Shown in pieces: positions 1 to 64,000 of a stretch of 64,000 nt of DNA. Within the stretch, counting starts at the first letter, position 1. Each line of letters begins with the position of its first letter. A model generated the notes under the pieces. That model made no database searches. It saw nothing but the letters and a program-made list of their open reading frames with translations, and had not been told where the DNA came from. The position numbers and the translations under genes are program-made. The DNA is from Mustelus asterias (lineage: Eukaryota): contig NW_027590141.1 in assembly GCF_964213995.1 (NCBI RefSeq), positions 372,001 through 436,000 of the forward strand, in the 5' to 3' direction.

Positions 1-350
1 CTCCGGCCAGAGCGAGAAGCCGCTCGGTGATCTCCCCCTCCCCCCTCTCTCTACGGCGGCTGCTGCTCCAAAAAGAGATCGAGAGCGGACCGCTGGCGGC
101 AGCCGCACTGCGCCTGCTCCGGACAGCTGGGCTCAGCAGCGCTCTCTGCGCCTGCTCCGGACAGCTCGGCTCAGCAGCGCTCTCTGCGCCTGCTCCGGAC
201 AGCTCGGCTCAGCAGCGCTCTCTGCGCCTGCTCCGGACAGCTCGGTTCAGCAGTGCTCTCTGCGCCTGCGCGCTGGGCTGCCAGCTGAGGGAGTGGGGGA
301 GGGGACTTTGCAAAATCTCTTCCCATCAAATTCTTCCAAGTCCCGCAGTT
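1..350 (+). promoter_or_regulatory. CpG-island-like promoter of ZNF pseudogene 1
   Basis: GC/CpG-rich, with repeated TGCGCCTGC(T/G)C NRF1-like motifs. Lies upstream of a donor (acatct|gtgagg, 629/630) homologous to other first-exon donors in the window. Confidence 0.55.
107..272. repeat. 38-bp tandem repeat, about 4.5 copies
   Basis: Unit tctctgcgcctgctccggacagctcggctcagcagcgc is directly visible. Confidence 0.9.
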
Positions 351-384
351 TGATTTGAAACAGAACAGCTTCTGTTTGTAGCTT

Positions 385-608
385 CACCACAGACTCAAAC
401 TTCACACACAGACTCCAACTTCACACACAGACTCAAACTTCACCACAGACTCAAACTTCACACTACAGACTCAAACTTCACACACAGACTCAAACTTCAC
501 CACAGACTCAAACTTCACACACAGACTCAAACTTCACACACAGACTCAAACTTCACACTACAGACTCAAACTTCACACACAGACTCAAACTTCACCACAG
601 ACTCCAAC
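385..608. repeat. Minisatellite (cagactcaaacttcacaca)n, 18-21 bp units
   Basis: About 11 directly visible units. Confidence 0.9.
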
Positions 609-974
609 CTCATCCTCTGGACAACATCTGTGAGGAAAACACTTTCTTTCTCCCCCTGGGAAATACAGAGACAGAGAAATTCTCTGGAACTGGAATTAGA
701 GACAAATATGGTGAGGGGGAAATGTTTGTGATTTTGTGGAACCTGTTTTATTGTCTGAGATATTTAAAGACAAATTTATCCTGTCTATTTAAATACTGTT
801 TGTCTGTTAATGCATGATTCATTGATGTTGATTTTAATTTGATTATTGCAAGATTTATTAGAAGGTGAAATCTTTCCCTTTGTTTATTCCATTGGGTTTG
901 TCTGGGAATTTGTTAATTTTAAGGTTATTGTACTCATAAGGATCATAACAACATTGATACATCTAGAGTTATTA

Positions 975-1236
975 TAAGAACATAAGAACTAGGAGCAGGA
1001 GTAGGCCATCTGGCCCCTTGAGCCTGCTCCGCCATTCAATAAGATCATGGCTGATTTTTTTGTGGACTCAGCTCCACTTACCTGCCCGCTCCCCATAACC
1101 CTTATTCCTTTACTGTTCAAAAATTTATCTATCCTTGCCTTAAACACATTCAATGAGGTAGCCTCAACTGCTTCACTGGGCAGGGACTTACACAGATTCA
1201 CAACCTTTGTGTGAAGAAGTTCCTCCTCAACTCAGT
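975..1236 (-). mobile_element. CR1-type LINE 3' end fragment
   Basis: Translates as NL..SLPSEAVEATSLNVFKARIDKFL, with the 3' UTR and ttatgttct tail shared with other copies. Confidence 0.85.
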
Positions 1237-1537
1237 TGAGTTATAGAAGATCAGCCCTCATTCTTCGAAACTTTGAGAGAATAGAGGCCCAGTCTCGTCC
1301 GAGGAAACTTCCACCCTTCCAGGGATTTGTCGAATGAACCCTTGCTCCACTCCCTCTATTGCAAGTGTATCCTTCCTTTAGTAAGGAGACAAAAGCTCCA
1401 CACAATACTCCAGGTAATGCAGGGAGAGTGTGGGACAGTTATTTACAGCTTTCAGGGAACAAGATAGAAATTAACAACTGCCAATTGTAGATTCTATCCT
1501 TAACTGACAGTGATGAAATTTATAACCTCTTTTACAG

Positions 1538-2180
1538 GATCTTCAAAGGGGGAGGATTTGCAGACACAAAATTCAAATCAAACATCAAGTGAAGAATTGA
1601 CAGAGTCACTCGATTATCAGGATCTGAATATCATTAGCCTTTGAATCTAGAAGGAGAAATGTCTTTTTGTTCTGTTTGCTTCAGAAAGTTTTAAACATCA
1701 GTGTGACTGGAAAAGCAGCAAGACACAAACATCTGGGTGAGACTGTTCCAGTGACAGTTACATAGTTTGAAAGACCATCACCATTTACACCAGGAAGAGA
1801 TTGTACAGACGCTTTGTGTGGCCACCTCGGCTGAACAACAAACCTGGAGACAGGGACACCCGCACCATGGAGAAACCGTGGAAATGTGGGGATTGTGGGA
1901 AGGGATTCAAATCCCCGTCTCAGCTGGAAATTCATCGACGCAGTCACACTGGGAGAGGAGGTTCACCTGCTGTGATTGTGGTAAGGGATTCACTCATTCA
2001 TCCCACCTGCTGAGACACCAGCGGGTTCACACCAAGGAGAGGCCATTCACCTGCTCCGAGTGTGGGAAGACCTTCACTACTTCATCTGATCTGCTGAAAC
2101 ACCAGCGAATTCACACTGGGGAAAGGCCATTCACTTGCTCTGAGTGTGAGATGGGATTCAGTCGGTTATCTCACTTCTAA
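1538..2180 (+). pseudogene. C2H2 ZNF pseudogene 1 (frameshifted, truncated)
   Basis: Acceptor tttacag|1538; [12 protein letters not shown] at about 1867; frameshift at about 1958; array stops in the 4th finger. Confidence 0.85.
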
Positions 2181-2749
2181 AACTAAACTGCAGCTTAGAA
2201 CTGAAAATGAAAGAACTTCTGTCACCTGACCTGCAACCAATTTTTTTTCTCAAATCCCAAAGTAAAAACAAACAACCTCGATATGAGCCACTTAAGGAGC
2301 AAATAAAGGACTCTTTGTAGACAAGCCGGTGCCATAATGTATAAAAAGTTGAAAAGGTTCATTTACAACAGCAGGATCATGATTTTGAGAGAAAAAAATT
2401 TGTAAAGAAACACTAATGTCACACGACCGTACGATATTACCAGATTAGAAATAATAATAAATGTACATTATTGCAGATCCATACATGTCTAATCTTGCCA
2501 TATGACAACACTGAACATATCTCTAACCTATATTAATTTACAGTCCCCTTAAATGTCAGATATTTTCTGGGGAAACCAGCCCTTTACTTGTGAGCATTAG
2601 GAAAGAGACCATCTTTTCAGCCAGACAAATAAATGTGTCAGCTGAGGGAGCAAAGGATGTCAATGTCTTTAAGAGAGAGAGAGAGACCTGGGCCAACCTT
2701 CCCAGAGTCTGCAGCCTCCCTGGATTCACTTCCTTTCCCTTCAGTTGCT

Positions 2750-3510
2750 GCAAGTCCCCAATTTCCCCCAGAATGAGAAAAGAAATGGAAAGGGGGAGAA
2801 AAAGTGTTTTACTCACAGATGTTGGAACAGGAGGACGTTTCTGCCTCTCTGATGCCCCATCTTCATTCACACAAAAACCCACGCTCTGATTGGCTGGGAG
2901 ACCTGTGGCCTTCCGGTCCTCCAATTCTTCTCATTGGCCAGAGCTGGTGAGGGGCGGTGAATCAAACATGCGCATGTGCGGGTTTGGGGGGAATGCGCAT
3001 GTGCGGGTGTGGGGCGGGGCCCGGGACAAAGCCGGCGCACTGACCATTGTCCATTGACCATCTTCCAGCCTTTCCCATTGGACAACAGCTCAGCACAACT
3101 GGAGGGCAAAGTCCCGCCCACCCCCACGTGGGGCTCCGCCCCTCATTGTCCGTCTGCGGGGGATTGACCAATGGGAACTCTGGAAGACCGGAAGGATTCT
3201 GCTCTGGTCGCTGCCTCTCACAGGCTCTGACCAATGGGCATTCTGGAGGACCGCAAGGACTCTGGTCCTCCAGCCAATCAAAGCTCCTCCATTGTCTGAA
3301 TGCGGAAGTGCACAATGAGCTTGTTCAGCTGCTCACTCCAGCCCAGCAAAACGAACTGCTGCTCTCTCTCTGAATGAAGATTGAGCTTCAGACAGACTCA
3401 AACTTCCTCCTGTCTCTCCAACATCTGTGAGTAAAACACTTTCTTTTCTCCCCCCTTCCATTCCTTTTTTCATTCTGGGGGGGAAACTGTTGACTTGCAG
3501 CAACTGATCA
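2750..3510. promoter_or_regulatory. Bidirectional CpG promoter with mirror-image first exons
   Basis: NRF1-like TGCGCATG, GC boxes and several CCAAT boxes. Inverted homologous arms each end in acatct|gtgagt donors (3426/3427 on +, 2817/2816 on -). Confidence 0.65.
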
Positions 3511-3519
3511 CGAGAAATA

Positions 3520-4605
3520 GACGCAGGAGTGGCCACCAGGCCCTTCATGGCTGATCTATGCCGGCTTCAACTCCTTTTGTGTGCCTTTTCCCATAGCCAT
3601 CTATTCCTCGATCTATCAACTATTTATCCACCTCCACTTTAAATACTTATCATGGTCTAGCCTCCACCTGTGGGGGAGAGAATTCCAGAGATTCACCACC
3701 CTCTGGGGGAAGAAATTTCTGTGCACCTCAGTTTTAAATGACCGACCATTTAGCTTGTTCAAGACTTTAGCACTTGTAAAAATATCTCACCATCTATCCT
3801 GTCAAGCCCCCTCAGGATCTAATGTTTCAATAAAGTCACCTCTTTGACTTCAAAGCTTCAAGGAATACAGACCGAGACAATTTATTCTCTCTTGATAGGA
3901 CAACCCTCTCACCCAGGAATTTGCCTGGTGAATCTCCTTTGGACCACATCCAATGTTACTGTATCCTTGTTTAAGTAAGAAGATCAAAACTACGCAGTAT
4001 TCCAGGTGAGGCCTCACCAACACAACCCCCCCCCCCCCCCTGTTTTTAAACTCCAACCCCTTTGCAATAAAGGTCAAAATTCCATTTTTCTTCTTACCAA
4101 CTGTGGGACCTGCCTGCGAGCTTTTTGTGATTCATGTGCAAGAACATCTAGATCCCTCTGTACTTCACTCACCTGCAGCGCCGCTCCATGTAGATAATCT
4201 CCCTTTTGATTTCTCCTACTGAAATACATGACCTCCCACTTCTCCACATTAAACTCCATTTGCCAGGTTTTTGTCACCCAATCTATCTATATCCCACTGC
4301 AGAATCAAAATATCCTCATCACAACATGTCCTTCCGCCTATCTTCGTATCAGTTGGAAACCTTACATTCTGTTCTTTCCTCCAGGTCATTAATTGAATAA
4401 TGAACAATTGCAGGCGAAGAACTGATCCCTGTGGTACTCCACTAGTTACATCTTTCCACTCTGAAAATGACTAATTTATTCCAACTCTCTGTTTTCTATG
4501 TGACGGCCAGTTTTCAATCCATGCTAATACACTTCCACCAATTCCATGGACCTTTACTTTACAGGCCAGTCTCTTATGCAGCGCCTTGTCAAATGCCTTT
4601 TGGAA
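3520..4605 (-). mobile_element. Degenerate CR1 LINE fragment
   Basis: WQMEFNVEKWEVM, LVRPHLEYC and LGLYSL motifs on the minus strand. Confidence 0.85.
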
Positions 4606-4607
4606 AT

Positions 4608-4940
4608 CATAGAATCATGGAATCCCTAGAGTGCAGAAGGAGACCATTTGGCCCATCGAGTCTGCACTGACTCTCCGACAGAATATCTTTCCCAGGCCCT
4701 ATCCCCATGACCCCACATTTTTACCCCATTAATCCCCCTAATCCACATCTATTGGGACACAAAGGGGCAAGTTAGCATGGCCATTCAAGCTAACCCACAC
4801 ATCATTGGGGAGAGCCTGGAGCACTCGGAGGAAACCCACGCAGACGCAGGGAGAATGTGCACACAGACTCACCCAAGGCCGCAATTGAATCCGGGTCCCT
4901 GGTGCTGTGATGCAATAGTGGTAAACACTGTGCCACCCTA
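4608..4940 (-). mobile_element. tRNA-derived V-SINE (HE1-like)
   Basis: Reverse complement of the tRNA-like head, the V-domain (gcgtgggtttcctcc) and a CR1-like tail. Confidence 0.75.
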
Positions 4941-6048
4941 TCTAAATACACTACATCTACAGATTGCTCTCAATCTACACTCCCCTATTACATTCTCAAA
5001 GAATTCAAGCGAATTTGTCAAACATGATTTATGTTTCATAAAAGAATCTTGATGAGGTTTGATTATATTCAGCTTTCCTAAATGATTAGCTCTTTCCTCT
5101 TTGATTATTGACTCCAGTATCTTGCCAACAACAGATGTGAAATTAACAAGGTTAAATTAACCCTGCCTTCTGCCTTTCTCCCTTTTTGCACAAGGTAGTC
5201 ACATTGGCTGTTTTCCAATCTTCAATATCCTCCCAAAATTTAGCGAGCTACGAAAAATTACAACCAAAGCGTCCACTATCTCTTCAGCAAACTCCATTAA
5301 AAGCCGAGCGTGCAGTTCATTGGGTCCTGGTGACTTGTCCATCCTTCGCCACTGAAGGGAAAGGAAGGGAGTCCAGTCTGTACATTCCACTCATTTAGTC
5401 CAGTCAGATAGACATATATCTGTCTGGCAGCCTGCATGGAGATTTCCAGCTCTCTGTGTCCAGGACAGGAAGCAGTGAGCATGGATCTGTCAATCAGCTT
5501 CAATCAGCACTTTCAGGAGAATTGGGAGGGTGAATATTAGATACAGCAGAGTGAGAATGGAGGGAGAGTGTGTGGGATGGAGATTGACAGCTTTTGGGGA
5601 ATGAGAGAGAAAGAATGTTCTACTGAAATTGTCAGTTCTTAATTTCTATCCTGTCCTGATACTGATTATTTTTGTAAACTCGTTTTGCAGGACATCAGAA
5701 GAGGAGTATTTACAGATAGAAATCGAAATCCAAACTACACATCATGATCTGACAGAGTCACTCAATTCATTGGGACCTGAATATTAGCAGCCTTTGAATC
5801 TGGAAGGAGAAATGTTTCTCTGTTCTTTCTCTTCAGAACGCTTTAAACATCAGTGTGCCTGGAAAAGCTCCAGGATGCACACACACCCGAGAGAGTCTAC
5901 TCCAGTGCACTGACTGTGGAAAGAGCTTTAACCAGTAACACAGCCTGAAAATACATCACAGCATTCACAGCGGGGAGAGACTGTACCCGTGTTCTGTGTG
6001 AGATTTAACTGATTGTTTAACCTGGAGAGTCACAGGGACACCCGCACC

Positions 6049-6807
6049 ATGGAGAAACCGTGGAAATGTGGAGACTGTGGGAAGGTATTCAGGCACCCAT
6101 CTCAGCTGGAAATTCATCAACGCAGTCACACTGGGGAGAGGCCGTTCACCTGCTCTGTGTGTGGGAAAGGATTCAGTCAGTTATCCCACCTACTGAGTCA
6201 CAATCTCACTCACAGCAATGAGAGACTCTTTAAATGCTCTGATTGTGGAAGTGGTTTCAAAAGCTCTCGGAATCTGATGTCCCACCAGCGCATTCACACT
6301 GGGGAGAGACCGTTCAGCTGCTCTCAGTGTGCAAAGGGATTCATTCAGTTATCCCACCTGTTGAGACACAAAGTCACTCACAGCAATGAGAGACCCTTTA
6401 AATGCTCTGACTGTGGGAGCGGATTCAAAAGCTCTCGGGAACTCGTGTTCCACCAGCGCATTCACAGTGAGGAGAGACCGTTCAGCTGCTCTCACTGCTC
6501 AAAGAGATTTAGAACATCATCCAGCCTGCGGAGACACCAGCGAGTTCACACTGGGGAGAGACCGTTCACCTGCTCTGTGTGTGAGAAGGGATTCACCCAG
6601 TCATCCCACCTGCACAGACACCAGCGACTTCACACTGAAGACAGGCCGTTCACCTGCTCTCAGTGTGAGAAGGGATTTACTGACTCATCCAGCCTGCGGA
6701 CACACCAGCGAGTTCACACTGGGGAGAGACCGTTCACCTGCTCTCTGTGTGGGAAGGGATTCATAGTTTCATCCCAGCTGCTGAGACACCAACAAGTTCA
6801 CGAGTGA
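6049..6807 (+). CDS. C2H2 zinc-finger protein 2, 9 fingers, no KRAB seen
   Basis: Intact ORF from ACC-ATG-G (MEKPWKC) with TGERPF linkers; exon acceptor ttttgcag|5691. Confidence 0.9.
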   Translation: MEKPWKCGDCGKVFRHPSQLEIHQRSHTGERPFTCSVCGKGFSQLSHLLSHNLTHSNERLFKCSDCGSGFKSSRNLMSHQRIHTGERPFSCSQCAKGFIQLSHLLRHKVTHSNERPFKCSDCGSGFKSSRELVFHQRIHSEERPFSCSHCSKRFRTSSSLRRHQRVHTGERPFTCSVCEKGFTQSSHLHRHQRLHTEDRPFTCSQCEKGFTDSSSLRTHQRVHTGERPFTCSLCGKGFIVSSQLLRHQQVHE

Positions 6808-7919
6808 TTCCAGGGGTTGAATTCTGCTGTTATTGTTTCTGCTCTCAGTTACATCCAGGACTGCATTTTGTTCATTCTCACAGTTGGTCAATGGGGAGGG
6901 ACGAGGGTTTCTTTCTGCGGGACTGGCCGGTCTCATGACTTTGCCTCCAGTGGCTGGTGCTCGGAACTTCAGAGATATTTAGTCAGCATTTCTGTTTGAA
7001 ACTCCCCCAAATCCCCATCCAATTTCCTTTGTAATTGTTTATTGTCTCCACTTCCGCCACCCTCGTAGGCAGCGAGTTCCAGGTCATTACCATTCGCTGC
7101 ATCAAAATATTCTTCCTCACGTTCCCCTCCCTCGCATCTCTGACCCAAAACCTTCAATCTGTGTCCCCCTTGTCCTTGTCCCATCAGCAGATGGGAACAG
7201 CTTTCCTTTGTCCACCTTATCGAAACCTATCAGAATCGTGTCAGGAATGTAAAGCTGGAAATCCCTCCCTAACAGCACTGTGGGTGAACTTACACCTCAG
7301 GCATTGTAACAGTTCAGGAAGGCAGTGTTGGGGTTGACCACGGCCGAGGCAGCTACAGACAGCCACATATTCTGTTATAATTGAAGGACAGCAGATTGAA
7401 TGTGAGGCATTATGGGACTGGACTATCTTGACCACATTCCTGTGACTGCTCAGTTTCTGCAATCACGGACCATTAAAGCTGCTGAGCAGGGCCCCGACAG
7501 AGGACCTGGTGAGAATATTTACTCAGAATGAGTTAGAATTAAACTTATTCCAGGATCGGCAGGTGTTCAGCGGCTGAGATACTTGAATCTGTGAAACGTG
7601 GGTCTGATCAATCAACAAACGATGATAGGTAGTTGGTTAAGAAGCATTCTCAGGCATTATTTAAATTATTTTATCATAAATTTGTGACCCGATAGTTGGT
7701 GAGGTGACGGTATACTCCAAGTAGCACTGGATTGAAAAGCAGATCTCAGAGTAGATTCTAATGTTATAATCTTACCCAAGCATGGCCAGTGAAAAATCAG
7801 AGCTCGAGTGGGGACTGGACAGGTCTCTTACCTGCCATTTGGAAACTAAGAACAAGAAACTTATCGATAAAATGATTAGAGAATAGAGCCAATCTTTCGA
7901 ATCTGAATGACACTTCAGA

Positions 7920-8057
7920 AGAGCTCTTATAAAGGGTCATCCAGACTCGAAACATTGGCTCTATTCTCTCTCCACAGATGCTGTCAGACCTGCTGAGATT
8001 TTCCAGCATTTTCTGTTTTTGTTTCAGATTCCAGCATCCGCAGTATTTAACTTTTAT
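7920..8057 (+). mobile_element. Short repeat (probable second Penelope pLTR family) with degenerate hammerhead motif
   Basis: GGGTC-ATCCA-GACTC-GAAAC stem followed by cacagatgctgtcagacctgctgag. Homologous pieces at 54700-54801 (-), about 31085 and about 59160. Confidence 0.5.
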
Positions 8058-8485
8058 GATAAAATGATTAGTTCTGATTGGAATCCCCACGACCCTCCCG
8101 CAAAACAGAGGGAGTGGTGGTAAAGGGAGAAAAAGGATAAGGATGATAAAGTCTGGGTCCTGATTCTCCGAGCCCATGTAGAATAAACAAAATGAGTGAA
8201 GCAGTTTATAAAGAACAGAAGTTACCCATCCCTAACAAAAACTGATCAAATTAAAATAATTAGGTTGAGGAATATAACAAAAAAAAGATGAAGTTTAGAA
8301 AAGTTTGTTTTGTTGTTACCACACTGTATTCAGCTCAATGTTTGTGGAATCTGTGCAGCCAGCAGGAATTGTTTAAATTAAGAATTTCTTCTTTGATTTT
8401 GATCAGTGAGAGGACATTATATTCTGTGAAAATCTGCCTCAAGAATAAGGCTGATTGTTCAGTCTGAGGGTGAAAGAAAGATACA

Positions 8486-9130
8486 GGGGGCGATCTTACC
8501 GGCTCGACTCGCCGCTCGATTAGACCGGTGAGCCAGGAAGATAGCGTGCGAGACTAAAGGATTGCTCTCTTCCCGGGCCGTGTTTTGCCGGCTTCATTCC
8601 CAGAAAGGGAGTGAAGGTTATTTGCACAGAGTTGCCTACATTACAATGTGATTGGTGGGTTCAGCATGGCTGCTTCCCCCCCTCGCTGGCAAGACGTCAC
8701 ATCGGCGAGAATCACTACTGGTCTTCACCAGCGGGGAACAGGTGCTTGGGCCACACTGGGTGTGTTGTGTGGGGGGGGGGCTGTGTGTGTGGGATCGGAG
8801 GCCATTGAAGCCACCATGGTGGTCAGGGGCAGTGCCCATTGAGCAATGCCACATTCAGTACCCTCCTAGCACCCTGGCAGTGCCCAGTTGAGCACCATAA
8901 GTGTACCATGGGCAGTGCCAAGGGGATGGGTGGGGGTGGGGCTTAGTGGAGGGGTATTTATAATGACTGGGGGCTTATGCAAGGAGGGTGGATGCCAAGG
9001 GGGGAGCTTTGCATGGGGGAGGGTGATCGCGGGGGAGGGTGATCGCGGGGGGGGGTGAATCTCTGCCAAGGGGAGTGGATGTGCACAGGGGGGCGTTCAG
9101 GAATTGGCCACGGAGGGGGCATCATGGTGA
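8486..9130. mobile_element. GC-rich interspersed repeat, possibly a non-autonomous DNA transposon
   Basis: Starts ggggcgatcttacc, which resembles the reverse complement of ggtaaaatcgggccc ending the similar region 60697-61424. Family not established. Confidence 0.3.
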
Positions 9131-9269
9131 TTGACTAAGCAGTGACCCTTAATTGAGTAACAATTAATAAATCCGTCGTTATAGTAAAAGACTGAGTTTT
9201 TATTTGCTGTTAAAATGTAAAAGCTTAATTGTTGTGTATGTAACGAATGTGCAATGAAGATAAATTTTT

Positions 9270-9575
9270 AAAGTTTATTTATTTGTGTCACAAGTAGGCT
9301 CACATTAACACTGCAATTAAGTTACTGTGAAAATCCCCCAGTCGCCACACTCCAGCGCCTGTTCGGGTTACACTGAGGGAGAATTTAGCATGGCCAATGC
9401 ACCCTAACCAGCACGTCTTTCAGACTGGGTATGGATACAGGAGCAGCTGGAGGAAACCCAGGCAAACACGGGGAGAACATGCAGACACCACATGGACAGT
9501 GACCCAAGCTGGGAATCGAACCCGGGTCCCTGGCACTGTGAGGCAGCAGTGCTAACCACTGTGTTACCGTGCTGC
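9270..9575 (-). mobile_element. V-SINE (HE1-like)
   Basis: Reverse complement of GGCAGCACGGT..CAGTGGTTAGCACTGCTGCCTCACAG..GGTTCGATTCC (A/B boxes). Confidence 0.85.
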
Positions 9576-9899
9576 CAAGTCGGCCATTTGGCCCGTCAAG
9601 CCCGCTTGCCATTCATTTTGGTCATGGCTGATCATCGAATTCAATATCCTGATTCCCCCCGCCCCCGTACCCCCCCCATACCCCCCCGCACCCCCCCATA
9701 CCCCCCCCGCACCCCCTCTCCCATACCCCCCCCCGCACCCCCCCTCCCATACCCCCCCCTATACCCCTCGATCCCTTTAGCCCCAAGAGCTATATCTAAT
9801 TTCTTCTTGAAATCACAATGTTTTGGCCTCAACTACTTTCTGTGGGAGTGAATTCCACACATTCACCACTCTCTGGGTGAAGAAATTTCTCCTCATAGC

Positions 9900-10400
9900 A
9901 TCTGCAGTATAATGTGGATAAATGTGAGGTTATCTACTTTGATAGCAATAATAGGAAGACAGATTATCACCTGAATGGGTGTAAATTGGGAGAGGTGGAT
10001 ACTCAGCGAGACCATGGAATCCTCGTGCATCAGTCGCTGAAAGCCCGCAGGTTCAGCAGACAGTAAAGAAGGCAAATGGTATGTTGGCCTTCATAGCGAG
10101 AGGATTTGAGTACAGGGATAGGGATGTTTGGCTGCAATTGTATAGGGCGTTGTTGAGGCCACGCCTGGAGTATTGTGTGCAGTTTTGGTGTCCTTATCTG
10201 AGGAAGAATGTCCTTGCTATAGCGGGAGAGCAGCGAAGGTTTACCAGCTGATTCCTGGGATGGCAGGTCTGTCATATGAGGAGAGACTAAGTCAGTTAGG
10301 ATTGTATTCACTGGAGTTTAAAAGAATGAGAGGGGATCTCATAGAAACTTATAAAATTCTAACAGGTTAGATTCAGAAAGAATGTTCCCAATGGTGGTGG
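9900..10400 (+). mobile_element. CR1 LINE fragment
   Basis: LIPGMAGLSYEERLSQLGLYSLEFKRMRGDLIETYKIL. Confidence 0.85.
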
Positions 10401-10499
10401 AGTGTAGGTTAGGTGGATTGGCCATGTTAAATTGCCCCTTTATTGTCTAAAGGTATGCAGGTTAGGTGGATTGGCGATGCTAAATTGCCATTTAGTATC

Positions 10500-10730
10500 A
10501 GGAACAGGAGTAGGTCCCAATCAGCCCCTTCTTCAGCCTGTTACACAGTAATAGGGCGGGGGGGGGGGGGCACATTCAGCCCCTTCTCCAGCCTGTTACA
10601 CAGGAACAGGAGGAGGCCCCATTCAGCCCCTTCTCCAGCCTGTTACACAGGAACAGGAGGAGGCCATTCAGCCCCTTCTCCAGCCTGTTACACAGGAACA
10701 GGAGGCGGCCATTCAGTCCCTTCTCCGGCC
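10500..10730. repeat. About 44-bp tandem repeat (cattcagccccttctccagcctgttacacaggaacaggaggaggc)
   Basis: 4-5 copies visible; a single copy at about 17545-17590. Confidence 0.8.
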
Positions 10731-11211
10731 CGTTTCCTGCATTCGGTGAGCTTGGAGTTGATTGTAACTAATTCCATACGCCACCTTCGCCCCACGTCCA
10801 TGGATACCAATCTCTCCGTTGCAAGACTTAAGATTAATAATTGACCCAGCATCAGTTGCTCTTGTGCGTCCAAGCATTTCCCAATTTTTCTCCCGTTAGG
10901 TCTAGTTCGAACACTTAGGCTCTGTCCACGCCTGTCCAACCTTCAGTCACCAAATAGCAGAGATAACACCCTCTATCTAACCCTAATCAGTTCCCCTGAA
11001 GCTTGTAAACTTTAATCAACACTTACCCTTCTCCATTCCAGCGAATACAACCCCAGTTTCTGCAATCTCTCCTTTGCCCGTAAGAAATAGGAGCAGAGGC
11101 CATTCAGCCCTTCCAGCCTGCTGCCCCCTCGAATTAGCTCATGGCCCATCTGAATGCTCGCTAACTCTACTTTCCAGCCTTCTCGCCGCAACCTTGAATT
11201 CCCCCAACCAA

Positions 11212-11492
11212 TTAAGGGACAATTTAGCATGGCCAATCCCCCTAACCCACACATCTTTGGACACTAAGGGGCAGTTTAGCATAGCCAATCCACCTAAACT
11301 ACACATCTTTGGACACGAAGGGACAATTTATCATGGCCAATCCCCTAACCCACACATCTTTAGACAGTAAGGGACAATTTAGCATAGCCAATCCCCCTAA
11401 CCCACACATCTTTGGACATTAAGAGGCAATTTACCATGGCCAATCTACCTAACCTGCATATCTTTGGACACTAAGGGACAATTTACCATGGC
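11212..11492. repeat. About 55-58 bp tandem repeat derived from SINE internal sequence
   Basis: Five copies of aagggacaatttagcatggccaatcccctaacccacacatctttggacac. Confidence 0.8.
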
Positions 11493-12807
11493 GTATATTT
11501 CTTGCCCGGTGTAGATTCAGAACCATTGTCAGGAAAATGCTCATTTTAAAAAAATAACCTGGCTGTGTGGGGAAATGGCAGCAGCCAATTTGCGAACAGC
11601 ACCATCCAATAAAATGCCAATTTAACATTTTGGTGATATTTTTAACAATGTGTTTGCGGACGCGGCATCAGTGGCCAGGCCCAGTGTTTATCGCCCATCC
11701 CCAATTGCCCCTCGAGATGGTGGTGGGAGAACCACCCTTCTCGAACCCACTGCAGTCCCCGTGTGGTGTGGGTAACACCCACAGTGCCATTAGGGAGGGA
11801 GTTCCAGGGTTTGTACCCCAGCCACAGTGAAGGAACGGCTGATATATTTCCAAGTCGGGACAGTGAGTGGGGCTCAGAGGGGGAACTTGCAGGTGGGTGG
11901 TGTTCTCCATGTGTCTGCTACCTCTTGTCCTTCTAGACAGTCAAGGTGGCAGGTTTGGAAGGTGTTGACTCCAGGACATTGCGGCAATCTCTTCCCCACA
12001 CAGACTCTTTTTCCAATCGCAGCCGTGCGATCACCGTCTCTTGCAAGACTCGCTCCCCCTCCAACAGTACAAACACTTCCTTGGCACTGGATCGAACGGT
12101 CAACTTGAGGAGGCCACCTTCCAACTTCAAGGCATGTGTGAGAGACCCATGGAGCCAGCAGAGGCAGAGATGTTTGTGTGCACACACACACACACACACA
12201 CTCACAAAAATCACTCTCTCACACTCGCTCTCTCTTTCACACACACAGACACACACTGAGGCAATCGCAAAGGTTTACAAAAGATCCTTTTATTGCCAAA
12301 AAACCCGTCATCATTCTCAGCTAAGCCAGGCAGTCTCGAGTGTCAGTGCCCACACACACAGCGCGACCGGTGCAGATGTGGGGGGGGTGAAGGATAGCAG
12401 TTGTGGAGAGAGAGTTGGGCTGGGGGAGAGGAAAGAAAGAGTCTGGCGGGGGCAACCAGGGAAGGCCATTCACGTTCTATCCCTGCGTTGGTTTCTGCAT
12501 CCCACTCCCTAGCCTGGGGGTACTCCTCCATGGGAAGCCAGCGTCGGGTGACCCTCCAGGTCCAGTCAAGACTGCGGTGGCTGCTTTGTGAGGGTCACGT
12601 CAGGGGAGGGAGGGACGGGTTGGGGGCGGGGGGGGTGAGGGCAAGGGCTTGACTGGAGCTATCCACCAAGAGGGTACGCCCACCTCCAAGACGCCCTGAG
12701 GAGTTGACACCACCAGGTGGAGGGCAAACACAGGAGGTCGATCGGACAGAGATAGCGAGCAAGCAAACACGCATAGTGGACTGCTGCAATGATTGTTCCA
12801 CCTGCCG

Positions 12808-13395
12808 TTGCAGCTGTACAAGGTACCGGTGAGGCCACACCTGGAGCACTGTGTACAGGTTTGGTCTCCATACTTGAGAAAGGATACACTGGCACAGGAG
12901 GGGGTGCAGAGGAGATTCACTCGGTTGATTCCAGAGTTGAGAGGGTTGGCTTATGAGGAGAGACTGAGTAGACTGGGGCTATACTCATTGGAATTCAGAA
13001 GAATGAGGGGTGATCTTATAGAAACATATAAGATTATGAAGGGAATAGATAAGATAGAAGCAGGGAAGTTGTTTCCACTGGCGGGTGAAACTAGAACTAG
13101 GGGGCATGGCCTCAAAATAAGGGGAAGCAGATTTAGGACTGAGTTGTGGAGGAACGTCTTCACACAAAGCGTTGTGAATCTGTGGAATTCCCTGCCCAGT
13201 GAAGCAGTTGAGGCTACCTCATTGAATGTTTTTAAGGCAAGGATAAAGTGTTGAACAGTAAAAGAATTAAGGGTTATGGTGAGCGGGCAGGTAAGTGGAA
13301 CTGAGTCCAGAAAAATATCAGCCATGATCTTATTGAATGGTGGAGCAGGCTCGAGGGGCCAGATTGCCTACTCCTGCTCCTAGTTATGTTCTTAT
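12808..13395 (+). mobile_element. Young CR1 LINE 3' part
   Basis: Open reading LQLYK.VRPHLEHCVQVWSPYLRKD...LGLYSLEFRRMRGDLIETYKIM, plus 3' tail. Confidence 0.9.
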
Positions 13396-13559
13396 GTCCC
13401 CCCCCGCCACTTTCCCCAACACCATCGCCAGTGTGGATCGGGTGAAGTTATGGGCGGGGGGAGTGGATGGGATTCGACTCTACCGGAGTTGGGCAGTGGG
13501 GAGGGTTTAGTTACCCAATCAAAATTTCTCCGCCTAGTATCATGTCCAATCACTGAAGG

Positions 13560-14680
13560 TGAGAGTGGGAGAAAGTTAAAGGAGATGTGAGGCACAAGTT
13601 TTTTTTTTACACAGTGGTAGGTGTCTGCTACGTGCTGCCAGAGGTGGTCATGGAGGCAGATACGATAGGGGCGTTTAAGCGGTTTTTAGATAAGCACATG
13701 AATATGAACACGAACAGTTAATGTGGTTCTGCTATTTAGGAAGGGTTGGAGGATAAACCAGGGAACTATAACCTTATAGCACCTTAGTTAGGCCGCATTT
13801 GGAATATAACGTTCAATTCTGGTCGCCACACTATCAGAAGGATGTGGAGGCTTTAGACAGAGTACAAAAAAGATTTACCAGGATGTTGCCTGGTATGGAG
13901 GGCATTGGCTATGAGGAGAGGTTGGAGAAACTTGCTTTGTTCTCACTGGAACGACGGAGGTTGAGGGGGGACCTGATAGAAGTCTACAAGATTATGAGGG
14001 GCATGGACAGAGTGGGTAGTCAGAAGCTTTTTCCCAGGGTGGAAGAGTCAATTACTAGGGGGAACAGGTTTAAGGTGCGAGGGGCAAGGTTTAAAGGAGA
14101 TGTATGAGGCAGTTTTTTTTACAGAGTAGTGGGTGCCTGGAACCCGCTGCCAGGGGAGGTAGTGACTTTTAAGGGGCGTCTTGACAAATACATGAACAGG
14201 ATGGGAATAGAGGGATATGGTCCCCAGTAGGGTACGGGGTGTTAGTTCAGACAGGCAGTATGGTTGGTGCAGGCTTGGAGGGCCTGTTCCTGTGCTGTAA
14301 TTTTCTTTGTTGTTTTGTATAGACCAGTGAGTCTCACGTCAATGGTAGGGAAATTATTGGAGGAAATTCTGAAGGAGAGCATCCATTTGGAGAGGCAAAG
14401 CTTGATCAGGGATAGTCAGCATGGCTTGGTCAGAGGGAGGTCATGCCTAACAAATGTGATTGAAATTTTTGAGGTGACGACCAGGTGTGTAGATGACGGT
14501 AATACAGTTGATGTAGTTTATATGGATTTCAGCAAATCCTTTGACAAGGTCCCACATGGGAGGCTTGTAAAGAAGGTAACTGCACATGGGATACAGGGTA
14601 ATCTGATAAAGTGGATTCAAAAGTGACTCAGTTGTAGGAGACAGAGGGTGATGACTGAAGGCTGCTTTAGTGACTGGAAT
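13560..14680 (+). mobile_element. Several CR1 LINE fragments
   Basis: VQFWSPHYQKDVEAL; YRPVSLTS..GRSCLTN..VDVVYMDFSKSFDKVPH. Confidence 0.85.
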
Positions 14681-14840
14681 GATGTGGAGATGCCGGCGTT
14701 GGACTGGGGTAAACACAGTAAGAAGTTTAACAACACCAGGTTAAAGTCCAACAGGTTTATTTGGTAGCAAAAGCCACACAAGCTTTCGGAGCCCCAAGCC
14801 CCTTCTTCAGGTGAGTGGGAATTCTGTTCACAAACAGAAT
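14681..14840 (-). mobile_element. Solo Penelope pseudo-LTR fragment
   Basis: Nearly identical to 33823-33985. Confidence 0.85.
14777..14813 (-). ncRNA. Minimal type I hammerhead ribozyme motif
   Basis: CAC-CTGAAGA-A-GGGGC-TTGGG-GCTCC-GAAA-GC-TT-GTG: intact core, stem II, and CAC/GTG stem I. Confidence 0.75.
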
Positions 14841-14884
14841 TGTCAATTGTCAGAAAAAAACCATTTGGTTCAGTAAAGTAAAAA

Positions 14885-15150
14885 GTAAAGTTTATTTATT
14901 AGTCACAAGTAGGCTTACATTAACAGTGCAGTGAGGTTACTGTGAAATTCCCCTGGTTGCCATACTCCGGCATTTGTTCGAGTCAATGCACCGAACCAGC
15001 ATGTCTTTCAGACTGTGGAAGGAAACCGGAGCACCCGGAGGAAACCCACGCAGAGAACATGCAAACTCCACACAGACAGTGACCCAAGCCGGGAATCGAA
15101 CCCGGGTCCCTGGCGCTGTGAGGCAACAGTGTTAACCACTGTGCCACCCC
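14885..15150 (-). mobile_element. V-SINE (HE1-like)
   Basis: tRNA head and V-domain on the minus strand. Confidence 0.8.
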
Positions 15151-15151
15151 A

Positions 15152-15345
15152 TGAATGTCCGTTTGGGGAAGGAAATCTGCTGTCCTTACCTGGTCTGGCC
15201 TACATGTGACTCCAGAGCCATAGCAATGTGACTGACTGTCAACTGCCCTCTGAAATGGCCCAGTGAGCCACTCAGTTCGATGGTAACTAGGGATGGGCAA
15301 TAAATGCTGGCCGTGCAGTGACGCCCATGTCCCACAAATGCATAA
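15152..15345 (+). mobile_element. DeuSINE/SacSINE1-like fragment
   Basis: gggaaggaaatctgc..tccttacctggtctggcctacatgtgactccag..gggatgggcaataaatgctggcc. Related pieces at about 11670-11970, 21850-22285, 30900-31090 and 62690-63275. Confidence 0.5.
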
Positions 15346-15495
15346 AAAATCCTCACAGTTTAAATTCACACAGCCATTCTGTCTCCTTTTGTAATTACCA
15401 CTCACTTCACCAGTTTAAAAAAATGGACGTCAATGAACATAATTCATTCCTGGATGTGATTTACAGTAAAATCCAGTCACTGATTATTTGTGAAC

Positions 15496-16521
15496 TCACT
15501 GGTGGCTCATCAGGGTGGATGAGCGAGTGAATCTCTTCCCACACACGAAGCAGGTGAATGGTCTCTCCCCAGTGTGAACTCGCTGGTGTCTCTGCAGGGT
15601 GGCTGACTGAGTGAATCCTTTCTCACACTGCAAACAGATGAATGGCTTCTCCCCAGTGTGAACCCGCTGGTGTGCAGTCAGTTGACATAATTGTCTGAAC
15701 CCAGTCCCGCAGTGAGAGCACCTGAACGGTCTCTCGTCAGTGTGAACAAGCTGATGGCGCATCAGGTCCACAGAACCTTTATAACATTTCTCACAGTCAG
15801 CACATTTAAAAGGTCTCTCATCAGTGTGAACTTGCTGGTGTTTCAGCAGAGTGGACGAATCGCTGAATCCCTTCCCACATTTGGAGCAGGTGAATGTTCT
15901 CTCCCCTGTGTGAACTCGGTGGTGTTGTAGAAGCCCTGATGATCGAGTGAATCTCTTCCCACATTTGAAACAGATGAACGGCTTCTCCCCAGTGTGAATT
16001 CGCTGATGTGCAGCGAGTTCAGATGATTGTCTGAACCCAGTCTCACAGTGAGAGCATCTGAAGGGTCTCTCGTCAGTGTGAACATGCTGATGTCGCATTA
16101 GGTTCTGAGAACTTTTATAGCACTTCCCACAGTCCAGGCATTTAAACGGTCTCTCATCAGTGTGAACTTGCTGATGTTTCAGCAGAGTGGATGAATCAGT
16201 AAATCCCTTCCCACACTTGGAGCAGGTGAATGGCCTCTCCCCAGTGTGAATTCGGTGGTGTTGTTGCAGCCCAGATGATCGAGTGAATCCCTTCCCACAC
16301 TCGGGACAGGTGAATGGCTTCTGCGCATTATGAACACGCTGGTGCCTCAACAGGTTGGATGACCAAGTGAATCCCTTCCCACACTCAGGGCAGGTGAATG
16401 GCCTCTCCCCAGTGTGACAGGGCTGATGAGTTTCCAGCTCAGACGGGGATCTGAATCCCTTCTCACAGTCCCCAGATTTCCACGGTTTATCTACACTGTG
16501 AACATTGCTGTTTTCTTGCAT
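15496..16521 (-). CDS. C2H2 zinc-finger protein 3 (degenerate first finger, 10 full fingers, truncated last finger)
   Basis: Open from acceptor ttcacag|16603, first ATG at 16521. Internal 4-finger block duplication (RSSG/DSST/..LMRH/Q..L.AH twice). Ends HQ*VHK*. Confidence 0.85.
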   Translation of the reverse strand: MQENSNVHSVDKPWKSGDCEKGFRSPSELETHQPCHTGERPFTCPECGKGFTWSSNLLRHQRVHNAQKPFTCPECGKGFTRSSGLQQHHRIHTGERPFTCSKCGKGFTDSSTLLKHQQVHTDERPFKCLDCGKCYKSSQNLMRHQHVHTDERPFRCSHCETGFRQSSELAAHQRIHTGEKPFICFKCGKRFTRSSGLLQHHRVHTGERTFTCSKCGKGFSDSSTLLKHQQVHTDERPFKCADCEKCYKGSVDLMRHQLVHTDERPFRCSHCGTGFRQLCQLTAHQRVHTGEKPFICLQCEKGFTQSATLQRHQRVHTGERPFTCFVCGKRFTRSSTLMSHQ

Positions 16522-16709
16522 GTTAAAAACCCGATGATATTCAGATCCTGATGTGATGTTTGGTTTCAGTTTCCCTGACTGCAAATCTTCCCCTTCTAAC
16601 GCCCTGTGAAATTGATTTAAAACAGGAAAAAGGGAGTGAGAGAGAACTCTCAAAAACAGAAAGGCAGGTTGTGAAATTGAGCTGGTTTTACCTCCAATTT
16701 CCCACCCCC

Positions 16710-17290
16710 TCTTTCTCTCTGGCTCTTTCTCTCTGGCTCTTTCTCTCTGGCTCTTTCTCTCTGGCTCTTTCTCTCTGGCTCTTTCTCTCTGGCTCTTTCT
16801 CTCTGGCTCTTTCTCTCTGGCTCTGGCTCTCTGGCTCTTTCTCTCTGGCTCTTTCTCTCTGGCTCTTTCTCTCTGGCTCTTTCTCTCTGGCTCTNNNNNN
16901 NNNNNNNNNNNNNNNNNNNNNNNNNNNNNNNNNNNNNNNNNNNNNNNNNNNNNNNNNNNNNNNNNNNNNNNNNNNNNNNNNNNNNNNNNNNNNNNNNNNN
17001 NNNNNNNNNNNNNNNNNNNNNNNNNNNNNNNNNNNNNNNNNNNNNNNNNNNNNNNNNNNNNNNNNNNNNNNNNNNNNNNNNNNNNNNNNNNNNNNNNNNN
17101 NNNNNNNNNNNNNNNNCACTCTCTCTCTCAGGTTCGCTCTTGCTCTCTCTCCCTCTGGCTCTCTGGCTCTGGCTCTCTGGCTCTGGCTCTCTTGCTCTGG
17201 CTCTCTCTCTCAGGTTCGCTCTCGCTCTCTCTCCCTCTGGCTCTCTGGCTCTGGCTCTCTCGCTCTGGCTCTCTCGCTCTGGCTGGCTCT
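16710..17290. repeat. (ctctggctctttctct)n-type pyrimidine satellite spanning an assembly gap
   Basis: 16-bp units to the left of the N run (16895-17116) and related units to the right. Confidence 0.9.
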
Positions 17291-17380
17291 GTCTGCCTGC
17301 CCCCTGCCCCCCCACCCCCTCCTCCTCTGCCCCTCCCCCCCCCCTCTCTCTCTCACACAGTTCTCTCTCTCTCTCTGCAG

Positions 17381-17524
17381 TGTGATCGAATGGCAGCAGA
17401 CTGTGCGTTGGAGTTGCAGAAACACGGAGTGTCATACGTGTCCCTCTGGCCGGGAGCCGTGCGCACCGAGACCATGACTGACTTGGTTATTAACACGGAG
17501 AACAAATCCAAAGGACAGCAACGG
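17381..17524 (+). CDS. DHRS1: DHRS1-like internal exon (SDR family)
   Basis: ctgcag|CDRMAADCALELQKHGVSYVSLWPGAVRTE...QQR|gtgagt; 144 nt, phase 0-0. Resembles DHRS1 as recalled (CDKLAADCAHELRRHGVSCVSLWPG). Confidence 0.85.
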
Positions 17525-18757
17525 GTGAGTGAGACAGCGAGGAGGAGGCCATTCAGCCCCTTCTCCAGCCTGTTACACAGGAACACAGAACGGGAAGAAG
17601 GAAATTGAGAGAAAGGACATTGGGAGAGTGTAACCTGAAGAGGGAATGGAGGGAGAGTGAGTGGGATGGGAAGGAGGGAGCCAGTGGGTGAGGGAAGGAT
17701 GGTGAGGGAGAGCGAGAGTGTGAACAGGTGGATGAGGGAGAGGGAGGTTCAAGTCCATAGCTTCCTGAAAGCGGCCACACCAGTCAATAGGGGGTAAAGA
17801 AGGCGTACGGCATGCTTGCCTTTATAAGTCGGGGCATTGAATACAAGAGTTAGGATGTCATGTTGCAGCTTTATAAAACTTTGGTTCGGAACCACTTATA
17901 GGATATTGCGTTCAATTCTGGTCGCCACATTACAGGAAGGATGCAGAGGATTTGGAGAGGGTGCAGAAGAGGTTTAACATGACGCTGCCTGGATTAGAGG
18001 GTACGAGATATAAGGAGCGGCTGGACAAACTAAGAACTAATGTTTATTTATTAGTGTCACAAGTAAGGCTTACATTAACAGCGCAATGAAGTTACTGTGA
18101 AAATCCCCCAGTCGCCACACTCCAGCGTCTGTTCGGGAACACTGAGGGAGAATTTAGCACGGCCAATGCACCTAATCAGCACATCTTTCGGATGGTGGGA
18201 GGAAACCGGAGCACCCGGAGGAAACCCATGCAGACACGGAGGGTGGGAGCGGCGAGAACATGAAGGCTCAGCACAGACAGTGACCCAAACCTGGGTTAAA
18301 TAGGGTTGACAGTCAGAATGTTTTTCCCACAGTTGAAATGTGTAATACTCGGGGACATGCACTTCAGGAGAGAGGGGGAATGTTCAAAGGGGATGTGAGG
18401 GGCAAATATTTTTAAACAGAGAGTGGTAGGTGTCTGGAACACGCTGCCAGGGATGGTGGTGGAGGCAGATACGATAGGGGCGTTTAAGGGGCTTTTAAAT
18501 AAGCACATGAATATGCAAAGAATAGAGGGATATGGACCAAGGGCAGGCAGAAAGGAATAGTTTAATTTGGTGTCATGTTCGACACAACATCGTGAGCTGA
18601 AGGGCCTGTTCCTGTGCTGTACTGTTCTATGTTCTATGAGAGAGAGGTGAGTGAGGGAGAGAAGGTTGGACAGAGTAACACGATTTAGTTGTGACAGCGG
18701 GGGAGTCCCTGAACTCTCCATGTTGTCCGTTTGCAGGTGGCGGACATGTTCACCGCT

Positions 18758-19092
18758 GTCTCTCTCACACACTCTCTGTCTCTCTCTCACACACTCTCTG
18801 TCTCTCACACACACTCTCTGTCTCTCACACACTCTCTGTCTCTCACACACACTCTCTGTCTCTCTCACACACACTCTCTGTCTCTCACACACACTCTCTG
18901 TCTCTCACACACTCTCTGTCTCTCACACACACTCTCTGTCTCTCTCACACACACTCTCTGTCTCTCACACACACTCTCTGTCTCTCACACACACTCTCTG
19001 TCTCTCACACACACTCTCTGTCTCTCACACACTCTCTGTCTCTCACACACACTCTCTGTCTCTCTCACACACACTCTCTGTCTCTCTCACAC
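18758..19092. repeat. Compound (ctctgtctctcacaca)n microsatellite
   Basis: Directly visible. Confidence 0.95.
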
Positions 19093-19423
19093 AAAATCCC
19101 CCAGTCGCCACACTCCAGCGTCTGTTCGGGAACACTGAGGGAGAATTTAGCACGGCCAATGCACCTAATCAGCACATCTTTCGGATGGTGGGAGGAAACC
19201 GGAGCACCCGGAGGAAACCCATGCAGACACGGAGGGTGGGAGCGGCGAGAACATGAAGGCTCAGCACAGACAGTGACCCAAACCTGGGTCCCTGGCGCTG
19301 TGAGGCAGCAGTGTGAACCACTGTGCCCTCCCTCGCGTTGTGTGGGATTCTAGGGCTGGGTGGGATTGTTGTTGGTACAGGTTCGATGGGCTGAATGGCC
19401 TCCTCCTGCACTGTAGGATTCTA

Positions 19424-20165
19424 TGAACATAAGAACTAGGAGCAGGAGTAGGCCATCTGGCCCCTCGAGCCTGCTCCGCCATTCAATAAGATCAGGCTGA
19501 TCTTTTCGTGGACTCAGCTCCACTTACCCGCCCGCTCACCATAACCCTTAATCTCTTTAATGTTCAAAAATTTATCTATCCTTGCCTTAAAAACATTCAA
19601 TGAGGTAGCCCCAACTGCTTCACTGGGCAGGGAATTCCACAGATTCACAACCTTTGTGTGAAGAAGTTCCTCCTCAACTCAGTCCAAAATTTGCTTCCCC
19701 TTATTTTGAGGCTGTGTCTCCTCGTTCTAGTTTCACCCGCCAGTGGAAACAACTAGGGTTGTTTTCTCTGGAGCGGCAGAGGCTGAGGGGAGACCTGATG
19801 GAAGTCTATAAAATAATGAGAGACATAGATAGGGTTGACAGTCAGAATGTTTTTCCCACAGTTGAAATGTGTAATACTCGGGGACATGCACTTCAGGAGA
19901 GAGGGGGAATGTTCAAAGGGGATGTGAGGGGCAAATATTTTTAAACAGAGAGTGGTAGGTGTCTGGAACACGCTGCCAGGGATGGTGGTGGAGGCAGATA
20001 CGATAGGGGCGTTTAAGGGGCTTTTAAATAAGCACATGAATATGCAAAGAATAGAGGGATATGGACCAAGGGCAGGCAGAAAGGAATAGTTTAATTTGGT
20101 GTCATGTTCGACACAACATCGTGAGCTGAAGGGCCTGTTCCTGTGCTGTACTGTTCTATGTTCTA
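19424..20165. mobile_element. Two abutting CR1 3' fragments (minus, then plus)
   Basis: Minus-strand CR1 tail at 19424-19752; plus-strand LGLFSLERQRLRGDLMEVYKIM from about 19753. Confidence 0.8.
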
Positions 20166-20265
20166 TGAGAGAGAGGTGAGTGAGGGAGAGAAGGTTGGAC
20201 AGAGTAACACGATTTAGTTGTGACAGCGGGGGAGTCCCTGAACTCTCCATGTTGTCCGTTTGCAG

Positions 20266-20335
20266 GTGGCGGACATGTTCACCGCTGGTGAGACCCCGGA
20301 GATGAGCGGGAAATGTATCGTCGCCCTCGCTACAG
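20266..20335 (+). CDS. DHRS1: Next DHRS1-like exon
   Basis: ttgcag|VADMFTAGETPEMSGKCIVALAT-G|gtgggt; phase 0 start matches the previous exon. Resembles DHRS1 AETTELSGKCVVALAT. Confidence 0.85.
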
Positions 20336-20681
20336 GTGGGTAAACGCTTCTCCCCACCCCCCTCAGCACTCCACGGCGAACGGCCTTCTCCTTTCCTGAC
20401 GGGACCCCCACATCGATACTCTGGCCATGGGGGCGGGGGGGGGGGGGGGAGAGGCCCGGTCTCGGAACGAGAGGAGGCAGCCATTTTGTGTCTGAGCTGA
20501 GGAGAAATGCCTTTGCTCGGAGGCCGGTGAATCTTTGGAATTCTCAACTCCCCGGGGCTGGCCGTGGACGGTCCTCCATCGTCCGGACACGTCTGAGGCC
20601 GGGGCGGACAGATTCCCGGTCTCTCGGGGGGTGGGGGGCGTGGGCGGGGAAAGGGGTGGGAGGCCTCGTGGCATAAGAACA

Positions 20682-20995
20682 TAGGCGGCACAATGGTTAG
20701 CACTGCTGCCTCACAGCGCCAGGGACCTGGGTTCAATTCCCGGCTTGGGTCACTGTCTGTGCAGAGTCTGCACGTTCTCTCCGTGTCTGCGTGCATTTGC
20801 TCCGGGTGCTCCGGCTTCCTCCCACAGTCCAAAGATGTGCGGCTTAAGTGGATTGGCCAACCTAAACTGTCCCTTAGTGTCACAGAGATTAGTACGGTAA
20901 ATATGTGGGGTTATGGGGATAGGGCCTTGGTGGGATTGTTGTCAGTACAGGCTCGATGGGCCGAATGGCCTCCTCCTGCACTGTAGGGATTCCAT
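20682..20995 (+). mobile_element. V-SINE (HE1-like)
   Basis: GGCGGCACAATGGTTAGCACTGCTGCCTCACAGCGCCAGGGACCTGGGTTCAATTCC head, V-domain and tail. Confidence 0.85.
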
Positions 20996-21470
20996 GAACA
21001 TAAGAACTAGGAGCAGGAGTCGGCCATCTGGCCCCCCGAGTCTGCTCCGCCATTCAACAAGATCATGGCTGATCTTTTCGTGGACTCAGCTCCACTTACC
21101 CACCCGCTCACCATAACCCTTAATTCCTTCACTGTTCAAAAATTTATCTATCCTTGCCTTAAAAACATTCAATGAGGTCGCCTCAACTGCTTCACTGGGC
21201 AGGGAATTCCACAGATTCACAACCCTTTGTGTGAAGAAGTTCCTCCTCAACTCAGTCCTAAATCTGCCCACCCTTATTTTGAGGCTATGCCCCCTAATTC
21301 TAGTTTCACCCGCCAGTGGAATCAACTTCCCTGCTTCTATCTTATCTATTCCCTTCATAATCTTATATGTTTCTGTAAGATCTCCCCTCGTTCTTCTGAA
21401 TTCCAATGAGTACAGTCCCAGTCTATTTGGTCTCTCCTCAAAAGCCAACCCTCTCAACTCCGGAATCAAT
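20996..21470 (-). mobile_element. CR1 LINE 3' part
   Basis: IPELRGLAFEERPNRLGLYSLEF...YGERVGKWS. Confidence 0.9.
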
Positions 21471-21636
21471 CTAGATTCAACCTAAGGATGTGATTGCACT
21501 GGAGAGGGTGCAGAGGAGATTCACTTGGTTGATTCTGGAGTTGAAATGGTTGGGCCTCTCTCGCTCGGTCTAAGGCTGCAGGATCCAGTCCCACTTCGAC
21601 ACTCGATAGTCACTGAAGGCCTGTTCGTGGCACGTT

Positions 21637-21838
21637 TGATTTGATTTATTATTGTCACAGGTATTGGGATACAGTGCAAAGTATTGTTTCTTGCGCGCTA
21701 TACAGACAAAGCATACTGTTCATAGAGAAGGAAAGGACAGGGTGCAGAATGTAGTGTTACAGTCATAGCTAGGGTGTAGAGAAAGATCAACTTAATGCAA
21801 GGTCGGTCCATTCAAAAGTCTGATGGCAGCAGGGAAGA
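21637..21838 (-). mobile_element. Rex1/Babar-like LINE 3' end
   Basis: Reverse complement of the tail of the element at 61425-62506. Further copies at about 51543-51830 and 58337-58680. Confidence 0.7.
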
Positions 21839-23687
21839 TAGTCTGACAATTGACAGTGGTTTCATGGTCAGCAGTAGATTCTTAATTCTGATTTTTTTTT
21901 ATTGAATTCAATTATTTTTATTGAATTAAATGTACGAGGCAAGTTTTTTTTTTTACAAAGAGTGGCAGGTGCCTGGAACTCGCTGCCGGGGGAGGTAGTG
22001 GAAGCAGATATGATAGTGACTTTTAAGGGACACTGGACAAATGCATGAATAAGATGGGAATAGAGGGATATGGTCCCCGGAGGCCTGTTTAGTTCAGACG
22101 GGCAGCATAATCAGTGCAGGCTTGGAGGGCCAAAGAGCCTGTTCCTGTGCTATAATTTTCTTTTTTCTTGTTCTTTGTTCAAATTACACCACTTGCTGTG
22201 GTGGGATTTGAACCCGGTCCCCAGAACATTAGCTAAGTTTATGGATTAAGTCTAGGGATAATACCATTGGGCCATCACCTCTCATCTGGAACAAAACTGT
22301 TTTCACTACTAAGGCTCTGCTGTGATGTAATAGTCTCTATGACATCATCGCAGCAGGACTGGATGACATCATCAGAGACCATTGTTTCTGAATGATCCAC
22401 ATCAATAACAACAGGAAATACTCATCAAGCTGAGCACATTATCTAGGCTGACACTGCAGTCTGACACTGAGGGACTGCTGCACTCTGACACACACTGTCC
22501 TTCACATGGAGCTTGTGGAGCTCTGGCCACAACCTTCCAATCCTTATAGAGTCGTAGTGACAAAGGACAGAGAATGTAAATGTTACATCCCTGTTCAAAA
22601 ACACAGCAATTACAGAACAATCAGCTTAACATCAGCGGTGGGGAAAAGCCAATAATCTGGGACACAATCAACTGACACTTGGAAAAGTATGGATTATAAT
22701 TTCCAGTATTTTCTGTTTTTAAATACTGAAAACTTCCCTAGATCTCAAGGCTGGGAGAGACATTCTAGAAAGTATAGGGAGCTGGGACTTGTCCATGATA
22801 AGAAACAATACTTTTCATTTTATGCTAATACAATAATAAGTCAAATTTAAAAAAAATGAGTGTAACTGAAGGTCTGAGACTGAAATAATCTGGAGTTAAA
22901 AGGAGAAAAGAACCAAAAAACAGAAGTCAGTAACAAGACATCAATTAATCTCTTATCCTGGAGAAATCAAGGATTTAACACACCGTGTGTTTGGAACAAA
23001 GCTGATTTATTTAACAGATTTCAGAATATTAAATTCCAGGTCAGTTAGAGATTAACATCAGAAGAAATAAATGTTAATTGTCTGATTGAAGATGGTCGAG
23101 AGGAGATTAATACAGGTATTCAAGATCCTGAGGAATTGGGCAGGTGAAATAGTGAGAAAATGTTCCCACCAAGAGAACATCAAGAACTAGAGGGCACAGA
23201 CCTACGTTAATGGGGAAAACAGAGTCAAAGTGATGCAAGGAAAATTATTTTCACCTCGTGAGTGGTTGGAGTCTGGAATAAACTTCCTGTGAGAGCAGTG
23301 GAGGCAGGTTTGATCAAGGTACTCAAAAGAGAATTGGATTGTTATCTGAAAAGAAAGAGTGTGCAAGGTTACAGAAGTATGGCAGGGGAATGGGATAAGG
23401 CTCTTTCAGTGAGCCAGTGCAGACTTGGTGGGCTGAATGGCCTCTTTCTGTACTGTGAAGAATCGGTGACGAGAGTTCCTGAATGATGGGGAAAGATCAC
23501 AGACAGTGGTTCTTAAAGGGAAATGGCAACCCCAAAAACACAATCAGCTCTCGATCGAGAATATTAAACTCCAGCCCAGCTACAGGGATTATTATCAGCA
23601 GAAACAAACCTCAAATGTCAGAATGAATGTGGCTCACTCCTGGATGTGATTAACAGCAGCAGGTACAGCAGAATCCACTCCCTGCAT

Positions 23688-24221
23688 TCACTCGTGAAGT
23701 CGCTGGTGTGTCACCAGGTGGGAGGAGGTAGTGAATCCCTTCCCACACTCTGAGCAGGTGAATGGTCTCTCCCCAGTGTGAAGTCGCTGATGTGCTTTGA
23801 GGCTGGATGAATGTCTGAAGCTCTTTCCACAGTCAGTGCAGCTGAATGGCCTCTCCTCAGTGTGAACTCGCTGGTGTGTCACAAGGTTGGATGAATTAAT
23901 GAATCGCTTCCCACACACGGAGCAGGTGAACGGCCTCTCTCCAGTGTGAACTCTCCTGTGTAATTGTAGGTTATACATCTGGACGAATCCCTTCCCACAC
24001 ACTGAGCAAGTGTATGGTCTCTCTCCAGTGTGAACTCGCTGGTGTAATGTTAGGCAGGATGATTGAGTAAATTCCTTCCAACACACGGGACACGTGAAGG
24101 GTCTCTCCCCTGTGTGGGTGCGTCGATGAGTTTCCAGTTTGGATGGGCAAGTGAATGCTTTCCCACAGTCTCCACATATCCACGGTTTCTCTATGATGTC
24201 AGTATCATCATGTCTCTCCAT
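23688..24221 (-). CDS. C2H2 zinc-finger protein 4, 6 fingers
   Basis: Intact ORF; acceptor ttttgcag|24522. The ancestral ATG is ATA here and a new ATG lies 27 nt upstream. Confidence 0.85.
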
Positions 24222-24669
24222 ATTGAGTGATTAGTTGAAGCCTCGTCCACACACAGAACACATGCACAGATTCACATTGCTATGAATGGTGTGATGTTTT
24301 CTCAGGCTGTGTAACTGGTTAAAGCTCTTTCCACAGTCAGTTCACTGGAAAACTCTCACTCGGGTGTGTGTCTGTCTCAGTGCTTTTCCAGTCACACTGA
24401 TGTTTGAAATCTTTTCCCGCATTCCACATTCAAAGGCTGATCGTGTTCAGGTGCTGGTGAATTGAGCGACTGTTAAATCTTGATTCAATTTTTCTGAGTG
24501 TAAATCTTCCCCATCAAATATCCTGCAAAAGAAGAAGTTTACAAAACTACTGTCAGTCCAGGATAGAAATTCTGATCAGACAAGTCTAATTTCTAAGGAA
24601 CAACTTTTCTGCTCTTGTTCCCCAAAACAGTAAATCTGTCCCATACACTCTCCCTCTTCCCTGAGCAGA

Positions 24670-24990
24670 GGGCGGCATGGTGGCGCAGTGGTTAGCCCTG
24701 TGCCTCACAGCCCCAGTGACCCGATTTGATTCCCAGCTTGGGTCACTGTCTGTGTGGAGTTTGCATGTTCTCCCGTGTCTGCATGGGTTTCCTGCAGGTG
24801 CTCTGGTTTCCTCCCACAGTCCAAACATGTGCGGGTTAGATAGATTGGCTATGCTAAATTACCCCTGAGTATCAGGGGGGCTAGCTAGGATAAATGCATG
24901 TGGTAATGGGGATAGGGCCTGGGTCGGATTGTGGTCAGTGCAGACTCAATGGGCCAAATGGCCTCCCTCTGCACTGTAGAATTCTATGAG
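24670..24990 (+). mobile_element. V-SINE (HE1-like)
   Basis: tRNA head, V-domain and CR1-like tail. A second, minus-strand copy at about 25180-25472. Confidence 0.8.
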
Positions 24991-25559
24991 ATCCAAATGA
25001 AATGCGTATTTTTCATGCATCCTTACAACTAATTTGTACAAATCACTCCAAGGCCTGTTCCTATCTCTGGAATCACCTCTAACACTGTGCTGATTCTGGT
25101 TTCCTGCACATTCCCTATTTTAATCACTCCACCATTAGTGACTAGACCTTCAGTGCACAAGGATGACTTCTCAAAGAATTCCTACAGTGCAGAAGGAAAC
25201 CATTTAGCCCATCAAGTCTACACTGACTCTGAATATTTTACCCCTGATCTGTACCCCACTAATCCCCCTTACCCGCACATCTTTGGACACGAAGGGGCAA
25301 TATAGCATGGCCAATTCCCCTAAACGTCACATCTTTGGGCGGTGGGAGGAAACCGGAGCACCCAGAGGAAACCCACAGTCACAGGGATAACGTGCAAACT
25401 CCGCACAGACAGTGACCCAAGGCTGGGATCGAACCTGGGTCCCTGGAGCTGTGAGGCAGCAGTGCTAACCACCCTGATATTAATGGTGTTATACAAATAG
25501 AAGTTGTTGTTGGCTGTAACCCTAACTTCCGGTTTTACAACAACACATCGATTTTGTTA

Positions 25560-26620
25560 TGAAATCAAACTCTGATTTTTTTTGTTCCCGTGGGTTATTC
25601 ATTTGGTTTCACCCTCAACAAATACGGTGGCTGCGCATGCGTTGTTCCAATTTACCTCAATAAAGATGGCGGATGCGCATGCGCTTTGCAGTACACGGAC
25701 CTTTATAAAGATGGCGGATTTGAACTCCGGCCTGAAACCATCAGAAGGTCTGAGGAATTTGCTTCGCAAATTGAGGGACTGTGGCCGACACCGGGTGTTT
25801 ATAAAGCCTCACCATCCACCCGCAAACTCCATTTATGTTTCCGGTTTTATTTCAGGCTCTGGATCTGCACTCGGTCTTTGTAAAAATCTCCATTTAAAAC
25901 CCGCTCGCTCGAGCTCCTTACCGTCTGCCGCAGGCACTGCGCATGCTCCAGCTCCAACCAGGATGGGGCCGTGAACCTGGGCCTGTTCCCGGGAGGGAGG
26001 GAGGGAGAAGCCCCGCAGCTGCAAACCAGGGAGCTGACAATGATTCTGAAGGGTTTGCGGATCCTCCCCAATCTCCAACCGCCGGCTCCAGCGCTTCACC
26101 CGGTGCTGAAATATTTGCTCCAGCCCCGCCCCTCATTCACTCCGATTGGTTGGGGGACCAGCCGCTCCCGCTCGGTCCTCCAGCACCGCCCCCTCTTCCT
26201 ATTGGTCCGGAGCTGCCGTCAATCAGTGCCCGGGCATTGTGATGTGGTGCATGCGCAGTGTCATTGCTGGCCTTGGCGCTTGTTTGTCCCGGAGAAGCGG
26301 AGTCAGCGTTAGGCGGTGGCTGGGAGGATTTGGAAACACTTTGTGGATCCGCAAACCCTTCAGAATCATTGTCAGCTCCCTGGTTTGCAGCTGCGGGGCT
26401 TCTCCCTCCCTCCCTCCCTCCCGGGAACAGGCCCAGGTTAACGGCCCCATCCTGGCTCAGCCACTGGAGGATGGTTCACATCAGAGGATGGGGGAGGGGG
26501 ACAATAAATAAGAGGTTACACTTTGGCCTCAAATCAATGAGGACTCTGATCTCTGGGAAGGAAGGAAACCCTGGGAGGTGGGCGGGGAGGATTCACAAAC
26601 ACCCGCTGGAGGCCCCAACA
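25560..26620. promoter_or_regulatory. Bidirectional CpG-island promoter between divergent ZNF4 and ZNF5
   Basis: AAGATGGCGG (YY1) twice, TGCGCATGC (NRF1) several times, ATTGG boxes, GC boxes and a long inverted repeat. Confidence 0.7.
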
Positions 26621-26683
26621 CCCCCAATAAGACCCATTGGTTTTATTGTCAGTCTGCAGACAGGAGCTGGAGAACTGAACCCA

Positions 26684-26806
26684 TGATGTGGAGATGCTGG
26701 CGTTGGACTGGGGTAAACACAGTAAGAGTTTTAACAACACCAGGTTAAAGTCCAACAGGTTTATTTGGTAGCAAAAGCCACAAGCTTTCGGAGCCTTAAG
26801 CTCCTT
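26684..26806 (-). mobile_element. Penelope pLTR fragment truncated inside the hammerhead
   Basis: Matches 33823-33945; stem II and GAAA are present but CTGAAGA is absent. Confidence 0.8.
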
Positions 26807-27400
26807 GCTGTGAAGTAGCTGAAGGCTCCGAGAACTGAACCCAGACAGAGGAGAGGGAGGGAGAAAACTGGGAGTGGAGGAAAGAGATGGTGGAGATGGT
26901 GAGCTGGGTTTGGATTTCAGCCCAGGGAGGAGGGAGTGTGTGTGGGACCGGGATTTACAGATTTGGGGGAACAAGAGAGGAAAAAATGTTCCAGAGAAAC
27001 GAGAATTGTCTGTTCTGAATTTCTATCTGGATTGACAGTGATGACTTTTGTAAATTACTTTTACAGGTGAGGTGAGGAAACATCACATCAAAATCAGACA
27101 GAGTCTCGATTCATTCGGACCTGAATATCCTCAGACTTTGAACGTGGAAGGAGAAATGTTTGTCTGTTCTGCCTGGAAGAGAAAATTTCAAACATCTGTG
27201 TGACTGGAAAAGCCAAGACACACACACATACCCGAGTGAGTGTGTTCCAGTGAACTAACTGTGGAAAGAGCTTTATCCAGTTACGCAGCCTGAAAAAACA
27301 TCACAGCATTCACAGCGAGGAGAAACGATACACGTATTCTGTGTGTGGACAAGGCTTCAACTGATGATCCAACCTGGAGAAACATAAGGACACCAGCACC

Positions 27401-28324
27401 ATGGAGAAACCGTGGAAATGTGGGGACTGTGGGAAAGGATTCAGTTACCCTTCCCTGCTGGAAAACCATCGGCGCAGTCACACTGGTGAGAGACCGTTCA
27501 CCTGTTCTGTCTGTGGGGAGGGATTCATTCAGTCATCTGGCCTTTGGTCTCACCAGAGAATTCACACTGAGGAAAAGCCATTCACCTGCACCTCCTGTGG
27601 GAAGAGGTTCAGGCATTCTTCAGCACTCACTGTGCACCAACGCAGTCACACCGGGGAGAGACCATTCATCTGCTCCGTGTGTGGGAAGGGATTCACTCAG
27701 TCATTCCACCTGCTGTCACACCAGCGAGTTCATACTGGGGAGAGGCCGTTCACCTGCTCCGACTGTGGGAAGGGATTCACTGGGTCATCCCACTTACTGT
27801 CACACCAGCGAGTTCACATTGAGGAGAAGCCATTCAGCTGCACTGACTGTGGACGGAGTTTCAGACAGGCATCCTCCCTCATTGCACACCAGCGAATTCA
27901 CACTGGGGAGAGACCGTTTACTTGCTTTGTGTGTGGAAAGGGATTCACAGTTTTACCCACACTGCTGAGACACCAGAAAATTCACACTGAAGAGAAGCCA
28001 TTCAGCTGCACTGACTGTGGAAAGAATTTCAGGCAGTCATCCAACCTCACTGCTCACCGACGCACTCACACTGCAGAGAGACCATTCACATGCTCCGTGT
28101 GTGGGAAGGGATTCAATCGGCCATCCAACCTCTCTGCTCACCAGCGAGTTCACACAGGGGAGAGGCCATTCACTTGCTCCGTGTGTGGGAAAGGATTCGC
28201 AAAGTCTTTCAACCTGCTGGCTCACCAATGCACTCACACTAAGAGGCCATTCAACTGCTCTGTGTGTGGGAAGGGATTCACTCAGTCACAATGGCTCCTG
28301 AGACATCAACAAGTTCACAAGTGA
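27401..28324 (+). CDS. C2H2 zinc-finger protein 5, 11 fingers
   Basis: Intact ORF from ACC-ATG-G; acceptor ttacag|27067. Confidence 0.9.
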   Translation: MEKPWKCGDCGKGFSYPSLLENHRRSHTGERPFTCSVCGEGFIQSSGLWSHQRIHTEEKPFTCTSCGKRFRHSSALTVHQRSHTGERPFICSVCGKGFTQSFHLLSHQRVHTGERPFTCSDCGKGFTGSSHLLSHQRVHIEEKPFSCTDCGRSFRQASSLIAHQRIHTGERPFTCFVCGKGFTVLPTLLRHQKIHTEEKPFSCTDCGKNFRQSSNLTAHRRTHTAERPFTCSVCGKGFNRPSNLSAHQRVHTGERPFTCSVCGKGFAKSFNLLAHQCTHTKRPFNCSVCGKGFTQSQWLLRHQQVHK

Positions 28325-28446
28325 CTGCAGGGGTTGGATTTTGCTGTTTTTGCTGCTGTTCAGTATTGACAGTCTGACAATATTTTATTTCTGCTGATGT
28401 TAACAAACCCTATAACTAGCTGGAATTTAATATTCTGGGATATTCA

Positions 28447-28797
28447 GGGCGGCATGGTAGCACAGTGGTTAGCACTGCTGCTTCACAGCTCCAGGGTCCT
28501 GGGTTCGATTCCTGGCTCGGGTCACTGTCTGTGTGGAGTTTGCACATTCTCCTCGTGTCTGCGTGGGTTTCCTCCGGGTGCTCCGGTTTCCTCCCACAGT
28601 CCAAAGATGTGCGGGTTAGGTTGATTGGCCAGGTTAAAAATTGCCCCTTAAGAGTCCTGAGATGCATAGGTTAGAGGGATTAGCGGGTAAATATGTGGGG
28701 GTAGGGCCTGGGTGGGATTGTGGTCGGTGCAGACTCGATGGGCCGAATGGCCTCCTTCTGCACTGTAGGGTTTCTATGATTTCTATGATTTCTATGA
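28447..28797 (+). mobile_element. Full-length V-SINE (HE1-like) in the ZNF5 3' trailer
   Basis: A box TAGCACAGTGG, B box GGTTCGATTCC, V-domain and (ttctatga)n tail. Confidence 0.9.
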
Positions 28798-29931
28798 AAT
28801 GTCACTTTTTAAAAGCAACACCTGTGATCTTCCCCCTTAATTGAAGAACTCTCAACAGGAACCTGTTTAGAATAAAATTAAGAACTTTTGTTTCAATTCT
28901 AATTTGATCTTTGGGGCAAAATCTACAATTCATTCTCTGAAAGATCCATCTGCAGGGCACAAAGTATTTATTTTCAATGCTTGTATTGAGATTTTCTGGA
29001 AAGCTGCTCTTCGATTTTTAAGGGCTATTTTTTGGTTTCCAGGGGATCGTTTTCCATTCTCAGTAACTCCTTTATGAGTGATGTAGTCACGTAGTAACAT
29101 TACCTTTTGTGTTTCTGTTAGTTTACTTCTTCAGATAAGGTAACACAAATACTGAAGACTGTGTATATATTAAATCTTTTAAATTGGAATCTATGAATGA
29201 TATTTTTTGTGAATTTATTTTTAAAATACTCCCATACTCTCTTTCCAAAATGAGAATTCTAACTATTTGACACAAGGTAACGGAATCAGATGTTTACTGG
29301 TTCAGACGGTGGAGCAGGAAAAAACTCTCCCGATTCTGATCTTCATTGTGTGTGGATTTACATTGATAACCCATCAATAACCTCACTACACCAGCTGAGA
29401 TCAGCTCTGACCGGGGATTCTGTATGTTGTCTGTGAACGTTAAACTGCAAATAAAAGCAGTTTAGAATATGAACCTGGATGAATGGATTTCAATTTCTAA
29501 TGTGATGACCCAAGTGATTGGTAAGTATGTTCACAATATCTGGTTACTCAAATTCCTGAGTTGTACACCCCACCTTCTGAGATATATAAAAATAATCAAG
29601 ACTTGTTCAGCAGAATGGGGAAAGCTCTGCCGATGGTTGGATCATTCCTTTTGAGGCTCTCACTGCTATGAAACTAGTTCTGTAGCAGGAAGACACAACT
29701 CCTCCACATGTCACCGATAGGCTGCTGAGTCAGTGAACTTCTTTTCTCAAAATAGGTGGCAAAGCTGTTCCTCCAGTTTGAGACTCTGTCTCTGCAGATG
29801 TAGCAACACCGGGAGAGACAGAATCTGTGATTGGAGGAGATGGTCCTCACAGTTTCTGTCTCTCCCATGTACAGGATGATTTATTTTCTTCCAGTAGTTC
29901 CTCCCAAGACAGAATTTCTGCGGGCCTTTTG

Positions 29932-30525
29932 GCAAGTCATGTTGCAGCTTTATAGAACCTCAGTTAGGCCGCACTTGGAATCTAGTGTCCAATTCTGGTC
30001 GCCGCACTACCAGAAAGATGTGGAGGCTTTGGAGAGGGTGGAGAGGGTACAGAAAAGATCTACCAGGATGTTGCCTGGCATGGAGGGCATTAGCTATGAG
30101 GAGAGGTTGGAGAAACTTGGCTTGTTCTCACTGGAACGACGCAGGTTGAGGGCGATCTGACAAAGTCTACAAGATTGTGAGGGGCTTGGGCAGAGTGGAT
30201 AGAAGCTTTTTCCCAGAGTAGAAGAATCAATTACTCGGGGGCTTAGGTTTAAGGTGCGAGGGGCAAAGTTTAAAGGAGATGTACGAGGCAGATCTTTTAC
30301 CCAGAGGGTGGTGGGTGCCTGGAACTCGCTGCCGGGGGAGGTAGTGGAAGCAGATACAATAGTGACTTTTAAGGGGCGTCTTGACAAATACATGAATAGG
30401 ATGGGAATGGAGGGATATGGTCCCCAGAAGGGTAGGGGGTTTCAGTTCAGTTAGGCAGCGTGGTTGGTGCAGGCTTGGAGGGTCGAAGGGATGTTCCTGT
30501 GCTGTAATTTTCTTTGTTTTCTTTT
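29932..30525 (+). mobile_element. CR1 LINE 3' part
   Basis: VMLQLYRTSVRPHLESSVQFWSPHYQKD... Confidence 0.88.
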
Positions 30526-31254
30526 GAGGGTGAATTCACCATCCACAGCTGTTCATTTTGAACCCTGGTTTGAAATATTCTCACTCTGGGTTTAAGGCTT
30601 CCTGGCGTAATACACACATTTAGATCTTACCACCAACCACCAATTCATATCCTCATCCGAGTCCCAGATTTAAATGTGGTTGTCCAAACTAGAAAACATA
30701 TATAATTTGACTCTTTTTAAACCTGATTCACCACAGGTGAATCAGGTTTAAAACTAACTACAAGAGATTGTGTTTGGGACCAGTTGTTCCATTAAAGTCT
30801 GTGTTGTTCTCAATGATGACAGTTTTAACCTCTCCATAACCTGTCATAACCCTTCTGCCCTCCAGGGGGCTCTGTTTTTCTGATGGTGACATTCCCTGTT
30901 TACCCAGTCAGCCCTTGAATTGTTTGTGAATCCAGTCACATGTCGGTTAGACTGGATCAGGACGGCAGATTTCCTTCCTTAAAGGGCATTACAGAACCAG
31001 ATGTGTTTTTACAACAATTAATTCATGCTCATCAATATTTTTGTTGAAACGTGGTGGGATTCAAACCCAGGTCCCAAAATCATTAGAATAAAAAGAGAAA
31101 ATGCTGGATAAACTCAGCAGGTCGGTTCTTTTCAGAACTCCAGCATCTGCTGGATTTTGCTTTACCTCCAAATCATTCCCCTGGATTACTCCTGCTCTGG
31201 CTCTAATTCCAGTCAGCTCAGACAACAAAAACAGGTTTCACAAAATCACAAACA

Positions 31255-32080
31255 TTTAAAAAAGGAGGTAGACAAAAGGCAGGTAACTATAGGCTGGTTA
31301 GCTTAACTTCTGTAGGAGGGAAAATGCTTGGATCTATCATCAGGGAAGAAATAGCGAGACATCTGGATATAAATTGTCCCATTGGTAAGACGCAGCATGG
31401 GTTCATGAAGGGCAGGTCATGTTTGACTAATTTGGTGGAATTCATTGAGAACATTACATGTGCAGTGGACAATGGGGAACTTGTGGATGTGGTGTATCTG
31501 GATTTCCAGAAGGCATTTGACAAGGTGCCGCACCAAAGACTGCTGCATAAGATAAACATGCACAGTTGTACGGGTAATGTATTAGCATGGATAGAGGATT
31601 GGTTAACTAACAGAAAGCAAAGAGTGGGGGTAAATGGGTGTTTTTCTGGTTGGCGATCAGTGACTAGTGGTTTGCCTCAGGGATCAGTGTTGGGACCGCA
31701 ATTGTTCACGATTTACATCGATGATTTGGAGGTGGGGACCAAGAGTAGTGTGTCAAAATTCGCAGATGACACTAAGAGCAAAGTGTGCAGAGGACGCTGA
31801 AAGTCTGCAAAGGGATATAGATAATTTAAGTGAGTGGGCGAGGGTCTGGCAGATGGAGTACAATGTTGGTAATTGTGAGGTCATCCATTTTGGTAGGAAT
31901 AACAGCAAAATGGACTATTATTTAAATGGTAAAAAATTGCAGCATGCTGCTGTGCAGAGGGACCTGGGTGTCCTTGTGCAGGAATCTCAAAGAGTTGGTT
32001 TGCAGGTGCAACAGGTAATTAAGAAGGCAAATGGAATTTTGTCCTTCATTGCTAGAGGGATGGAGTTTAAAAACAGCAAG
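31255..32080 (+). mobile_element. CR1 LINE RT-core fragment
   Basis: [46 protein letters not shown]. Confidence 0.92.
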
Positions 32081-32740
32081 ATTCATCCGTTGTGGGAGAA
32101 AACCAGAGCACCTGGAGGAAACCCACACAGACATGGAGGAAAGCTGCTGGATTATCATAAAAACCCAAGGGGTATGCTGATGTCTGTCAAGAAAGGAAAT
32201 CTGGCACCTGGTCTAGAGTGGAGACAGAGAGAAGTAGAAGGGGCCGGGGTGAAGGAGAGGGATTTTATACATCTAGAACTCAATGAGAACTTTGACAGAA
32301 TCTCCCAAATCCTCAACCTCCACCACCTAGAAGGACCGAGGTAGTAGGTAGATGTGAACGCCATCACCTCCAAGATCCCTCCCCCGCCCAACTCACACAC
32401 AATCCTGACTTGTCTGACATCCAGTACTAAAAGAACTGAAACTTCTTTCATAAACACTGGGAAGACTGAACCCATTGTCTTCAGTCCCCACTACAAACTC
32501 CACTCCCTCGCCAGCAACTCTATCTTCCTGGTAACTGTCTGAGGCTGAACCATGGTGAAATATTTCACCCCAAGATGAGCTTCCAACCACATTGCCACAT
32601 CATCATCAAAACCGCCTATTCCCATCTCAGTGATAGTGCCCGACTCCACCCCAGTCTCACTTCATCTGGAACTCTCATCCATTCCAATGTGACGTGGAAC
32701 TCAAGGGAATGGAACTGACCAAATTGCTCCACAGAGAGTT

Positions 32741-32912
32741 CAGTAAGTCTCACAACACCAGGTTAAAGTCCAACAGGTTTATTTGGAATCATGAGCTTTT
32801 GGAGCACTGCTCCTTCCTCAGGTCACTCACCTGATGGACTGTAACCTGGTGTTGTGAGACTTCTTACTATGCCCAACTCAGTCCAATGCCGGCATCTCCA
32901 CATCATGGCTAC
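32741..32912. mobile_element. Pair of inverted Penelope pLTR fragments
   Basis: Minus piece 32741-32824 with a mutated hammerhead (AAAA for GAAA), followed by a plus piece. Confidence 0.7.
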
Positions 32913-33089
32913 CACGCAGAGTTAGCATGGATTTAAGTTGCCAAATGCATTTCCTTCTATGTTGTAATCTCTGCATCACTGGAAATTGATAAAGCAGCCA
33001 CACTGCTGTATATTTCAAGACAAAAAATATGGGATCATAAATAACATATCTCTCTCCCATACAAATTTACTGTTGATTTAAATGTTAGC

Positions 33090-33822
33090 CCTCTTCTGGG
33101 AAAACTGAATTGTGAACATTGGGTAAGAGGCTACCCTATTAGCCAGATAAACTGAGGGAACTAAAAGATGTCAATGTCTTTGAGAGAGAAACAAAAATAT
33201 ACCTGGGCCTAGTCCTGTTCCTGAATCCGGTCTTCATCTGTAACCTTTCCAGAGTCTGCAGCCTCCCTGGATTCACTTCCTTTCCCTTCAGTTGCTGCAA
33301 GTCCCCAATTTCCCCCAGAATGAGAAAAGAAATGGAAAGGGGGAAACATTGATTTCCTCCCAGATGTTGCCCAGAGGAGGGAGTTTGGACAACTTCCGCA
33401 TTGTGACATCATAATAGAGTTCTGCCTAAATCAGCCAATGGGAATCATTCTGCTCCGCGATGACGTCTCTGGGTTCCAGTGCGCAGGCCCGGGCGCGCGG
33501 ACCCGGGAGCCCCGCCCCCACCCATTTTTCCCCCTCCCCCTCCACCTCTTCCAGCCACGGTTTCCAATCAACCGGCTGACGGCTCCGACCAGAGCGAGAA
33601 GCCGCGTCGTGATCGCCCCCTCCCTCGGCCCGGGACTGCGCATGTCCAAGGGAGAGGGGAAGATGCGCATGTGCGGGGGGAGCCAACCATTTGACCTGTA
33701 TGCTGAGGTGTTGGCCAATGGAAAGTTGGAGGACCGGAAGTTCTCTGGTCCTCCAGCCAATCAGAGCTCCCCCATTGTCTGAATGCGGAAGTGGACAATG
33801 AGCTTGTTCGGCTGCTCATTCC
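33090..33822. promoter_or_regulatory. CpG promoter paralogous to 2560-3340
   Basis: Shared blocks (ccagagtctgcagcctccctggattcac...; tggaggacc..ggtcctccagccaatca; gaatgcggaagtg.acaatgagcttgttc.gctgctca). Confidence 0.7.
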
Positions 33823-33919
33823 TGATGTGGAGATGCCGGCGTTGGACTGGGGTAAACACAGTAAGAAGTTTAACAACACCAGGTTAAAGTCCAACAGGTT
33901 TATTTGGTAGCAAAAGCCA

Positions 33920-33956
33920 CACAAGCTTTCGAGGCTCTAAGCCCCTTCTTCAGGTG
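33920..33956 (-). ncRNA. Minimal type I hammerhead ribozyme motif
   Basis: CAC-CTGAAGA-A-GGGGCT-TAG-AGCCTC-GAAA-GC-TT-GTG. Confidence 0.75.
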
Positions 33957-34238
33957 AGTGGGAATTCTGTTCACAAACAGAACTTATAAGACACAGACTC
34001 AATTTACATGAATAATGGTTGGAATGCGAATACTTACAACTAATCCAGTCTTTAAGAAACAAAACAATGGGAGTGGAGAGAGCATCAAGACAGGCTAAAA
34101 AGATGTGTATTGTCTCCAGACAAGACAGCCAGTGAAACTCTGCAGGTCCACGCAACTGTGGGAGTTACAAATAGTGTGACATAAATTCTGATTCTAGGAT
34201 CGCATGATAAAGACTCAGGAGGAAAAAAGCAGAAATAT

Positions 34239-36173
34239 TTATGTGAAATAGTGTGACATAAACCCAATATCCCGGTTGAGGCCGTCCTTGTGTGTGCGGA
34301 ACCTGGCTATCAGTTTCTGCTCCGCGACTCTGCGCTGTCGTGTGTCGCGAAGGCCGCCTTGGAGAACGCTTACCCGAATATCAGAGGCCGAATGCCCGTG
34401 ACCGCTGAAGTGCTCCCCAACAGGAAGAGAACAGTCTTGCCTGGTGATTGTCGAGCGGTGTTCATTCATCCGTTGTCGCAGCGTCTGCATAGTTTCCCCA
34501 ATGTACCATGCCTCGGGACATCCTTTCTTGCAGCGTATCAGGTAGACAACGTTGGCCGAGTTGCAAGAGTATGTACCGTGTACCTGGTGGATGGTGTTCT
34601 CACGTGAGATGATGGCATCTGTGTCGATGATCCGGCACGTCTTGCAGAGGTTGCTGTGGCAGGGTTGTGTGGTGTCTTGGTCACTGTTCTCCTGAAGGCT
34701 GGGTAGTTTGCTGCGGACAATGGTCTGTTTGAGGTTGTGCGGTTGTTTGAAGGCAAGAAGTGGGGGTGTGGGGATGGCCTTGGCGAGATGTTCGTCTTCA
34801 TCAATGACATGTTGAAGGCTCCGGAGGAGATGCCGTAGCTTCTCCGCTCCAGGGAAGTACTGGACAACGAAGGGTACTCTGTCCACTGTGTCCCGTGTTT
34901 GTCTTCTGAGGAGGTCGGTGCGGTTTTTCGCTGTGGCGCGTTGGAACTGTTGATCAATGAGTCTAGCGCCATATCCTGTTCTTATGAGGGCATCTTTCAG
35001 CGTCTGGAGGTGTCTGTTGCGATCCTCCTCATCCGAGCAGATCCTGTGTATACGGAGGGCTTGTCCGTAGGGGATGGCTTCTTTAACGTGTTTAGGGTGG
35101 AAGCTGGAGAAGTGGAGCATCGTGAGGTTATCCGTGGGCTTGCGGTACAGTGAGGTGCTGAGGTGACCGTCCTTAATGGAGATGCGCGTGTCCAAGAATG
35201 CAACCGATTCCGGAGAGTAGTCTATGGTGAGCCTGATGGTGGGATGGAACTTGTTGATGTCATCATAGAGTTGTTTCAGTGATTGTTCACCATGAGTCCA
35301 AAGGAAGAAAATGTCATCGATGTATCTAGTGTATAGCACCGGTTGAAGGTCCCGTGCGGTGAAGAAGTCTTGTTCGAACCTGTGCATGAAGATGTTGGCA
35401 TATTGAGGTGCAAATTTGGTCCCCATGGCTGTTCCGTGTGTCTGGATGAAGAACTGGTTGTTGAAGGTGAAGATATTGTGGTCCAGGATGAAGCGGATGA
35501 GATGTAAAATTGCATCTGGAAACTGGCAGTTGTTGGCGCTGAGCACTGAGGCCGTTGCAGCAATGCCATCGTCATGGGGGATGCTGGTGTAGAGTGCTGA
35601 GACATCCATTGTGACGAGGAGCGCTCCTGGTTCAACTGCTCCATGTGTGCCGAGTTTCTGTAGGAAGTCCGTCGTGTCGCGACAAAAGCTGGGGGTTCTT
35701 TGTACAATGGGTTTCAGGATGCCCTCGACAGAGCCGGAGAGGTTCTCGCACAGGGTCCCATTGCCCGATACGATGGGACGGCCGGGTGTGTTTGCCTTGT
35801 GTATCTTCGGGAGGCAGTAGAGATCTCCAACGCGGGGAGTACGTGGGATGAGAGCACGGAGGGTGTTCTGAAGGTCCGGATCAAAGGTCTTGATCAGAGT
35901 GTTGAGTTGACGGGTGTGTTCTTTGGTCGGATCTGCAGGTAACTGTCTGTAGTGTTCCTCGTTGTTGAGTTGTCGGTACACTTCTTTGCAGTAATCCGTT
36001 CTGTTCAGTATGACGATGGCCCCTCCTTTGTCTGCTGGTTTGATGACAATGTTGCGGTTGGTCTTGAGAGCGTGGATGGCGTTACGTTGTGCTTGGGTGA
36101 TGTTCGGGGCTGTCTTGTGAGTGCGGCTGATGAATTTGGTGTTGACGCACCTCCTGACGGCTTGGGCATACAT
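34239..36173 (-). CDS. Penelope-like RT + GIY-YIG endonuclease ORF (N-terminally incomplete)
   Basis: KPADKG, LPKIHK, MDVSALYTSIPH, GTAMG, RYIDD, YRKPT, C..C..C linker, VVYLIRC..YIGET..LRQRMNEH. The frame stays open upstream of the ATG to the breakpoint. Confidence 0.92.
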   Translation of the reverse strand: MYAQAVRRCVNTKFISRTHKTAPNITQAQRNAIHALKTNRNIVIKPADKGGAIVILNRTDYCKEVYRQLNNEEHYRQLPADPTKEHTRQLNTLIKTFDPDLQNTLRALIPRTPRVGDLYCLPKIHKANTPGRPIVSGNGTLCENLSGSVEGILKPIVQRTPSFCRDTTDFLQKLGTHGAVEPGALLVTMDVSALYTSIPHDDGIAATASVLSANNCQFPDAILHLIRFILDHNIFTFNNQFFIQTHGTAMGTKFAPQYANIFMHRFEQDFFTARDLQPVLYTRYIDDIFFLWTHGEQSLKQLYDDINKFHPTIRLTIDYSPESVAFLDTRISIKDGHLSTSLYRKPTDNLTMLHFSSFHPKHVKEAIPYGQALRIHRICSDEEDRNRHLQTLKDALIRTGYGARLIDQQFQRATAKNRTDLLRRQTRDTVDRVPFVVQYFPGAEKLRHLLRSLQHVIDEDEHLAKAIPTPPLLAFKQPHNLKQTIVRSKLPSLQENSDQDTTQPCHSNLCKTCRIIDTDAIISRENTIHQVHGTYSCNSANVVYLIRCKKGCPEAWYIGETMQTLRQRMNEHRSTITRQDCSLPVGEHFSGHGHSASDIRVSVLQGGLRDTRQRRVAEQKLIARFRTHKDGLNRDIGFMSHYFT

Positions 36174-37188
36174 GTCAAGTCGAGGGCAGCGGCCTTCCGG
36201 AGGAGTCCAATTCGACTCTTTCCTCTTCAGACAGGAGGAGATTGGTGTCAGTGACTGTGGGGTTTATATCACACAGGCGGAGATTGGTGTCAGTGACTGT
36301 GGGGGGGCGGGGGTGTGGGGATGGCCTTGGCGAGATGTTCGTCTTCATCAATGACATGTTGAAGGCTCTGGAGGAGATGCCGTAGCTTCCCCGCATCTCC
36401 TCCAGAGCCTTCAACATGTCATTGATGAAGAGGAACATCTCGCCAAGGCCACACCCCCACTTCTTGCCTTCAAACAACCGCACAACCTCAAACAGATCAT
36501 TGTCCGCAGCAAACTACCCAGCCTTCAGGAGAACAGTGACCACGACACCACACAACCCTGGTACAGCAACCTCTGCAAGACGTGCCGGATCATTGACACG
36601 GATGCCATCATCTCACGTGAGAACACCATCCACCAGGTACATGGTACATACTCTTGCAACTCGGCCAACGTTGTCTACCTGATACGCTGCAGGAAAGGAT
36701 GTCCCGAGGCATGGTACATTGGGAAAACCATGACGCTACGCTACGACAATGGATGAATGAACACCGCTCGACCATCACCAGGCTAGACTGTTCTCTTCCT
36801 GTTGGGGAGCACTTCAGCGGTCACGGGCATTCAGCCTCTGATATTCGGGTAAGCGTTCTCCGAGGCGGCCTTCATGACACACGATGGCGCAGAGTCGCTG
36901 AGCAGAAACTGATAGCCAAGTTCCGCACACATGAGGACGGCCTCAACCGGGATATTGGGTTCATGTCACACGATCTGTAATCCCCACAGCTTGCCTGGAC
37001 TTGCGGAATTTCACTGGCTGTCCTGTCTGGAGACAATAGACATCTCTTTGACCTGTCTTGGTGCTCTCTCCACTCACATTGTTTGTACCTTTAAGACTTG
37101 ATTAGCTGTAAGTATTCGCATTCCAACCATTATTCTGTAAATTGAGTTTGTGTCTTTATATGCCCTGTTTGTGAACAGAATTCCCACT

Positions 37189-37225
37189 CACCTGAAGAAG
37201 GGGCTTGGAGCTCCGAAAGCTTGTG
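37189..37225 (+). ncRNA. Minimal type I hammerhead ribozyme motif
   Basis: CAC-CTGAAGA-A-GGGGCT-TGG-AGCTCC-GAAA-GC-TT-GTG, followed by AATAAA. Confidence 0.78.
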
Positions 37226-37283
37226 TGGCTTTTGCTACCAAATAAACCTGTTGGACTTTAACCTGGTGTTGTTAAACTTCTTA

Positions 37284-37460
37284 ACAACCCTACAACTGGC
37301 TGAAGTTTAATAATCTGGAGATGTCCCTTTTTAAAGGCACTATCTGTGATCTTTCAGCTGAATTAAAGAACTGTCAACAGAAACTTGGTTGCAATAAAAT
37401 TATGAACTTTTTACTTCAATCCTAAATTGATCTTTGATGCAAAATCTACAATTCATTGTC
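37284..37460 (+). pseudogene. Orphan ZNF 3' trailer with no coding exon
   Basis: Homologous to the post-stop trailers at 28405-28935 and 39135-39320. Confidence 0.7.
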
Positions 37461-38299
37461 TCCCAAAGGTGATGGGTTCCCATCAAGTGGAGGTGACTTT
37501 TCCAGCTCAGGTACATTCACAGGATGGAGGAAGGTCACTCCAGTGGCTCGGCAACAAGAGCCAACACTGAAAACAACAACCCACAACCAGACCTGAGAAC
37601 CACTTCACTTGTGGCAAAACCTGCCCCTCACGGATTGGTCCCTTCAGCCATCAGTAACAGTGAAGCAGAGGGTGCGTGGGCCTTCAGGGTCTCAGTGACC
37701 AGGAGAGACAACAATTCTGCACAGAGGGGCCTGAGAGCTGAACCCAGACAGAGTGGAGGGAGGGAGAAAACTGAGTGGAGAAAAGAATTGGTGGAGAGGG
37801 TGAGATGGGTTTGGATTTCAGCCCAGGGACGGGGGAGAGTGTGTGAGATGGGGATTTACAGATTTGGAGGAAACGAGAGGAAAAAATGTTCCAAAAACAA
37901 AACTAGAATTATCTGTTCAGAATTTCTATCCTGGACTGACAGTGATTAATTTTGTAAACTCTTTTTCCAGGTATTAACAAGGGAAAGATTTGTAGATGCA
38001 AAACTCAAAACAAACATTTTGGTTTGAGTCAATCGATCATTCATCAATCTGTGAATGTGGAAGGAGAAATGTTTATCTCTTGAAGATTTTAAACATCAGT
38101 GCAACTGGAAAAACACCGAGACACACACACCCGAGTGAGAGTGTTCCAGTGAACTGACTGTGGAAAGAGCTTTAACCAGTGACACAACCTGAGAAAACAT
38201 CACACCATTCACAGCGGGGAGAAACTGTACACGTGTTATCTGCAAGGACGAGCTTTCAACTGATCATCTAACCTGGAGAGACACAAGGACACTGGCACC

Positions 38300-39100
38300 A
38301 TGGAGAAACCTTGGAAATGTGGGGACTGTGGTAAGGGATTCAAGTCTTTATTCCGACTGGAAATCCATCAACGCAGTCACACTGGGGAGAAGCCATTCGT
38401 CTGTTCTGTGTGTGGGAAGGGATTTACCAAGACAACATACCTGATGTTACACCAGAGAATTCACACTGAGGAGAGGCCCTTCAGCTGCACTCACTGTGGG
38501 AAGAGGTTCAACAGCACATCCAGCCTCGCTACACACCAGCGGATTCACACTGGGGTGAAGCCGTTCACCTGCTTTGTGTGCGGTGAGAAATTCACTCGGT
38601 CATCCGGCCTTTGGACACATCAGCGAATTCACACTGAGGAGAAACCGTTCAGCTGCACTTCTTGTGGAAAGAGTTTCGGGCAGTCATCCACCCTGACTGC
38701 TCACCAACGCACTCACACCGGGGAGCGACCATTCACCTGCTCCGTGTGTGGGAAGAAATTCTCCCAGTCATTCGATCTGGTGAGACACCAGCGACTTCAC
38801 ACCGGGGAGAGACCATTCACCTGCTCGGTGTGTGGGAAGGGATTCGCTCGGTTATTCACCCTCCAGTCCCACCACCGCACTCACACTCAGGAGAATCCAT
38901 TCAGCTGCAGTACCTGTGGAAAGAGTTTCAAGCAGTCATCCAACCTCCTGACTCACCGACGCACTCACTCTGGGGAGAGGCCTTTCACCTGCTCCTTGTG
39001 TGGAAAGGCATTCACAAGGTCCTCCAGCCTGCTGAGACACCAGCAAATTCATAATAGACTGCAAGGATTGGATTCTGCTTTTAATCACAGCCAGGATTGA
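38300..39100 (+). CDS. C2H2 zinc-finger protein 6, 9 fingers
   Basis: Intact ORF; acceptor tttccag|37971. The usual stop is lost, so it reads 12 aa into the trailer (RLQGLDSAFNHSQD). Confidence 0.9.
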   Translation: MEKPWKCGDCGKGFKSLFRLEIHQRSHTGEKPFVCSVCGKGFTKTTYLMLHQRIHTEERPFSCTHCGKRFNSTSSLATHQRIHTGVKPFTCFVCGEKFTRSSGLWTHQRIHTEEKPFSCTSCGKSFGQSSTLTAHQRTHTGERPFTCSVCGKKFSQSFDLVRHQRLHTGERPFTCSVCGKGFARLFTLQSHHRTHTQENPFSCSTCGKSFKQSSNLLTHRRTHSGERPFTCSLCGKAFTRSSSLLRHQQIHNRLQGLDSAFNHSQD

Positions 39101-39539
39101 TAGTCTGATAATATTGGTTCGATTTTGCTGATATTAACATCCCTATAAGTAGCTGGAGTTTAATATTCTGGAGATGTCACTGATTTTCGGAGCTGCAATG
39201 TCCCTTTTTAAAAACACCTTCTGTGATCTTTCCCCTAAATTCAAGAATCCTTAACAAGAACCTGTTCAACATAAAATGATGAACTTTACTTCAATCCTAA
39301 ATTAATCTTTGATGCAAATCAGTGTGTGAGAGGTTCCACTGATTAACATCTCCAATTAGAAAGTCCTGATTAATCCTTGCTGACAATTATGACTGAAGTC
39401 TTCACAGTGACACATCCATTATGAAATTAAATATGAAGGAACATAAACAAAATAGTGAAATATTATACAGGCACAGTTAAATCTTACATAAAATCCTTAA
39501 CAATCAATATTGAACTTAATGAAACTTGGAGGTCTCTGA

Positions 39540-40385
39540 GTTCACCCATTTCTGACACAGCAGCAGCAACATTTGGTAAAGGTGGCTCCCACAACAGACT
39601 GGTTTGAGACCCACTCAGCAGAGATGACACCTGTCATTGAAGCAAAAAGCAAAGCCTACCTGATGCTCAACATAAACTCAACAGCTGGAACATTGCATCA
39701 GAAATTCTGAAAACAGTGAGATACTCTGTCAATAAACACCGGACAATCCTACACCAATAATTCCAAACTGCCTGTGATAATGAATATCTCTGTGCGATGT
39801 ATGATGGGATGAATATGATGCTTTGTCCTACAATCACCAAATTGTTCCCCTGAAATCGGCAGATGGTGAAGTTCTCACCGACAGAAGTAAACAGATGTCC
39901 CACTGGGTTGAACACGACTGTGAGCTGTACTCCCGTGAGACGGATACCTCCCAGTCTCTGTTTGATTCTACTGCAGCTTCCTGTCATGGTTGAGTTGGAC
40001 GAGGAATCCTCATCACTTGAGCTGGAAAAGGCCATTGATTGCGGAACAAGCAGAAAGGCTCCCAGCAAGGATGAGTTCCAGCTGAACTGTTCAGACACGG
40101 AAAGTCCCATCGCTGCCACATCTTCATAACCTCCTGCTTCTCTGTTGGGAGGTAGGACCTGTTCCACAGGAGATACGTGACACAAAAATCTTCACAATAT
40201 ACAAAACGTGAAGTGACAGAGGAGATTGCAACAACTACAGGAACATCTCACTCCTTAGCATCACTGGGAAGGCCTTCACTAGAGTCATGTTTAAATGACT
40301 CCAGCTATCTGCAGACTGAGTCTATCCAGAAGCACAGTGTGGTTTCTGTCCTGACAGATCTCCAGTGAACATGATCTTCTCCACA
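39540..40385 (+). mobile_element. Degenerate RTE-clade LINE fragment
   Basis: Frameshifted LEKAID..KAP.KD, DCNNYRNISLLSITGK and PEAQCGF motifs. Confidence 0.65.
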
Positions 40386-41879
40386 CACCAGCGACAAGAG
40401 GAGTGAACAATTAGTATTGAATCTAAAATGCTGCCAGCCCCTGTGCTGAGAAAAGTGAAATGTTCTAATTACTGAGTGAAAGTGAACCTTTCGGTGTGAA
40501 TCACAATTTACTTGTACAATTGGAAAAGGCACCAAAATGTTTGATTCTTAACTTAAACTTTGAAGTTGTGTTTCAGAGCTCACAGGCTGAGGGAAGCTCC
40601 ACCCTCTTTAACTCTTTCTGATCTAAGAAGGTTGACATTTACCTGTGAAAACTCACTTTTGTGGTTTAATTTTCCTTGAGTTATAATATATTTATTTGGA
40701 AAGACACTTGAAGAATGAAGAAAAAAATAACATTTTGGAAAAACTGAGAAAAAATGCCAAAATAATTGGAAACACAAAGATCAAAATGGTGTTTGGTTCA
40801 CCTTTGATCTGAAAATAAAGTTGACATAATTGGAATATTTGCTTCACCCTTTTACAATCAGGCAGCACGGTGACAACTTAAACCAAAGATTCTGCTTTTT
40901 GAAGATTTGACTTCATCCCATTTGTTATCATTTAAATCAAAGCTCCTGAGAATGGGAGATATGAGCGTTACCCCAAACTGATACAACTACCTGTACTTCT
41001 GCCTCTGATCTCAAAATACACTATTGAGTGAGTGTTCAATTGGACAGAAAAGTTTCCGCATTCTCCTGAAACAGAGAGAAAGGGAAACCCCGTTTGGAAT
41101 CAAACATGGAAAAAATTGACACCAGCAAATGGGAATTGAAGTAATTCACTCTGGGTCTAGTTCAATGGAATAGACAAACAGGATATCCACGTACGTTCTT
41201 GTAGAAGTCAGGAAAGTGGAGATGAGTCAAGTAATAGTTTTCTTTTGGAGATGTTTGTATCCTTGTTTGTGAACTTTAAAACAAACTGAATCAGATAACC
41301 TGGCCTCTGCCTGAAGACATTGGAACCATACAGAGAGAGAGATAAGCAAACATTTCATATAGACACTTCCTTGCGATTACTTGAAAATCTAGGAATGGGT
41401 GTCTCAGATGGTACATGGAGCATCCTTTGGGATACCAGTGTGAGTGTGCAGATGTGATATGTTACATGTGGTGTAACTAACATGTGCCACTGCACTGAGG
41501 AACAAACGTGTTCAGCAATTCGACAACAGAACAACATTGAGTGCTTAACATTGTCAGTAGAATGGGAAGATATTTTAATTTGTCAAGATATTGGCATATT
41601 TTGCAGAGAAACTGACTTTAAAACAATCAGGATCGAATGAAACACACTGGTATCTATCAGAGGGAGTAAACTTAAGCTGAAGAGTGACCTAAATCTGGCT
41701 TTTGAAAATATCCTCAAGGTGGATGCAGGTGAGCAGAGAGCTGGAGAACCTTTGAAGTTTGTGCTTGAATATTTGAACCAGATGTATTTACAACTCGTCA
41801 ATAATTTAGAATTGTGTGAGATAATCTGCAGATGGGGAGGATGAATCAAAGTCGATGATTGTCACATTTACTGGTGTGA

Positions 41880-42717
41880 TGTTACTGTGCATTTAAGAAC
41901 TGTATTTTTAAATCACGTTTTCTGCAGTTTGGAAGCAGGCCTTTGTTTTTCATTGTGGCATTGGCTGAATGTTTGTGTGTGCTTTTATTGCTGCTTAAAT
42001 GGTTTGAATGGGTTTATCTTTAATCTGGGTTTAAGGCACTTTGTGAGTTTGAAGTGTTGTGGGAAGAATGATTGACAGGTCAGGTTGGACAGTTCTTTTT
42101 CTCTCTCCCAAGAGTTCTTACTTTCAGTTTTGGTTGCTGGTTAGTTAGGAGGCGTTTGGCCTCCAGACTGAAAGGCAGTATTTCTGTTCTCTCTCCTTGA
42201 TATTAGAAATTCTGCGATATTGGAGGCAGTTTTTCTTGCCCTCCTGGAGTGAGAGATTCTGATGTTGGTGATTTGCCAGGTAATGCCAGCTGTGGCTTTA
42301 TCTCTACCTCAAGGTGCTGGGAGTTTCCAGAATGGTGAAGTCAGAATTTCAATTCTCCAACCAAAGGACTAATTTCCAGAATCACATGAACATTCTTATT
42401 TTCTGTGCTAAACCTGTGACAGGTGTATGTTTGTAGAGAGGTTTGTCGTATTGGAACAGTGCATTTAGTTGTTTAGGTTTCTACAATATCACGGTTGTTT
42501 TCTTGTTTGTAATTGGCAAAAGCGATTGCTAATTTTCTTTCTATGTGTTAACTGTATTCTTAAATAAACTTTGTTTGATAAAATCTCCCCAATGAGTCAT
42601 TTGAATCATACAATGTTTCACTGCAGGTATGTTTACCCCAGCCAAATTCAAACTGCAAAACCTGTGGTCCAGGCTGACTTCATAAATACTTTGGAGTTTC
42701 TGACCTCAATTATAATA
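41880..42717 (+). mobile_element. Possible solo LTR
   Basis: TGTTA... start, AATAAA near 42562, ...TAATA end. No target-site duplication recognised. Confidence 0.3.
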
Positions 42718-43002
42718 CGGCAAAGTATTTACTTTTATTTCTGGTGACAACTCAAGGGTTTGTGTTGCTGATTCTGATCATTCTAGTACCTTTAGTTTTC
42801 TTGTCTATGGAATGTAATCAAGAAATTAGGAAAACAAGCTTGTAACTTAGAATCGCTGGGTTATTCAGAAATCAGTTTTTGAGTAGACAGTGAAGCTAAT
42901 CCTTTCTCAAGATGGGAGATTTGTAAGAAATCACAGTCTAATAACCTAATGAAAACTTCAGAAATGTATTACATATTATAGGAATCGTTCTGTGTGTATC
43001 TA

Positions 43003-44310
43003 CAAAGAAAGAACAAAGAAAATTACAGCACAGGAACAGGCCCTTTGGCCCTCCAAGCCTGCACCGACCATGCTGCCCATCTGAACTAAAGCTCCCTACC
43101 CTTCTGGGGACCGTATCCCTCTATTCCCATCCTATTCATGTATTTGTCAAGACACCCCTTAAAAGTCACAATCGTATCTGCTGCCACTACCTCCTCCGGC
43201 AGCAAGTTCCAGGCACCCACCACCCTCTGTGTAAAAAGAAAACTTGCCTCGTACATCTCCTTTAAAGTTTGCCCCTCGCACCTTAAACCTTTGCCCCTTA
43301 GTAATTGACTCTTTCACCCTGGGAAAAAGCTTCTGACTATCCACTCTGTCCAAGCCCCTCATAATTTTGTAGACTTCTATCAGGTCGCCCTTTAACCTCC
43401 ATCGCTCCAGTGAGAACAAACCAAGTTTCTCCAATCTCTCCTCATAGCTAATGCTCTCCATGCCAGCAACATCCTGGTAAATCTTTTATGTACCCTCTCC
43501 AAAGCCTTCACATCCTTCTGGTAGTGTGGCGACCAGAATTGAACACTATATTCCAAGTGCGGCCTAACTAAGATTATATAAAGCTGCAACATGACTTGCC
43601 AATTTTTAAACTCAATGCCCCGGCCGATGAAGGCAAGCATGCCGTATGCCTTCTTGACTACCTTCTCCACCTGCGTTGCCACTTTCAGTGACCTGTGTAC
43701 CTGTACACCCAGATCCCTCTGCCTATCAATACTCTAAAGAGTTCAGCCATTTACTGTATATTTCTATCTGTATTAGACCTTCCAAAATGCATTATCTCAC
43801 ATTTGTCCAGATTAAACTCCATTTGCCATCTCTTCACCCAAGTCTCCAACCAATCTATATCCTGCTGCATCCTCTGATGGTCCTCACCGCTATCCGCAAA
43901 TCCACCAACCTTTGTGTCGTCTGCAAACTTACTAATCAATTCAGTTACATTTCCTTCCAAATCATTTATATTTATATATATTACAAACAGCAAAGGTCCC
44001 AGCACTGATTCCTGAGGAATGCCACTTGTCACAGCCCTCCATTCAGAAACGCACTCTTCCACTGCTACCATTTGTCTTCTATGACCGAGCCAGTTCTGTA
44101 TCCACCTTGCCAGCTCACCTCTGATCCAATGCGACTTCACCTTCTGCACCAGTCTGCCATGAGGGACCTTGTCAAAGGCCTTACTGAAGTGCATGTAGAC
44201 AACATCCACTGCCCTACCCTCATCAATCATCTTCGTCACTTCCTACAAAAACTCGATCAAGTTAGTGAGACACGACTTCCCCTTCACAAAACCATGTTGC
44301 CTCTCATTAA
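43003..44310 (-). mobile_element. CR1 LINE, 3' 1.3 kb
   Basis: [44 protein letters not shown], plus tail. Confidence 0.92.
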
Positions 44311-44639
44311 TATGTCCACTTATCTCTTTCTCGCTTGGGAATAAAGACTCCTGGCTTGACGAACACAGGGAAATGTATCTCAATATTACCCCATAGGGAT
44401 GGACTTGGTAGTTAGGGAACGGAATTTGTAGTGGTGACTTAAGATAATGACATTGGTCTTTCCAATAGCATTACTTCATCTCCCATTGAACTGTTAATAT
44501 AATGGATGGGATGGGGCAAAGAAGATCATCAAGGGTAGGTTAGAGGGTGGAAGAAATTAAATAATAAAGAATCTTCGTGTATTTGTTAATTTGTCTTCAT
44601 TTGGTAACACTGATTTTATCCCCGGTACGTCAATTCAAT

Positions 44640-44945
44640 GGCCGTGCTATTACCCACCATTCCCTGCGGCCCTACAAGTGCTCTATTCACTCCACAGGAG
44701 TCCAGTGCGCAGGCGCCTTGCTGTATCTGGAGCATGCGCAGTGTCACTTTGTTCCGAGTTCTGCGAGTGCGGGAGCTACTTTTCCAGCGGGTGAGAGTCG
44801 GTCGGGCGGAGGGAGGAATGGAGCCGGGAGACGGGCTGGGGGGGGGGGGGGGGGGGAGCGGAGGCTTCACAAACACCCGCTGGAGGCCGCAAGCCCAGAA
44901 TGAGAGTCGAGATTGCAGCTCCGGGGATTCACTCCTGGGCACTGG
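44640..44945 (+). promoter_or_regulatory. CpG-rich promoter/first exon of ZNF pseudogene 7
   Basis: TGCGCAGGCGC and GCATGCGCA NRF1-like motifs, possible donor cgg|gtgaga. ttcacaaacacccgctggaggcc is shared with about 26592. Confidence 0.55.
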
Positions 44946-44949
44946 CCCA

Positions 44950-45220
44950 GGTGGCACAGTGGTCAGCACTGCTGCCTCACAGCACAAGGGACCCGGGTTC
45001 AATTCCCGGCTTGGGTCACTGTCTGTGTGGGTTTCCTCCGGGTGCTCCGGTTTCCTCCCACAGTCCAAAGATGTGTGGATTAGGTAGATTGGCCATGAGA
45101 AATTGCCCCTTAGTGTCAGGGGGACTAGCTCGGGTTAGTGCATGGGGTTATATGGGGATAGGGCCTGCAGACTCAATGGGCTGAATGGCCTCCTTCTGCA
45201 CTGTCGGATTCTATGATTCT
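44950..45220 (+). mobile_element. V-SINE (HE1-like), internally deleted
   Basis: tRNA head, partial V-domain and tail. Confidence 0.8.
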
Positions 45221-46007
45221 AGGTTAGCGGCCACCATCTTGGGCAACAGAGTGCATGCATGGTCATGTCTGTGTCCCTGAAATATCCGTCACTCTGGTTG
45301 TTATATAGCACACAGTTAAAGACTATAGTTATATAGTCTTTATTTATCACACTGAGATATAGTCTTGCAGCTCATGGCTGCGTAATTTATTACTTTAAAG
45401 TGTCATTATGGCATGGAAAGATTCCATTCGACAACTCGAATCCACGTTGACTCGAGCAATCCACTTCTCCCTCTACTTCACTGTTCCGCTGCAAGTTTAT
45501 TTCTTTCAATTGTCCATCCAATTTCATTTTGAAATCACTGATCATCTCCACATATACTTTCTGTGTAGGCAGTGAGTTCCAAGTCATAGCCCTCACTGCT
45601 TAGATAATGTTCTTGTTCATAAACTTTCTTCATTTCTAATTATGTAATACTGTAATACAGTCTATTTGCATTTTTACACCACAAAATGTTGAGATTTATT
45701 TTATATATATATATATATGAGAGAGAGAGTCCAGCAGCATCAATGAAAATTTTGGGTCTCTTTGCCCAGAACAGGAGACTTTTTCTTCAGTCAGCATGAA
45801 TTAGCACCACCAGGAGAATTAGGAAAGTGAATATTTGGAAGAGCAGAGTGAGGATGGGAGCAGAGTGAGGATGGGGGGGAAAGTGTATCCGATGGGGATG
45901 TCGTGGTTTTTGGAAATAGGAAAGAATTTTCAACAGAAATTAGAATTGTTTATTCTGAATTTCTATCCTGTACTTGCAGTGATAACTTTTGCAAACTCCT
46001 TTTCCAG

Positions 46008-46412
46008 GATATTTAAAGGGAAGGGTTTTCAGACAAAAATCTCAAACAAAACAGGTCAAGATTTGACAGAAGCGTTTGATTCATCAGAACCTGAAAATCA
46101 TTTGATTTGAACCCAGAAGAAGAAATCTTGTCTGTTCTGTCACCTTCTGAAGTTTTCAAACATCAGTGTGACAGAAAAACACAGAGACACAGACATCCAG
46201 GTGAGTGTGTCCCAGTGAACTGACTGGAAAGACCTTTGACCAATTACACAGCCTGAAAAAACATCACACCGTTCACAGCGAGGAAAAACTGTCCACGTGT
46301 TGTGTGTGTGGACGAGGCTTTGACTGATTGTCCAACCTGGAGAGACATGGCAAAACCATGGAAATGTGGGGAATGTGCAAGGGATTCCGTGTCCCATCTG
46401 CACTCGAAGCTA
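46008..46412 (+). pseudogene. ZNF pseudogene 7: leader and partial first finger, cut by a CR1 tail
   Basis: Acceptor tttccag|46008, dead-finger leader, KPWKCGEC, then frameshift and LINE sequence. Confidence 0.75.
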
Positions 46413-46599
46413 GACACATACATGAGGGAGAAAGGAATAGAAGGATATGCTGATGGGGGGAGATGAAGAGGGGTGGGTGGAGGCTCATGTGGAGCATAAA
46501 TACTGACATAGACCAATTCAGCCGACTGGCCCGGCCCTGTGCTGTAGACTCAATGGAACAGAGACAAATGTATTTATTTTAGTTCCAGTGCAGTAGTAA

Positions 46600-47150
46600 A
46601 TGCAGAATCTATCAAATTCAGGTCAGAATTAAGAGTCATGGTGTTGTGATCTAAGTTAAAAGAGTATGGAGCACCCACAGCAACTCGGTTACAATGAATG
46701 TTCATCTTCTGAAAGCCCTTATGTGGCCGGTGACAATGTGTGTTTGAAAGCTGGACCATTGAGAAGAGCGATGAGCCGCCAATAAAAGTGTTTGAAATGA
46801 AAGGACTCGGACGGATATTGCGTGTGTCAAGGACGGCAAAGTGGGTGAATGAGTGGGTGCTGGAGAAAGCTGGTGTTCACCGGAACCTGTCTGAGGCTCT
46901 GACATCCCGGAAGCTCACCTATTTTGGACATGCGTTGTGACTAGAGAGGGAGTGTTTGGAAAAAGAGGCAATGTGAGACACAACACCTGGAAAATGTGTA
47001 CAAGGAAGATCCAAGAAGGCACAGGTGAATAATATCGGAATGTGGACTGGCCTCTCAATGGGACAGACAGTGAACGCAGCAGATAAATCAGTGGAGAAAG
47101 ATTTTTCAGAGTGTGACCAACCCTCAGAACGAGGATGGATGAAAGACAAG
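46600..47150 (+). mobile_element. Degenerate RTE-like LINE 3' fragment
   Basis: ESWT..VFEMKGLGRILRVS..NEWVLEKAG..KLTYFGH. Confidence 0.65.
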
Positions 47151-47404
47151 GCACTTGTAGTGGGAGGAAAAATACTATTTACTGTCCAAAATAAAATTAA
47201 TGTACATCTGCTTTTGTGCATAATTTCAATGGAAACGTGCCCTCACTTAAAGGGAATCAGCCACTGGAATAAAAATTGAGACACCGGTCAGTCCAACAGC
47301 GAGAAACCCTTTGACCCTCCCACTTTATCAACTGTCAGAATGAACATGCTTCAGTCCTGGATGTGATTAACAGCAGCAACAACAGCAAAATCCAACCCCT
47401 AAAA

Positions 47405-47911
<507 letters not shown>

Positions 47912-48524
47912 GGTGTGGCTGTCTGTGTCTCAGTGCTTTTGCAGTCACACTGATGGCAAAATGGGTGATGGTTTCCTGCGTCCAAATGAATCGAGTGACT
48001 CTGTCAGGTCTTGATGTGAAGTTTAGTTTGGGATTTCTGATGGCAAATCCTCTCCTTTTAGTATCCTGTAAAAGGAGTTTACAAATGTCATCACTGTCAG
48101 TACAGCTCAGAAACTCAGAACAGACAATCCTAGTTGCTGTGAAACATTCTGTCCACTCTCGTTCCCCAAACCTGTAAGTTACTACCTCTTGCTCCATCCC
48201 CCCCAACTCCCCACTCCCTCCATTCTCACTCTGCTGTATTCACCTTCCCAATTCTCTTCAAGGTGCTAATTCATGCTGATGGGCACTTTTGACACTCTTG
48301 TTCTCGACCAAGTGACAATAGGATCCTATGAAATAGGAGCAGGAGTCGGCCATTCGGCTCACCAACTCTGCTGTTCTATTTCATAAGATCATGGCTGATC
48401 TGATTGTGATTCTGACTTCATTTTCTTCCTGTCACCCATAACCCTTGACCCTATATTTAATAATGCAGCCCCCACTGCTCTCTGGGCAAGAGAACTGCAA
48501 AGATTAACGACCCATTAATTGACA

Positions 48525-48780
48525 GACCAGATGATCGACTGAAGCCTCGTCCACACACAGAAACGTGTATGGTTTCTCCCCACTGTGAACAGTGCTTTTT
48601 CCTCCTATGTTCAAAACTCGATCACATTCAGGGCAGGATAAATTGGGTGATGTTTGATTTTAGTTTCCTGACTTCAAATCCTTTTCTTCTAAAAACCTAT
48701 GAAATTGATTTAAACACAAAAAGAGGAGTGAGAGAGAACCCACAAAAACACAAAGGCAGGTTGTGAAATTGAGCTGAATG
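48525..48780 (-). pseudogene. ZNF leader/acceptor fragment (ZNF3 subtype)
   Basis: Homologous to 16600-16690; encodes part of the third dead finger. Another leader fragment at about 49905-50030. Confidence 0.6.
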
Positions 48781-50084
48781 AATCTGGTAATTTGTGGGGC
48801 TGCCACTAGGACCAAGTGACAATGAAACAGCTGGATTGTCATAAAACACCAACTGACTCAGCAATGTCCTTCAGGGAAGGGAACCTGCCACCCGGTCTGG
48901 ATCTGTGCAAGACTCTAGTCTCCATAGCAGGAGAGAGAGAGACAGAAGGGGGAAGAGGCAAGGGGTGAAGGAGAGGAATGTTATATATTTACAACTCAGC
49001 TGGAACTTACACAGAACCTCCTAAACCCTCAACCACCACCATTGAGCAAGGATAGCAGCTGTATGTGAACATCATCATCTCCAAGTTCCCCTCCAGTTCA
49101 TACATTGTCCTGACTTGACATCCAGTGCCGAAAACTTGAAAATTCCTTCACTAAAATGTTGTGAATTGAAAGCCTTTGTTTTTGGAACGTAGGGTTCGGA
49201 GCAGAAGTTGGCAAATTCAGCCCTTCAAGCTGCTCCGCTATTCAATCAGATCATGGCTGATGTCTCCCTCGTCTCAAATCCACCTCCCCTCCTGTTCCCC
49301 ATATCCCATTAAGCCTTTTTGTTCCATCAGAAATACATCTATCTCCTTTAGTTCCTGTTACAAACTCCACTCCCTTGCCACTGACTCCATTCTCCCCCTT
49401 GCAAACTGTCTGAGACCGATCCAGATTATTCAGAACAATGGTGAAATATTTCATCCCAAACTGACCTTTCAATCACATATCCACATTATCACCACCACTG
49501 TATGTTTCCACCTCAGTAACATCACCCAACTCTGACCAAGTCTCAGCTCATCTGCCTTTGAGACCCTCATCCATTCCTTTGTTACCTCTTGGCTTAACTT
49601 TCCTCATGCACTTCCAGCAGCCTCGCACATTCAACCTCCCCGTCACCTTAAGGTCATCCAAGTCACTGCTGTCCGTGTGCCCATTCACACCAAGTGTTTA
49701 CACATCAGCTCTGTGTTTGCTGACCAAAAAAAGCTCCTGACTTTTTTATACAAAATACATACAAATTGTTATTTCTCCACAACTAACTGAGGATGGACAA
49801 TACTTGAGACACAGATTTAAGATTTTGAGCAAGATCAATAGTGGCGATATGAAGAAGAGATTTTACACAGTGAGTGATAATGACCTGGAACTCAATGCTT
49901 ACCCGCAAAGATCAATGATATTCAGGTCCTGATGGGTTGAGTCATGCTGTCAGAATTTGATGAGGTTTGGTTTGAGATTTCTCTCTGCAAATCCTCTTCT
50001 AATATCCGGTAAAAGAAGTATACAAAAACATCATGATCATTCCATAGAGTCACAGGGATTTACAGTATGGAAACAGGCCACAAA

Positions 50085-50780
50085 CATTGGTGTCATCTGC
50101 AAACTAACTAACCATGCCTCCTAAATTCTCATCCAAATCATTAATATAACGAATAAAAAACAGTGAACCCAGCACCGATCCCTGAGGCACACCACTGGTC
50201 ACAGGCCTCCAGTTTGAAGAACAACCCTCTACAACCACCCTCTGTCATGAAGTCAATTTTGTATCCATTTGGCTACCTTACCCTGGATCCCATGAGATTT
50301 AACCTTGTGCAACAACCTACCATGCGGTACCTCATCAAAGGCCTTGCGAAAGTCCATGTAGGCAACGTTAACTACAGTGCCCTCATCCAACTTCTTGGTT
50401 ATCCCTTCAAAAAAAAACTCAATCAAATTTGTGAGACATGATTTTCCACTCACAAAGCCATGCTGACTGTCCCTAATCAGTCCTTGCCTCTCTAAATGCT
50501 TGTAGATCCTGTCTCTCAGAATATCTTCTCACAACTTACCCACGACAGACATTAGGTTCACCGGACTGTAGTTCCCAGGCTTTTCCCTGCAGCCCTTCTT
50601 AAACAAAGCCACAACATCTGCCACCCTCCAATCTTCAGGCACTTCACCTGCTATCGATGACTCAAATATCTTTGCTCAGGGAGCCGCAATTTCCTCCCTA
50701 CCCTCCCACAATGTCCTGGGATACACTTCATCAGGTCCCGGGGATTTATCTACCTTGATGCACTTTATGACTTCCAGCAC
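50085..50780 (-). mobile_element. CR1 LINE fragment
   Basis: GKSCLTNLIEFF..YMDFRKAFDEVPHGRL; KSPGPD. Confidence 0.85.
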
Positions 50781-51099
50781 GAGTCCAGAAATTATATTCT
50801 GAAGAATGATGGAGTTTTCCAGCCCAAAGAGGCCACTCGGCCCATCATGTCTCCACCAGCCACCCTGCATCTATTCTAATCCCACTTTCTAGCACTTCAT
50901 CCATAGCCTTGTCCGCTATGGCGTTTCAAATGCTCATCTAAATGCTTCTTAAATGTTGTAAACGTTTCCGCCTCTACCACCCTTTCTGGCAGTGAGATAG
51001 ATCCATGATGCAAACGGGGTAAAATCTTTTTGAGAGGTTGCGGTTTGCACAACATATTTGCGAAACCTCCCTGCTCACCAGCCTGATCCATCGCTCCCT

Positions 51100-51310
51100 C
51101 GGCACAGCCCATTCCCTCACCGAACCTGGGTCCCAGAAAAAATACTATCCGCCAGGCATTACCCGGACTGCGCATGCTCCACTCCCAGCCCCGCCCCTCA
51201 TTCACTCCCATTGGTTGGAGGACCAGCCGCTCCCGCTCGGTCCTCCAGTCCCGCCCCCTCTCCTCCTATTGGTCCGCAGCTGCCGTCAATCAGCCGGGCA
51301 TTGTGACGGT
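51100..51310. promoter_or_regulatory. Promoter module paralogous to 25936-26242
   Basis: actgcgcatgctcc plus a near-identical cagccccgcccctcattcactcc.attggttgg.ggaccagccgctcccgctcggtcctcc block. Confidence 0.6.
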
Positions 51311-52840
51311 TTCAGATGGTGGGAGGGGCCACAGACTCAGGCTGACTTGCTGATTATCGGCAGCATTTTGTGTTTGGGAATTAGAGCTGGAGATGGATGG
51401 TCAGTTCCCCTCTGTCCAGGGCTGGGGGATTCACACTCATTTCCCCAGGACACTCATTATCACCGCAACTTTACAGGAGAAAGTCCCCGCTTCAATCCTT
51501 ACTGCAAACTTTATGTTTAAAATTATTACTGATGATTGTCTTTTGATTTGTCACATGTATTAGTATACATTGAAAAGTATTGTTTGTTGAGCGCTACACA
51601 GACAAAGCATACCGTTCATAGAGAAGGAGAGGGTGCAGAATGTAGTGTTACAGTCATAGCCAGGGTGTAAAGAAAGATCAACTTAATGCAAGGTAAGTCC
51701 ATTCAAAAGTCTGACAGCAACAGGGAAGAAGCTGTTCTTGAGTCAGTTGGTACGTGTCCTCAGACTTTTGTATCTTTTTCCAAGTGGAAGGAGGCAGAAG
51801 AGACAATGTCTGCGGTGCGTGGGGTCCTTGTGGTAAATCCTATCAATGGCCGAATGAAAATCCTGATAAATTACATCAACTTCATTGCCAACTCTCTCTG
51901 TTACCTCCTCAAAACATTCGATAAGATTGTCCAGGGAAATGTTCCCTTTTGAAATCCATACTGATTTCTCGATTTTCGTATGTTCTGTCCTTTACTTGGG
52001 ATTCTATTTATCGACATGAGGCTGACTAGTCTATCATTCACTGAGCATGTTCTGTCCTCTTTCTGAAATGTCGGAATCAGATTAGCTCTCTGCCAGTCCT
52101 CTGGCACTACACATTTAGTGAATTAATTATGAGTAGTACTGTCTGTGCTATCTCTTCCCGACATTCTTTTAAAATGTGAATTTAATCCATCCCCTTTAAG
52201 TTATATTAGTTTATCCAACACATCCTTTCTTGATTTTAAATGAACTTCTCATTACTCATCTGATCACTCAATTTTTTATTTATCTATTCTCTCTCCCAGA
52301 GTACAATGAAGCAAAAGAATGTTTGAAGATTTCGGTAATCTGTAGATCATTAGCTGTGGTATTGTGCTGTCTGTCCCTTCATAGTCCAATTCACATCACA
52401 GGTTTCCTCTTTTATTGATGTATAAAATATTTCACCATTCTGTTTAATGTTCCATGATAATTTCATAATGCAGGTGTCACTGTGTAATGTGCAAGCCAGT
52501 AAGAATTATCAGCAAAGATTACTCAGCAGTTTCTAATTGGAGATGTTAATCAGTGGAACTTCTCAGACATTGAATTGTCAATGTTGCACCACAGATCAAT
52601 TTAGGATTGAAGTAATAGTTCAGAATTTTGTAATTGAGTGCCTATCATGAGTTCTTGGATGAAGGAGAGATCAGAGGGTGCTTTCAAAACCCAAAACTGC
52701 ACTCCTGAGAATCAGTAACATCTCCAGAATATTAAACTCCAGCCAGTTATTCTCTAATCGGCAGAAACAAACCAGATATATTCAGATGATCAATCCTTGA
52801 CAAAATTAACAGCAGCAATAACAGAATTCAACAACTGCTG

Positions 52841-53959
52841 TCACTTGTGAACTTGCTGATGTGTCAACAGGTGCTGTGACTGAGTGAAGCCCTTTCCACA
52901 CACACAGCAGGTGAACGGCCTCTCCCCAGTGTGAATTCTCTGGTGTGTCTGCAGGTGAGAGCACTGAGAGAATCCCTTCCCACACTCGGAGCAGGTGAAT
53001 GGCCTGTCCCCAGTGTGGGTGCGTCGGTGTGCAGTGAGGGCGGAAGAATGTCTGAACCTCTTTTCACAGGAAGTGCAGCTGAATGGCTTCTCCTCGGTGT
53101 GAATTCGCTGGTGTGACCAAAGGCCACTCGAGTGAGTAAATCTCTTCCCACACACAGAGCAGGTGAATGGTCGCTCCCCAGTATGAGTGCGTTGGTGTGC
53201 AGTGAGGTCGGAAGATTGCCTGAACCTCTTTCCACAGTGCTTGCAGCTGAATGGCCTCTCCTCTGTGTGAATTCGCTGGTGTAACATGAGGCTGGCTGAC
53301 TGAGTGAATCCCTTACCACACATACAGCAGGTGAATGGTCTCTCCCCAGTGTGAACCCGCTGGTGTGCAGTGAGGTTGGATAACTGTCCGAAACTCTTTT
53401 CACAGTAAGTGCAGCTGAAGGGCTTCTCCTCAGTGTGATTTCGCTGGTGTCTCAGTAAGTTGGTTGACTTAGTAAATCCCTTCCCACACACAGAACAGGA
53501 GAATGGCTTCTCCCCGGTGTGGCTGCGTCGATGGATTTCCAGCAGGCACGGGAAATTGAATCCTTTGCCACAATCCTCACATTTCCATGGTTTCTCCATG
53601 GCCCCTGCCCCAGTGTGACTGCGTCGATGGTATTCTAGCAGGGATGGATAATTGAATCCTTTCCCACATTCTTCACATTTGCAAATCCGCTCCCCAGTGT
53701 GACTGCGTCGATGGTTTTCCAACAAGGATGGATAATTGAATCCTTTCCCACATTCCTCACATTTCCATGGTCTCTCTCCAGTGTGACTGCGTTGGTGAAT
53801 TTCCAACAGGGATGGATAATTGAATCCCTTCCCACATTCCACACATTGCCACGGTTTTTCCATCGTGCCAGCCCCACCGTGAACGCGTCGATGGATTTCC
53901 AGCCGGGATGGAAAATTGAATCGTTTCCCACAGTCCCCACATTTCCACTGTTTCTCCAT
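52841..53959 (-). CDS. C2H2 zinc-finger protein 9, 13 fingers
   Basis: Intact ORF from ACC-ATG-G (MEKQWKC); the first five fingers are copies of the leader-finger type. Confidence 0.9.
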   Translation of the reverse strand: MEKQWKCGDCGKRFNFPSRLEIHRRVHGGAGTMEKPWQCVECGKGFNYPSLLEIHQRSHTGERPWKCEECGKGFNYPSLLENHRRSHTGERICKCEECGKGFNYPSLLEYHRRSHTGAGAMEKPWKCEDCGKGFNFPCLLEIHRRSHTGEKPFSCSVCGKGFTKSTNLLRHQRNHTEEKPFSCTYCEKSFGQLSNLTAHQRVHTGERPFTCCMCGKGFTQSASLMLHQRIHTEERPFSCKHCGKRFRQSSDLTAHQRTHTGERPFTCSVCGKRFTHSSGLWSHQRIHTEEKPFSCTSCEKRFRHSSALTAHRRTHTGDRPFTCSECGKGFSQCSHLQTHQRIHTGERPFTCCVCGKGFTQSQHLLTHQQVHK

Positions 53960-54699
53960 GGTGTCAGTGTCCCTGTCTCTCTCCAGGTTGGATGACACAC
54001 ACACGTCCACACACACAACACATGTATAGTTTCTTCCTGCTATGAACGGTGTTATATTTTTTCAGGCTGTATAACTAGAGAAACCACTTTCCACATTCAG
54101 TTCACTGGACACTTTTGCTTGGGTGTGCGTGCTTCCAGATCCTTTTATAAAAGAATAGAAAGAGACAAAGGTCACAGCACAGAAGGAGGCGGTCACATTG
54201 AAATTAGAAATCCCTTGTTTTCTGAGACAAAGGTATTTTGCAAAAGTCATCGCCATCAGTACAGGACAGAAATTCAGAAAGGACAATTCTAGTTTTGATG
54301 GAACATTTCTTCCTTACTCATTGCACCAAAGCTGTAAATCCCCATCCTTCACATTTTTGCTCCTTCCTGGCCTGAAATCATAGTCACAGAGTTTTACAGC
54401 ACAAAAAGAGGCCCATTGTGTCAGTGCCGGCCATCAAACATATCTATTCTCATCCCATTTCTTGTACTTGGTCCAGAGCCTTCTATGCTATTGCATTTCA
54501 AACACTCATCTAAATGGTTCTTAAATGTTGAGAGTTCTCACCTTTCCCACCCTTTGAGGTCGTGAGTTCCAGATTCCCACCACCCTCTGGGTGAAAAAGT
54601 ATTTTCTCAAATCCCCTCTAAATCTCCTGCCCCTTAACTCAAATCTATGGCAGCTGGTTTTTGACCCCTCTAAGGGGAAAAGTAACTTCCTGTCTATCC

Positions 54700-54997
54700 T
54701 AAACAAAAAGAGAACATGCTGGAAAATCTCAGCGGGTCTGGCAGCATCTGTAAGGACAGAAAAGAGCTGACATTGAGTCCAGATGACCCTTTGTCAAAGC
54801 TAAAAGGCACAATGTGGAGATGACGGCGTTAGACTGGGGTGGGCACAGTAAGATGTCTCACAACACCAGGTTAAAGTCCAATAGGTTTATTTGGTAGCAT
54901 GAGTTTTCGGAGCACTGCCCCTTCATCATGTGAGTGGACTCAAATAAAATCCAAATAAACCTATTGGACTTTAACCTGGTGTTGAGATACTTCCTAC
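54700..54997. mobile_element. Nested Penelope pLTR fragments of two families with degenerate hammerheads
   Basis: 54700-54801 second family (-); 54812-54927 first family (-; ATGATGA core); 54950-54997 inverted piece. Confidence 0.65.
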
Positions 54998-55169
54998 AAT
55001 GCCTAAAAGGCATAGAAAGTGTGAGATATTTATACTGTAGGGTGAGAGAATGAAAGATGAGTCACAGCCACAAAATGACAGTCCATAGAGAGAATAAGAG
55101 GTATAAATGGCCAAATGGCAAAGAAGCTGAAATCAGAGAGTAAGCTGTGACAGATGAAGATGCTTTTAT

Positions 55170-56500
55170 CCCAAGTTTGCAGATGACACCAAGATTGGTG
55201 GTATAGTGGACAGTGAAGAAGGTTATCTAGGATTGCAACAGGATCTTGATCAATTGGGTCAGTGGGCTGACGAATCGCAGATGGAGTTTAAATTAGATAA
55301 ATGTGAGGTGATGCATTTCGGTAGATCGAACCAGGGCAGGACTTACTCAGTTAATGGTAGGGTGTTGGGGAGAGTTACAGAACAAAGAGATCGAGGGGTA
55401 CATGTTCATAGCTCCTTGAAAGTGGAGTCACAGGTAGACAGAGTGGTGAAGACGGCATTTGGCATGCTTGCTTTCATTGGTCAGAACATTGAATACAGGA
55501 GTTGGGACGTCTTGTTGAAGTTGTACACAATACATTGGTAAGGCCACACTTGGAATACTGTGGACAGTTCTGGTCACCCTACCATAGAAAGGATATTATT
55601 AAACTAGAAAGAGTGCAGAACAGATTTACTAGGATGCTCCCAGGACTTGGTGGTTTGAGTTATAAGAAGAGGCTGGATAGACTGGGACATTTTTCTCTGG
55701 AGCGTAGGAGGCTTAGGGGTGACCTTATAGGGGTCTATAAAATAATGAGGCACAGATCAGCTAGATAGCCAATATATCTTACCAAAGGTAAGGATGTATA
55801 AAATTAGAGAGCACAGGTTTAAGGTGAGAGATACAAAAGGGTCCAGAGCGGCAATTTTTTTCACAGAGGGTGGAGAGTGTCCGGAACGAGCTGCTAGATG
55901 CAGTAGTAGAGGCAGGTACATTCTTGTCTTTTAAAAAGTGTTTAGACAGTCACATGGGCGAGATGGGTAGAGGGGTATGGGCCAAATGCAGGCAATTGGG
56001 ACTAGCTTAGGGGTTAAAAAAGGGGCAGCATGGGCAAGTTGGGCTGGAGGACCTGTTTCCATGCTGCAAACCTCTATGACTCTATCCTAACTATATCCCT
56101 CATAATTTTAAAGACTTCAATCTTGTCCCTATCAGCCTTCACTGTTCTAAGAACAACAATCCCAGCGTAGCCAGCTTCTCTCCATAGTTGAAATGCTCCA
56201 ACACAGGCAACATCCTGGTGAATCTCCTCTGCATCCTCTCTCGTGCAATCACATCCTTCCTGTAGTGTGGTGACCAGAACTGCACACAGCACACTAGCTG
56301 TGGCCAACCGAGCATTTTATACAGTTCCATCAGAACCTCCCTGGTCTTCTGTTCTGTGCCTTGGCTGATAAAGGTAACTATCTCATATGCCTTGTAACCA
56401 CCTTACCAACCTGTCCTGCTTCCTGATAGGATCTTTGCACATGCACCCTTAGGTCTCTCTGCTCTACTTCCTAGCATCCTCCCATTCATTGAGTATTCAC
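55170..56500. mobile_element. CR1 fragments (plus 55170-56085, minus 56090-56500)
   Basis: KFADDTK, LQQDLDQL..LVRPHLEYCGQFWSP; VQFWSPHYRKDV. Confidence 0.85.
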
Positions 56501-56539
56501 ACCCACTGCAGCATCTCCACCCTCCACTTCCAACTTCCT

Positions 56540-57000
56540 CCTTCGCTCCTGTGAACGGATTGAGAATAAAATTCTTGAATCAAACATTTTCTCTCCTGGT
56601 CACGGGGACCCTGAGAACCCGCCCGCCCTTTGTGACGTCACAGATAGCCGCGCCTGCGCCCTGCTGCCCGCTGGAACAAGATGGCGGCCGTAACCCCGGG
56701 CCTGTTGCCGGGAAAAGCCTCGGTGCTCCAAACGCGAGAGCTGCAGGATTTTATTGGGGATTCGCCTACATGGCCTACACCGGGTGTTAATGAACTCTGT
56801 CCTCACCCTCCGCCTCCTACCGGCCGCCGTTTCTTCTCGCGCCGCCGCCTCTTACCGTCCGCCGTTCGACAAACCAGCTTCTCGTCCACTGTCCAGCCTG
56901 CGCATGTTCAGTACAACGAGGAACTGCGCATGCGTTCAGGTCTCCAGCTCTGATCGGGGACATTCTCTCCCGCGGGGCAGGTTGGGTAACATCCCCGCCA
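56540..57000. promoter_or_regulatory. CpG-island promoter, probably of ZNF9
   Basis: TGACGTCA (CRE), CAAGATGGCGGCC (YY1), GCGCCTGCGC and TGCGCATGCG (NRF1). Partial homology to 25.6-25.95 kb. Confidence 0.65.
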
Positions 57001-57044
57001 TTGATCCAGTGAGTTTAGAATTATTTATCCGCTGTTGCTGAGAC

Positions 57045-57135
57045 TCAGTAAGAAGTCTCACAACCAGGTTAAAGTCCAACAGGTTTATTTGGAATCACGA
57101 GCATTCGGAGCACCGCCCCTTCATCAGGTGAGTCT
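57045..57135 (-). mobile_element. Penelope pLTR fragment with one core mutation in the hammerhead
   Basis: CAC-CTGATGA-A-GGGGC-GGT-GCTCC-GAAT-GC-TC-GTG at 57096-57130. Confidence 0.7.
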
Positions 57136-57384
57136 CCACATCTACAAGCATCTTCACATCATTGTCAAGACTGCGCTCGTCCCCTCAGCCTCCTGCAGCC
57201 ACACCGCACATGCTCCGCTCAGGGAGGTGGGCACTGGGTGCAGAGCTTAACAGGCACGTGCGTGTTGCCCTTCTGAAGGAGATTGGCCTGATTAACCTGG
57301 CATTTATTTCATCAATGGAATGAAATATCGAGTGTCACAGTCATTGAAAAATAAAATGTTAGAAAGCAGTGAACATTATAAATA

Positions 57385-58095
57385 AACATAAAAACTAGGA
57401 GCAGGAGTAGGCCATCTGGCCCCTCGAGCCTCCTCTGCCATTCAAAAAGATCATGGCTGATCTTTTTGTGGCCTCAGCTCCACTTACCCGCCCGTTCACC
57501 ATAACCCTTAATTCCTTTACTGTTCAAAAGTTTATCGATCCTTGTCTTAAGAACATTCAATGAGGTAGCCTCAACTGCTTCATTGGGCAGGGAATTCCAC
57601 AGATTCATAACCCTTTGTGTTAAGAAGTTCCTCCTCAACTCAGTCCTAAATCCGCTTCCCCTTATTTTGAGCCTGTGCCTCCTAGTTCTAGTTTCACCCA
57701 CCAGTGGAAACAACTTCCCAGCTTCTATCTTATTTATTCCCTTCATAATCTTATATGTTTCTATAAGATCTCCCCTCATTCTTCTGAATTCCAATGAGTA
57801 TAGCCCCAGTCTACTCAGTCTCTCCTCATCAGCCAACCCTCTCAACTCCGGAATCAACCTAGTGAATCTCCTCTGCACCCCCTCCAATGCCAGTTTATCC
57901 TTTCTCAAGTAAGGAGACCAAAACTGTACACAGTACTCCAGGTGTGGCCTCACCAGCACCTTATACAGCTACAACATAATCTCACTGTTTTTAAACTCCA
58001 TCCCTCAAGCAATGAAGGACAAAATTCCATTTGCCTTCTTAATTACCTGCTGCATCTGCAAACCAACTCCTTGAGATTCCTGCACAAGGACACAC
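57385..58095 (-). mobile_element. Young CR1 LINE 3' part
   Basis: 161-aa open CR1 ORF2 C-terminus plus tail. Confidence 0.92.
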
Positions 58096-59829
58096 TTGTG
58101 CTAGCTACTCTTACTCATTAGCTATCCGGTGCAAAATTAATATCTTAAAAGTAATAATTCATTTCATCATTTATTAATTGTCTACTTTTAAAAAAATTAA
58201 TCATGCTAATCTGATTTAATTTCCCAACTCTGATTCATGGCCTCATTTTGTTCCTGTCTCCAAGCCCCTTAACTTTATCTGACAGTGTAATGTTGTCCTG
58301 GAAGCCAACAGGAAGAGGTCTCAGAGGATCAAGGGATTTGATTTGATTTATTCTTGTCACAGGTACTGGGATGTAGTGAAATGTATTGTTTCTTGTGCGC
58401 TATACAATCAAAATATACTATTCATAGAGTACATAGGGGAGAAGGAAAGGAGAGGGTGCAGAATATAGTGTTGCAGTCACACACAGGCTGTAGAGAAAGA
58501 TCAGCTTAATATATTGTAGGTCCATTCGAAAGTCTGTTGGCAGCAGGGAAGAAGCTGTTCTTGTTGATTGCTATATATTAGCAGACCTTTGCATCTTTTT
58601 TCTAATGGAAGAAGGTGGAAGAGAGTATTTCCAGGGTGTTTTGCATCCTTGATTATGCTGGCTACTTTCCTGAGTCAACGGCAAAATTATGAGAGACATA
58701 GACAGGATGGATAGTCTGAGGCTTTTTCTGAGGGTGGCACGGGCTCAAGGTGAGAGGGGGAACGTTTTCAATGCAGAGAGTGGTGGATGCTTGGAATGTG
58801 CTGCCAGAGGTGGTGGTGGAAGCAGGCACATTAGCAACATTTAAGTGGCATCTGGATGGTACATGAATAGGAAGGGAATGAAGGATACCGACTGAGTATG
58901 GGCAGAATTTTATTTTTTAGTTTAGTTAGGGCATCATCATTGGTACAGGCTTGGAGGGCCAAAGGGCCTGTTCCTGAGCTGTACTTTTCTTGTTCTTTGA
59001 AGTTTAGATGGAGTGAATGGATGGGAGGCTGATTTGCATCATGGACTGGATTACATTCCCAACTCTTTGTAGTTTCTTGCGATCTTAGTCAGAGCAGAAG
59101 AAGCAGGGAGTTCTGTAATAAGTCAACCTGTGTTGACCAGTCAAGTGTGTAATTGCGAAATGAAAACAGGAAATGTTGGAAAAACTCAGCAAGTTTGGCA
59201 GTAACTGTGGACAAAGAAACAGAGTTAGGGACACAAAACAGTCTGACTCTCCTTCAGATTCTTCTTCTAAGTCATTGAGAAACCCTGGTTACCAAGTTAT
59301 CTTTTAAACTTAAACATAGCATTTCACTTTCAGTCAGGAACAGATCCCAGTTTTACACCAATCTCTGATTTGACAGCACATTTACAGCATCCATCATTGT
59401 TCTTCCTGACTCTAAACCTAGTTGTAAAGGAGTTTCTGTTCTGTGTCGAGGAGCCCTGAACCATGGAAGAGAGCAGCTGGGACACATTTCTTACCCACCT
59501 CAGGATTCACCTACACGGGGATTTTGCTGTCAGTGAAGAGCGATGTGAAAAAGCCAAGTGCTATTTGTCCCTCTCAGTGTGACCCTGAAGGATTGTGTCC
59601 AGGCTGAAGTTCTGTTCCTACTGTGTGATCCTTCTGCAGATTATCCTTTCTGAGTTCCAGCCTGGTGATGTTAAACATGGAGGTGGGAAAGACAAAAATC
59701 TACAATGTGTTTAAAACAAGTTTAAAATTTATCCTGAACATTAAACACCACCCAAGTTACAGGGCTTTGAACATCAGCAAAACAAACTCCAATTATCCAA
59801 ACCAACATGCTTCTGTCTGGATGTGATTA

Positions 59830-60443
<614 letters not shown>

Positions 60444-61424
60444 GGTGCCAGTGGCCTTGTGTCGTTCCAGGTTGGATGATCAGTTAAAGTCTTGTCCACA
60501 CACAAAACACTTGTAAAGTTTCTTTCTGTTTAAACTTAAACAGCATTTCACTTTCAGTCAGGAACAGATCCCAGTTTTACACCAATCTCTGATTTCACAG
60601 CACATTTACAGCATCCACCATTGTTCTTCCTGACTCTAAACCCAGTTGTAAAGGAGTTTCTGTTCCGTGTCGAGGAGCCCTGAACAATGGAAGAGACCCC
60701 CCCTGTCCCCCTGCCAGAGAGCGATCAGGCCCCCCCTCTCCCCCACCAGAGATACATGTTACCCGCCTCCCTCCCCACCCCCCAGAGAATGATCTGGCCT
60801 CACTCCCCCCCCCTCCCCCCCCCCCCGCCACCAGAGGACGATGCCCACCCCCCACACCCCCCAGAGATACATCTTACCCACCTCCCTCCTCCCCTCCAAG
60901 AGAATGATCTGCCCCCCACCCACCTCCCCTCCCCCCCCCCCCCCCCCCCGGGCCAGGGAATGATTTGGCCTAATCCTCCCTCACCCCCCAAGAGAATGAT
61001 CTGGCTTTACTCCCCCCTCCCCCGAGGTACATCTGACCCGCCTCCTCCTCCCTGCCCCCACCCCCCCCCCCGCTCCGGTCGATCTGGGTTAGTGAGCCGT
61101 TGGAAGCTCTGAACGCGCCTCTTCAGCAGCTGGAGTGCTCGAATCAGACTTTTATTCAGCAGGTCCATTTCGGTGCGATTCCGGATCGGCTAACGTGGTG
61201 GTAAAGGGAGAAATGCTGGTAAAGTTGGGCAGGCAATTCATTAATTCAATTTAAATGCATGCAAATGCATTTAAATCACCGTTGCGCCCGTTTCGGGCGT
61301 GAATCAGATCATGGCCATTCCCGGGTCTCAGTAAAGTGGCCATCTGCGCGGGCGCGGAGCGTGTTAATGGTCTCACACCTAACTTTACTATGTTTTCGTG
61401 CCTGCAATGGTAAAATCGGGCCCT

Positions 61425-62506
61425 ATAGCTCAGCCTTCAACACCATATTCAATGAAACTCATCTCCAAACTCCATGGCCTGGGTCTCGGCTCCTCCCTCT
61501 GTGACTGGATCCTGAACTTCCTAACTCACAGACCACAATCACTAAAGATAGGCAACAACACCTCCTCCACAATCACCCTCAACACCTCCTCCACAATCAC
61601 CCTCAACACCTCCTCCACGATCATCCTCAACACCGGTGCCCCACAAGGCTGTGTCCTCAGCCCCCTTCTATACTCCTTATACACCTATGACTGTGTGGCC
61701 AAATTCCCCTCCAACTCGATTTTCAAGTTTGCTGATGACACCACTGTGGTGGGTCGCATCTCAAACAATGACGAGACAGAGAATCTGGTGAGCTGGTGCA
61801 GCAACAACAATCTCTCCCTCAATGTCAACAAAATAATCATCGACTTCAGGAAGCGTAGAGGAGAACATGCCCCTGTCTACATCAATGGGGACAAAGTAGA
61901 AATGGTCAGAAGCTTCAAGTTGTTAGGTGTCCAGATCACCAACAACCTATCTTGGTACCCCCATGCCAACACTATAGTCAAGAAAGCCCACCAACGCCTC
62001 TACTTTCCTAAAGACTGAGGAAATTTGGCATATCATGTACCACTCTCACCAACTTTGACAGATGCACCATAGAAAGCATTCTTTCTGGTTGTATCACAGC
62101 TTGGTATGGCTTCTGCTCTGCCCAAGACAGCAAGAAACTACAAAAGGTCGAGAAGCCCAGCCCATCACGCAAATCAGCCCACTGCCTCAGCAAAGCAGCC
62201 AGCATAATTAAGGGCCCCACGCACCCCGGACATTTTCTCTTCCACCTTCTTCCAACGGGATAAAGATACAAAAGTCTGAGGTCAGTAACCGACCCAAGAA
62301 TAGCTTCTTGCCTGCTGCCGTCAGACTTTTGAATGGACTAACCTCTCACTAAGTTCATCTTTCTCTACACCCTAGCTTTGACTGTAACACTACATTTTGC
62401 ACTGTCTCCTTTCCTTCTCTGTGAATGGTATGCTTTGTCTGGACAGCATGCAAGAAAAAATACTTTTCACTTTATACTAATACGTGACAATAAATCAAAT
62501 CAAATC
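61425..62506 (+). mobile_element. Rex1/Babar-like LINE 3' part
   Basis: [43 protein letters not shown]; (aaatc)n tail; 24-bp triplication NTSSTITL. Confidence 0.8.
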
Positions 62507-62937
62507 TGTTTTGGATTCTCCTGCAAATGGAAACATTTGTGCCACATCTACAAGGTCCCACATGGTACACTGGGCAACAAATAAAGATCCAAGAGCAAGC
62601 TACGTTTTGGATACAAAATTGTCTCAGTTGCACAAGGCAATGAGTGACAGTTGATGTGTGTTTTTTTGTGACTGGAAGATGCTGATGCAGTGGTCATGTA
62701 ATTGGACGAGTAATCCAGAGGCCCAAGCTAATGGACTGGGGACATGCATTCAAATCCCAACGTGGCAGCTGGTGGAAATTGAATTAATAAATCTGGAATT
62801 GAAAACGAATCCCTGGGTGAACATGAAATCATTGGCAATTGTTGTAAAAACCCATCCTGTTCACCAGTGCCCTTAACTGATCTGGTCTCCATGTGAATCC
62901 AGACCCACAGCATTGTGGTTGCCTTCCAGAACTTCCA

Positions 62938-63176
62938 GGGTTTCCTCCGGGTGCTCCAGTTTCCTCCCACAGTCCAAAGATGCGCAGGTTAGGTTGATTG
63001 GCCATGCTAAAATTGTTCCTTAGTGTCCTAAGATGCGTAGGTTAGAAGGATTAGCGAGTAAATATATAGGGATATGGGGTTAGGGCCTGGGTGGGATTGT
63101 GGTCAGCGCAGACCCGATGGGCCAAATGGCCTCTTTCTGCACTGTAGGGTTTCTCTGATTCTTCTATGATTCTATG
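62938..63176 (+). mobile_element. 5'-truncated V-SINE
   Basis: V-domain and tail. Confidence 0.75.
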
Positions 63177-63299
63177 AACTGCGCTCTGAAAAAGCACAGC
63201 AAGCCACTCAGCTTGAGAGCAACTAGGATTGAGCAACAATGCTGGTCTTGCCAGTGACACCCACATCCAGTAAAGAATCAAAAGGCTGTGTCCAGAGGG

Positions 63300-63810
63300 G
63301 GTTTCATAGGGCTCAATACTGGGTCCTTCATTCTTGGTTTATATCATTGATTTGAAATTAAATGTAGGGACATGACTAAGAAGTTTGCCGATGATCCTAA
63401 AAATGGTTGTGCACTTGATAGTGAGGCAGAAAGCTGGAGGGAAAACAAGAAAAATGATTACTGATAAATGGCAGAACTATGAGAATTGTAGAAGAACAGA
63501 GGGATGTTGGAGTGCAGAAGGTCACGGGTATAGCTTGAGAGGCAGTAGATTTAAATCTGAGATGAGGAGGAACTACTTCTCGAAGATGGTGGTTAATTTG
63601 TGAAACTCGCTGCCCTATAGTACAATGCACTCTGAATTGTTCAATGGTTTCAATGAGATAGATATATTTCTAATTTTAAAAAATGGATAAGGGAATATGG
63701 GGAACATGTGGGGAGGTGGATTTGAGACCAGGGAGAGATCAGCCATGATTTGATTGAATGGCAGAGCAGGCTCAAACGGCTGAATTTGCCTACTGCTGCT
63801 CATATGTTCC
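63300..63810 (+). mobile_element. Degenerate CR1 fragments
   Basis: KFADD remnant, GYSLRGSRFKSEMRRNYFS..VVNL and 3' tail. Confidence 0.7.
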
Positions 63811-64000
63811 CACAGCCACAGATCCATGAATGTAGCCAAAGAACAATGCAGCACAGGAAAGGGCCCTTTGGCACACCAAGTCTGCGTCGATACGCGGTTT
63901 CTATCACTCTGTTCGCCTCCAGGTCATGCATCTGTCAAGGAGATAATTTCATTCATGACTTGTGAAAAACATCAACCTGAGTCACCCTGGCTGATCAGAC

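Follow-up and report, generated by a model that had tools for sequence, protein, structure and literature searches.

The 27401 gene and its leader

The window, a stretch of 64,000 nucleotides corresponding to positions 372001–436000 of contig NW_027590141.1 in the 3.68 Gb genome of the shark Mustelus asterias, contains clustered tandem arrays of C2H2 zinc fingers on both strands. One of these, with its main ORF at 27401–28324, is a tandem Kruppel-type C2H2 ZNF gene: its 11 fingers are C-x2-C-x12-H-x3-H repeats joined by TGE[KR]P linkers in a single ORF, which starts six codons ahead of the first Cys of the first finger. The Pfam matches listed for this ORF (25 of 32) are of zinc-finger types only and do not include KRAB, SCAN or BTB, so that the gene does not class as a KRAB-ZNF or FiNZ-ZNF. 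The features of the gene and of the leader ahead of it are as follows.

27065..27066 (+): predicted splice acceptor AG that opens the finger exon; 86 of 90 leader genes retain the AG
27067..27400 (+): leader, likely 5' UTR, from former coding sequence; 334 nt (the median over 108 genes is 345 nt)
27144..27146 (+): GTG where MEG-type genes have their start codon, probably the lost ancestral ATG, from alignment with MEG-type genes
27156..27203 (+): upstream ORF (uORF) of 15 codons, the first half of fossil finger 1
27198..27213 (+): 16-nt slow piece in the terminal part of fossil finger 1, holding the uORF stop and the 5' arm of a predicted stem
27247..27313 (+): fossil finger 2, which changes most slowly within the leader, with the 3' arm of the stem (27270–27286) inside
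27335..27397 (+): fossil finger 3; its homolog in MEG-type genes is the live first finger
27362..27364 (+): in-frame TGA at -39, probably from CGA by CpG decay; a second TGA at 27365
27401..28324 (+): main ORF, 307 aa, 11 C2H2 fingers, ATG context ACCATGG

We infer from the sequence that the leader is spliced to an upstream exon and constitutes 5' UTR. Conservation gave no definite position for the first exon or its donor. The rows listed for four contig sets that we guess to be RNA include no splice joint at 27066, and two contig pieces of this presumed RNA are continuous from the predicted intron into the leader. Farther upstream, the predicted promoter or first exon (26300–26620) has 36 matches in 1.46 Mb, with nearly every column conserved to at least 90%, a uniformity far above that of the leader. 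A high-copy repeat occupies 26682–26800 within the predicted intron, and one contig of run X2 lacks 26670–26829. Elsewhere in the window, a 674-aa open frame at 34239–36263 (-) carries a reverse transcriptase domain (Pfam RVT_1, E 3e-10), with a C-terminal part that presumably resembles the GIY-YIG nuclease of Penelope-like elements, and decayed copies of the element adjoin at 36175–36980.

The original prediction, made from the window sequence, placed about 330 nt of dead fingers between the acceptor and the ATG of the MEKPW motif that opens the protein, and three fossil C2H2 fingers are indeed present there; the stop-free middle of the leader matches Pfam zf-H2C2_2 (E 2.4e-5) and zf-C2H2 (E 5e-4). 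The peptide strings quoted for these fingers are typical of the family but are not the exact reading of the 27401 gene, in which the first Cys of fossil finger 2 is itself replaced by TGA (27251–53). That stops occupy fixed positions holds for the -39 stop and not elsewhere, since the first Cys of finger 2 is TGA in 45/108 genes and TGC in 44/108. The leader is common to the whole family in a broad sense, although the -39 stop is missing from four of the nine genes in the window that bear a start: it is shifted by an indel at 1867 and deleted at 47911 and 53959, and the gene at 16494 is of a different type. At 45935–46376 (+) a full leader does not lead into any intact finger array (ORF of 39 codons), which marks a pseudogene.

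Genome-wide, a 30-mer of fossil finger 2 has 2,641 matches with up to two mismatches and its control has none; the leader core is thus present in at least 2,641 copies. The finger 2 motif had no match in a metagenome scan, and literature searches found no published work describing such a leader of shark ZNF genes. For comparison across genes, set 1 comprises 132 full leaders from 1.46 Mb of cluster DNA, with 72 representatives under 95% identity. For stop and rate counts, 24 leaders from loci picked by a TGA-containing pattern were dropped, leaving 108, among which two 100-kb regions had likewise been placed around TGA-pattern matches. Set 2 comprises 22 more divergent leaders from 0.4 Mb on two chromosome-scale contigs, in regions chosen from listed pattern matches, which may slightly favor conserved copies. 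Rates count parsimony steps for each column, with CpG-prone columns removed, on a single tree whose paralogs recombine; they are base-normalized to the part of the leader ahead of the upstream ATG (uATG), a yardstick on which the live first finger scores 1.11 at synonymous sites.

The MEG-type sister clade and the stop at -39

The history of the leader can be read because a still-coding sister clade, the MEG-type genes, whose reading frame begins with MEG, resides in the same clusters and codes straight through finger 3. Alignment of 22 such genes (31 matches, of which 9 were set aside as leader-type or ambiguous) shows three differences. The probable ancestral start site is ATG in 20/22 MEG-type genes and GTG, CTA, CCA or CTG in leader-type genes; the codon at -39 is CGA (10/22) or CAA (9/22) in MEG-type genes and TGA or TAA in leader-type genes; and the position of the MEKPW ATG is AGG or GGG in 13/22 MEG-type genes and ATG in 4/22. 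Such an ATG at the linker (e.g. L096:2929-3048:+) suggests that the linker repeatedly becomes a start codon. MEG-type genes also lack 146 nt of fingers 1 and 2, which on the unrooted tree may represent a loss in the MEG type or a gain in the leader type.

On a tree of 94 genes, leader-type and MEG-type genes are separated by a single change of type, pointing to a single founder. The new start has the ACCATGG context in 74/108 genes, and the rate of change falls to 0.26–0.40 right at the MEKPW ATG. The existence of the MEG clade, the single change of type and the onset of constraint at this ATG bear out the proposal that coding fingers became non-coding before the family expanded. The fragment near 48535 does keep CGA, as originally noted, but is a MEG-type piece without fingers 1 and 2 and no leader-type paralog.

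In the scheme that we propose, the founder of the subfamily would have lost the old start codon, CpG decay would have turned CGA in finger 3 into TGA, and the linker of the following finger would have given rise to a new ATG with strong context, three events that may have come in any order. Translation from this linker-derived ATG would begin at MEKPW and yield a bare finger array. The broken front would then have been copied into at least 2,600 genes. If the front was abandoned once and then copied, the shared stop and uORF are likely passengers. The family would thereby offer a clean, large-scale case in which coding sequence became leader and a finger linker supplied the start codon.

Five genes had been reported to carry an in-frame stop that precedes the start position by exactly 39 nt, and all five have it. 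Their stops, apart from that of the 27401 gene, are listed here, together with the MEG-type fragment.

6010..6012 (+): TGA, paralog starting at 6049
24231..24233 (-): TAA, paralog at 24194, with ATA at the start position
38261..38263 (+): TGA, paralog starting at 38300
60480..60482 (-): TGA, paralog starting at 60443, whose leader keeps only the last ~110 nt
48521..48600 (-): MEG-type sister gene fragment, CGA at 48537–48535

In the 24194 gene (-), where ATA stands in place of the family ATG, translation could begin 27 nt farther upstream, at an in-frame ATG that follows the -39 TAA; the same turnover of the start (24194–24221) occurs in five sampled relatives of this subtype.

In set 1 the -39 codon is TGA or TAA in 99/108 genes. 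Point changes that destroy the stop number 3 on the tree versus ~12.7 expected (Poisson P=0.0013, without rate variation), and changes from TGA to TAA number 5 versus 4.9 expected, a hint of selection on the stop, which ties for the lowest among 15 TGA triplets; in set 2, however, there are three destroying changes to one preserving change. A genome-wide count within one 24-nt context, which numbers copies and not events, gives for the triplet in 1,662 copies TGA in 1,171, T[ACT]A in 436 (75 TAA, 23 TCA and 2 TTA by eye in the first 100 listed), a changed first base in 41 (33 of them AGA) and a changed third base in 14; for the neighboring A, A and T the changed copies number 28, 21 and 68. 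Neither the stop A compared with the neighboring A (14/1185 vs 49/3045, P=0.33) nor the stop T compared with the neighboring T (41/1212 vs 68/1566, P=0.20) changes significantly less often. About 90% of the context-matched copies have the stop and about 10% do not, and some of the stop-less copies were amplified in their turn. Common descent therefore appears to account for most of the fixity of the -39 position, with special selection at most weak.

Coding constraint and upstream ORFs

No part of the leader shows the amino acid constraint of a translated finger. Omega is 1.01 for fossil finger 2, 1.15 for fossil finger 3, 1.07 for the uORF and 0.79 (P=0.10) from the stop to the ATG, compared with 0.66 (P=5e-4) for the live first finger, which has 2 stop gains versus 23 expected. 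Length variants that shift the frame outnumber in-frame ones in every segment of the leader (29 vs 4 before the -39 stop and 12 vs 2 from stop to ATG, in 72 genes), and the open stretch upstream of the stop ranges from 1 to 79 codons. Most of the leader evolves near the rate of the adjacent intron or of synonymous sites, as it would if the original proposal of a retained control region were wrong, with the exception of one slower block. On the tree the intron scores 1.36 and the leader 0.90, and the 36 nt before the ATG are slowed to 0.69; more of the leader may therefore be mildly constrained.

Regulatory uORFs and programmed stop readthrough are known types of translation control, and the leader resembles both in having a uATG in adequate context and an in-frame TGA ahead of the main ORF. 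The uORF had been correctly placed at 27156–27203 (+), in frame +2 relative to the main ORF. In favor of the proposal that it and the in-frame stops exert a shared control of translation, by reinitiation or by readthrough, 71 of 72 genes listed have a purine three bases ahead of the uATG (-3), the uORF stop is TGA in 100/108, and destroying changes at -39 are few on the tree. In addition, every intact gene (52/52) has at least one upstream ATG, with a median of three, and translated finger arrays are described as stalling ribosomes in zebrafish (PMC11620358), a possible reason for keeping extra fingers untranslated.

The uORF itself, however, is poorly retained: its ATG is present in 73/108 genes of set 1 and 12/22 of set 2, the 15-codon form occurs in 37/108, lengths range from 3 to 35 codons, and only 5/108 uORFs end at the -39 stop. 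The uATG is no more frequent in intact genes than in broken ones (37/52 vs 36/56, P=0.54), so that neither the preferential retention in functional genes nor the conserved length or peptide of a conserved regulatory uORF is seen, and the idea of a shared reinitiation switch is not supported. Readthrough fares no better, the frame being broken on both sides of the stop and amino acids showing no constraint (omega ~1), and the stop being missing from about a tenth of the copies. Unlike known systems of either type, the shark leader has no conserved length, peptide or frame. Protein searches for an open version of fingers 2 and 3 weigh little on the same side: a read-through leader query gave one hit of two candidates (38%) and two of four (41%, generic long ZNFs), and a profile-free search with representatives was swamped by multi-finger proteins (37–50%) and returned no open-frame version. 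Shared translation control is thus very improbable. Upstream ATGs damp translation, and their presence in all intact genes suggests that translation is likely damped in the ordinary manner. Selenocysteine recoding at the TGA of finger 2 was rejected, as this TGA is present in only 45/108 genes within a broken frame and 25800–28500 contains no SECIS match.

The slowly evolving block

A stretch of ~80 bases, made up of fossil finger 2 plus 16 nt from the end of fossil finger 1, changes at about 0.5–0.7 of the leader rate in both gene sets. Finger 2 (27247–27313) has 0.53 of the expected changes in set 1 and 0.67 in set 2, and the 16-nt piece (27198–27213) has 0.62 and 0.56. Taken together, the block scores 167/315=0.53 in set 1 versus 0.90 for the rest of the leader (P=2e-6), and 122/183=0.67 in the 22 genes of set 2 versus 0.94 (P=0.0014); permutation of the window scan gives P=0.0004 and P=0.016, respectively. 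The slowdown is also seen in tree-free p-distances, 0.134 for the block compared with 0.22–0.25 (56 representatives of the first 90 genes), and in 66/72 genes considered singly. Synonymous and non-synonymous sites of the block are equally slow (0.52 and 0.52).

The two parts of the block contain the arms of a predicted 15-bp stem, and conserved RNA structure, in which the stem would close a three-way junction within the 5' UTR, is one possible explanation. An alignment fold predicts the stem with pair probabilities of 0.8–1.0, the folding z is -2.75 in the 27401 gene and averages -1.53 over 25 paralogs (which are not independent), whereas four other folding windows average about 0 to +0.7. Set 1 and set 2 agree in the slow change of each arm, and 89.6% of cells pair in the 73 aligned leaders (73 of 80 located). 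The substitutions do not follow the pairing, however. Two-sided changes occur in 0/15 pairs versus 2.3 in shuffles of the same 73 leaders, covariation is 0.044 and thus under the shuffled value of 0.056, and the pair-keeping share of changes (0.26 vs 0.27–0.31 expected) shows no excess such as a structured cis-regulatory RNA would leave. Unpaired parts of finger 2 are about as slow as the arms (0.68 vs 0.62), and the four Rfam matches are all far under threshold and none lies on the leader. We consider a conserved structure quite improbable. With regard to the idea of an m6A motif, the A and C of DRACH sites have 4.5 and 6.7 changes versus 5.5 and 7.2 at other AC.

A wholly neutral leader, in which nothing is selected and the block is either a mutation cold spot or has been homogenized by gene conversion next to a CA repeat, is consistent with omega of ~1 throughout and with the absence of the block from MEG-type genes. 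It is also consistent with the lack of clear relaxation in broken genes (0.047–0.057 in intact and 0.045–0.065 in broken genes), and with block distances from consensus that are overdispersed and unrelated to those of the flanks (rho 0.12). Among 49 disjoint close pairs, moreover, the block has 89/3783 changes versus 389/12326 (ratio 0.74, P=0.01), a weaker slowdown than the ~0.55 of deep pairs, and this too could come from a cold spot or from conversion. Against it, the held-out block fits the tree of its flanks as other segments do (retention index 0.51 vs 0.45–0.59), which argues against a special conversion tract; the slowdown stands when CpG columns are removed and bases normalized, and it recurs in the second, more divergent set; and fossil fingers 1 and 3, of similar composition, run at 0.8–1.0. 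On balance a neutral relic seems unlikely to us.

Conservation of the block as sequence, independent of frame and of pairing, is the pattern of a family-wide DNA docking motif such as that of ZNF274, and the simplest selective reading would be sequence recognition, most likely on DNA. The origin of the leader from a coding front is well supported, control through the stop and uORF is unsupported, and the slow block is a lead worth testing; it is likely a sequence-specific cis control element. The reading that we favor combines these elements, and we hold it with modest confidence: the leader would be the abandoned front of an older ZNF frame, the stop and uORF its passengers, and the slow block a cis element. 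By analogy with ZNF274, we would guess that the block is a docking site through which one factor addresses the whole family. A bolder version, possible but rather doubtful, makes dead finger 2 a non-coding master site at which one DNA- or RNA-binding factor, possibly a family member, co-regulates or silences more than 2,600 effector-less ZNF genes, with MEG genes escaping for lack of the block. If the block is a real cis element it would provide a single handle on the control of thousands of bare finger arrays in cartilaginous fish; otherwise the leader is a relic passed on by inheritance, and its fixed stops are explained by descent alone. Motif likenesses within the block are, we presume, MYB-like, Grainyhead-like and NFAT-like.

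Docking motifs for ZNF274/TRIM28/SETDB1/ATRX are described in exons of human ZNF genes (PMC4939920), and the shark block as proposed is like them in being finger-derived DNA through which one factor reaches a gene family; as reported there, however, the ZNF274 motifs lie in 3' exons that still code and were demonstrated by ChIP, whereas the block lies in dead fingers and is a putative site. The human KRAB-ZNF gene ZNF252 is described as having degenerate fingers left untranslated behind an in-frame stop (PMC2865497), with 5' untranslated exons and one finger exon, as predicted for the shark gene. In cases of the ZNF252 type the fossil fingers are in the 3' UTR of single genes by that account, whereas those of the shark precede a new, linker-derived start and were fixed before expansion to thousands. 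As lineage-specific, clustered and fast-evolving tandem C2H2 genes with a common N-terminal signature, the shark genes resemble the FiNZ-ZNF genes of cyprinids and KRAB-ZNF clusters as these are presented in PMC10547256. The FiNZ or KRAB front end is a protein domain, however, while that of the shark is non-coding and its ORF has no Pfam effector domain among the matches listed. The main text of that survey of 3,221 assemblies does not contain "shark" or "chondrichth", and its supplements may hold shark ZNF counts.

Two observations concern the live fingers. In the gene starting at 53959 (-) the MEKPW-type first finger is repeated internally (53959, 53863, 53599), which places extra in-frame ATGs in linkers. 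In the 27401 gene, the recognition-helix codons of the live first finger (27435–27465) change at 1.5 times the leader yardstick, which fits the diversifying selection expected there.
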